Below are positions 1 to 64,000 of a DNA stretch of 64,000 bases, in pieces. The stretch is from Leucoraja ocellata. Its lineage: Eukaryota. The first letter of the stretch is position 1; each line of letters begins with the position of its first letter. The notes under the pieces were generated by a model that was given only the letters and a program-made list of their open reading frames with translations, was not told the origin of the DNA and ran no database searches. Location of the stretch: NCBI GenBank assembly GCA_036785375.1, contig JAWMAR010000462.1:1054001-1118000 (forward strand). Direction: 5' to 3'. The position numbers were made by a program, and so were the translations under genes.

Positions 1-610
1 GGTTCAGGCCTACAATAATATAGATTGTCTCTGCCAAAATATCCACCTGTCCAATTGTAATAGTAGCACAATCATTTTGGACTTCCTTCCCTCATTTTCT
101 TCATGAAAACAATTCACTTTTTGGATTAGTCAATCAACAGAACAGTGTTTACAATGGTATTAAAATAGCGTCTCAAAAGGAGCTGACAATTGATCCATTA
201 CCACAGACGGAAATACTTTGTTAGCTAATATTGCATCCAAATGCAATGTATTTCATGCATTTTATTAAATTCAATTTCTTTTAACAGCCTAAAATGCTGA
301 AACTTTACTAAAGTGCTGTCAATTAACTTCACTAGAAATATTGTGGAATTGCAGGACCGATGACCAAACTGTGTTGTCACTGAAGTTACTCATGCAACTA
401 CAAAATGATAAGTTATGGATTTGGTTTCCAGTCGAAACATCACTTCTTTTCCTTTCTCTGGCTCCTCATTTTTCTCCCAAAGATATTGACATCTGTTGGG
501 CAACTAGAGAGCCAAAGTTGTTATACGTGAGCCACAGTTGTGAATTCCAGTAGCAAATGCTAGGGCAGATAAACATGATCAGTGGTGGCTAACTGCACAC
601 ATTCTTACCT

Positions 611-1152
611 ATATAACCATATAACCATATAACAATTACAGCACGGAAACAGGCCATCTCGGCCCTACAAGTCCATGCCGAACAAATGTTTTTTCCCCTT
701 AGTCCCACCTGCCTGCACTCATACCATAACCCTCCATTCCCTTCTCATCCATATGCCTATCCAATTTATTTTTAAATGATACCAATGAACCTGCCTCCAC
801 CACTTCCACTGGAAGCTCATTCCACACCGCTACCACTCTCTGAGTAAAGAAGTTCCCCCTCATATTACCCCTAATCTTCTGTCCCTTAATTCTGAAGTCA
901 TGTCCTCTTGTTTGAATCTTCCCTATTCTCAAAGGGAAAAGCTTGTCCACATCAACTCTGTCTATCCCTCTCATCATTTTAAAGACCTCTATCAGGTCCC
1001 CCCTTAACCTTCTGCGCTCCAGAGAATAAAGACCTAACTTATTCAACCTATCTCTGTAACTTAGTTGTTGAAACCCAGGCAACATTCTAGTAAATCTCCT
1101 CTGTACTCTCTCTATTTTGTTGACATCCTTCCTATAATTGGGCGACCAAATT
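611..1152 (-). mobile_element. 5'-truncated young CR1-clade LINE (ORF2 C-terminus and 3' UTR)
   Basis: Uninterrupted WSPNYRKDVNKIERVQRRFTRMLPG...RRRLRGDLIEVFK...FFTQRVVAVWNELP, ending in an (ATATGGTT)n tail at 611-632. Confidence 0.92.
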
Positions 1153-2719
1153 ATACTCACCTTTGAGCCTGAAAGGCAGAGGTGCAATTCCTGCTCCAGG
1201 AATCCAAGTACACAAATGAATGCTAACAGTGCTGAGAGTGCTGAATCACTGAACAATTAGTACACAAAATATATTTTAATCATTTACTTATTGGTGTACT
1301 GAGAATGTAAGATTACATTTAGTTAGAATGTACAAGACTTTGGTGTGGTCACACCTGAAGTGGATTGCTAGATTTGTTCTGAGATGGGGAAGTTGTCTAT
1401 ATAAGGTCAACATAAGGAGAGAGTGATTAGGTTGCACCTACAGGGTAGAAGTTTGAAGAATGAAAGACGGTCTCAATGATTGATAACATTCTTGGAAACA
1501 TTGTTCTGGTAGCTGTTGAGACAATATTTCTCAGATTTAAAAGTTTAATCAGGATAGAAGGTTGACCAAGTGAACCTAAGATGAGGAGAAGTATTGAGAG
1601 GGTTGAAATTCATTTTTTCAATTCTTTACCCCATGCTGCCTGTGGATAATCAATTCATGAATGCATTTACATCGGAGATAGATCTTTGACACCAAAGGAA
1701 TCTGGATCTACTTGTGACGACCTAAAGGTGCCAAAAATTCTAAGGCATCATTCAAATATGTGCAATAGAGTCGGGGCCAATATTTATCTCCCAGCTAAAG
1801 TCAACATAGCTGAAGAAGGGTCTCAACTCAAAACATCGCCTATTCCTTCTCTCCATAAATGCTGCCTCATCCAGCATTTTTGTCTAACAGATGATCTTGT
1901 CAGTTAGTTTGATCGTACTGTGACCAGATTAGCTCCATGTTTCATCCATCATCACAGTACCTTCACTTGAGTAGTACTTCAGCCTAATTATCTGTTGCTG
2001 GAAACATCAAACTGTGTGGATAGAAATTTCGAACCCGGGTCTCTAACACTGTAAGGCAGCAATTCTACCGCAGTGCCACCATGCTGCACACATTTTTTCT
2101 CATTCAGCTTCCAGACATGGTCACTGATTCATTCTTGATATAGCTATTAGCACAGATACACTTTCAGTAGATATATTTTTTGGGAGCAGACTTTCCACAA
2201 CTCATTGCCAAAGCACTGCCCTGACTTTCACCTTGGCTGCACCTGTCGGGATTAAATCTGCAAAATTTATGGTCACATGGTTCAGTTATACTTCAAGCAT
2301 TTCTTCTAATATATACTCTTTATGCTTAATTGCCATGGGAAGTGAATCTTAGATCATTTTTAGTAATGTAATAACAGGAATTGGTGTTCAGTCTCTTGAG
2401 CTTGTTATGTCAGTCAATTAGATTCTGGCTGATCTATACCAGCTTGAGTGGCTTAACTTCAATTACAGGGTTATGCACCACCAAAGCAAAGCTCTTTTCT
2501 TTAACCCACCTGAAGCAACACACCTGCTTGTGACCTACTTAAAATTGAGCGCACAAAACTTAATAATGACAGTCTATTAAAGTAAACTGCTTTCTGCCAT
2601 GTGATTAAAAAAAACTTCAGCCTAGGTACGGTATCCGCTTTTAATAAGCTGTGAGAAATAGGGGAAGAGTGACGGTGATTTGAACACGAGTGTGTGTGTG
2701 CGCATAGAGACACAGAGCT

Positions 2720-3610
2720 CTAAACAATCAGTTGGAGGATCACAGCAGGTTGAGCTGCAACTGTGGAGGGAAAAGGTCAGTCGACATTTCGGGTCAGGAG
2801 TCTTCACCTGGACCCAGAGAGTAGAGGGAAGAAAGCCAGTGTAAAAAATGTGGTGGGGCACGGGGTGAGAAGTATTACAGCGGAGGAGGAATTAATTGGG
2901 GGGGGGGGGGGGGGGGGGAGGGGAGAGGGGAGAGGGTGTGGAAAGGCGAGGGGAGGAGGTAACAAAGGGTTGAAGTTGGTGGGATCTGATAGGAACAGAA
3001 GGTAAAGAATGGACCCAAATAAGGGACTGGGGTGGGCAGATGGAAACAGTGGGGACACAGTGGGAGGAGTGTGTGAATGATGGACAGTGGGGGTGGTGAG
3101 GAAGTGGGAGGAAACTGGGTAAATGTGGGCTGGACTGGAGGGTGTGTGTGAGAGAGAGGATATGGGTAGGTCAAGAGGAGAGAGACAGGGACATAGAGGG
3201 AGTAAGTTACCTGAAATTGAATTGGATACCAAAAGGTGTAGACTACCTGCTGGAATATGAAGTGCTGTTCCTCCAGTTTGCGTTTGGCCTCAAAATGGCA
3301 TTGGAGAATGGCGAGGTCGGACAGGATGATGTGGGAACGGGAAGGGGATTATATTGGTTTGCAATGAAGAGCTGCAGGTGGTCACAGTAGACAAAGTGTA
3401 GGTGCTCGGTCATCTAGTCTGTGTTCGGCCTCACCCATGTAGAAACCACATTGAAAAGATCAAATCCAATAGATGCTGTGCGAGAAGGTGCAAGTGAATC
3501 TCTACTTGAAATTGTCCACAGTCGCATTTCCCTCCACAGATGCCACCTGACTGCTGAGTTCCTCCAGTAGATTGTCCTTTGTTCCAGATTCCGGCATCTG
3601 CAGTCTCGTG
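2720..3610 (-). mobile_element. Decayed Penelope-like element 3' fragment with an inverted terminal copy
   Basis: GIY-YIG C-terminal remnant (about 3205-3500), purine-rich spacer, terminal repeat at 2720-2810 and an inverted copy at 3515-3610. Confidence 0.65.
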
Positions 3611-5757
3611 AAGCTCATGCCAGTTTCCACAAACTTAAGTTTAACAAGGTAAAACTTTGAAGCAATTCTGTGAATTTGCAAACTCATAAGAATAAAGAGC
3701 ATAAAGCACGAAAAGAAAAGCACAAAACAGAGAACTATGAAAATTACTGTTGCCAACTGACCAAGAGGCTTGTTTAATTTGAGATAGTCTCCCTACTGCA
3801 GACTTGCCAATCGTGATTGAGAGGGTCCACATAACTCTGATGTCCCATAGTATGAGTGAAGCAACTCAAAGTTGTAAATGTCAAGTTTAAAGCAATAAAT
3901 GCTACCAAACCAGGACTGATGTCAGGTCAAATTATTGATTTCTCAGAAGTAGGCATATCTTATACAGTGATATAACTATTGTTCAATGTCTGGATTTTAA
4001 TTTTTAAATCAATTTTGCTTCAAGCCGAATATTTTTTTATTGCAACTGTGAAATCTTAAAAAGCAACCTCATCCTCAACATCTTTTTGATTTCAGTTTTC
4101 TCACACTGAAATATCATACGGTTGTGGAAGGTACTGATAAAAACACATTTTTTGATGAAATTATGGTGTGCGACACAAATTAAATGGTCATATACAGATA
4201 AAATTGCTGCATGCCAATAAGCTTTGACAATTATAATGCAGAATCTAAAATAGTCTTGAATCATCAGTTTATTTTGTACAATATATTAGTTAACTGAGTT
4301 CATTCCATTAAAAAGTTTAACTACCAACAGTAATCAGAAACAAACTCTCACTTTAGCATTAGTGCAGCATGACAAAACTTCTCACTGATATGATGTTTAA
4401 TTAAAAATGTTAAGAAAACAGAATGCAAGGAAACCTACCATGCAATTCATACGTCTTTCCCTTCCTCAACATGCTGCACCTTTCAAAATGTCCTACTGTT
4501 TGTATCCGGTTCAAGAAACAGCTGAGATTAAATTGATTGCTTGTGCCACATATAAAGATTTTATGACCCATAAAAACCCAGGAGTGAGTCGAGCAATGAA
4601 GCACAGGTGCGACCCATGCATTATGTTGTCCAAAGAGTGAACAACATAAGCAAGGCAGCATTATATTTTTAACATCAGCGTGGACATTTCAGCATCAGAA
4701 TACATGAAAATAATTTAGTAGAGTGTGCTGATTGTACAATAAAATACTTGAATTTTACAATGCAGCAGCCCAGTGAGGCATAGAACAGTACAGCACAGGA
4801 CAAGCCCTTCAGCCCAGCATATATGTCAGTCCAAACTAATCCCATGTGTCTACCCTAAGACATCCCTATGACATTCCCTATTGTCCTTGGAGGGCTAAAG
4901 CTTTGGCTGGCCTTGCAAATTATCCTCAACCTCAATATCCAAGTGAGCAAGTAGATTTGAGACCTCTGGTAAAAATCAGTCGCTTTAAAGGCACATCAAT
5001 TACCACACTAAATAACCATAAACACTGCAAAACTTATATTACCAGCTTAAATGTATCGATGTCCTGTAAACATAAGATTTAAATGAAAAGTCAAACACAA
5101 AATTGATCGGCATAGATGAAAGAATAGTTCAATTTTGGATTAGACAAAACTCAATAATCATATTTTCACTAGTCCTGTTCAAATGTTTTCTAATTTGTCT
5201 TCCTCTATTTGTGTGACTTTTCAAAGCAGCACTAAAGACTTGCATGCTTGGGTCAGGCTTTATTCCCCATGTTTGTCCAAGGATTAATCTATTGGAGGAT
5301 AATACAGGTTTATTGCAGACAAAGTACACAATCTTGAAGCAAGTATGAAGTAACGCACAAAGAAAGCATTATTTGGTTATTTGCATAAATTGTTCTCCTT
5401 GGCGATATTTGGACCTCAAAACAGGTTTTCCACCAGAGGCTGCATTGGGCTACCTGTAAAATAGGTTAATCCCCTTAAGAACCAGAATAATACTTTTTCA
5501 AATTGGGTGCTCAGGGATAATAATTAGCCCATTTAGCACGTTAAAATTCACACTGTATTCCTACTGCGCCTGGGGACTCCAAACAGACCAATATTATCAC
5601 TCCAAGACCTGACTGTGCATAATCTAAAATAATTGAAATTAACTCTTGTCCGGATAATGGGGAAAAAAAGCTGAATAAAAGATATAGAAACATTCCACAA
5701 GCATTAGTTCAACCTTTCGGATTTCAGATTTTTTTGCATGAAGAATAATAAATAGAT

Positions 5758-5915
5758 CTTCTTTGCACACTTCTCTTTCTTGCTTTTCTCCTTTCTTTTC
5801 TTCCAACTATAGCTAAAAGTTAAAATTGAAGCTGTACAATAACTATTATTTCATATGCCGTTGGTTCGATTTTTGTACATTTGCCTCTAATAAACATAAA
5901 ATAAATGAATTAATT
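5758..5915 (+). mobile_element. Short non-LTR retrotransposon 3' end (L1-like) with 17-bp TSD
   Basis: Direct repeat AAGAATAATAAATAGAT at 5741-5757 and 5916-5932. AATAAA and an A-rich end. Confidence 0.65.
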
Positions 5916-5959
5916 AAGAATAATAAATAGATTGACATGGACCTCCTCACCATGTCCTC

Positions 5960-6235
5960 TTTTTTTTTTCTTTTTCTTTTCAAAGCACTTTATTCGTCCC
6001 CGAGGGGCAATTTAAAAAGGCGCATTACAGTAGCTTTTTAAAAAGGGACACAATCAACAAACATAAGCAGCACGCATACTGCACAATCAACCAGCACACG
6101 CATTTCACAGACACACTGCACAATCACACAACACACACCGCACATCAACATTCAACACATAGCAATAGTTTTAAAGTGCTTCCTAAGTGCTTCAATTAAA
6201 AAGTGCATATAGAAGGTTATTTCATTTCATATGTT
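5960..6235 (-). mobile_element. Rex1/Babar-like LINE 3' UTR fragment
   Basis: Minus strand ends AAATTGCCCCTCGGGGACGAATAAAG followed by an A-rich tail. Confidence 0.45.
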
Positions 6236-9200
6236 CATGTTCTTTAACAATGATACAAGGACAAGAAGGGTTTAGAGGGTTATGGGCTAAATGTAGGCGA
6301 ATGGGATTATCCCCAAATGCCAACTTGGTCAGCATGGACATAGTGGGCTAAATGGCCTGTTTCTGCACTGTATAGCTCTATGACTATCGACTTTTGCTGA
6401 AGGGCTGGTTAACTAATGCTCTGTTGCAGATTCTCACAATGTAACTGCATTGTGCCTCAGACTGTTTCAATCAAGCTCCTTTGGTCAGTCGATGAGATTT
6501 AGTTCCATCTTAGCCACTTCCAATTGCGACTGCTTGTTTTTTGCTAAATTGTGCTCATGTTTCTTCAATGTCTCTCCAATTGACTTTAATTTATTTTCTT
6601 GTCCTCCACACATTTAAGTTCATTCAAAACTCTGCCAGCTGTATCTCAACTCTCAGACATCAACTCCATCAATGCATCAACAATATTCCTTCTTTGTTGT
6701 CGTTGACAGCAACACTGTCAAACAGGAACTTTGACAGCAACCGTGTCGAACAGGAACTCAATCCAAAACGTCACCTATCCTTGTTCTCCAGGGATGCTGC
6801 CCAACACCTCGAGTTACCCCAGCACTTTGTGTCCTTTTGTGTATAAACCATCATCTGCAGTTCATTATTTCTACAGGAAACAACTCATCCCCCTCTCATC
6901 TGTCCTCAGGTGACAAATGCCCTTCTCAATGCAATTGACAGGATGACTTTCAAACAGTGGATGTGAATACTCAAAGAAAATTCACACAAATTCACTCTGA
7001 ATGGCTACTGTGAAAAATTTGCTGATAGACAAAGGTCAAACAATTCAAACTGGAGCAAATATAAAAGTTTCAACTAATTTGCTGGAGAAACTCAGTGGGT
7101 CAAGCAGAATATGTGGATTGAAAGAGATGGTCAAAATATTGGGTCAGAACCCTGCATCAGGAGCCCTACGCGAGTCCTGATGCAGGGTATCAATCTGAAA
7201 TGTCTTCCCCTGCATGGATGCTTCTCGACTTTCTGAGCTCCTCCAGCAGATTCTAGCATCTGCAGTCTCTCGTGTCTTCATTATAACAACTGAACAGGGG
7301 AACGAGTTACAATCTGGCAACATGTGCCCTAGAGAGCATATTCAATCATTGCACAACATCATTTGGAGAAAACTAGTCTTCCATACTTGCATCCAACTCT
7401 GAGAGTCGTTGGCAGTACGGTTTTAAAAAACAAGCCAAGAAATCAGAATATCAGCCAAACGTAACACAAACACATACATACTCCAGGAAACACAGCCTGT
7501 AAATTCCAAACGTTTTTGTCACAGCTCGGGCTCATGCAACTTAGTATGGGTGTAAAGAGGGTTCAATATCCTACATAGACTATAAACCATTTCTATTCAT
7601 TGTACATCTTGCCTGTCTGATGCCCATGTCTGTGACAGTCTTCTTCAAATGTCTCAATTCCACCCACCACCACCACCACCCTCCCCATCCATCCCCTCTT
7701 TAACCAGTAAATCAATCTGATCCTTCATTTAATTTTACTTGTATTGCAACACAGTTTTTAGGTCAGCACTACTCAGCAAATTAGTGCATTTACTAATATA
7801 AAGTAGAAACCAATATGCACATAGCAAACAGACACAAAACACCAATGTAACTATGATAAATCTGTTCTTTCCCCGGCACTGGAAAGGTTAATGGAACATC
7901 GGTAGAACAACACTAGCTTTTTACCCCCCCAGAATTGTTCACTTGGATCTTTTGAATCCTTCTCAAAGGAGAGAACAGGCCTAGAACAAGCTTCATCCAA
8001 AAGGCAGCACCATCACCAATCTGGTAAACTCAGTCAGGCAATGGGGCAATTTAAGCGACCTTCAGTCACTTAAATCCATGGGGAATAACTTCGACCCGTT
8101 ATCCTCCCAGTCAGAAACTAAACTGTTGAAACAAGGAACTGCAGATGCGTGTTTACAAAAAAAAAGACACAAAGTGCTGGAGTAACTCAGCAGGTCAGGC
8201 AACATCTCTGGAGAACATTTTCTCCACAGATGCTGTTTGACCCACTGAGCTACTCCACCACTTTGTGTTTTTTTCAGAAACTAAATTGAACCCTGCCGAG
8301 AACCAGGTGAACTGCTCAAACTTGTTGCATCCACTCCCAAGACAGTGCTATTAAAAGATGCTCCATCTAAATTACTTGCAAAACCTTCTCCCTTCAGTCC
8401 AGTTCCTAAGTATGTAATCACAACAATTTTAGCAGAGCAACCATGGTGGAATACTCGCATTTGCCTGCCCGGTAATTTATTAATGTTTGCAGTATGAAGA
8501 ATGAGGTTGAGAGGAGATATGGGAGGACAAAACCTTGAAGGGTTCACTTTGGGTAGAGAACAATAGTTCCAATGGTGGAGGATTTAATGACCACAGGGCA
8601 CAAATGTAAAATGATTGTAAAAGATTGAGGGGTGTAAACTAGCAGTTTGTACCTGGAATGCTCTGCTTGTGAGTGTGTTAAATGCAGATTCAGTTATAGT
8701 TATCAGAATGGAAATTATTAAATATTTGAAGACCAAAACCAATGTAAAGTTGTGTGGGAAGCACAAGACACTCAGATTGAATGGATTGCTCTGCAGAGAG
8801 CAGGCACAGGCTTGATGAGATAAACGTCCCCATGCTGTTCCAATTCTTCTATCCTGAAAGTACTTCAGGGTTCAGTAATATCAACCGAAACACTTATGCA
8901 GAGTCACAGGCGTTGCTTCCTTGATCCAGAAATGTACAATGCTGATGCATGGTCTGGGACCACAGCTGCATTTTTTAGCACTGAACCACATGTATTGGCC
9001 TGAATGATTTTGAATTTTTAGCACTGAACCAGATGTATTGGCCTAAATGATTTGTGCTTGGGTTTCTAATTCACTGTAGACTACATCTAAATCTCATTCA
9101 TTCACCTCATCAATATATCCAGCTGATGAAAGCTTACTGTTTCACATTGATAACTAAATCCCTCTCAACAAATGCTGCCTGATTTTGTGAGTTTGCCACT

Positions 9201-9308
9201 TCCTTGGTTTACATTCAGCATTTCTTTCTATGCTCAATTACCTATATAGTCTCTTCTCAAATGCACTCAAGGAAGAGCAACCCATATTATTTCATTTACA
9301 AGACATGC

Positions 9309-9542
9309 TGTGTCCCAAACATTATGGTGCCCTGAAATGGGGGGGGGGGGGGGGACTATGTATAAACACTGCTGTAATTTTTACATGGTGAAACCAAAAT
9401 GTATAAAAATGGCCTTTATTAAAATCTGACAATGTGCACTTCAACCACATGTGAGATTTTCTATTACAAATCTCAAATTGTGGAGTACAGAGGCAAATAA
9501 TTAAATGATGGGTCTTTGTCCCAAACATTACGGAGGGCACTG
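9309..9542. mobile_element. Tc1-like transposon terminal inverted repeat (IR/DR type), solo right-facing end
   Basis: Ends ...GGAGGGCACTG. Internal direct repeat TGTCCCAAACATTA at both ends. Reverse complement of 21796-22020. Confidence 0.8.
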
Positions 9543-9652
9543 CAACCTTCATTATGTTTGCCAGATAATCAATTCCCTTGTAGACTGAAAAATGACTGTA
9601 GAAAACCAGGCATCGTTGCAGTAACCGATATGGATGATATAAAAAGTTGGAA

Positions 9653-9875
9653 GGGGCTTTCTTTTCCCAACACTTTCCTGCACCTTCACGATTCTTGCTC
9701 ACTTTCCTTACTTCTTTTATTTCTATCTTTTTTAAAGCTCGAAAAACGAAGTGGTACAACAAATGTATTAAGATATATGTGATGTGTATTATTGTAATTT
9801 ACTGTACTTCTAATTTAAAAAAAAAAAAAAAAAAAATTAAATTACAAAAAAAAAAAAGATTTTAAACAAAGAAAA
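9653..9875 (+). mobile_element. L1-like 3' end with poly(A) tail and 12-bp TSD
   Basis: AAAAAGTTGGAA at 9641-9652 and 9876-9887, with long poly(A) runs at the 3' end. Confidence 0.7.
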
Positions 9876-10394
9876 AAAAAGTTGGAATGTTTCAAATATG
9901 TCTTCAAGCATCACAAATATGAGCAATAAAAGAACAAGAAATTGTCACATTTAAAAACCAAATTAGAATACAAATGCACCTTACATTTAGTTAGAAGACA
10001 AACAGACTGTTCTTTGAGATCTTCAGCTAGTTAACCTGGACTTCGCTTAATATGTATTTACTGAGCTCTACTTTGCAAAACTCATACAAGTACATTACTG
10101 GATTTAAACAAAAATGAAAAGAACCATACAAACCCCAGAATCACACCCACAAAACCAACAGCTTGTGTCAACAAGACATAACTCAGACAGTCAAAGGATT
10201 TTTTAAAAACAGGGATAGATCTTCGAGGCAACTTAACACCACTAATCATTATGTCTTTTACGGTGCTATTAAATTACGGTGTATTATTGGCACACACTAT
10301 GATTCTACTCTGCTTCTGTCCAATTACATGCCTTATGAATAAAAGAGTTTATCCGTAACATTGTTATTTTAGGGGGAAAAAAGGATCCACCTAC

Positions 10395-10521
10395 CTTGTG
10401 CTTCATAATCGGAGTGGTAAGGAGTCGACTGTCTATTCTCTGGAGCTGAGCTCATGCCGAGCACCGACTGCAGTTGTGTCACATTAAAACTGGCTGCAAG
10501 TTCACCACTTCGATCGCCGAT
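10395..10521 (-). CDS. GPSM1: GPSM1 exon 9 (end of TPR region, start of linker), 127 bp
   Basis: Encodes IGDRSGELAASFNVTQLQSVLGMSSAPENRQSTPYHSDYEAQ(G). ttgcAG acceptor, GTAGGT donor. The IGDR...YEAQG ends are GPSM1-like. Confidence 0.92.
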
Positions 10522-11290
10522 CTGCAAGAAGACATCCCAAGACTGAAAACTTGCACTGCACAAGGGATTACCTCCGAGGTTATGTTGCCGTGTAGGTTTT
10601 TTTTGGATTTGGGGGGAAGGGGGTGGGGTTGTCCTAGTGATATACCGAAGGTGGCAAGTGTGGGGTGGGGTATGAGTCAGGAGATGAAAGCAAAGAAAAA
10701 CAGGAAATTTAGTGCCCGGTCTGATGCAATTGATGCAAAAAACATGAGACTAAATTCAGAAGCTGCACTGTACGTCGATGTTTAATTGAGTTGTCATTGC
10801 ACATTCTAGACCACCTCCTGTTTATTATTGTTTAATGGCCAATCCCGATTGCTGCATAGCAGATGAGACTATGATTCTTCCACAGTTTCTGCACATTACA
10901 GCAGACCAATGAAAAAATCTGTATCGCTAATGAAATATATTCATATGCTGAAGGAACATTTAAATGTTGATATTACATTATGCATAATGGAACATTGGAA
11001 GTCTTGGGCAAATCTTTAAACCACTGTGTTTGAAAGACACGCTGCTGTTATTGGCATCAAGTTCAGCGTTTGGAAAGTTGTTTGTTTTTGAACATTGCTT
11101 GGGCACCCGAATACAAAATTTTGTTTGTTTTTAAATATTAACCTTTACTCAGCTGAACAGCTATGATTAATGGAAAGGTTTGAATTTAAACAATCTTCAT
11201 TCAAGGACTGATGGTGAAAGAACAGCACTTAGCACAAACCTCAGTATTTTACTTAGACGGGGATGCACAACAGTAGCGTGCACTGATGAC

Positions 11291-11730
11291 GGGGATGTCC
11301 CACTTAGGTGATTTTTTCCGGCGACTGTCATATTCGTAGCAGGTCGACAAAAAAACGGTGACTGGACTAATGGGCCTGTCCCACTTGGCAATTTTTTAGG
11401 TGATTGCTGGCGGATATGACATTGAAATTCACCGAAGTCAGCACCTGCGCCAACCTACGTCACCTGCCGACAACCGACGACATCCATGCGACACCCTACG
11501 ACCAAACCTACGCCAGGCTACGCTAATTTAGCATCAAACCCAAAGTCGTCACTGTCGCTGAAAATTTCCAACATGTTGAAAATTTTTCGGTGACCAGAAA
11601 GGCGCTACAACTCTTTGGGCCACTGAGGAGACAGCTCACGACCATACAGGCGACATGCCAGCGACCATGTGGCAGCCACATCGGCAACTTTTTAGGTGAC
11701 TTCAGAAGACTAAGTGGGACAGGTCCATTA
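11291..11730. mobile_element. PIF/Harbinger-like MITE with an extra degenerate left end
   Basis: Inverted repeat 11366-11386 versus 11712-11732 matches 20/21 (core GGGCCTGTCCCACTT), with TAA/TTA flanks. A second TGTCCCACTT end lies at about 11296. Confidence 0.7.
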
Positions 11731-12478
11731 GTGTGGTTCCTTTTCTCTGCATGACAATTTTTTTAAACAGTTTTGAACCAAGGACATAATCTTGCTTTGG
11801 ACAGAAACACATTACATTCCCTGGACTTTAACAGATTGGAATTCCTTACCACAATAAAGTAATACCTACTTCTTTAACTTAAGAAAACAACATTACCAAT
11901 TCTTAATTTCCCCATTTTAACTTCCAACTCTTTTCCATCATGGATTGTCGGCAATAGTATATTGTGTATATACAATGCCTTTAAACATCCTAAGGACCTA
12001 AAATGGACAGGATCATTACCAAGTCAAATTGGACACTGGGCCACAGTGCATGTGGCCCACCTTGTTCATGACAACCACGGTAGCATATTGGCCTTGTCCC
12101 ATTTGGCTGCATTTAGTTCATTGCCTTCCAAACCCTTCATATCCATTGTTGTATGATGCAAGTCAACGTTTCAGCATTTATTCTTACTCAACATGTCGTC
12201 CTCCAAATCCATCCCCATCAGTTGCATCGTCTAGATTTATCACCCATAATTTGCATCACTCACATCCTCCACGTGTCAAGTCCAAACCCTTCTTAAATCT
12301 GAAGAGGATCATGACCCAAAACATCGTCTGTCCAGATGCTGCCTGACTCACTAAGTTCCTCCAGCACATTGTGTTTTGCTCAAATTTCCAGAATCAGTAT
12401 TTTCTTGTGTACATAAAGGTGTTGAAATGTGTCAGGTTTCCTCAGAATAGTGGCAAACATTTTATTCACAAGAACTAT

Positions 12479-13437
12479 TCATAGAGTGATACGGAGTGGA
12501 AAAAGGCCCTTCGGCCCAACTCTCCCACACCGGCCAACAATGTCCCAGCTGCACTCATCCCACTTGCCTGCACTTGGTCCATATCCCTCCAAACCTGTCC
12601 TATCCATGTACCTGTCTAACCGTTTCTTAAACAATGGGATAGTCCCAGCCTCAACTACCTCCTCTGGCAGCTTGTTCCATACACCCACCACCCCTTGTGT
12701 GAAAAGGTTACTCCTCTGATTCCTATTAAATCTTTTCCCCTTCACCTTGATGCTATGTCCTCTGGTCCTCGATTCCCCTACTCAAAAGACTTTGATCTAT
12801 TCCTCTCATGATTTTGTATACCTCTAAGATCTCCCCTCATCTCCTGCGCTCCATGGAATACAGACCCAGCCTACTCGGCCTCTTCCTATAGCTCACGTCC
12901 TCTTGCTCTGGCAGCATCCTCGTAAATCATTTCTGAACCCTTTCAAGCTTGACAATATCTTTCCTATAACATGGTGCCCAGAACAGAACACAATATTCTA
13001 AATGCAGTCTCACCAACATCTTATACAACTGCAACATGACCTTCCAACTTCTATACTCTGACTGATGAAGGCCAAAGTGCCAAAAGCCTTTTTGACCACC
13101 TTATCTACCTGAAACTCGACTTTCAAGGGACCATGCACCTGTACTCCTAGATCCCTCTGCTCTACCATTTGTTGTGTAGGTCCTGCCCTTGTTCGACGTC
13201 CCAAAATGCAACACCTCACACTTCTCTGTATTAAATTCCATCAACCATTCCTCCGCCCACCTAGCCAATCGATCCAGATCCTGCTGCAATCATTCACAAC
13301 CATCTTCATTATCTGCAAAACCACTAACTTTTGATCCATCAGCAAACTTGCTAATCTTGCCCTGTGTGTTCTCACCAAATCATTGATGTAGATGACAAAC
13401 AGTAACGGGCCCCAGCACTGAACCCTGAGGCACACCA
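12479..13437 (-). mobile_element. CR1-clade LINE fragment (RT C-terminus and 3' UTR), frameshifted
   Basis: GPLLFVIYINDL, QQDLDRLARWAEEWLMEFNTEKCEVLHFG, and FTQGVVGVWNKLPEEVVEAG. Confidence 0.9.
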
Positions 13438-13454
13438 CAAGCATCCAGTTCACA

Positions 13455-13585
13455 TGCACCCCCTCTAGCCTCGTCTACTGCATCTGGTATTCCCGATGCG
13501 GCCTCCTGTACATCATCGAGACCAAGTGTAGACTTGGCGACCGGTTCACTGAACGCTTGCGCTTGGTCTGCCTAGGCTTGCGGGA
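13455..13585 (+). mobile_element. Penelope-like GIY-YIG endonuclease fragment
   Basis: Reads LVYCIWYSRCGLLYIIETKCRLGDRFTE, a degenerate GIY-YIG ...YIGET motif. Confidence 0.7.
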
Positions 13586-13637
13586 AATGGGATTCCAGCA
13601 GTAATTTCTTCCTTAATGAAGACTCAAGTACTTATTT

Positions 13638-13758
13638 GGGGTGGAAGATTGCAACCTACACGTGGTCGTCCCCGTTTCGACTAATGCAATCAACTCGACG
13701 TGCACAAACGGAAGATCAAATAGAACAACTTGTCCAACCACACGCCACACGAAAGAAG
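13638..13758 (+). mobile_element. 121-bp retroposon with (GAA)n tail and 12-bp TSD
   Basis: AAGTACTTATTT at 13626-13637 and 13759-13770. Ends CACGCCACACGAAAGAAGAA. Family (possibly I/Vingi-like) is uncertain. Confidence 0.6.
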
Positions 13759-14584
13759 AAGTACTTATTTACTATATTGCCTATTTCTCTGCCGTGACCC
13801 AATGTGTTTCAATATGATGTAACCAGAAATTGCGCAGAGGCACAGAGTGAATGGTCCAAATCCTGCCCATTTCATCAAACTCAAATAGGTGGCCAAATGG
13901 TAAAAAGGCAAATACATTGCACCCAAGCATTGATTTCATCACATCAGGAATCAGAAAAGAGAGTATTTCTGAACACGACAAATTCTTAAAATTAAATATT
14001 TTATACTACAAAATAAAAATTCTTCAAACTGCATTCATCAAGCACAAGTACACAGCAAATGCTTTGTACAATTCACTGCTCTCCTGAAATTACATTAAAG
14101 CTGTGTAACACTGTAATAACCAGATCTCATTACTTAATAATGACTACAGTATTTTGTTGTTATGTTTCTTGGTTCATTATCAGTACAAAGTCTGCAAATG
14201 TCAGGAGGTGAGAAATGGCAGGAGATAGAAAACAGAGGCAATGGGAGGCTTAACATTTACTGTGCAATTCCGCTTGCTGAAGATCAGGATGAGGAAAGGA
14301 ATTGTGTTTTATTTCAGCTTCAGCATCGTCCCAGTTAATCCAGAATGGACGATAAAGATGATTTACCAGTGATGCTCAGAACACACCATTCCTCTCCATG
14401 AGGAAAATATAACAGCAATACAAACATATCATTGATTTATTGGAAGACATTAAATCAGCATGATGCTTTCCTCTCTGTAACTCTTCGACAAACACCATGA
14501 GCACAGGAGATGTACTCATCAAAGGCTGAGCTGAATTATGTTAAGTACCGGTAAGTTACTGTGAATTTGTTAATGATGTAAAGC

Positions 14585-14965
14585 GTGGAACCAGGCCCTT
14601 CAACCCAACTTCACCATACTGACCAAGATGCCCCATCCAAGCTAGTCCCATTTGCTCGTGTTTCGCTCATATCTCTCCAAAATCTTCGGATTCATATACC
14701 TGCCCATGTCTTTCAAATATTGTTATTGTACCTGCCTCGATTACATCTTCTGGCAGTTCGTTCCGTATGTCCATCACCTTCTGTGTGAAAAATGTGCTCC
14801 TCGGGTTCTTATTAAATCTTCCCCCTTTCACCTTAAACCTTTGCCCTCCCGTTCTCGATTCCCCTACTCTGGGACAATGACTCTCTGCATTCATCCTATC
14901 TATTTCCCTCATGATTTTATACACCTCCATAAGATCATCACTCAGCCTCATGCGCTCCAAGGAAT
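14585..14965 (-). mobile_element. CR1 LINE 3' fragment
   Basis: ERMRLSDDLMEVYKIMREIDR...FFTQKVMDIRNELPEDVIEAGT. Confidence 0.85.
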
Positions 14966-15221
14966 AAAGCGGTTATCTCATTCTAAAAGCTTGTCATGTC
15001 AGAACCAGTAAAAACGACACATTGAATTACATTTTAAAACCAAGACGTGTGATTATTCAAAATCCAGACTTGCCATCTGAGATGAAACTTAAATTGGAAT
15101 ATTCCCCCACTCCCCTCCCACACATTCATAAGGTGTTTTTAATCCTGTGATATGTTCTTCAGATGTCATCTCACATGCTGAGCATTACGAATCCACCTGA
15201 TGTTAAAGAGTAATTCCTTAT

Positions 15222-15585
15222 ATTACCGGAAGGATGTGTAGTCTCTGGAAAGGATTTGGAGGAGGTCAACTAGAATGCTGCCTGGATTCGGAAGTATTAG
15301 CTGCAGGGAGAGGTTGGACAACCTGGATTGTTTGCTCCGGAACACCAGAGGTTGCAGGGAGACTTGATGGAAGTACCATATATAAAATAATGAGAGGCAT
15401 AGATAGAGTAGACAGTCAGAACCTTTTTCCCAGGATGGAAAAATCAAATACCAGAAGGCACAGCTTTAAGGCGAGAGGGGCAAAGTTTAAATGAGATGTG
15501 CGGGCAGAGACACAATAGAGATTGTGGCGAGTGCCTGGGTCGCACTGTGAGGGGTGGTTGCTGAGGCAGACACGATAGTGCCTTT
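15222..15585 (+). mobile_element. CR1 LINE 3' fragment (decayed)
   Basis: YKIMRGIDRVDSQNLFPRMEKSNTRRHSFK. Confidence 0.8.
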
Positions 15586-15589
15586 GGAT

Positions 15590-16080
15590 AAGCTGACTCC
15601 CACAGTTATCTGAACTACATTTCCACCTACCCAGCCTCTTGCAAGGATGCTATTCCCTACTCTCAATTCCTTCGTCTCCACGTCTGCTACCATGATGACA
15701 CTTTCCATGCAAGGACATCCAAGGAATCCTTTTTCTTCGGGAAACATGTTTTTCCCCCTTCTGTGAAAGATGGATCCCTCACTGGCATCTCCTGTGTGCC
15801 GTAGTTCTGCTCTTCTCCTTCCCCGCAGAACAAGAATAGAGATCCTCATGTCATCACTTTTCACCCCACCAGCCTCCACATCCAAAACATCATCCTCCGA
15901 TGTTTCTATCACCTCCAATGTGATCCTACCACCAGTCACAACTTCCCATCTCCACTCCTTTCTGCTTTCCGCAGATACTGCTCCTTCCGCCACCCCTTGG
16001 CTCACTCATCCCTTCCCACCCAAACCACCTCGCCCCCAGGTAATCTCCCCTGCAACTGGAGCTGTAATACCTGGTCCATA
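15590..16080 (+). mobile_element. Penelope-like element RT C-terminal fragment
   Basis: Reads TDSHSYLNYISTYPASCKDAIPYSQFLRL, typical of the PLE RT C-terminal region. Confidence 0.75.
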
Positions 16081-18257
16081 TTAGGCAACTCAAAATTTGT
16101 GGATTAAGCCATTTGGCACCACTCTGCCCAATTTATCAGCATTCTATCCCGTGTACATAAGCACACTATCCTCATTGTCTACAATTTCACAAATCTTTGT
16201 GTCATCAGCAAAATCACTCACCAAACCACAGACATTCTCATCCAATTTATATTCAAGACAAACAGCAAAAATCCCACTACCAATTACTGCAGTACACCAC
16301 AGGTCATAGAATTCTAGTCACAAAAACAACCCCCTACCTGCCTCGTATAATCAAGCCAATTTTAGATTCAATTTACCAAACCATCTTGGATTCCAAGTGG
16401 ACTAACTTTTTTATCTAACTTTCCTCAAAAGTTACAGCACTTTCAGAATAATTCAGTTGAATTACGTCATAAATTTCTTTTGTGCATTCACTTTTAGACA
16501 TAATTTAAAGATATGCTTCGTTGCTTTAACTCTTCAAGCTTAATGCCCATTAATTCTTACATCTGTTAAACAAACTTGAATTTAAACTAGACTGAATGCA
16601 CTTGAATTTAAATAAATTCTCATCAAACTACTCAAATATTTCAACGCATTCTTGGGAAAAAAAAACATTTACAACTTCGGGAAGGCAAGAGTGCGAGAAA
16701 GACACCTGGATGCGTCCCCGATCTTCAGACAGTGCCATTGGATTTTCTTTATGTACGTGCATGAATGTATGAGCGACAGCAGTGCTTGGTACAGCAATGA
16801 TGTTTCAACCCTCAAAAAGGATTCAAAATGTATTCAGGTTTACTAATTCCCCAGATCTAATGACCACGTTATCAAACATCCACGTACTTGGGAAGGTTTT
16901 ATTTGACGTACAAAAATAATATTAAATTTGGTTTAAAATTAATACCACAAATGAACCTGATTTCCTCTTGCCATCAGATGATCTGGCCAATTACGTGTAA
17001 TGATCTTCTGCTATCGGATGCAGCAAAGATACACTGATGCCTGAATAACCCATACTTCACTTTTTAACGAGTATGATTCATGTTGATTGCATCAGTCGCT
17101 TTTCAAATAATATTAGCTTGAATATCCAAGCTGTATCATTCTCCCTGGAGACGAGCAACATTTTTGGCCAAGCACAACTTGTGGAAGCCGTTCTTAAGTT
17201 ATCACAGTGAAGAAAGATTTCATGATATACCATTTTAGTTTGTAATTAACACAAAAAAAACATCTTAATTAGATTTAGGAACAAATACATCAGAAGGATT
17301 TAACTGTGACAAATGTCTTTAATGAAATCAACTGCAGCATGATTTTTAAGTGTTTTGGGGGGGTTTAAAGATAACACCAGATATTAAAAGTCTCTCAAGG
17401 ACTGTACAAGTCAATTTAAAATGGATACGAGTAAGGTTTGTTTACTGGTCTGCACAATTAGGTTATCGTGCCCTCTATAACAAACTCCAGGAGGAGGCAC
17501 ATTTAACAATTGTTCATTACTGGGCTCTAATCAGAATGTAAGCATGGTGTAGAATTTAAATGTCAGCAGAATACACGTTGCCCAATTTGTGATCAGGTGA
17601 GTCTTGTTGCTTGCAACTAAAACTCCTCCTCATCTTTTCAACCAGGATTATGATCCAAACTAACATTTCAAAGGAGAATTTCTTGTTTTGACAGTTAAAA
17701 ATCACAAATGCAATTAGCCTGTAGCACGGTGCTAAAATGAGCTCCACATACAGATGCTTACAACAAATAGGGCGTCAGCATTACATAGAATGACTTGGCT
17801 TTTCAGCAAATGAACCGTATCTAATTAACCCAATTCTGTATATATAATTTAGATGCAATTACCATGACTAATTAACATGTTACCTTTAATAGCAGAACAA
17901 TTATATGACCCACAAGGTTCGAGTTTGGAGTCACTAATTTAAACATATGAAAAGCTGTTTACTGGGAGAACAGATGCTCTACCCTTCCACTGTTCCTAAT
18001 CCTCAAAGTGGTTTTATCACTCTCAGTGCCAACCTGAATGCTCCTTCACTACTTTGAAGAATCAGGACCCAGGCATCAATGAAGATGTTGCTATTTTTGA
18101 AGGAGACTCTTTGAACATCTTTCATTCTTTTCCTTCATCCACCATGTAATCTCTTACCAAAAAGAGCTTGGAACTGAGTGTTTTATTCAGCAATCTGTGG
18201 TTGTGCATTGGAATGTCAATTATGCCAGTTATACCAGTGGATACAGAGGATGCTTAA

Positions 18258-18650
18258 GAAAGAACTGCAGAAACTGGAAAAATCGAAGGTGGACAAAAAT
18301 GCTGGAGAAACTCAGCGGGACAGGCAGCATCTATGGAGCGAAGGAATAGGTGACGTTTCAGGTCGAGACCCTTCTTCAGACTGATGTGGGGGTGGGGGGG
18401 GGGGGGCAGGAAGAAGAAAGGAAGAGGTGGAGACAGTAGGCTGTGGGAGAGCTGGGAAGGGATGGGGAAGGAGGGAGAAAGCAAGGACTACCTGAAATTG
18501 GAGGTCAATGTTCATACCGCTGGGGTGTAAACTACCCAAGCGAAATATGAGGTGCTGCTCCTCCAATTTGCGGTGGGACTCACTCTGGCCATGGAGGAGG
18601 CCCAGGACAGAAATGCCAGATTCGGAATGGGAGGGGGAGTTGAAGTGCTG
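18258..18650 (-). mobile_element. Penelope-like element 3' end with hammerhead-like motif
   Basis: EEQHLIFRLGSLHPSGMNID. CTGAAGAAGGGTCTCGACCTGAAACGTC at 18352-18379 on the minus strand. Confidence 0.85.
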
Positions 18651-18654
18651 AGGA

Positions 18655-19480
18655 TGCTGTGCAGTGGTGGTCTCTTTCCAGTGCTGAGATGTCTACTGTT
18701 GATAATCCATGACTCAGAATGGTACAGAAGTGCTGTTTGGTAAACCACTGAGTTGGGTTTGAAGTCGTGACCTTTCAAACACTCTTTACCCTATAATGAC
18801 CAAAAATCTGTCCTGGTGCATTGAAGGTGATGATGAACTTCATTATCGCCATCAGTTTTCGTTGAGCAGTGGCTCTCGAGTTATGGGAGGTGGTCAGTAT
18901 TTTCCAGTGCATCATCGTGGACTTTCATTGTCAGAAGGCAATGTTAACAGTGAGGGCAAGTTGATACGAGGTTTGCTGATGTTGAGTGTCAGGCCCCTCC
19001 TTTCATACATTTTGGTGAGTGAGCCAGGTCTTAATGCAGCTTGACTACTAAGAGTGGGGTAACCATGGTTTTGAGTGGAAGTAGCATAGCTTGAACAGTT
19101 TCCCATTTGCCCTGCAGGTTAATTGCACTCCAGCTGGAAGCCTGTTGCATGTGTGAAGGACTGAAACATTGTGGTGCCAATGATATGGCCTTGCTTAACT
19201 CCAGTCTAAGATTCATGACAACATGCAAGGTGGCCCAAGGTTATTTTAGGACACTTTCAATGATCAAATCCATGTTCAATCTGTTTACTAAATTAGATAA
19301 GGACTTTTTATTTTTTATTCATTCAATTTTGTTTCTCAAACACAATATTCAGAATTTGAAATTTATCCACCACTTTCCTTTGCCTAAAACCAATGATCTT
19401 ATTCAGTTTCCTTACTACTTAGCATGCCGCCGATTTGATTGGTACAATGCAGTAAAATTGGATGCAATTACACTTTGGAA
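18655..19480 (-). mobile_element. Decayed RTE-clade LINE RT fragment
   Basis: Fragments GVKQGHIIGTTMF, YERRGLTLNISKP and VVYQTALLYHSESW. Confidence 0.65.
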
Positions 19481-21125
19481 TGAACTGAACCTTTAGTGTT
19501 TATCTGCTCAAACTCTTTTCATCACAATAGGAACATCTTGGCTTCTGTGCTACACTCGCCTGTATTTCAATATCTGGCAATGTGGGTTCAAGCTCAAATC
19601 AGGACCCGAGCATATAATCTCATGTCAGTGCAGAACAATAATTAGAGAAAGCTGTATTAACAAAATATGTCATCTGTTGGCGGAGAACGAAGCCATCTGC
19701 GTATTCTGGTGGATATAAAAGATAGTATGAAACAATTTGGAGTCGAACAGGGAAACCACCCTGGCCAACAGTAATCCTCCATCAAGGGCCAAAAATACAT
19801 GCTTAGATCATTTTCCTTATCATCATTAATGAGGCCCTACTTTGTGTAAATCAGCTGTCGGCATTGTCAACAATGAAAGTTCTTTACTTGCACAAGATGT
19901 TCCTTGGTGCTTCCAATTAACATATACTCTCACCCATCTGGCATCCAAGGAGCATGAAGAGGCCGGTCGCATTAATAGGCAGGTTATAAAAGAAATTTCC
20001 TAAAATTAACATTACTGCACATCACGCACTAGTGTGCTAAGCCAAAATCTTCTAATTAATTGTCAAACTATTAGATCATCTTCTTACTCTTTTAGATTAC
20101 AATGTTGAATGTCTATATTTTAAGGCCAACTAATCAGTATGTGTAAAACAGAAAAATAAATCAAACGAATGACTGTTCTTACTATCATATGAAGTGCTAA
20201 AACATCCTTTGGATGTTGCCGCTAATCAGCTTATAACCACACCGCTCTTATTTATTAACATAAATTAACTAAAAATTATTTTCATTTTGAATAACACTAA
20301 AAATAAAATTCACTGTTTTGAGTTTATTTTTGTATTCCTCAATGTTTACTGGGGACATGAGATTCTCGATGCATAGTCACATACTGCATGTTTTAACCAG
20401 AGGAATTATTTATCCCGGCCACAATTAATCTCCTTAACTATGTACATTGAGATAAAGACATTTACAGCAAACTGTTCAGAATATTTTGAACATGTATGTT
20501 ATAAAATGCCAAGATTATTTATGAGGCTCATTTGATTTCATGTTCAGTCATTCTTCTTTGTCAGTCTTGGAAATTATTGGATTATTCCATCGAGAGCAAT
20601 GTGTGTGGAGTAGATATTTCATGCTTCTCTCTGCCCTGAACCAAGACTGTTCTCGTTAGAACAGGGAAAATAGAAAAGATTAAATAGTGATAAACTGCAT
20701 CCACTGATGGAAAGGGGATATATGTAAGGTGACTGACATATGGAATAAAATTGAGATGATCAGAACTTTGCGGAAAAATATTAAGTTACTTCAAATTTGG
20801 ACTACGCTACCTGACAATAGACAATGGGTGCAGGAGTAGGCCATTCGGCCCTTTGAGTCAGCACCGCCATTTAATGTGATCATGGCTGATCATCCGCAAT
20901 CAGTACCCCACTCCTGCCTTCTCCTGAAGGGATGTTGAACGCAGATTCAGAAAGTAAATTTCAAAAGACAACTGGTTACGAGGACCACAAATGGACAAGG
21001 GGAAATAGATGTATGTGTATCACGAAATAAGACGAACCTTTCAAACAATCAGCAGAAGTACATTAGGCCAAGTGGCAGCCTCCACTGCTCTAAGATTCTA
21101 TGATGTGGGTGTGAAGTTTTCTCAC

Positions 21126-21234
21126 CTTTCTGGAGATTTCTAGGTGTCTTGACGCAAAATGTAGCCCTTGCTCATGGCTCCCAAGTGATACGTAGGCATT
21201 TCCCAGACTCCAACACGCTCTTCCTTCGCCAACT
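21126..21234 (-). CDS. GPSM1: GPSM1 exon 8, 109 bp
   Basis: Encodes VGEGRACWSLGNAYVSLGSHEQGLHFASRHLEISRK. acAG acceptor, GTGAG donor, phase 2 to 0. Confidence 0.95.
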
Positions 21235-21795
21235 CTGTCCAAAAACCAAAAAGAACACCTGATAGCTCCGTTTCTTGTGCCCTATCGTACAACTGAAAAT
21301 GAGTTTAGAATATTTTTCTTTCATCGGTTGTCAAACATATTTCTGTTATCTCTTTTCTATACTATAAAGTAGTTTAGTAGGATGGTGCCCATCCTTTACT
21401 GCATAACGAAATTCATGAATTTGGAGACATTGGAGACCATACAACCAGCTATAATGTGAAGTGTGAAACTACATAAATTCTCATCTGGTGTTTGTTTATA
21501 TAGTCAGAGTGTCATCTGCACCATAATATATTGGATTCTCATAACAGATCTTCTAACAAAGATAACAGATTTTCTTATAAAGATAACAAGGCCAGACAGA
21601 CCGAAGATGGTAAAATAATCATGAAAGGGATGAAGGTTCTTTGGGAAAGTTGCCAACACACTGTAGCCAAATAAACTTCAACCCAGAACATCAGATGGAC
21701 AAATTGCACATATGAAGAAAAATACAGGATTGCATTTGTTTTGAGAGGTCACATTTCTTAAACACTGCAGAAAGGTCCAAAGACATTCTGATGTA

Positions 21796-22050
21796 CAGTG
21801 CCTTCCATAATGTTTGGGCCAAAGACCCATCATTTATTTATTTGCCTCTGTACTCCACAATTTGAGATTTGTAATAGAAACAAATCTCATGTGGTTAAAT
21901 AGCACATTGTCAGATTTTAACAAAGGCCATTTTTATACATTTTAATTTCACCATGTCGAAATTACAGCAGCATTTATACATAGTCCCCCCCCATTTCAGG
22001 GCAACATCATGTTTGGGACACATGGCTTCACAGGTGTTTGTAATTGCTCA
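21796..22050. mobile_element. Tc1-like transposon terminal inverted repeat, solo left-facing end
   Basis: TA|CAGTGCCTTCCATAATGTTTGGG with internal direct repeat ATGTTTGGGACA. Reverse complement of 9309-9542. Confidence 0.8.
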
Positions 22051-23294
22051 GTATGCAAGGAGAGGTACAGGGATGGACATGCAGGTAGAGGACATTGGTA
22101 TAACTTGACATCATGTTCGCCAAGGACATTGGCATTGTGGGCCAAAAGATCACTTCCTCTGTTGTACAGCGCATCAACTCAATTTAATTGCCTTTGCTTC
22201 ATATCCTTCTTAAATTTTTTGCCAAAAAAGATATAACATGCCTTGAAAATTGTAATTGATTTATCATCTACAGCTATTGGGGGATGACTTCCCAATTTTT
22301 ACTGTCCCTTGGAATAAAACAAAAACTTCAAAATGTACCTCCATAATGATCGTACCTTAGTTTTAAGATTCCTTTCACTTGAAGGAATTGTTCCTTTACA
22401 CTGAGCTTACCAAATACTTCCAAAACTGCAAACACTTTGATTAGTTTATAGAGCAACATTTTTCTAAACTTAATAGAGCATGAAAAAAACAACATACAAC
22501 ATCTGTTCCATTCCTGGGTCAGGTAAAACCAGTAAGTTTTTTCCCCAACAGCAGCCGCCCCCTAGAAGTACAGAATCAAGATCTCCCTGCTGTATACCCC
22601 TCTAAATGAGTATATAGTCACCAAAGCAACCAAAGATGTATAGGGATATGCTTTATTCCTCTGAACTGAAATAGATGTTATTTTGCAGGTAAAATGAAAT
22701 ATTAATTGCTCCTTTTATGCTGAGCTTAAAATTCAACACATAAATGAAATATGATGAATTTCAATCGTTACTTTCAAAGCCAAGATAGAAATAATTATTC
22801 TCCGAAGTTAAAAGCCCGCTCACCATTGTTCCTACTATAGTGAAAACTGATAAAAGACCATATATTTACTTTCATGGGATTTTACCATTGTTGTTTACAA
22901 ACCATTGCAATGCATTTCTATTAATTATGAGACAATAGCTTTAGGCATGAAGCAAGGAAACGCCTGTATGGAGGCCTTTAGGAATTGTAGGTCAAAGTCA
23001 CCCAATCCCTCGAAGCAGACTACATTAATGCATGCCATGTTCCAAATTACTAATATACTGTAACCCACACCAACTGAATGAATCAATGCTAATTGGTTCT
23101 AACATCATCCTCAGGAAGCTGATGCACACGATGACCACATGTTCAATTAGATATTATTTCTATCAAAAACAGGAAGGCAAAAAGTAAAAGCTGGTATCAG
23201 TAAAACCGCACGAGGAAAATCAAACAAATACCAACATGAATTAACATATACCGGTACGACAATTTTTTAATAATCATTGTAATCAAACTTGTAC

Positions 23295-23450
23295 CTATCA
23301 TTCAGTTCCTGAGCAATGGAAAGATGTTTGAGATGGTAGTCAATAGCTTTCTCATAATCCTCCAGCAGAGTATGTGTGTTGCCCAGGCTATAACAAGCTT
23401 GAGCTTCAACTGCCTGGTCCTTCAGCTGTCTTGACATATGAAGAGTTTTT
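23295..23450 (-). CDS. GPSM1: GPSM1 exon 7, 156 bp
   Basis: Encodes KTLHMSRQLKDQAVEAQACYSLGNTHTLLEDYEKAIDYHLKHLSIAQELND(R). ccacAG acceptor, GTAC donor, phase 2 to 2. Confidence 0.95.
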
Positions 23451-24792
23451 CTGTGGAGATTAAAGCAAAAAGTCCATTGACACAGTGAATCAAACTGATT
23501 CCTAATAGGTAAATGCAATATCACAAAGTAAGCATTACTTACATCATTTAGACAGTTTGGATATCCTAACACCATCACAAAAATTTTACAACACTCCAGT
23601 TGTTACTTTACTAGCCTTTATGGAGAAGCAATAAAATTACCGAACCACTTTCCAAAATTAGAAAGGATTCCATGACATGTGCTCTGTCAATACATCCAAA
23701 GGTTGATTACGTGTTTGTTAGAACTTGGTGCAGTATACTAGCCGATGAGTTTCCTACAGCATGACTAAAATTGTACAATGGTTGTACAGTGCTTTGGAGC
23801 AGGCTTTTGCAAGAGCAAATGAAATTGCTTTACAAGTACATGCATTCTTTTACTATTTTAATTGGCAGTAGATGAAAAATGAGGAGGAACAAGATCACAA
23901 TCATGCCACATCTGAAGTTAAGATGGTGGGGATAGGATGCCGGGGTTGAGCTGAGAAATGCGAATAAAAATTGGAAAACAGCCTTCTGGAGAGAGAGGCA
24001 GATTCTATCCCAGCGTTTTTACAATGAAAAAGTCAAAAGCCCGAAATGAAAAATGCTCATACTTAAAAGGGGAAAAAATGTCTCCACCATAAACAAATTT
24101 TCAGATTTTAAGGGACAGCAGTAAGCCGAGTACCAGTAAAACAGCCCCTCACAACCTGCAACTTTCCGTGTTTGCGCAGCTGCCAGGTATTTCTGCAGGC
24201 AAGTTTCAAGACTTAGAACTTCAAGGCTAAGCTGTACTTATCACAAAATGTTGCACAGTTAATCAGAAAACATAAGAAAGCTTTTTAACCAAGGAACAAA
24301 ACACAAAATGCTGGAGGAACTCCGCAGGTCAGATAGCATCTGAGGAGGAAATGGACAGCAATGTTTTGGGTCGGGACTCTTCTTCAGACTCCTTTCCCCC
24401 CTCCACTGATGCAGCCTGACCCGCTGAGTTCCTCCAGCACTTTGTGTTTTGCTCAAGATTCTAGCATCTGCAATCTGAAATTCCTTGTGTTTTTTCTTTG
24501 CCCAGGATACGGCTTTGCAAAATTACAATTCAGTTCACTGCCATAAACAGCAATATGCAATGAACATGACATCGAAATCTATTAAAATGGGAGCAAAGAG
24601 AATCCACTGTGAAATGTAAATAGTGAAGAACTAGTGAAGAACTAGAGATGAAGTCTTTCCGAACATCGACAGAACACACTGGATTTTCATTCCTTCTTTA
24701 AGACTTCCTATGACTAATTACAATTCAATGTGCATCCAGAGATTTAAGAAGATAATCTAACCCAGCAGTCCCAATGCAACATGTAATAACAA

Positions 24793-25950
24793 TGAACTAC
24801 AGATGCTGGTTTATACCAAAGGTAAACACAAAATGCTGGCGTAACTCAGCGGGTCATGCAGCATCACTCAAGAACTAGCATAGGCGACGATTCAGCTCAG
24901 AACCCTTCTTCACACTGATTGTAGGGGGACTGGAAAGAAAGTTGGGAGAAGGGGCAGGACACAGCAGCGCCAGTAATAGGCAAACACAGGCGAGGGAGTT
25001 GATAGGCAGATTGTTGGACAAAGACCAGAGATGAAGAGGCAGGTGTGAGCCTGAAAGGAGCCAGAGGCCTGCAAATTATTAAGCTCAGGGATTGAAATGT
25101 AGTGAATTGTGCATCCATTGTGAAAGGTGCTAGCAGATGGGGAGTGGGGAAGTCGGTGTGAGGTCAGACAGATTTCAGTGAGGGGGAAGGAGGTTGTTGT
25201 GGGTTAGTTATTTAAAATTGGAAAATTCAATGCTCATACCATTGGGTTGTAAACTACCCAAGCAGAATATGAGGTGTTGTTTCTCCAGTTTGTGTATGGC
25301 TTCATTCTGCCAATGGAGGTGGCCCAGGACAGAAAGGTCAGTATGGGAGTGGGAAGGGAAATTAAAATGGTTACCAGCCAGGAGATCCAGTAGCCTTGGC
25401 AGACTGAGCGCAAGTGTTTGGCAAATCATTCGTCGAGTCAACGTTTGGTCTCGCCGATGTACAGAAGCACTTATGAGGAACAGGGAATGCTGCAGATGAG
25501 GTTTGAGATGGTGCATGTGACCCTCCTCTGTCTGACATGGAAGGACTGCTAGGATCCCTTGATGGAGGCAAGGAAGAAGGGACAGGTGTAACATCTCCTT
25601 TGGTTGCAGGGGAAAGTGCCTGAGGAGAGGGTGGTTTGGGTGGGGATGAGTGAACCAAGGAGTTGTGGAGGAATCAGTCTCTGCACAAGGTAGAAATGGG
25701 TGGAGATGGAAAATTGCGACTAGTGGTGGGATCGCGTTGGAGATGACAGAAATGTCAGATGATGAAGTGTTGGATGCGGAGGCTGATAAGAGTGAAAGGC
25801 AAGGACCAGAGGAACTCGATCTTTGTTGTGACTGGGAGGAGAGGGAGTGAGAGCAGAACTAAGGGCCACAGAAAAGATGTGGGTGAGGGATCCATCTATG
25901 ACAGGTGGGGGGGGGGAACCATGTTCACTGAAAACAAAGACATCTTGGAT
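24793..25950 (-). mobile_element. Penelope-like element fragment (RT C-terminus, GIY-YIG, 3' repeat)
   Basis: HNKDRVPLVLAFH, and HFNFPSHSHTDLSVLGHLHWQNEAIHKLEKQHLIFCLGSLQPNGMSIEFSNFK. Confidence 0.8.
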
Positions 25951-26373
25951 CAAGTTTCTATTCAATCTTGCCCACAGAGTTATTCTAGCACTTTGTGTCC
26001 TTGCATCTGCATTTCCTCGATTCTCCATTTCTCTTTTGTTTTTTTGTTTATTTCTTTTTCCAATCTTCTCTTGTTCCCAAAAGCATCATGAATCACTGTG
26101 AGCAGAAAGCAGTCATTTGAGTCCCAGGCATGTGACTCTTTAAAGCCACTCTCACCATGCTTTGAACTTTGATGTGTTTTCCCAGGCTACCCTTCCGTTT
26201 GGCTCTACACCTGGGAGCCAAAATAGTCAGTCCCAGCAAGTATTCAAATCCTTGATTGATGTTCCCATTCTTTATTTATGGGCACTGAAGTCAAATGCAC
26301 AGCTGCTTTGGTGCTCCAGCTGATACTGGCCATATCTGGGAAACGCTGCCTTAAAAGGTCTGAAGAGAATTCA

Positions 26374-26475
26374 GTCTGAAGAAGGGTCTTAGCCCAAAAC
26401 GCCACCCATTCCTTCTCTCCAGCGTTGCTGCCTGTCCCGCTGAGTTACTCCAGCATTCTGTGTCTACCTTCTTCT
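26374..26475 (+). mobile_element. 102-bp PLE-derived short element with 13-bp TSD
   Basis: TGAAGAGAATTCA (26361-26373) versus TGAAGACAATTCA (26476-26488). Starts GTCTGAAGAAGGG. Confidence 0.75.
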
Positions 26476-27407
26476 TGAAGACAATTCAATACTTATTGTA
26501 ATGGAATTGGATGTGTTTTTATGAAGAGGGGGGAAAAAAAACACACTGCAGTCCTTAAGGAAAAGTGCAAGGGAATTAGATTAATTGGATAAGCAATTTT
26601 AGTACATTCCAGATTTTAAGTGTATTATGACACTGGACAAAAAAAAGTTTCGAAGAATTAAAAACATGTAATGTTATATGACAAAACAAAAAATTGTCAT
26701 TATTAGCGATAAGGTGTGGTCTTTCAGAAATTGTGCAACAGAAATAAAGTGGAGTTCAGGATGTGGCTGTTTCTTCAACAAGTTCCATGCAATTTAGGAG
26801 AATTTTATTTCTAAGTACATAATCTCATGTATCTTTATCTGGACTTGACCCTGAGCCATAAAGCTAGCGTGCGACTTTGTCTAACTGATCATCACAGAAG
26901 CAGGAACTCATTTAACGGGCTTCTTTGTCAGTTGTGCTCTTTTGTGACGATAAGCAGCAGGACAGAATATCGGCACCTCTGTAGTGTTAAAAACTCGATC
27001 GATGTACAGCACCCAATAACCAAGTATGAACTGTTATATGTGTACTGTATATTTTTGTTTAGAAGTTTATGAGTATCATGAAATCAGTAACCATTCTAAA
27101 ATTGCCGCTGTTTATGTCTTACAGTAAAATGACAAGTCTTCAGATAAAAAGCAGCTTTTTCGCCAGAAGCAAAAAAAAACCTGAAAATTTAGCAATCCAA
27201 CAATTTAAAAACAATATCAGACAATTCTCATTAAACTGTACAAAGTCGGGAATGGGTACTTTCATAAAATATAGTATCTATGAAGTACGATGTGATTGAA
27301 TACTCTGTGAATTCATATCAGCATCAGTGAAGCCTAAACTGCACCTGCAAAACAAAATTAACAGTGCAATGTGCCATTCAATTTTGAACCAGAAAATAAA
27401 ACCTTAC

Positions 27408-27523
27408 TTGTAATATTCAGCAGCCACATCAAATTTCCCCAGGAATATGTGTGCGTTCCCCAGGTTGCTGTAGGCCCTTCTCTCAGCTGCTTTATCACCA
27501 AATTCTTTAGCTATTGAAAGACG
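27408..27523 (-). CDS. GPSM1: GPSM1 exon 6, 116 bp
   Basis: Encodes RLSIAKEFGDKAAERRAYSNLGNAHIFLGKFDVAAEYY(K). tttcAG acceptor, GTAAGG donor, phase 0 to 2. Confidence 0.95.
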
Positions 27524-28358
27524 CTGAAAAAGAAAGCTTGAATAAGTATATTCAATAAACATCCTGTTTATCTTGAACTTCACTGGAATATCATTTCAAG
27601 ATTCACTTCCCAGATGGTCAAGCGATTAAAAAAATCATTTTAACATATGATTTCAGGGCCATCCTTTGATTGCATGACTTAAACTGTGTGTTTTACAAAC
27701 ATCTTATTTTGCCAAGCTTCTTATTTGACACCAGCGCCCCCTATAGAAGATGGTCTCAAACAGCCGCAGGAGCCTCTGATAATCATTACCTCCAGACACT
27801 GCTGTGATAGTTGCTTTCAACAACATTTTGAAATATGCCTCTTTCTCCAAGTTCTTACAGATAAATACAATATGACCTACAGAAATTTTTTTTGGCATTT
27901 TCTATTGAGCATTTGGGAAAAGTACACAACTCTTTTGCCCAACATGTTGATATACCACTTGAATAATACCAATGAAACATTTAAGACTTTCCTCAATTGA
28001 AAACATATTATAAATATATATTGCCAATTTTAAATCAAACCTTGCTTGCCCTCAAATTAGATGCTCAATGTTTCCTTGTTCAAATACTTGGTCACTACCA
28101 CAACAAGACAATCCCTTAGAGTTCAAGTCTTCATAACATGTAATCTTTTTGAAACACAAAAAAACCCATAGAGAGATGGGACTGAAGAAAGACCCAACCA
28201 TTCTCTAATCTGATGTGGATTGATCAATACCTTGCATAGCTTCCTTTCTCTTATTTTCCATGGCCAGACTAAAGCAGAGTACCTGTATGACTTCTTCTCT
28301 ATTTTATTTAAAGTGCTGCCATCTTCTGGGATCCTTTGGTTATATACCAATGTCCCTC

Positions 28359-29517
28359 TGTTCAAACTTATTCACTGGGGTTTATTGCAGTGAATAATTG
28401 ATGGGCAAATTACCCAATATTCTGTCCTCTGGATGAGAAGGTTTATGTAAAGCAGATGTTTGTAGCAGCAAGAGCATTGGGATTAAGAAACCACCCAGGT
28501 GAGTCGAGCTGGCCAGATGGCTGGATTGGCCAATGTGATGAATGTTGAGGGTTATGAAATTTAATTTCTGCACAATGTGTTGAGTACCGACTTATTCCAC
28601 AGGCACCAACTCGAGCATGTTACTTGCTGAAGAAATTACGATCGTAGAGTTTTAGTAATTAAGAGTTCTACAGTTTAAAGAGATGTGTGTCTATGTACAC
28701 AAATTATTTTCAGCTACAAAATTCATTCTGTCAACCACTTTCGTCCAGAAAGCAAATCAGCACATAAATATTAATAATAGACTTTCAATATAACTGCCGG
28801 GTAATTGATTATTTTGATCTCTCACGAGGTTACAGTGGAAATTGAAGCATCAGCTCAAGGGTATTAAACAAAAGACAATGTAAAATATAAATACCCTGAA
28901 ATCACTGCTTTCTAAATTGTCGGTATTAGGGAGGGACCGGTCTTGGTTCTAAGTGGAAGATGATCTTTTATCCAAACTTAATCCAGAAATGCTGTGTAAT
29001 GTGGAAACAGAAATGCGTGCCATCGGAAAATAAGGCAGATTTAATCATGGTATCTTTGGCTACAAAGGATGATATTGATAGTCACACGGAAAAACTGGAC
29101 TTGTTTTTTTCCTCGGAACGAGGAGAGATTGCATGTTTTGAGTGATTTTGATTGAACATACAAGGAGGAGTTATTTCTTTTGTCGTGTGGAATGGTAATC
29201 TAATACTTAAACCTAAGAAAGATGATTCTTGATCTTCAGAGAATTGTTAAGATGTTGGAAGCTTCACCAAAAATGACAGTAAAGTCAATTTCCAAAGAAC
29301 CTTAAAATGGGCATAACCCTCACCATTCATCACATTGACCAATTCAACCATCTAGCCAGCTCGACTCATTTATTAACCTGGGTGGTTTCTTAATCCAAAT
29401 GCTCTTGTTGCTACAAACATCAGCTTTACATAAACCTTCTCATCCAAAGGACAGATGATTGGGTAATTTTCCCTTCAATTATTCACTGCAATAAACCGCT
29501 GTGAATAAGTTTGAACA
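28359..29517. mobile_element. Unclassified element with about 200-bp terminal inverted repeats
   Basis: 28359-28556 is the reverse complement of 29312-29517, with about 15 mismatches and one 8-bp indel by hand alignment. Confidence 0.75.
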
Positions 29518-29642
29518 AAAAACAAATATTCAAGTATATGTAACTCACAGCATCTGACTGGAGAAACCCTCTCGTGTGCAAGTTGCAGTTTCAGTCAAAT
29601 GTTCAGTACACGATTCATGGTAGGGACCCTTTTTGAAGGGTG

Positions 29643-29968
29643 TTTAGTTTAGAGATACCACGCGGAAACAGGTACTTTGGCCCACCGAGTCCACACCGAT
29701 CGGCAATCCCAGCACATTAACACGATCCTACACACACACTAGGGACAATTTTACATTATACCAAGCAAATTAACCTACAAATCTGTATGTCTTTGGAGAG
29801 TGAGAGTACATCGAACCATCCCACCACCCGCAAGAGAGATCTCAGAGAAAACCCATGCAGGTCACGGGGAGAATGTTCAAACTCCATACAAATATGCTCC
29901 CGTAGTCAGGATTAAACCCGGGTCTCTAGTGCTGTAAGGCAGTAGCTCTACCGCTACCCCACCTTGCC
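29643..29968 (-). mobile_element. HE1/V-SINE-type tRNA-derived SINE, near full length
   Basis: tRNA-like head on the minus strand (GGTAGAGCTACTGCCTTACAGC...ACCCGGGTTTAATCC), central TGCATGGGTTTTCTC domain, and CR1-like tail ending (CTAAA)n. Confidence 0.8.
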
Positions 29969-30344
29969 ATTTAACTAGACTCTACTTCACAAATTGATTT
30001 TATTTGCTGTTAAATTAATTGCTTACATTTAAATTGACCCTACATCAGTTGTTTTTTTTGCTCCAAATTATTGCCTGACATACAAGTTAGCAGTGGCACA
30101 CTGATGCTAATGGACACTATGACAAAGACAAGACTTGTGTTCCTTCCTGGGCTACACTCTACGGTGTATTTAACATAACGCCACAAAAGCATGACGAAAG
30201 GATCATATTATGAGATGGTGGAGACCAAAGAAAATACTTCCAGCCACCATTCTTTGGAAAAGTTTCATGCAAGTGAGCAAACTTGAACAAACAACATCAG
30301 AACTTTTTCAAATCTGAGGTGAAATGCGATAACTGGATTTTTAC

Positions 30345-30468
30345 CTCCTTGTGAAACGAAATGGCATCGTTGTAGTTTCCTAAAAGATAATGTGTGTTGC
30401 CAAGATTACCATAGGCTCGGCCTTGAGCTGCTCGATCACCTAATTCTTTGACAATTTTAAGATTCATC
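30345..30468 (-). CDS. GPSM1: GPSM1 exon 5, 124 bp
   Basis: Encodes MNLKIVKELGDRAAQGRAYGNLGNTHYLLGNYNDAISFHKE. tttAG acceptor, GTAA donor, phase 2 to 0. Confidence 0.95.
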
Positions 30469-30549
30469 CTAAATGAGACAAAGAAAGAAAAATATTATAA
30501 ACATTGAAAACCCAGACAATCCTTTATATTCAACATAACCACAAAATGA

Positions 30550-30663
30550 GGGTTTCGGCCCGAAACAGAATCTGAAGAAGGGTTTCGGCCCGAAACGTTG
30601 CCTATTTATTTGGCTCCATAGATGCTGCTGCACCCGCTGAGTTTCTCCAACACTTTTGACTAC
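30550..30663 (+). mobile_element. 114-bp PLE-derived short element with duplicated hammerhead half and 11-bp TSD
   Basis: CCACAAAATGA at 30539-30549 and 30664-30674. GGGTTTCGGCCCGAAAC occurs twice in tandem. Confidence 0.8.
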
Positions 30664-31845
30664 CCACAAAATGATATTCATTGTAGAAATAGACTTACTT
30701 TGGACTCAAGAACTCCAATAGTTTCTAACTATTGTCTAAATCTAGATACGTTATACTTTTAGAAACGCTTTCAGATACACTTGTTTTGTTTTATAATGAA
30801 TAGCTTGTATGTTCATGACCAGTGTTACACAAATTCCACATCAGCAAAGAGAGTTTAATTCAAATTAATAGTTCAAACTAAGTTTGATTAAGTGGTTGTA
30901 AGTCTTTAAGAATTAGCTTTGAACTCTTTTCATGAACAGCTGTTTGGTGAAGAACAACATTGATCCTAATGCCGCATTTTCTCCAGATACTTGGTGAATG
31001 TAAGCCTAAGTTCATCATTGTAGACTTTGGAACAAGATGGCTACTGAAGTGATTTGCTCGATGAATCAATCATTGATAGTGGTGGTCCAGTTTGTCATCC
31101 AAGATAATTTGCAATCTGCCCTCTGATGCAGGAACGGGAAAACAAAAGATGGGAAGGCAGGAAGTGAATTTTTTAAATGACACCAAAGAAATCAAGGGAA
31201 GTTAGGACATACACCATTAAAACAGCCATGATCTTATTGAATGGCCGACTCCTGATTCTATTTCTTAAAAGATACAAACTTGAAACGGGAAAGTAGGGAA
31301 TATAAGCAAGTAGGAGATGGATGAAAGAAAAGGAAAAATATAAAGAAAATGAAGCAAAGAACTAGAAATTAGACCTTAATGAATAATTAATACAATGAAA
31401 AAACAATTATATGAAGCAATATTCTTGACTTCCACTTCTCTTTGTAAAACTATATTGGTATAATTTACAAAAAAGGATACACTTTCAACCATCTGGTCTT
31501 TGATGCAAATATCCTCGAATCAGATCTTTAAAATTTTTACAATGAGTTCTCTGTTCTAAAGTCCCATTCTTCCTTTCATAACCTGTCTCCTTTGAATATG
31601 CAAAATCTATATTGCCATTAATGGCATAAGGCTAACCTCATAACTGTGAGAGTTCACTTTTGATGACAAGGGACTACAGTGGTATTGAAGGCAGCAAGAT
31701 CCATGTTAATTTTTCACTGAAAGCCAGGAGCAGCCTTGGACGCACTACACAAGGCATCCGTGAGACAAGAAGAATTCAGCAAAGACAAAAATAATCAAGT
31801 CATAATGAGTTCTCATTTATGAATTCACCATAAGTGTCAGCTGAT

Positions 31846-32292
31846 CTACATCGGTGAGACCAAGCGTAGGCTTGGCAATCGCTTCGCCCAACACCTCCGC
31901 TCGGTTCGCAATAACCAACTTGATCTCCCGGTGGCTCAGCACTTCAACTCCCCCTCTCATTCCGAATCAGACCTTTCTATCCTTGGCCTCCTCCATGGCC
32001 AGAGTGAGGCCCACCGTAAATTAGAGGAGCAGCACCTTATATTTTATTCTGGTAGTTTACACCCCAGCGGTATGAACATTGACTTCTCCAATTTCAGGTA
32101 GTCCCTGCTTTCTGCCTCTTTCCCCATCCCTTCCCAGGTCTCCCACAGCCCACTGTCTCCGCCTCTTCCTTTCTTCTTCCCGCCCCCCTCCACCCCCACA
32201 TCAGTCTGAAGAAGGGTCTCGACCCGAAACGTCGCCTATTCCCTTCGCTCCATAGATGCTGCCTCACCCGCTGAATTTCTCCAGCATTGTCT
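31846..32292 (+). mobile_element. Penelope-like element 3' end (GIY-YIG C-terminus, 3' repeat, hammerhead motif)
   Basis: Open YIGETKRRLGNRFAQHLRSVRNNQLDLPVAQHFNSPSHSESDLSILGLLHGQSEAHRKLEEQHLIF...GMNIDFSNFR*. CTGAAGAAGGGTCTCGACCCGAAACGTC at 32206-32233. Confidence 0.9.
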
Positions 32293-33545
32293 GCCGTGCA
32301 TTATTTGAAGTGACTTTGAAAGATTGAGACAATAATGAGCAAGGTGAACTCCACAATTCTGTGACAAATGGCTTGGACTATGTGGGCTGAAGGGCGTGTT
32401 TCTGTGCTCTACAGGTATATGACTTCTCAGAATCGCCTCAAATTGGTATTGGAATTCAATATCCATCATTCTCACCAGGGAAACATAAAATAAAGGAGAC
32501 TTGATCTCACTACTAATAATTGATGGGTCATATATTTTGCAAATGCTGAAATTTTGTTGCACTTGTTTAGAAACTACAGGAAACGCTGGACAAACAAATG
32601 ACAAACAAAAGTTTTATTGGTGGGGTTAGTGAAAGGGGACAAAAAATATATATGTGTGGTGTATAAATACAGACCAACAGTTGGGTCAAATGGCCAGTTT
32701 CTCTACAAAAACTATTATATGGAAGTATATCAATCAACTTCTCAAATGCTGCAGAATTTAAAATTGACAACAATATCATCCAGCAGACAGAATGGTGATT
32801 TTTCTTTTCAATATGTATATAGTAAAATTTGAAGTTCAGATATATGTATTCCTAAGTATTTCTTGTGTTAAATGAATCGGTTCTTGAAGCAGCAGTTCAA
32901 AGAATTGTTTTCTCCTTCACTCAAAAAGATGGCTCAGTCCCTTGTATTGTAGGAGCTACTGAATTCCACGACAAAGCAAAGAACAAATGACACTTAGCTG
33001 AGCCACTCACCTTGCGACACGTTTATTCCATAAGCCCCTTTTACCTACATTCTCACCAACCATAACCCGTTTGCAGATAAGGCCAATTAGTGCTCCTGAT
33101 ATTGAGCTCTTGTGGCTGGACCTTCCTGTGAGGCTGCAGCCGAGCCGCCAGCTGTGACAGGCTGTATGCAAAACCAACATGGCCGTGAAGGCACTACAGT
33201 GTCCTTTCGTCTTCTAAACTTGTGTCAACTTTGATAGGCTGAGAAATAAATCTTCCCATAGTTCATGCCCATATTCATTGGCCAGGCTGGAACAATCCAT
33301 TGGTCTTACATTCCCTCATCTTTGGGAAACTTTAGGACTGCAACTGTCATCCATTTTTAAACAGGTAGAAGACAATGAATGCAAGTAAATACTGGAAATT
33401 AAGTTGGGAGCAGTGAAAGAGAAAAAGGAAATGCTTTCAAATTATGCCCTTCATAACCTTGGGACAACCCACTGCACCTCCTTTTTAAAGTAAATGATTC
33501 TGAAGTGTAGTTGCCCAAACAACTATCGATATAACCATTTTTCTA

Positions 33546-33610
33546 AAATGTGGTACGTTATTAAATGTGGTACGTTATTAAATGTGGAACGTTATTAAAT
33601 GTGGAACGTT
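33546..33610. repeat. 17-bp minisatellite, about 3.8 copies
   Basis: (AAATGTGG[T/A]ACGTTATT)n. Confidence 0.9.
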
Positions 33611-34149
33611 TAAAGCCTAAAACCTGATTGTTTCCTTGCATTATCCATGGAAATAATGATTCGAATTCCCATGGCATTTTTAAACAGACTGAAACCTCCC
33701 AATAAAACTTGACACCATGATTCTGAAAGAGATATTCAGACAGCTGGCCAAAAAATATGGCAAAAGGGTATGATTTAAGAGAAAGAGAAGGAGAGGGGAG
33801 AATTTCTGAACTCACTGCCCTGCCAGATGAAGGCACTGCCAATGGTGAAGCAATTCAAATCAGGGATGCAGACGAGCACGAGATTGAAAAAGGTTATACA
33901 GCCATTAAGAAGTGAAATAGGACAAGGTTGTGTCTTGACAAGGGATTGAAAACTTGATTTTTTAAAGTGAATTTTAAAATCACGTAATTACTGGATAGAG
34001 ATGGGTATGGCTCGGTAAACACAGGACTGATGAGCAAACAGAACTTGGCACAAGTTTGGATATTGAAAAATGGATTGCAGTCAACTAAACTGGTGGATCT
34101 CAATTAATAAGTGAAAACCTTTTTAGTGGTGTGCTATCCAGTCTGGGGA

Positions 34150-34612
34150 AAGACTATACATGATTACAATCAAGCCGTTCACAGAGTGAAGGTAAAGGGA
34201 ATAACGTTTATTGCAAGATAGAGTCCAGTAAAGTCTCAATAAAGATAGTCTGAGTGTCTCCACTGAGGTGGATGATAAGTCACAATTCCTCTCTAGCTGG
34301 TGATAAGATGGTTCAGTTGCCTGATAACAGCTGGGCAGAAACTGTCCCCAAATCTGGAGGTATGCGTTTTCACACTTCTGTAGCTCTTGCCTGATGGGAG
34401 AGGGGAGAAGAAGGAGAAGAAGGGCGATACTTGTTCTTCATTATGTCGGTGGCATTGCAGAGACAGCGAAAAGTGTAGACAGAATCAATGGAAGGGAATA
34501 TGGTTTGTATGATGGTCTGGGCTGCATCCACAGATCTCTGCAATTTCTTGTGCTCTTGGATTGAGCTGTTCCCAAACCATGCTGTGATGCATCCTGATAA
34601 AGTGCTTTCATG
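34150..34612 (-). mobile_element. Rex1/Babar-clade LINE 3' fragment
   Basis: ESTLSGCITAWFGNSSIQEHKKLQRSVDAAQTII...FPSIDSVYTFRC. Confidence 0.8.
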
Positions 34613-35105
34613 TATATTTTTATTCATGTATGTGTTTCATTTTTAATGTATATCTTTCACCAAGTTGCTCATGAAAACATTTGAGTTAAAATTCCAAGCA
34701 TTCAGGGAATGGTGTAAGTGAGAGTGTCGGAGATAGATTTCAGGCTCATGTGACGTGGTGACATGGTGATGTTGCCAGGTACATCCTGGTTTGCTTTTTT
34801 GGACGTCCAAAATCAAGTCCTGATTTGCATGAATTTAGAAACTGCAGGGACTCAGTTCATTGAAATGCAGATACACAGTTACTGTGCAATGATGTCTGAA
34901 ATGAATGCATTTATTGTGTTCCTAATGTACTCCAAATATTTCAACAAATACAAAGCACAAACACAAGATTTTCAAATTGTGGAGGAGTGCTGTCTAAGCA
35001 CTGTACATTCATCATGGATAGTCAGAACACATTTTGGACAACAGTCTCAATTACTACCAATTCCTCTCAAGAGCTTAATTTGTAGGCAGATGCTGTATTA
35101 CTCAC

Positions 35106-35248
35106 TCATAGTGCTCAGTGGCCTTCTCTAAAGTTTCCTTCACTTCACTCGGCAAGTCTCCGGACTCCTGGGCAGTGAGCCAGGACAGCTGCTTCCCTTT
35201 GGCATGAAAAACATTGCCAATGTTGTATTGTGCTCGTGCTTCACTGAC
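35106..35248 (-). CDS. GPSM1: GPSM1 exon 4, 143 bp
   Basis: Encodes VSEARAQYNIGNVFHAKGKQLSWLTAQESGDLPSEVKETLEKATEHY(E). KGKQLSW is GPSM1-type. cccAG acceptor, GTGAG donor, phase 0 to 2. Confidence 0.95.
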
Positions 35249-36064
35249 CTGGGCAAGGGAGAGTAAGAGAGATACTATTAGTAATCAACCATTGCTTTGA
35301 AAAATTATGGAAAACAAACATTTTCAGAAGGAAGAAACAATATTCTCAGCATTCAGTTAAGATTAAGTGTGGGACAGCAGGAAAATAAAATATTTTAACA
35401 TTACACATTGGGCAACTTATTTCCCATTTTATTGTAGAACTACTTTCAATGAGGAGAGTCACAGGAGATTCAATGGGTGCCCTCAAAAAATTAGGACAAT
35501 AAATGTGCCATCTATGGAGAGAAAAAAACCCAGGATTAATCTTAACATGTTGGGTCTGTCTCTTTTCTATTAAGTTTGAGAATTAAAGCTAATGATACGA
35601 CAAAGGTTTCAAGTGAATAGAGGAACAGAGAGGAGGGGAGAGGAAAGAATGAAAAGGGAATATCTGCGATAGGGTGAATGCCAGGAGGGTTTGGCTGTCA
35701 AAACAACGGCAATACAGACAACGTTGGTTAATAGGACAAGTAACAAAACAAGAATTGAGCAGAGTTGCAAATGGCTGTTTGTTGAACGTAATCATGAAAA
35801 CTGAAAAATTTCATAGACCTGAAACACAAACTTTTCTTCTCTCTCACAAGATGCTGCCTGACCCATTTCCAGCATTTTCAGTTTATATTTTAAATTTAAA
35901 TTTATAAAATGTTGCAATTTGTAACATGGAGAGACCCATTAGGGCAGCGAATACTTGGATGATTATAATGCAATTATAATTTTTTTCCACAATTAAATAT
36001 TGCTTTTGCACAATGCTCCCGGCATCATCAGTCATTCCTTGAACTTATCACAATGTAATCATCA

Positions 36065-36696
36065 ATCAAGTAGAGTGCTGACACGGACAGAAAATTGGTT
36101 GGCAGACAGGAAACGAAGAATAGGGAATAACGGGTCCCTTCCAGAATGGCAGGCAGTGACTAGCGGGGTACCGCAAGGCTCGGTGCTGGGACCGCAGCTA
36201 TTTACAATATATATTAATGATTTTGATGAAGGGATTACAAGTAACATTAGCAAATTTGCAGATAACACAAAGCTGGGTGGCAGTGTGAACTGTGAAGAGG
36301 ATGCTTATGAGGATGCAGGGTAACTTGGACTGGTTGGGTGAGTGGACAGATGCATGGCAGATGCAGTTTAATGTGGATAAGTGTGAGGTTATCCACTGGT
36401 GGCAAAAACAGGAAGGCAGATTATTAACTAAATGGTGTCAAGTTGGGAAAAGGGGAAGTACAACGGGATCTGGGGGTCCTTGTTAATCAGTCAATGAAAG
36501 TAAACTTGTTGGTACAGCAGGCAGTGAAGAAAGTGAATGGCATGTTAGCCTTCATAACAAGAAGAGTTGAATTTAGGAGCAAAGAGGTCCTTCTGCAGTT
36601 GTCAGGGCCCTAGTGAGACCACACCTGGAGTATTGTGTGCAGTTTTGGTCTCCAAATTTGAGGAAGGACATTCTTGCTATTGAGGGAGTGCAGCGT
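36065..36696 (+). mobile_element. CR1 LINE RT fragment, abruptly truncated at the 3' end
   Basis: WQAVTSGVPQGSVLGPQLFTIYIND...ISKFADNTKLGG, and [27 protein letters not shown]. Confidence 0.92.
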
Positions 36697-37794
36697 GAAC
36701 TTCGCGACTTGGTCCGTACGAAAGGTAAACAAGGGACAGTGTGTTGCCAAATTGAAGATAGGCTCAGTTTCTTAGTTTTGATGACCAATTTATGTACCAA
36801 TTTTTTTTTTTTTTTTAATTGATTTTAAAAAGTCGGAAAATATATAGTAAACGGTGGTTGCGCTTTAGACACCACGATGTTTTTGATATATTAAATTGGA
36901 AAATAAGAAAAAATAATTAACTCGTCCAAAAATCGCTAGTACCATAGGATACCTCATTGGGTTTTTGAAGAGCATTAGAGGTTTGGAGCCTCCGTGTTTT
37001 AATTTACGGAGGTACCGACCCCGATAACGGTCGTTGAGACAATGGACACCAAAGCACAACGTCCGTTACGGGATCTTTACTGTACGGTATTTTGTTACTG
37101 TATTTTTCCCTAGATATTTCCCTAGATCATTATCAAAACGTATATGTATGAGGGGCCATATGAAGTTTATTTATGAATTAAATATTCATGACTATGTCAC
37201 ATTTTTGTTGTTCAAATTGGTGGTAAAACGATGAAAATTTGTCAGTCGTGAAAAATGTTTTTGGCTTTCGGTCTTGAAGTTATCTAATTTATATCTGTTA
37301 TTTATAAGGTGGGTAGATTTTTTTTTGGATTTTTTTTAAACAGTGTATTGGTGTAAAAAACGGAATAATAATCTTGTTCCTCAAAATCTCTCCAGTATTG
37401 TAAAAAGACACATATGCAATACCACATAATCAGCCACTTTCTAATTGAGAACGGCTTCAGTGATTGAAGTGCTTGTTCTAGTTCTCCACAGTATTCATAT
37501 TGCATGGGGATGTTTTATGCAACAGGCTTACATGAACAGGTAACATAGGACATAACTAAACACCTTCTGCGTGCAAATATTAACTTTGCAATCAAGGAAG
37601 AAACAACTTAGGCCAAGATTCAGTTTTATTTTTGGGAACACCAATAATTCAGGACAATGAAATGAAGTGGATGTGACAGGGCAATGGTAACATGCAACTC
37701 CCTGCCTCAATTAAACAAATATCATCGATGACCATCTTGGAAATTAAATTGGTCAGCACATAAATCAAATGGTCAACCTGGAAAAGAAGATTAC

Positions 37795-37930
37795 CTTATC
37801 CTTCTGTTCTATCGAGATGTCCAAGTGCCTCTGACAACAAGCAATTGCTTCATCAAAGTTGCCAAGTATCTTCAATGTATTTCCAAGATTACCACTAGCT
37901 TTTGCCTCACCAATCCGATCCCCAATGGTC
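37795..37930 (-). CDS. GPSM1: GPSM1 exon 3, 136 bp
   Basis: Encodes TIGDRIGEAKASGNLGNTLKILGNFDEAIACCQRHLDISIEQKDK. AG/GT flanks, phase 2 to 0. Confidence 0.95.
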
Positions 37931-38437
37931 CTTTTAGAAAGACAGATCAATTAGTCAATGCTGTGTTACTGGAACTCAAACTATTTGAATATTTTTGTGT
38001 AAGATGCCATTTATTCCTACTCAGGGCAAAGATCTACCAGATGAAGGTTCACAACACTTTTAACAAAGGCATGGTGCCATGAAATGGCACCTTAAAATAG
38101 GCATCCAAAGCTTCCCATGAATCTACAGCAAATCACAGTTACTTCAAGCATTCCTTAATTGATTAAAAAAAAATGTTTTATAAGGTTTGGAACTATTCAG
38201 TTTAATGGAGAGATCTTATCGCAATATCCTTAGCAGCAGAGAAATTACACTCGCCTCCGAATAGAAAAGTACAATTGAGAAGCTGACCAATTGGTCTATC
38301 GTATCTGCATCGTCTCTTTCCAAGAGCAATCCATTTAGCCCACCTGAATCTTGAGTAACCAAGCAGGTTGGGGAAAGGGCTCCCTGCACCTCAGATTGTT
38401 TATAACATTCTGCTCGAGCCAGATTCACCAAACTCAC

Positions 38438-38659
38438 CTGGCCAGGGTTAGATCATGCTTGTGGTACTCCAGAGCCTTGGAATATTCCTTCAAGTAAAAG
38501 TAGGCATTGCCCAGCTGACTGTAGATGGCGCTCAAAGTCTTCAGGTCCTCTGTCCCAACCTGCACAGCAGCTTCAAAGAAGGCCACTCCAGCCTTGAAAT
38601 CTCCAGTTTTGCACAGCCGTTCCCCTTCGAGGGCAAGCTCAAGGCACGAAGCCTCCATT
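38438..38659 (-). CDS. GPSM1: GPSM1 exon 2 (TPR region), 222 bp
   Basis: Encodes MEASCLELALEGERLCKTGDFKAGVAFFEAAVQVGTEDLKTLSAIYSQLGNAYFYLKEYSKALEYHKHDLTLA(R). Acceptor ttcaacAG, donor GTGAGT. GDFK, VAFF, YLKE and HKHDL fit GPSM1 rather than GPSM2. Confidence 0.96.
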
Positions 38660-41600
38660 CTGTTGAATACAAAAAGACATATAGAATTGAAGTATTCTTT
38701 ACACATCACATTATTGTGCAGCAATTGCACCATCTCTCTCCAAGGCCACTGTCCAAGGCCTAACCATATCATTCATTAATGTGGTGTCTAATCGACCCTA
38801 ATGTAAGCTCCAATCATAAAAACGTCCTATGATCAAGACCATCCGTTTCCACCACAAAAACACGACCCATCTCCAGTCCTGCCTCAGACCAGACACTCCT
38901 GGCCAACTTCACATCTTCTGCACTCACTCAAACTAATCGAAAGCTCTGAAGTCCATTTCGTGACTAGCATCATTACTACCACACAACTGCTTGGATTTGT
39001 GGAACGTCCGTGACAAAATAATTTCAAAATAAAAACCAGAAATTGTCAGAAACAATCGTTAGCTAGCCACATTATTAGATATTACAATAGATGACCAAAA
39101 ACTTCAAACATGCAAGTTATAAGGAGATGGAGCATTTTAGGAAGAGATCCCAGGGCACCAAGGCAGAATGATCAAAAGTATTCTCGCCTGAAAATCCACT
39201 TTAAGATTTCATAATTGTCATGTTTTATTTGACCCTGAAGGATCTTCAACCACAGAATCGCCTGGTGACCTCCCAATTGCAACTTTTTAATAAAATTTTC
39301 CTTATGAAAAATAAGAGATTAAGAGGCATCACAGATGTTTCAGTTCTGGTAAAAGAAGTCTGGGCGAAATGACTCAACCTTTCACATCGATTCACATCTG
39401 CAATTCTAAATCTCTGCATAGAGATGAAGAAAATTATTATATTTGTCAGGATAAAAGAAAAGCTTTAATTTGAACCAACGTCTGTTCTTTTTCAGGATGA
39501 ATTAAAAAACTGTACAGCCAATAAAATACCTTCGAAGAGGAGTTCAATATTGCAATACATGAAACTGGAAGCAAATAGGAACACAGCTCACTCTAACAAT
39601 GATTAGATTACATATATTTTTAGTAATACTTACTGGACTGAACACCAGGGCCAACTCAATGCAATAAAAAGGAACTGCGGGTGTTGGTTTATACCAAAGA
39701 GAGACATAAAATGCTCAGTGAGCCAGGCAGCATTTCTGGAGAAAATGGATAGGTGACGTTTTGGGTCAGGACCCTTCTGAAGGGTCACCGATCCATTTTC
39801 TCCAGACATGCTGCCTGATCCACTGAGTTATTCCAGCATTTTGTGTCTACCAGAACTGAGTTGAACACAGTGCACGTGGGTCCATGACTGAATGTCTCAT
39901 GAAATTGTAGACATTCCCTCTGTTGTGCATTGTGCTCAAGACTTAAGGATGTGGGTTACATCCTTAACATTACCCAACTGAAATAGAACCAACTGCGCTT
40001 ATGCGGATCTTCGTAAGGACTAACGACAGATATGGGGATTGAAAAGGTTCAGAGAGATTGAGGCCAAATGCAAGCTAATGAGACTAGTCCAGTATGCCAA
40101 CATGGTCGGCATGGACAAGGTGGACTGAAGGGCCTGTTTCCGTGCTGTACAGCTCTTTGACTTTATGATTCTGAAATCATAGATGTATTCAGTTGCAAAA
40201 TGCCTCCACTGTGCAGGGTAGAGACAATATTGCAGCCATTCTGGTCAAATTAATGGTGCAGGTGGAGGTGGTAAATAAATTGTACTAATTTAGAAACTTA
40301 CTTCTCAAACTAGCATCAAACACCCACAGAAAACTGCGCTGTAATGTGTGCGCTGAATCTGTAAGGCCCTCTTCCTTCTGTTCCTGGAGTTTATGTTCAA
40401 TAAACTGGCATAACTCTGATCAAATGTCAGCAACAGTTAAATCATTTCAGGCATTATTTTGTGACTTCAGGCAGTGTGGTGCTGTGTTTCTGCACTGTGA
40501 TTATAATCCAAAAATATATATCAGTGGAAATAGCAGGGAAACAGTAAAGAAAACTCACATCAAAAATAAAATATTAATGTCGAGGAATTGGCTGAGAAGC
40601 AGTTTCTAGAAGATGCAGCTGTTTTCATGAGACAACAGAGAGCAGAGCAGCTGGTTCTCATCATTCTCAGAGAGCCACAGTAATCATTAAGCAACCTTCG
40701 TCTGGAGGTTATGCCCTTGCTGCACCATTGAACATTACGTTGATGAGACCTATTAACACCCATTATGTGTCACATAAGCTTCAGAAGCAATCAGACCAGC
40801 GTATAAACCAGGATAAAATTGGTACCATTTACAAGTGAACCACTTTTCACGTATTATCTACTGCTTGAAGAGAACTGCAATCCCGAGTAAAATAAGGCAA
40901 ATGCAATTAATGGTGGAAGAATTTCATTACATAGAATTTACAGCACAGCGAAAGGCCACGTTGTTTAACTACTCACTAACATTTATGTTCCTTGTGAACC
41001 CATCATTATTCTTCATTCAACGATATAAACATACCTTTCTATTCAATTGTTGATCATGATCCAGCTTAAATTTCCCCTTAAAGGCATCTTGATTTAATTG
41101 CTTCTATTCCTCCATGCGGTTGAGTTAAACATTCCTAATCATAGAATTACAGAGCATGGAAACTGTTCCTTCGGCCCACTGAGTGTGTGCTGATTGGCAA
41201 ACACCATCACTAATCTTTCTCTCAACCAATTTTATTCTCCCCATTTTCTCATCAACTCCCAATTCGACCACCCAATTGTACACATTTTACAGGACAATTA
41301 ACCTACCGACCACTCTTGATAGAAATAAATTTCCGAATTAGTCATTGAATTTTAACTATTATATATTAACCACTCCCAATTACAGACTGCACGCCAGTTT
41401 TTAGGTTCCTTCAATCATTCTGTTATTATACTACAGCATTTTAAAAAGTGTGATCAATATTTTTTTTGATTGTTCCTGCTGTAGAGCACATCACACTGCA
41501 TAACATGAGCAAACAGATTAGGGGGGCTATATTCCAAAACAGACTGCATAAGAGAGGGGTAGAAGAGTAGCTTGTTGAAATGAATCTTTAATTAACGTGG

Positions 41601-44600
41601 CAGGATAGATGATTAATGCCAATGTTAAATTCTCTTGCGAGCTAATTGAAAAATCTTATGGGCATCAAAGGCAACAATTAATGTGAACGGGTGCCGAGAT
41701 TGAAGAAAAAAACATAACCAATCTGAGACACAATTGACGGCAGATGTTGCAATCTGGAGCAAAAGAAACAATCTGCTGGAGGAACTTGCAGATTGAGCAG
41801 CATGTGTAGGGTAGAGAATTGTGACTATTTACTCGATATCCCGTATCCGGAGGGGGAAGATAGTCAGTATAGAGGGGACAGGACGGGGCGGCGGACAGGG
41901 GTGAGGGAGGGCACAGTTGGTGACAGGTGGACAGGATGGTTGTTTGAAGGAAGATGGAGCCATGGGGTGGGTAATGGAGAGACAGGGGTAGACAAAGTGG
42001 GAAGAAAAAGGGCAGATAAAGCCATCAGGGCACAGGAGACAGTGAAGGTAGACAGTTGTTAATTATCTCTTTAATTTTGTAATAGCAAGCTTTAATCTCT
42101 CCACCTATATTCGTTCCTACACAATCCCTTGAATTGTATTCAAACTCAGATAAAACTTTGTAACACCACCCAATCTGATGCGATTGCTGGGAATTTCTAT
42201 AGCATAGCAATGAAACTCCAGACCGATGAGGGGGTTCTTCATTTGGAATTTTAATAAAGAGGAACCATTTTTGTTCTTTATTCAAGGAAGAGCTCCAAGC
42301 AAATTCAGTCAATTTCACTGCACAGTTATGGTTCCCATAATAAATTCCATATTCTGTCCTCTTGTGTGCTCTGGTGCAGGAAGATATTTGATTTCAGTTG
42401 CAGTCTTGGTTATCTTTATGGTGTAGGATTATCCTAGCAATCTATTTGTACACTTTGTAAACGCTGAATTAAGTTTGGAAAGTATAACACAATCATACCA
42501 ACGCTTTGTCATGTCGAATTAAACAGGAATTCTGAAGACTCAAATAATAACAGCATCTGTTTTCAATTTTGTTAAAAGCTAAAGGAAATTAGGGTGGTGT
42601 AAAGATTGGAATATAGGTAATTTTATCTTCCTGTAATAACTTAATTTGTTAAGCACTAATTATTATTACAAAAATCAGAGAGGATATGCTATTTGGATAT
42701 GGATCAAGAGTATTATAAAATTCCAAGAACTGATGAACTGATTTAAAAAAAATGATTTCATGCAAATCAAACAGTCGAGCACAGTATACTGAAACATAAT
42801 TTCCTTTCAAATGATATAAACAAAACCTTGCTCAAAACAAAGGGTTGGAGGAACTCAGCAGGTCAGGCCATATTCATGGAGAGAATTGATAGATGACGTT
42901 TTGGGCCAGAAGCCTTAGTATCTTCTTACTGTTTGCTAATAATCTGAACAGAAATTAATCCGTTCATATCTTTTGTTTCTTCATATTTATGACGAGAGTA
43001 AATCATGCCCTCAGAAATCAATCAAACCCTTCCACCAATATCCCAATGCTCCCGCTGATCATGTAGTTTGCATGGATTACCTGATATTTATCAATGAGTT
43101 AAACATAAATGCTGGAGTCACAATCAAGAGATTTACAAACCATGCAAGAATTGGCCAGATGGTTGTCAGAAATTATCTTGACCAGGGGAACATGTTAATA
43201 GATTGTTGAAGAAGGGTCCTGACCCGAAACATGCTAAAGGAATTCAGTCAAAAGAACCATGAAGTAACGAACCTGTGGAGGGCAAATAAAGTAAGGGAAT
43301 GCACAAGAGAAGTCTAGCTGACCAAATGGGCCTTTGGCTGTGTGCCTACAGATCCCTGAAGATAGCATGGAAAGAGGATGAAATTGTTGAAGTAGCATAC
43401 TGAGACGGGGAAGATAAAAAGAGTAACAAAGGTAAAGACTACTTAGACCATAACTAGTCAGCATGCATAGCTCGGATTGTCACGAAACAGGAACAGTGAG
43501 ATACCATTATCGAGGGTGCAATGGAGATCTACAGGATGCCGTCAAGACTTCAGCTAGGAGAGAAAAATCGAACAGTCTAAGCTTCTTTCCCTTGGAACAA
43601 AAACAGCCAAGGGGGGATTTAATTGAAGCGCACATAATTACATGGATTCTAGACAAAATGCATGGAGAGAACATATTTCCTTTTGTAGGAAATAACCAGT
43701 GAGAATAGATTTGAGGGAAAAACAAACTGCCGGAGGAACATAGCGGATCAAGCAGATATGTAGAGGGAAACGGAGAGACGATGTTTCACGTGCGGACTCT
43801 TCATCAGATTTGAAGTTGTTCAGAGGAGCATTAAAGTGAAGAATAAGTTAGAAATCACTGCCTGAAAGGGTATTAGAGTGCAAAGTACTTGCATATCGAC
43901 TTGAATATTAGATGCAACTTACATTCCCTCAGGCATATACATTTCCTTTCAAAAGAAATGACCAAAGCTATTTCCAATAGCACCACAATAAATATAACAA
44001 GTACTCACATGAACACTGAAACCCAACCAAACTGCACAGCCAGTACAACATCGGCAGTGTGATTTTGGGCGGTTTGAGATACAATGGGATTGAAAATGAA
44101 ACCCTGAGGCTTATGCAAGCACAACGCACAACCATCATGCGTTTCCATAGTAATCTCGCAGATGCAGTTATGGAAGAAATCATCCGATTAAAAATACAGT
44201 GGAGTTCTATTTCAAAAATGATTCAGGATGCTAAGCTCCACAGGAATATTGTGAGTTGTTTACCAATGAAAAGCAAAGTCAGACATTGATTTTCAATTGT
44301 TTGATTAATTGGTTTTGCCCTTTTGCCGAGCACAATATACCAGTGAAACAGAACATGTTCAATGTACTCAGAAGTCAAGTTTGCAAAAGGTCTCTATTGA
44401 ACCTCTGTTTTTCATTTACAGAATGGCTGGTGATCAGAAGGAAAGGCCTTTGGACTGAATTCATGTAAATATATGCATACCATAGCAATTTATTCTGCAA
44501 AGCTTTTTCATGACTAATAATGACAATACATTAACAATTCAATATGACTCCATCAAAGAACACGTATGGCTCTTCAATTTGACATCCAAACGTAAGACAG

Positions 44601-44639
44601 TATTATACCATGCCTAGACCAGACAAGTAGTTCTGTAAG

Positions 44640-44789
44640 GTAGACACAAAATGCAGGAGTATCTCAGAGGGACAGGCAGCATCTCTGGAGAGAAGAAATG
44701 GGTGACGTTTTGGCTCGAGACCTTTCTTCAGACTGATGTCAGGGGAGTGGGCGGGACAGAGATAGAATGTAGTCGGAGACTTACCTACA
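44640..44789 (-). mobile_element. PLE-derived short element with degenerate 16-bp TSD
   Basis: CAAGTAGTTCTGTAAG (44624-44639) versus CAAGTACTTCTGCAAG (44790-44805). Degenerate CTGAAGA...AAACGTC motif on the minus strand. Confidence 0.7.
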
Positions 44790-45059
44790 CAAGTACTTCT
44801 GCAAGATGTACCTGACTTTTCAAAAGCTGTGACATTTTGGGCTTTGAGGTAAACAACTATTTACTGCCGATAACTGGTAGCATAAGCACTACTGATTGTC
44901 TGAAGTGGCAGCTTTTTAAGTGTTAAGTCACAGAGACGGTCAACAGCGTAAATAATGATACATGCAACAACCTGCGCATTTATTAAGCAACTTTAACAAA
45001 AGTCAAATGCCCAAGGCATCAGATAAAACTGTTATGCAATACAACTTCACTATAAGGAA

Positions 45060-45585
45060 AGTCATACAGCATGGAAGCATTCAACCCAACTTGCCCGAGC
45101 CAACCATGATGCCCCATCTACACTAGTCACACCTTCCTGTGTTTGGCCCATTTCCCACTAAACCTTTCCTATCCGTCCAAATGTCCTTTACATGCTGTTA
45201 TTGTACCTATCATCCCCGAGCCTCCTGTGCTCCAACACACCTGCCCAGCCTCTGCCAATAGCTCAGGCCCACAAGTCCTAGCAATCTTTTCTGCACTCTT
45301 TCCAGCTTGACAATATCCTTCCTATAACAGGGTGACGGAAACTGAAAAGAAATACTCCAAATGCAACCTCCCGAAAGCCTTCTACAACTGTAACATAACA
45401 TTCTAACATTTATACAATACCCTGACTGATAAAGACCAATGTTCTTATTAATCAATGGCGATTAGTCTACCCATGATGCCATTTTCACGGAACTATGTAC
45501 CTGCACTCCTAGATCCCTCTGCTCTACAACACTCCTCAGGGCCCTAATATTCACTGTGAAGGTCCTTCCCTGGTTTGACTTCCCA
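45060..45585 (-). mobile_element. CR1 LINE 3' fragment with internal deletions
   Basis: QFPSPCYRKDIVKLERVQKR, followed by a CR1-type 3' UTR. Confidence 0.75.
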
Positions 45586-46317
45586 TTGGGCTAATAGGAC
45601 AGGTGAGCAGTGAATCAACCTGCACGGCATAAGGAGAAGCCCTAGGAAGGAATTCTAGAACTTTGGGTACTTAAAACTAAAGACCATCGTTGAGGACAGA
45701 GCAAGGGAGGCCGAGAGATTGCAGATCTGGAGAAAACCATATTGGAGAAGTTCAAAAATAAAATTTAAATATATTTAATTAGTCCAGCAGGAGAGGCAAA
45801 TCCATTTGCTTCTGACACAGAACCTTTACTCAATGATCACAAGCCTGGAAACAAAGTCACAATACTTATTGTGAAACTAGAATGGGTGGAGGTAATAGCT
45901 ATAATGTTTGAGGTGGTTGATTGATTTAAGATTTTTTCATTACCATAAATTCTCTCAGTTAATTTTTATCAATTCAACCATTGAAAATGAATGGCTTCAT
46001 TCTTCATCTTGACTGTTCTCCCAATGTGTGATATTGTAAATGTAGAGTTACACAAGATGTGTTAAACTTCCATGACAAGGAACACACACAGAATGATCTA
46101 GGTGGAACATATTGAGCATGTAGGTACAAGCCAATAATACCATATGCAAGATCTTATCTTAAAGCAGCTTTGGGAGTGAAAAGCGCATTTTACCTATAAG
46201 GGTTAACAAGTCTCCAAGTTGTCTTCAATACTTAAAAATGCACTTTTGTGCAGAGAGAGATAAATTGTACAGGGCCTGTCATAGTGTGGTGAAAACACTT
46301 CAAAATTTTAATTATAA

Positions 46318-46762
46318 TAATTTTATTTATAGAGCACTTTAAAAACATACATAGCTGCAACAAAGTGCTGTACATCACTAATCATTGACAAAAAAGTTAA
46401 TACACACCAAAAATAACAATCAAAAGATATAGTAGGAAAAGACATGTAAAATAAAGAAACATCAAAAACACCACAAACAGAAGCAAAGCCTCAGGCATGG
46501 TCAAACGCCAGGGAGTACAAATGTGTTTTAACACTGGATTTGAAGATGGACAGTGAGGGGGCCTGTCTGATGTGCAACGGCAGGGTGTTCCAGAGTGCCG
46601 GAGCAGCAACAGAGAAGGCTCTATCCCCTCTGAGCCTCCGACTAGACCTCGGTACCTCCAGGAGCAGCTGACCAGCTGACCTGAGGGACCGGGCAGGAGC
46701 GCATGGGTGGAGCAGCTCAGAGAGGTAAGGCGGGGCGAGCCCATTCAGAGATTTAAAAACAA
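46318..46762 (-). mobile_element. L2-clade LINE 3' end (young)
   Basis: Intact VFKSLNGLAPPYLSELLHP...RSLRS...RGDRAFSVAAPALWNTLPLHIRQAPSLSIFKSSVKTHLYSLAF. 3' end CAGCACTTTG...AAAGTGCTCTATAAATAAA. Confidence 0.9.
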
Positions 46763-46826
46763 ATATGTGGAAGTAACAATATTGGCTGCAAACAGACCGA
46801 AACAAACAAAATAATCAATTACAACT

Positions 46827-49120
46827 TGTAGTGTATATAATGATAACTGTGACTTTAAGGACTGAGTACTAGAATGGTTTGATTTGTGTAATTGATATAT
46901 TTAATATCTTATCACGCTCATTAATATGCGCGAGTATGCGTAGTGTACATTTGTAAAATAAAGAAGTCCTACACTGGCAACAGCGTGTACTGAAAACCTG
47001 CGCTTGTTTCTAATTACATTGAAGCCGTAATATCTTACAATGGCAACGAGGATCGGATATTGTTGGTGAACTCAACATTTAAATACGGTGCAGGACTGTT
47101 TTGCAAGATGCAGTATTGTTTAACATTTTAAACAGCAAATATGAAGCTGTGTTGCAGTTGTTTGCGAACTGAACACGATAGGCCACAGATCCTTCTATGC
47201 ATGGGACTGTAGTCTAAAACAGCAGCTGTACAAATCGTCGAGTTTGTCAGGCTATCTTTGTGTTGTGTCTACGGGGCAAGATGGCATCCTTGGGATACAT
47301 AGGCAGACTAAGGACTTTCAACAAGAACCATGAAATCTTTACCTTCTACTGTGAGCAAATTATTATTATTTTTTTAATTGCAAATTACATTATTGAAGCT
47401 GAAGAAACAGAGGATGATGATCAAGTGCAGGTAAGAGCACAAAATAAGGCCACCCAGGAACAAAAGAAAGCCATTCTATTAACTGAAATTGGTCCTGAAG
47501 TTTATGAAACTCTCACCAACATCCTAGCCCCAGAGAAAGCAAGGAATGTTTCATTTGAGAATGTTCTTTCAAAACTTGATGCTCACTTCAGCCCTAAGCC
47601 CATAGAGATAGCAGATAGTGACAAATTTCACACAAGGAACCAGAAGTCTGGTGAGACTGGGTGAGGACATTATCTCATTGAAGAAGTTGTCGCTACACTG
47701 CAATTTTGCGACATTTCTGGATCGAGCTTTACGTGATGAGCAATGCTGGATGAGCAAATCCAATCAAATGGATCACACACCAGCCCTAACCTTTGATTTG
47801 GCATGCAAAACTGCTTTGGCCATGGTCAGCAATACCTGCAATGGCAGCCTCGAGGATGCAGCGTTGCGCAGTTCTCCTGTCACAGTATGACTACAGCATT
47901 GAGTACCACAGCTCAAAAGAAAATGCTATCGTTGATGCATTGTCGCGTTTGCCTCATGAAGAATCAGATGTGGGCACTGAAGGTCCTATCTACGTCACAG
48001 AAGCAGTGGACAATGACTTTTCAGTCACAGCAGCAGCAATTGCTGCTGAAACTCAAAAAGACACAGTGCAAAAACAAGTATATGAACAAACTTTGTGTGG
48101 ATGACCAGAAATAAAACAATGTACAAATGAACTAAAATCTTATCACAATAGAAGACATGAACTGTCATGTGAGCATGGGTGTATTAAATGGAGTCAGAGT
48201 AGTCGTGCCTGGTGGTACAAATGGGTACGAACATAAGAGAAAGAACAATAGATGCCTTGTGGTCTATATTTGCGTGTCATGGATTACCTGAAGTCCTTGA
48301 AGGGAATTAAAAATTCAATATGTCACAGCGGTTAGCTAGTTTCTTACTGAAATATCGTACCATGCCACAATCTACCACAGGGTATACGCCAGTTGAACTT
48401 CTCATGGGAAGAAGGCTCAGAACTAGACGGTTTGGTTCTATCTAACCTACCTCCGAAGGTTAAACGCAAACAATCTGATCAGAAAAGTCGTTATGGTGGA
48501 AGTCAAAAAGAATGTAGGTTCAATGCACATGATAAGGTTTGTGTTCTCAGCCCCCCTTACAAGGCAAACAAATGGGAGGTGGGAACAGTAGTTGAAATGT
48601 GTGGAACCAGGAGGTACTTGGTAGAAATTGGAGGACGTGTTAGAAATAAACCATGTGATCCCAGCAAGGGATGAAGAGCAAAGCATAGACGAAGAAACAA
48701 ATCTGTCAGACTTTGGTATTATTCCAAGTTCAGATGTAAGAGCAGAATCTCCAAAGAAAGTAGAGACAAAGGTAAATGACCCAGAACTTAACTTTTCTTT
48801 AGAACCACAACCTGACACTCCCCCTAAACCACTCGGGAGATCAGAAAGAGTGCGTAAACCAATCATCAGATTAAATTTATAAAATTATTTGTGTTTATAT
48901 AATTTACTAGTTATTTTATTTTCTAATGGGAGAGCGGTGTACTGAGTACTAGAATGGTATGATTTGTGTCATGTGATATATTCAATATCTTATGTCTCAT
49001 AAATATGCGTGAGTATGCGCGGTGTACTTTTGTAAAATAAAGACGACCCACACTGGCAACAGTGTGTATGGAAAACCTGTGCTTGTTTCTATCTACATGC
49101 TGAAGCCAGAATATCTTACA
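46827..49120 (+). mobile_element. Internally deleted Ty3/Gypsy (Mag-type) LTR retrotransposon
   Basis: LTRs TG...CA at 46827-47039 and 48938-49120. PBS TGGCAACGAGGATCGGA at 47041-47057. Polypurine tract at about 48925-48937. TSD CAACT/CACCT. Remnants of gag (IGPEVYETLTNILAPEK), RNase H (AASRMQRCAVLLSQYDYSIEY...NAIVDALSRLP) and integrase C-terminus (RSERVRKPIIRLNL). Confidence 0.92.
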
Positions 49121-50509
49121 CACCTCATTAAAAATCATACTGAAATTCACATCACCGTAGCAACTTACAAACCCTGGCTCCAGATTGACTAGAAATTTAT
49201 TTAACTTGGCTACAAGAGATAGAAAGAAAGAAATGCATGTGCCAATCAATCCTCATGTTCTACTTAGGAGTATATTGTTGGCAGGCATCACTTCACAGAT
49301 GTGGTTCAAAATTAACAGCAAAGGTCATAAAAAGAATGTTATACTCCTGTACTAAATGCTCATGGCAGAACATATTGATTTGGTCCATAAGCCAATGCCT
49401 GTTCTGATCACTTGCCATTTCAACTCCAAATCACTCGGATCACTGCCTTCCAGGCTGTTCCAATGAGACTTTCAGATAAACTTCTAGTTTTATATCGTTC
49501 TAGCCTCAGGAATGAAGACACAAGAGACAGCAGATGCTGCATTCTTGAGCAAAATCAAACTGCAGGAGAAACTCAGCACATCAGACAGTATCCATGGAGG
49601 GAATGGACAGTTAACGTTTTGGGTCAGGATCCTCACGACCATGAAGGCGACTCCCCGGCAACCACCCGCAAACATGTGGCAACTGCATAGTCTCCTACAC
49701 TCGCCTATAAGGGACAGGCCCATAAAGAACCACACAATTAGATGTGTAGCAGTCTTACAAAGCACAAATATATAATTACCAGGGGATCATTCGAAGGTAC
49801 TTGTGTTTTCCAGAGTGTGCTCAATTTGGAGAATTGTTTTATACTGCTGTTAAGTATAACCTTAAAATTGCTTTTCTGAGTTTTTTGCAAATCAGAGAAA
49901 TAAGTCTATAAACTTGGATAAATAATTTAGGCAAAGAAATGAGATGGAAAGGTATTATTTTCTCAAATTAAACAGAAATAAACCAGTGTGTTTTTTGCTT
50001 TCATGACAGTTTGTGACTCACTTCTAAATTTCTGCCTCCATTTTACTCATTTATTAACTACAATCAAATATAGGATTTTATATTTTCCAGTTGAATCTTG
50101 CATATTAGTACATATTTTTAACCATGGACTGAAATCAGCATCTTAATTTGCCTCACAGCAAAAAAAAACCCAAGATCTCAAAACCATAGTTTATAAATCT
50201 ATTATTTGGGGATGGGGAATGTTATTTAAAGTTAATTGATTCATTGTGTGGCTACAACACTCGGAAGGGGAAAATAGAGGAGCATTACATGGTGCAATGA
50301 AATTCAAGAAAAACTTCAAACTTTATTGTCTTTCTATGAAATACAATTCTTGAATTTTTATCTTCTATAACCACAGGTTAACATGAAAAATGCTAAATTA
50401 ATTTCACCTTTATCTACCTCTAGAAATGCAGGAAATACAGCAGTCCATTGGTGCACAGCTAGTTTGCAGAAACAGTGAAGATAATAAGTGAATTGTGTCA
50501 CTGACATTG

Positions 50510-51125
50510 ATAGAAGCGTGAATTTGCAGCCGGACACCCGAGATAGATCCTTCAGGACGACAGCGGCGGAAGACGGAGGAAATGAACAGTTCCATTGCGG
50601 AGACTGAGGGCTCAACTCCCGTGCCCCAGGAGGTGCTCTGGTTTTCAGAGATTAGTGTGCAGGAGGGTACAGAGGCTGAATGTGACTCTGAGGCGAGGGA
50701 CGGTGTGCTCACAGGTCAACGTCTCTGGATCGGGCCGCAAGAGGTCTTGTAGAAGCTTGGGACCAAATTAGATTGGGTGTTGCACGCACGGAACGGGCAC
50801 ATCTGCAGATGCACGGAGCGGCGGAGAAGGGGACCAACAACATTGCCTGGCCAGGCCCACCCTTGCAACCAACCCAGTGCTGCCAGGACAATGCGCCTTT
50901 ATGCCCAAGTTCAGACCAACATTTTTAACAATTCTGTACTTGAAGGATACCAGTTGGCGCTGGAAACATGGCGACTCTTGTGGACTACCTCAGAGTACTC
51001 TACTATTTTTACACTCTTGTCCTCAAGTATGATTGTGCCCATCTATAATAAGACTTTTACTGAACTGCATGCAAAAAAGGAATTTCACTGTACCCAAGTC
51101 AATATGATAATAATGTATCAATGAG
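50510..51125 (+). repeat. GC-rich non-autonomous retroposon-like repeat (unclassified)
   Basis: CpG-rich 5' part with no recognisable protein. 3' end GCAAAAAAGGAATTTCACTGTACC...ATAATAAT resembles LINE-type tails. Confidence 0.4.
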
Positions 51126-51784
51126 CATTAGGAACAATAAGTGGGCAAGGCAGGCATGCAACCACCTGAAATTACGCAATGGGATCTTGCATGTTCAGTT
51201 GATGGAGCCTCAGTTTATCATTTCATCTGAAAGCAGTTGCCTCTAATATTGGAACACTCCTGTACTGGACTGGCAGCGTGGAACTTGCCCTTTAGATTTC
51301 AGTCTTGCACCCATGACCTACACTTGTTTTGTTTTCAATTATCACAGCTGACACAGTGGGTCATAATCTCCAGTGCTGGAGAAATGATGTGTTCTTTGGT
51401 TCTTTTGAAGATGTACAACAGCAAAACATTTGGAATCTCTTAATCCTCACTTTCCCTGCAATTCATTTAATTTTAAAAGCAGATTGTGTTAAAACATTCA
51501 TTTTTGTTCAATGGCCTCTCTAATTATTGCCAGTAATGTCCAACACCACATACTCCCAGTCTTTCTAAATGCAAACACATATTTTATGAGAAGCAAAAGG
51601 CAAACACTAAGCGAGGTAGTCACCTTTATGGATTGTGGATTTATTTTGACAAAGTAACAGAGAGTATAGTACAAGCCCTCAATATGTGTGAAGATTTATG
51701 TGTTAAACATTGATTGAAATGGATCACCACGCATACTAGTGTTGTTAGCATTTGTTTTTTTTAAACTGTGCAAAAACAACTTAC

Positions 51785-51948
51785 CTTTTCTTTTGCATGC
51801 ATTTAATCTTCTGAACATAGAGCCCCAACTCTATGTCTATTGGCAGCAAAACTGCACGGGGTCTTGACCTGGAATAGATAAGTCTGCAAACAGCCGTCTC
51901 AGCCCTGTTGAAACCGAAGGGCTGAGTGTTTACATGTAGTATCCGCAT
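51785..51948 (-). CDS. GPSM1: GPSM1/AGS3 first coding exon (long N-terminal isoform)
   Basis: In-frame TAA, then ACC-ATG at 51948. Open for 54 codons (MRILHVNTQPFGFNRAETAVCRLIYSRSRPRAVLLPIDIELGLYVQKIKCMQKK) plus AG, then a perfect donor GTAAGT. Phase 2 joins exon 2 (AG+A = Arg, then MEASC). The ELGLYV...KR|MEASC motif resembles long GPSM1 N-termini as I recall them. Confidence 0.8.
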
Positions 51949-54900
51949 GGTTTAGGAGTAGATTTGGAACAAGATCCAGATCTTGCAAGAAAACGAAAAA
52001 GGTATCCACTTTTTTCCTCAGGATGAAAATGGGACTCTTTTTTATGAATGGCAGATTCACAAAACTGTAATATGAATACGATGTAATCTTCACGTAATTG
52101 ATAGTGTTCTTACGGTTGCTTGAAATACAATAAACTTTTATAGCAAAACATGCAAGATTCTGGAACAATACATGTGTATCGTAACAACGCTATAGACCGA
52201 GCTACTCAAATAAAAGGAATTTCACTCCTTTAAAATCATGGAAGGCACAATGACATCTGTTACTGCGCAGCTAATACTGTCACAGAAATCCTCTAATTCA
52301 GAAAAGTGCCAGCATCAGCTTTCTATTCTTTAACCCTCAGATTACTGGCAGGGAATATAAACACAGATGTGAGCAACATGAAATATTTCACAAAATGTCA
52401 TGTGAAACATACTTGATTGTTCTAACCTATTATTTCCAAGAACCATGTTTTCAAAGATTGCATCTTCAATTAAAATGAGTTGTCAAACACTGGATTATTG
52501 CATTACTGACATTGAGCAGAGGGTTGAGGGCTGGGAGGTGGTAAGGGCAAAGGAAGTTCAGATATGAAATGCAAGAGTGGAAAATGAGTAGCAACTGGTA
52601 GATTCGAACCATAAGTACGAAATGTTATTCTTGATAACAGGCAATGGTCAACAAGTGGCTCACAGCTCTTGGACACTGGTGACATCTTCAGTCTAAATCA
52701 AAGATCTTTACTATAATCAACAGAAATACCAAACTACTTTACCCACTTGGTCAAGCTTTTCATTGTATGTTCTGATGACTATTCATAATTTTTTTTTTAA
52801 ATCAGTAAAAGCTTATCTGATACCAAAAGGGCCTCAAAACAGCCATCTGTTAAACAATCTGTTGAATCAATAGTTTAATTTCACTCTGGAGCAGTCAGGA
52901 TGAACACCCCATGTATATCCTGTAACAATGACTTGAACTAAAGACAAAAGAGCCTGCACTTGCTGGAATCTTGAGCAATAATCAAACTGCTGGAGGAACT
53001 CAACGGATTAAGCAGCACCCGTGGAGTGAAATGGACAGACGATGTTTCAGGTTGAGACCTTTCAGCCTTGGTAATTATCTATATGGCCAGACTCATCTGC
53101 CTGTCACACAGTTCCTTCCCCTTCCTCCTTTGACTCCAACTGCTCATCACCCAACCCTTCCTAATAATAATAATATATTTTATTGTCATTGCACATCAGT
53201 GCAATGAGATTTAGTATGCAGCTTCCAACCGATGTAAAAGAAAAGTAAAATAAATAAATAAGCTGTGTGACGTGACCATCCGAGGGATTACAGTCCAGGG
53301 GGGGTGGGGGGCACTCAGCAGGGCAGGTTCAGAGCCGCTATAACTCTGGGAATAGCTCCTTACTTTGGCTTCCTAATTTTTCTTCCCTCCCAACCACCGT
53401 CCCCTTCTACTCATCCCCACCCCCCACCCCACACTCCAGTTCTGCAATTAATTCCCCAATCCCCAACATTCTTTCTTATCAGATGATACAATTTGCACCA
53501 TTTTGTCTTCTCCACTTGAGTCTTAGTACTTAAGTCTACCCTACCTTCCCCCACCCGACTCATCTGTTAATCAACCCCTTCTTACCTGGATCCACCCAAC
53601 ACTTGCTAGCTCTTGCCCCACCCAATGTCCTCACCTCTTTCCACAAGCTATCCCCTTCTACCCCATCAGTGTGAAGAGGGGCCTCGACCCGAAACATCAT
53701 CCGTCCATTTCTCTCCACAGATGCTGCCTGACCCACCAAGTTCCTCCAGCAGTTTGCTTTTTGTTGAATGTTATTAATTAAATTGTTCTATCAAATTTAG
53801 AGATTCTTTTGTCTTTTGGGCAGCAGTATTGTTCCTCATTCACTCTCCAAGATACCATGGATAACTGGTAATTTAAATAAACACAGGCAATTTTTTTTTT
53901 TACAATGGCTCACTCTACAAAGACAGCTTCAGATCTGCAACAGTATTGAAACACAGTTGTTGATCTCATTGGTAAAGTATGAAGCCCGAGGTAAAACTAC
54001 CAGAATAGAATGGTGATGAAATAGTTTCAATTAACATTTTATTCAATGCCAGAATTGGGGATTGCATGAAACACTGCAAAACTTTCCATGTTGTGCTTCA
54101 AGAAGATTGATTACACTAGGATAAAGTCTGTTCCAAATTCTTTGATATATTGCACCCTCAGAGCTTTCAAGAGGTTCCTTAAGTCTCTACATGCGCGAGA
54201 GCAGGAGCTTTCTTTTCGTCAGTAACATGCACACATGCATCACAATGTTTTCCTAATCAATGCACATACAAATTTCAGGCGACGTTGATTCAATATTGTT
54301 TCATGTAAATAACTAGGCAGGTCTATGTGATACACTTCAACAAAAATAGCTCACAGGGTGCTGATTCTTTTCGACAGTCATCCAATTCAAACACGACTTG
54401 AAAAATAGTATTCACAAAGTTAGTGAGATCCAAAATGCCTAGCATCCTATTAATGTTACCACCTACAAAAACAAAAAGAAGAGAGCTGGGGCAACAAAGC
54501 AATTAACACTTCAACTCCTGTTATTTACCTTATCACTCAGAGATTTCATCAACTAGCAATTAAAAATCAATTAATGACAGATTAAGAAAACCGAGCAGGA
54601 CTCAGAGACACAAGTTTATATCATCCAACTGATCTGGCATCTTCCAGAGAGCCTGTAAAATAGATTGCAAGTAGTGATAGAAACTAATAAAATAATTTAA
54701 GAGAGAGCTAGGCAAATTTCAGGCAGCATTAATTCAGTATTGTTTCATGAGATGGAGGCAAAAAGATAATACTTGGCCCAAGTTACCTCCCAATCTGTTT
54801 CGGATTGGCTTGCAGCAGAATTCTAGTCTATTGCCCATTCCTTATAATGGGCGTTTTCCAACTCTTAATTCCGTCTCTCCTGGAGATAATAAGGTGGCAA

Positions 54901-55089
54901 ACTTTTGCCATCAATAATCTTTTCAAGACTTTGGTGATTGTAATTCTTACTGTGCCCAAAGCTTAAATGTCTTCATATATTTTTGTAGATTTCAAGCAAC
55001 ATAACTCCATTTCAGCAGCACTTGCTTTAGCAGTACACTCTGCAGCATTGCTAAAGGAAAATGCAACAAGTTATGTGTTGTGCTGTGCA

Positions 55090-55941
55090 AATCCGGTGGG
55101 CGGCGCAACTCACATCGCAGCGGCCTCTGCAGTCCGTCTGTATTTTTATTATTTTTTGTCTCGTTTGAATGTAGTTTTTATTTTTTTTGTGTATGTGTGT
55201 GGGTATGTGTGTGGGGGGCGGGGGGTGGGGGGTGGGGGAAACTTTTAAAAATCTATCCCCTGCGCGGAGAACCCGACCTTTTCTCTGTCGGGTCTCCATT
55301 GTCGTTGGGGCCTAGCACCGCGGAGCGGCCTCCAGCAGGAATAACCTAGGGCTCCCGTCGCGGAGCCCGAGGACCTACTCACCATCGCGGAGCTGGCCGA
55401 GTTCGGAGCGGTGGTGGCGCGCTGCTGCGACCTGACCCCGGAGATACGGAGGCTTACCGCAGGTCTGCAAGACAGGAACACTGGGAGCCCGCGGGTCCCT
55501 GCTGGGAGACCGCTTTTCGGGGCTTCCGCAACGGTGACTTCACCTGCCTGAGTTGCGGGGTTGAAGAGTACCTGGAGCGGGGCCTTACATCACCGCCCCG
55601 CGCAGTTTGGAATTGCTGCGGGACTTTGCTAGCGCCCGCCGAGGGCTCCAACAAGACCCGGAGCATGGCCTTGCATCACCCCGCGCGGCGTAAATGGCCG
55701 CGGGACAATTACCATCGCCCGCCGGGGGCTCTGACATCGGGAGGGGAATGGGAAGTGCAGGGGAGAGATAAGTCTTTGCCTTCCATCACAGCGAGGAGGA
55801 GATGCGCTGTGATGGATGTTTGTGTAAATTGTGTTGTGTCTTGGTTCTTTTTTGTGTGTATGACTGCAGAAACAGCATTTCGTTTGAACCCCAATGGGGT
55901 TCAAATGACAAATAAATTGTATTGTATTGTATTATATTGTA
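55090..55941 (+). mobile_element. About 850-bp GC-rich non-coding retroposon with (ATTGT)n tail
   Basis: TSD-like TTGTGCTGTGCA (55078-55089) versus TTGTGCTATGCA (55942-55953). 3' hairpin TTTGAACCCC-AAT-GGGGTTCAAA, AATAAA and microsatellite tail. Confidence 0.75.
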
Positions 55942-58900
55942 TTGTGCTATGCATCAATGTCTGTGTTTTGGACACAAACACAAAATTGAAATACAGGCCG
56001 ATCTCAACCGCTCGTTCCAGAGATGAACTGATGTGATCTAAAGCACACTCAGACTAAATGTCATTGACATAGCAACAGAAAGAAACCTATTCAAACATCC
56101 GAGCAACAGACCTTGGGCTGGCACTATGTGAATGAGACTTGTTTGGACGATCAAAAGATAGGCACAGTCATTACTTTGGCTTATGATGCACTGGATTTTT
56201 TTCTGATCTTCTAAGATTTTCACCTTATCCAAACAGATATGCTTTAAAATTCTATGCCACCGAGACAGTTTTCAAATTGAAAATTAAAATTCCAAGTATT
56301 TGTTTCATGTTATTTCATTAAAAAGGTAAATATTAAATGAAATTTACAGTTCCTTAAAGCAAAAGTCCTGAGTGTTTGAAGTCAACATAAGCAGCATATC
56401 GTTCTTCTTCATCCTCTTTCATCAATATATATTTCTGCAGTACTCTCCCACTTACCAGCAAATGTTTCAATGATATTCACCTCAACTGCGCCATGTTATC
56501 TTGAATCCACATAGCTGGTAATTCAGTTTTTGCTTCTCATTCTGTTCAATTTCTTAGGATTTCTGTCCAATTGTTTACTCTTTGACCAATATTATTTTTT
56601 CCAAAAATGTTTTATTCCAAATATCCGGTGCTCCTAATTTAAATGTAGGTCTGAAATAGTTCATCAATTTCTTGATTTTGCAAACCCCAGCTCCAGAAAA
56701 TAAAAATCAGTCTCAAAGAACTCACTGAATAACACAGGAGACTATTCAGTTCATTGAATTTGTGCTGTTAATGAAATATCTAAAAGATAAATTATACTCT
56801 TTCACTCTGACTTTTAAATTCCATCGATGATTAACCAGTAAAACAGAATCCCCCCCCCCCCCCTTATAAAGAGCCAGTAAATAGCCAGCTAACATTAAAC
56901 AAGAGCAAGGTTAATTCTGGGTTAAACACTGGTAATGCTTGTCAAATCAAACTGTTTAATGCTGCTCCCTTTGTTTTCCAACGTCATGGTCTCTGTTACA
57001 TATTCACAAATATACCTACCACAAGTACAGAATGTACTGGCTGGAGCGGACCTGTGTTACAGCAATGTATTTAAGATCAAAGATAATTATTCCTCAATCG
57101 TGCATTTATTGGTACTTTATTCTTAAGGATTGCCATCTCTCTGAGCGAAACACTGGGGGCCAGAATTACTGTGAACTGTTTGATTTCACTGGCCTTTATC
57201 CTCACAGAGTAAGGAAGTCAGTGATGCAGAAACAACTCCAAATCAAAGTGGAATACTTTGTTCCAATTATTTGGAAATAAAATGCAAGAGTTTATTATTG
57301 CCTGTCATGTTCTCTGCATTATTCCAATTCCTGCTTCTTGTGTATCCCAGATTATTCATCTCTCCACCATAACCAAACCAACCAAACTCTGGAGTCCATC
57401 CCTAAACCTCTCCTCCCAAGAAGCTTTATACTTGGCCTAAGCGTGACACAACGCTTATTTTCTTGTCTGCTCACACAGCTCAATTGAAATTTAGCAGAAA
57501 CCCCTGGACCCCGGACCAATGTTCAGAGTTGAATTTATAATAAGATCCTAACTGAATAAAATCTGAACTCTGCATTCCCACTGATCCCCAGTAACCTTTC
57601 ACTTCCTTTCTTATCAAGAATCTAGCACTACCTTAAAAATATTCAAAATCCACACAGCCAGGAATAGAGTTCGAAATATTCATGACACTCAGGGAAAAAC
57701 AAAATCCCATATTTCTTACATGGGTGACCCCCGTTTCTAGGTTTTACTTTAAAAGGAAACATCCTCTCCATATCCATATCCATCTCTTGGGATCTTGCAT
57801 ATTTTTGTCAATTGTTTACCAAAAAAGATAATTCAAAATACCAGTATCATAAAAATTCTGGGCCCAATATGGGCATTTTTTTTAAAGCATTATATTATTT
57901 CTGAAGCTGAAGAATTCCAAAATTTCATAACTCATTTACCCAATTGACCTTAAATTTATTTACAGCAAAGCATTTAAATTAATTAGACAATCAAAAATCT
58001 AAGCATCGTTGTGCTGCAATGAAATAGATCTTTTGGAAATTACAAATAAAATATACTCTCTACATTGGCTTGCTTGGTGTCAACCAACAAAAGTTGGTTA
58101 TAATTGCTCGGGGCAGGAAGAAACTTCTATGTTTCAAAAAAATAAAAGCCTTGACCACGGGGGGCACTCCACCAAATATTAACTCAAGGATGCAAATGGC
58201 TAGAGCATTTTCTTATTTCCTCGTTTTAAAATCCCTGTCTTTGTAACCTCCGCCAATTCTTTAACCTGCCACAATTCCTTCACTCCTCCAATTCAGACTT
58301 CTTGCTCATATTTGAAAGTTAATCCCTCCACCAAATTATTTGAGATTTCAACTGGTCTGGGATTCCTTCTGTAAATCCTTTACAATTTTCTACTGTGCTG
58401 TTCGTTAGAATGGTTTTCAAAACCTGTCACTTTGTCCAAGCAGTTAGTCATGTGAACCTTGTGGTATTATCAAATCTGTTGCTTAACAATGCTTCAATTG
58501 TGTTCTTTGCAAAGTTTTCATGACATTAAAAGTGCTTTATAACAGAAGCTACTGTTATCCTTCAAATCATCTGTTTATTAGTTTAAGATTCAAATTAAAA
58601 ACATTTAGGAAGCTGATATAATGGAAGAATTTGGACCAGCTCAAGATGAAGGACAATCAACCTCAATGACCCAGTTATTTAGCTTGTGCACTGCACCCAA
58701 GCTTGTAGCTAGGCAATTACAGGAGAGGAAAAATGCAAAATAGAAACAGAAAATCCTGGAAAAATTCAGCAGGTCAGGTAGCATGTATGGAGAGAGAAGC
58801 AGTTAATACTTCAGCTCTTGGACCCTTCAGACGGTCCCTCACCTGAAATATTATCTGCTTCTCTTTCCGCAGATGCTGCCTGACCTGCTGAATGTTTCCA

Positions 58901-59427
58901 GTGTTTCCTGTTGCTATTTCACATTTTTTTCTCCTGTAATTGCAACCTATCCTTGTGCTGTCAGTACATTCAGTCAACATACGTTCAGCACCTTCATGCA
59001 ATTAATTATATAAAATGTTAAAAAAAAAACAGAGATGCCAGCAGTAATCCTCACCAATCCTTGAGGTTCACCAACAATTACATTCCTGCCAATGGGAAAA
59101 AGATCCATTTATGCCTTATTTAGCCAGCAAATTTTCAATCCATGCCATGCTGCGAGCTACACCATATGCTTTGGTTCTGCAATGACTCCATGCAGCACCA
59201 AATGCCTTTTAGAAATCTAGGTGGAGTAAATCCACCAATTCACTCTTATCCATAGCATATTATTTATTTTGTTCTATAAAAAGTCCTCAAATGTTATTTC
59301 CTTTCCATAAAACCACATTGACTTTGCCAGATTGCCTTGAATTTTCGAAGTGCCCTGTTATAATATGTTTATTTATAGCTTTGAACATTGACCAAAGCAG
59401 AAGTTAACAAGGCTATAATTTCCTGAC

Positions 59428-59524
59428 GGTACACAAAATTGTTGGAGAAACTCAGCGGGTGCAGCAGCATCTATGGAGCGAAGGAAATAGGCGACGTTTC
59501 GGGCCGAAACCCTTCTTCAGACTG
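59428..59524 (-). mobile_element. 97-bp PLE-derived element with perfect 13-bp TSD
   Basis: ATAATTTCCTGAC at 59415-59427 and 59525-59537. Confidence 0.85.
59493..59520 (-). ncRNA. Minimal type I hammerhead ribozyme-like core
   Basis: CUGAAGA-A-GGGU(UUCG)GCCC-GAAA-CGUC: both conserved boxes, helix II capped by UUCG, self-complementary ACGU in place of helix III and a GUC triplet. Helix I is weak. Confidence 0.6.
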
Positions 59525-61149
59525 ATAATTTCCTGACTTCTGCCTCTCTCCCCCTTTAGAAACCACAAAGATATCTGAAAGGTCACCTTTTTCCTTTTAC
59601 TCACTCCAGAATAAATCTCGTTATGTTATTTGTGCACCATTGCATTAACTCATCCTCACACTTGCACCAATATTTTGCAGACAGAATTTAGTTGAACAGC
59701 AACACTGAAAACCTTGAGATATTTTGGCTAGAAGCTATTGTGCAAGATTACACCCAACAGGAGACAGCAAGGTTTCCAAGCGTAGTTCAGCACTGACTGT
59801 ATAGTACAAACAACAATGTACAACAATCCTCTTTCCTACTTCAAGAATTAATATATTTTCTCTTTGCATTTGAAGCAATTGGGGGCGATTCTTAACCTGC
59901 TCAGTCTCTCCTCATTTGATTGAATTGCATCCCACGAACAGTGTGATAATCTTCATTGCACACCCTCTGTAGTAAATAGTCATATTTAGACAACGAGTTG
60001 GAAAGTTGTGTCCAACATTCCAGGTGTGATCACATCAAATGTTATTTTTAATTGCAGTAAGACCTCCCAAACCTGAATATAAAATCCTCCAGTATTAAAT
60101 GTCAGTAAATAATTTACCTTCCTAATACACATGCATATGTATTTGAACTTACGTTCCCAAAGCACTTGTGAGGAAATGCAAGATATGAAGCTTACCTTAG
60201 CTGAAAGCTTATCTGCACAAGGCAGTGTCACACAAACAGGAATTAGGTTGTCCAAAATTTTAGGAATCTCTTGGAGACAGATGTTAGGAATGCAATGTTA
60301 ATCCCCAGGCTAAAGTAACCTGTGAGGAAAATCACAGGTCAGCAATGTAATTGTGGTTTCTTTAAAACTTATTTTCATTATACTAGGACTGGAAGTTAGC
60401 TTAGGGAGTAGGTTGGGGGTAGGGGGAGGGACAGGACAAACAAGGCTGTTTGGCAAGGTAAGACTATATGGGACAAAGGTCATACGATAAAACCACTTAT
60501 ATAGATTCAAACCCGTTTGGTGAGGTGTGAGGTATTGGAAAGGAGACTGAGAACGTTACTGCTCTTCAAAAAACACCGACCAGATTTTGTTTTAAAGCAG
60601 CAACAGAACCAATTTCTGGTGAATGCGCAAACTTTGCACAGTTATCACTGGATATTATGATTGAACGTGGGACTCTTGAGCTCTGTAGCTGCAGCTATAG
60701 ATGATGCCCCACTATGTCACCCATAACTATAACTGTTCCCCATGGAGTCCTTCCTGTAGCATGCATCAGCACCACATCCTTCTACATATCCTCTTGGATG
60801 TTTGAGTATGTTGGTCCACAGCAATCGTTTCATCAAAGGATGAATATATTATGCTCAGATCAAGCGGCTCACCGTGGAGCCGTGAACAGAGATTGTAGGA
60901 TTCAACGTTCAGAATGTCAACATTGTGGCAAGCGCGCATTTAAACTGGTTGCAATATTTCACAAAACCTTTCCGATTCCTTTTTTTTTTACAATTTTGAA
61001 AAACCTATCAAAGTCCAAATCCCATTGGAAATATTAGCAAGTCAAAGGGCAAATACCCTTGAAAATGATGCAGCCAACAATTGCCTGGATTTTTAAATTT
61101 TTTTTTAAAGAGAGAGACGATAGAAATAATAGGTCTCGTGCCCCACCAA

Positions 61150-61400
61150 GTCCACTGGTCAGGCCGCATTTGGAGTACTGTGAGCAAATATGGGCCCAAC
61201 CTCCGAGGAAGGATGTGCTGGCTCTGGAGAGGCTTCAGACGTGGTTTACAGGAATGATTCCAGGAATGAGTGGGTTATCATATAATGAGTGTTTGACAGC
61301 ACTGCGCCTTTAATCGCTGGTTGAGGGGGGACCTCATTGAAACTTACAGAATAATGAAAGGCAAATATAGAGTGGATGTGGAAAGGACATTTCCACTGGT
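61150..61400 (+). mobile_element. CR1 LINE fragment
   Basis: [47 protein letters not shown]. Confidence 0.85.
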
Positions 61401-64000
61401 TTCCACTTCCATCAAGTACTCATACATTCTATCCTGCCCTGCACTAATCCCATTTTATTCTCTATACATTTCCATCTACATACTCGGGTGAAATTTACAA
61501 TAGCCAATTCCCTACAACTTGGGTATAGGATGAAACTTGTGGAGAATGTGAAAACTCTACACTGTTAGCCCTAGAGATCAAGTTTGAACCTGGGTCTTGA
61601 GCTGTCAGGTGCAGATCTACCAGCTGCCCCACTGTGCCACTCATAATTTAACATGGCATACAAAATCATCAGCATCATCGTTGAAAACAGTGGCGCTGGT
61701 TTTCGATGGGAACGGTGGCGGAGGCACCACACATCTCTGTCCTCCAGTTCCTGCGGACTTCCGCCACTGGAGTATAGGATTTTGGTGTGTGTGTTTTATC
61801 ATCATTCCTTACAATGCTATGTACGTCAGTAATCAATCAATCAGTTTTATTCATCACACACACAATAAAGTGCAGTGAAATGAATTTGCCAGCAGCGGTA
61901 CAAACAAAAAAGAACACACAATACACAATCAAAATTTAACACAAACATCCACCACAGCATTCTTCACTGTGGTGGAAGGCACAAAGTAGTCAGTCCTCCT
62001 CCATTGTTCCCCCGTGGTCGCAACTTCTACTGAAGTGTGGATGGCCGTTGGCTCGCTAGAAGTTCATCCGCCCTTTGACAGATCTTGTTTTTGGTCCTGC
62101 TAGGGGTCCATAGCCCCCTCCTCACCTGGCAAACAAGGTGGGGAAGACGGTTTAGTCGCCGACTATCCGACCATGGAGCGGATAGCACGGGATTACATGG
62201 TACCCGTGGCGTGGGGGAACTCCCCCCGACCCGACCTCAATGGCATATATAGTTAAGGAAAAACAAGCTGCACATCATCAGTCTCCCCAAATTATTTTTA
62301 TGCAATTTCTGAAATAAAAGGACAAACATATTTTACCTGCTGAAAGAATGTCTGTCTTGGTTCCGAGTGCAACTTTCCTTGTGTCAGCAGGTTATGGGTT
62401 CACATCTCTACTTTTGCATAAACATCTTGGCCTACACTGAGGAAGTCCTAAATTGACAAAGTGTTGTCTTTTTAGGAAGAAGATAAGCAGAGATCTTTTA
62501 TGCCCACTCAAGTGGAACAAAATCTAGCGCTAAACACGTAATTAAAATGATGAATACAATGATTTTTAAATAAGAACTGGAGACCTGGAGCCAGGAATGT
62601 GGACAGAAACATGGCTGGAACTTGGGAATGGGTGCGTCTACCAGGTCAGTGGCTGAGATTGGGAGTTGGAAGTCAGAACATAGCCAGAAATATGGGAGGG
62701 AGGTACAGAGTGGCCAAGAAACAAATTGGGAAGCTGTGAGCCAAGAGTCCAATTGTGAGCATGACAGGACAGATAGTGCATGTGTTTAGTGGCACTTCAC
62801 ATGTACCCACCAATATTTGAGCATTAAATCCCACAGAGCAGACTGTCAAGACCTTGGGAAATTACAGAAATGAGACACGAATGACATCATAGAAAAGACG
62901 AGGAAGTGTTTGTCCTTCAACAGAAAATACGCACTAGATAACATAAAATTGCTTTACCCGTCATCCTAAGAAAAATGTCACAAACCAGAGCTGTGCAATT
63001 CTTAAAAACAATACCATGAAACGTTACCAAATGATTCACTACCCTGAGAACAGACACATTTAAAACAAAAGCAAGTGTGATTTTTCCACCAGTAGCATGA
63101 TAAATTTCCACTTTGAAGGAAATTACCCGAAATTCGGGAAATTCTGGTTGTCCAGGTAATTTTAGGGAAATGAAATAATTTTGGGAAATTTCCCAGCCCG
63201 GTAAGCCTCCCCTAACAGCGCATGTGCGACTGCCGCCCCAACTGCGGACGCGAAGGGGTCCATTCAGTCAGTTTACACAACTTTGAAGGGGCCTTCCATT
63301 TAGATTAACTGCACTGTGAAGAACTGCCAGAAAAAACGACTGATGCTGAAATATGTTGAATCAAGCACAAAATATATTTAGGGCATGAATTCCAAAGGAT
63401 GATGCTGGAGGATAGACAAAAATTGTTGGAGTGATATTTCGGGTTGGGACCCTTCTTCAGACTAAACAGGGATGTTCACTGGTGAGCAGCTGTACTGACG
63501 TGGACATTTAGGTGCCGTGGCCAAAGGGAGAGAAAATGCACCAGATGCTGAAGCAACAAATTGCTGCATTCATGCAGAGATATTGATAGCCAGGCAATTG
63601 CCTCTCGAGCTTTAACAACCACTTTGTCACAGTAATTAAAACTATGAATAACGTTGGTAAGAACTGCAGATGCTGGTTTACACCGAAGATAGGCATAAAA
63701 TGCTGGAGTAACTCAGCGGGACAGGTGTCTCTGGATAGAAAGAACGGGTGATGTTTCGGGTAGAGACCCTTCTTCATACCAGACTTCGGCTGAAGAAGGG
63801 TCTCACCCCGCAACGTTTTCTCAGTTGTCACGCCTATGCCGCAGTGTAATGGAATTTCAGGTGATCATCACCTACTTTTATTTGCTGAAGTGAGATAGTT
63901 GCTCTCTTGGAAAGTTTGAAACTGACTGAAATGCAATGTGAACTTGAAGCTTTCTGCCTTGGTAGAATAGTTTCACAATTTCCAACATCGTGCTAAGCTT

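Follow-up and report, generated by a model that had tools for sequence, protein, structure and literature searches.

The window, a 64,000-nt stretch of the 3.44-Gb Leucoraja ocellata genome that we searched for further copies, contains many insertions of a short unit that carries a predicted hammerhead ribozyme and belongs to a Penelope-like element (PLE) (Table 1). Positions are numbered from the C of the hammerhead CUGA box (+1); there is no position 0, and cleavage is predicted between +28 and +29. The four TSD-flanked inserts of the first-pass annotation were all recovered, as was the mutated GAAA box that it gave for the copy at 26374; the box of the copy at 44640 is mutated as well, which it had not recorded. 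Hammerhead units were likewise seen to terminate GIY-YIG fragments, as claimed, at 31835-32290 and 18256-18652, and the decayed copies placed near 1810, 12300, 43207, 53670, and 63790 are accompanied by about ten further ones in the window. For the 59428-59524 unit, five full-length matches are 100% identical (40 candidates scored, window copy included). Weak Rfam microRNA matches at 8174-8261 fall on an inverted PLE pair, and hairpins formed by such pairs may mimic microRNA precursors.

Table 1. PLE-derived features in the window (element coordinates carry a sign).
Feature	Position	Strand	Remarks
Short PLE unit, 97 bp	59428..59524	-	spans -4 to the "short" RT start at ~+93
TSD copy 1, 13 bp	59415..59427		perfect match to copy 2 (insert 59428-59524)
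TSD copy 2, 13 bp	59525..59537		first two bases, on the element strand, also match element -6/-5
Predicted minimal type I hammerhead	59491..59522	-	cut predicted between 59493 and 59492
Short unit, older family F2	26374..26475	+	starts at -2, TSD microhomology to -5; 13-bp TSD with one mismatch; GAAA box reads AAAA
Short unit	30550..30663	+	reached -1, then +25..+9 copied again (small template jump), leaving a second partial hairpin piece (+9..+25) on the 5' side; 11-bp TSD
F2 copy, cut off further upstream (~-51)	44640..44789	-	GAAA box mutated; 16-bp TSD with two mismatches
5'-truncated PLE: GIY-YIG end, C/T-rich 3' UTR, hammerhead unit	31835..32290	+	Pfam GIY-YIG E = 0.0054, weaker than the curated cut-off
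5'-truncated PLE with long tail, GIY-YIG fragment	18256..18652	-
Head-to-head inverted pair	63659..63816		arms end at -2 and +1
Inverted pair, decayed	24301..24472		one arm ends at -3
Inverted pair, decayed	8166..8264		source of the weak Rfam microRNA matches
Inverted pair, decayed	39714..39851
Decayed copy	1810..1872	+	start = +1
Decayed copy, older family	53652..53755	+

The hammerhead of the 59428 unit consists of CUGAAGA, an extra A, a 4-bp helix II closed by a UUCG loop, a GAAAC-GUC palindrome, and a 2-bp helix I. In its two boxes (CUGANGA and GAAA), the additional base ahead of helix II, the G10.1-C11.1 pair, the palindromic ACGU, and the NUH site (GUC or GUU), the PLE motif agrees with the solo minimal hammerheads of metazoan PLEs, which the accessible sections of PMC4209133 describe with the same core boxes, an unpaired base before helix II, G10.1-C11.1, a palindromic 15.2-16.2, and no helix III. 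The identification as a PLE minimal hammerhead made in the first-pass annotation is borne out by this layout, and the extra A that it had entered as a caveat is listed in those sections as a feature of such motifs. Helix I is given there as 4-5 bp in S. mansoni and 2 bp in D. virilis. An Rfam scan of the window returned zero hammerhead matches at E<=5, as expected for a motif without helix III, and two weak microRNA matches only. The probability that helix I pairs in predicted folds is 0.015-0.04, and a competing hairpin in the young family buries the GAAA box at equal predicted energy (-5.0 vs -5.1 kcal/mol). Stem changes between families are one-sided (U-G to U-A), with none two-sided, and differences among PLE copies fall mainly on CpG sites, which makes core conservation uninformative. 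Older PLE families have other helix II sequences (flank of L096; window 43784-43807, minus strand), and one has a longer possible helix I; these helices suggest that the 2-bp helix I of the young family may be a reduced form.

The genome contains 68,375 exact copies of a 37-mer that lies immediately 3' of the hammerhead, and 0 of its reversed control. Long copies extend upstream into an ORF with an RT, a Cys-rich linker, and a GIY-YIG domain; Pfam places RVT_1 (E = 5e-5) ahead of GIY-YIG (E = 0.003), both weaker than the curated cut-offs. The single ORF measures 1,221-1,239 aa and is open from its ATG in 8 of 20 re-fetched copies, with CxxxxCxxC and CxxC motifs ahead of IYIGET. A Cys-rich linker between RT and EN is described as a feature of EN+ PLEs (PMC8557442, accessible text), and it is on this linker, rather than on a tree separating Neptune from Nematis, that the Neptune-type assignment rests. 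In full-length copies, the hammerhead segment forms the 5' UTR, with the ATG at +165 and CUGA 164 nt ahead of it, and recurs at the 3' end ~3,950 nt later, beyond an ORF of ~1,221 aa. This partial-tandem pLTR arrangement was found in 18 of the 20 re-fetched ORF-bearing copies, with units mostly of 3,920-4,020 nt. The 100-bp units are the hammerhead-plus-tail segment of a young Neptune-type PLE. The proposal of the first-pass annotation that a PLE mobilizes them is supported.

Full-length units also occur in head-to-tail arrays with a spacing of ~3,950-3,985 nt (G000:C1:8664508-8677774 and G000:C8:5608885-5612858), which are possible read-through sources. Repeats diverge by 0.9% within an insertion and by 2.2% between insertions, a difference that does not discriminate circles from read-through. 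Two parts of G000:C1, at ~0.3-1.3 Mb and 1.9-2.7 Mb, hold the same insertions and flanks twice, mostly in opposite orientation (e.g., L055/L090, L058/L087, and L064/L083). The doubled region is a large duplication or an uncollapsed haplotype, and genome-wide copy counts include such duplicated insertions.

We determined 5' ends in the first 100 matches listed of a 3' anchor on contig C1; 97 of these were recovered with the 37-mer shifted by one base, and dropping 9 assembly duplicates left 88 copies, with the two arms of an inverted insert counted as two. The first 30 loci were excluded from these statistics because their query picks copies covering all 97 bases. Among the 88, 27 ends lie upstream of -15, 10 at -8..-4, 6 at -3, 14 at -2, 0 at -1, 10 at +1..+4, 14 at +6..+11, 4 at +29, and 1 each at +15, +23, and +31. 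Copies that reach +4 therefore end within -8..+4, around the hammerhead CUGA, in 40 of 67 cases, and the end rate there (0.050 per nt) is ~50-fold that upstream (0.0007-0.0019). The shared 5' boundary first noticed in a few window inserts exceeds chance by a wide margin and is a genome-wide property: ends are clustered along the PLE, where a random spread would have counted against it. The peak at -2 lies 30 nt upstream of the predicted cut. Exact copies of -2..+25 number 32,700 genome-wide, of which 14,758 also match to -10, and degenerate patterns find 4,631 copies ending exactly at -2 and 2,893 at -3. In the older family F2 (48 copies), targeted by none of the searches, conservation likewise drops between -2 and -6.

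The copies have two 3' ends, at +93/95 or 36 nt further on, at +130; the 36-nt tail is present in 35 of the 88. The boundary peak is equal for both RT starts (15/35 long, 25/53 short), so the boundary is positional and not a distance limit. All 37 head-to-head pairs in loci L001-L260 consist of one long and one short arm. These two regularities match the optional 30-40-bp tail known in PLEs (PMC8557442 and PMC3846280, in part) and the in vitro priming of the Anolis element Poseidon PAc (Frangieh et al. 2024, PMC11167929), for which the accessible text reports two internal RT starts ~36 nt apart that define the tail, extension of both target strands, uncleaved RNA as template, and a requirement for ORF-start RNA, namely the first 172 nt of the ORF. 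Unlike PAc, the element studied here is of Neptune type and has its RT starts in the 5' UTR rather than in the ORF; the sharp upstream stop, the ORF-start jumps, and the arrays were not found in the accessible text of that paper. The partial tandems, inverted 5'-truncated copies, and one-sided tails described for EN+ PLEs in the accessible parts of PMC8557442, PMC3846280, and PMC2377424 are all present, whereas truncation here is non-random, with the 40 of 67 ends confined to 12 nt, and the one-long-one-short rule is supported by a count. At the 5' junctions of short copies, 24 TSD-resolved cases show microhomology (13), extra bases (10), or a blunt joint (1), with 15 unresolved and 22 inverted. 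The extra bases amount to 0-23 nt and are often copies of nearby sequence.

Copies that include the ORF start were sampled with a 28-mer across the ATG, which represents one subfamily and has 323 exact genomic copies. The 79 loci parsed cover all but 2 of the 100 matches listed, and dropping 2 duplicates leaves 77 independent loci; L147 and L149, previously in the set, were not re-parsed, and the tandem arrays L261 and L272 were left out of the re-fetch. In 50 of the 77, the cDNA runs from +95 or +130 to a donor point and then resumes within the ORF start; 22 continue into the ORF, and 5 fall in neither class. One of the 22, L360, adds a jump from +5 to ~+2,600, for a total of 51. Landings lie at +187..+300 in 49 of the 51, where uniform landing would put 11% under +300 (landings below +182 are invisible by design), and 14 fall at +264..+270, a cluster that may be a protein footprint. 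The first 50 jumps have donors between -284 and +45; 10 of these lie at -4..+3 and 2 at +29/+30. Selected by the ORF start, this sample comprises <1% of copies and may be unrepresentative of ordinary stubs. No junction is common to two independent jump loci, which indicates that these copies are not the progeny of deleted masters.

Within one insertion, by contrast, junctions recur. They are letter-identical three times in arrays L275 and L281 and four times in L284 and L322, and identical on both arms of five inverted inserts (L292, L303, L325, L344, and L345). By hand count, templates whose first stop was at -4..+5 were never copied upstream of -4 in a later pass, while among 24 later passes on templates with a first stop at -22 or beyond, 20 ran through, 3 ended at +9, and 1 ended at +1. 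Stops at -8..+11 occurred in 54 of 81 first passes and in 0 of 18 full-length second passes (Fisher p = 7e-8). From the repeated stops and the read-through counts, the 5' stop follows the template molecule; L323 and L297 are discordant, their two arms having different stops. At L266, three different donors share a single landing, a pattern more readily reconciled with a linear RNA than with a circle.

The TSD-flanked mini-arrays are built from 180-340-nt units of PLE 5' UTR and ORF start (L275, L281, L284, L322, L264, L305, and L336; for example, G000:C13:10638900-10639900). Their junctions are identical, their unit number is non-integer, and several carry a whole hammerhead per unit; a complete hammerhead in every tandem unit was seen in rare jump arrays only, such as L264, L275, L281, L305, and L336. 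We considered several other origins for these structures. Unequal crossover can account for direct arrays, though not for inverted arms whose junctions are identical; fold-back copying fails for L292, L303, and L325, in which the further-running arm has no tail; and back-splicing as a source of circles is at odds with junctions that, read by eye, are not at GT donors. Some short joints go back and restart at the base of helix II, near +9 (L162:478-512; window 30550-30570); they give rise to partial hairpin duplications both in the L. ocellata genome and in a related organism.

The sharp boundary admits several explanations. One, raised in the first-pass annotation, is a discrete, non-autonomous RNA that is mobilized in trans. 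It would be ~100 nt long, resemble a SINE or a retrozyme, and have the short copies as its source of transcription. Such an RNA would account for the very high copy number, the sharp ends, the units' own TSDs (resolved in 24 of the 39 non-inverted short copies covered, the other 15 having no resolved TSD), and the uneven subfamily shares, with one letter combination found in 21 short and 4 long copies. However, each of the five letter combinations scored in short copies is found in long ones too, so that no private diagnostic changes mark a lineage of their own (a coarse test at three positions); 27 of the 88 copies continue upstream into PLE sequence; the extra bases at the 5' junctions vary; and the 5' end differs from the ribozyme cut. 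The templates that reveal their 3' side extend into the ORF, in a sample chosen for the ORF start. A separate retrozyme-like family is for these reasons improbable. Even less probable is that hammerhead self-cleavage defines the mobile RNA. There is a small excess of ends at the predicted cut, with 431 exact matches at +29 against 318 at +26 (~1,700 vs 570 after correction for pattern degeneracy), and 2 of the 50 jump donors lie at +29/+30. On reading by eye, though, ~40 of the 100 matches listed for +29 are fold-back palindromes or deletions of helix II, and once these are set aside the excess is ~two-fold; the -2 peak reaches ~8,000 by the same correction; helix I has 2 bp and a low predicted pairing; and in the young family the competing hairpin sequesters GAAA. 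Ribozyme cutting does not set the boundary, while cleavage may matter for full-length circles.

The other proposal of the first-pass annotation was a structure-defined stop. In a wider form of it, RT would stall just upstream of CUGA, at RNA structure, a C-rich tract, or a bound splicing factor, on ordinary 3'-primed templates. The boundary does fall at the 5' edge of helix I and at a pyrimidine tract with a CAG behind it that resembles a splice acceptor, as in D. virilis Penelope, and a second group of ends at +5..+11 (14/81) lies at the helix II base. We nevertheless regard a stall as unlikely, since in 18 of 18 cases full-length copies read past the -2 sequence, later passes stop where the first pass on their own template did, and few ends lie at the 3' base of helix II. 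The 200 upstream 7-8-mers listed, read by eye, have no exon sequence in common, which also speaks against a stall and led us to reject a spliced exon 1. The splice-acceptor-like C/T-rich tract ending in CAG (L162:340-470) occupies the position of the intron end in D. virilis Penelope; no spliced copy was seen among those inspected.

We propose instead that an autonomous Neptune-type PLE probably gave rise to the 100-bp units as abortive, strong-stop-like insertions, for which the 5' end of its RNA was the template. In LTR elements, minus-strand strong-stop DNA is primed near the RNA 5' end, and this short cDNA must jump to continue. The PLE units, too, are short cDNAs that would be primed near an RNA 5' end, and because priming is by nicked target DNA and not by a tRNA, the aborted product is left in the genome. 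The PLE protein would bind the RNA around the ORF start and prime cDNA at two internal sites, one for each target strand. On a large class of linear RNAs, the cDNA would then extend for 95-130 nt, until it met a physical 5' end near -2 and fell off; one primed end would yield a short unit with its TSD, and two primed ends a head-to-head pair, with junctions repaired through microhomology or a few extra bases. Long and full-length copies would come from templates that continue past -2, either read-through or circular RNA. From the jump events we infer that the segment copied is the one preceding the ORF, and not the 3' repeat from which the first-pass annotation had derived the units. The RNA end, the protein binding, and the circles of this model are all read from insertion structures.

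What would create an RNA end near -2 can be weighed from several observations. A transcription start has about an even chance of being the cause. The initiator consensus is YYANWYY, and the downstream element is RGWYV; TCAGTCT at -5..+2 fits the former, and GTYG lies at the spacing of the latter with one mismatch. A cap-like G at -3 precedes 44 of 100 of the -2 ends among the matches listed (~29 expected, p = 0.0015; the count includes duplicates and inverted arms) and 6 of 12 TSD-resolved cases, with no excess at -4 before -3 ends (30/100), so that the signal for an extra G is weak. Against a simple start site, which predicts some full-length copies starting at -2, none was found among those re-fetched. 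Poly(A) and single-cell RNA reads of a related organism show no pile of molecule starts: the unit is mostly a passenger in other transcripts, 76-94% of raw reads ran into unlike sequence, and loose ends lie before -3. A contig joint from +221 back to -1 in these data may be a transcribed genomic insert. In D. virilis Penelope, the start is 46 nt ahead of an intron of 75 nt whose end is at helix I (accessible parts of PMC2377424 and PMC4209133), that is, ~120 nt upstream, with the intron ending at the boundary position, which also counts against a start here. L308 and L322, moreover, suggest circles, and ligation could not form these from a capped RNA. Trimming in the 5'-3' direction up to a protein-bound hammerhead is a less probable origin of the end, and a splice-acceptor event is rather doubtful.

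The arrays call for an extension of the strong-stop-like reading that we advance tentatively, giving it somewhat less than even weight. The PLE RT would prime twice on one RNA near its 5' end, and fragments of 190-500 nt that span the hammerhead, the RT starts, and the ORF start would rarely be closed into a circle, or re-entered end to end, and rolled into nascent retrozyme arrays in a single insertion; full-length partial tandems would arise from unit-length circles. Rolling-circle copying of ribozyme-made PLE circles has been proposed previously (PMC4209133 and PMC6765202, in part), whereas the small templates here end mostly away from the cut. According to the accessible text of Cervera and De la Pena (2020, PMC7229834), retrozymes consist of units in tandem, and they have hammerheads of the canonical kind together with small circular RNAs. 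The rare arrays resemble these non-LTR retrozymes in their 180-340-nt units, whole hammerheads in several cases, and derivation from a PLE. The 100-bp units, in contrast, are monomeric (solo or head-to-head) and have minimal hammerheads with no Rfam match, a 2-bp helix I, and no helix III, unlike the canonical type I with its loop-loop contacts, and their main 5' end is not the cut that would bound a retrozyme unit. The accessible part of a preprint uses phylogeny to connect retrozymes with PLE repeats and proposes that they are amplified locally once inserted (Li et al. 2026, bioRxiv 10.64898/2026.07.22.740005); the arrays described here differ in having unique junctions off the cut site and appear to be born in one TSD-flanked event. 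The jump arrays suggest a second route to retrozymes, within one insertion.

Solo minimal hammerheads on truncated PLE ends are known, as are tails and inverted copies, and thousands of dispersed single motifs have already been read as truncated PLEs (Cervera and De la Pena 2014, PMC4209133); a mapping of the 5' ends of solo copies, as carried out here, was not found in the accessible sections of that paper. Our literature search, which covered titles and abstract openings, with subscription journals, Repbase, and supplements outside its scope, found no description of the fixed 5' end or of jump arrays. The 100-bp units are ordinary fossils and not a new mobile RNA, and their insertion record is unusually sharp and informative.

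PLEs are the closest mobile relatives of telomerase, and how they finish a copying round and how retrozymes arise from them are still open questions. In L. ocellata, tens of thousands of young insertions pin down the start sites, the template's 5' end, and, through the jumps, its 3' end, supplying exact coordinates for RNA-end mapping and in vitro testing. The rare looped-back arrays suggest how ribozyme-bearing repeats may be born. If the tentative reading with double priming and circularized fragments is true, the genome would directly record the PLE replication cycle.
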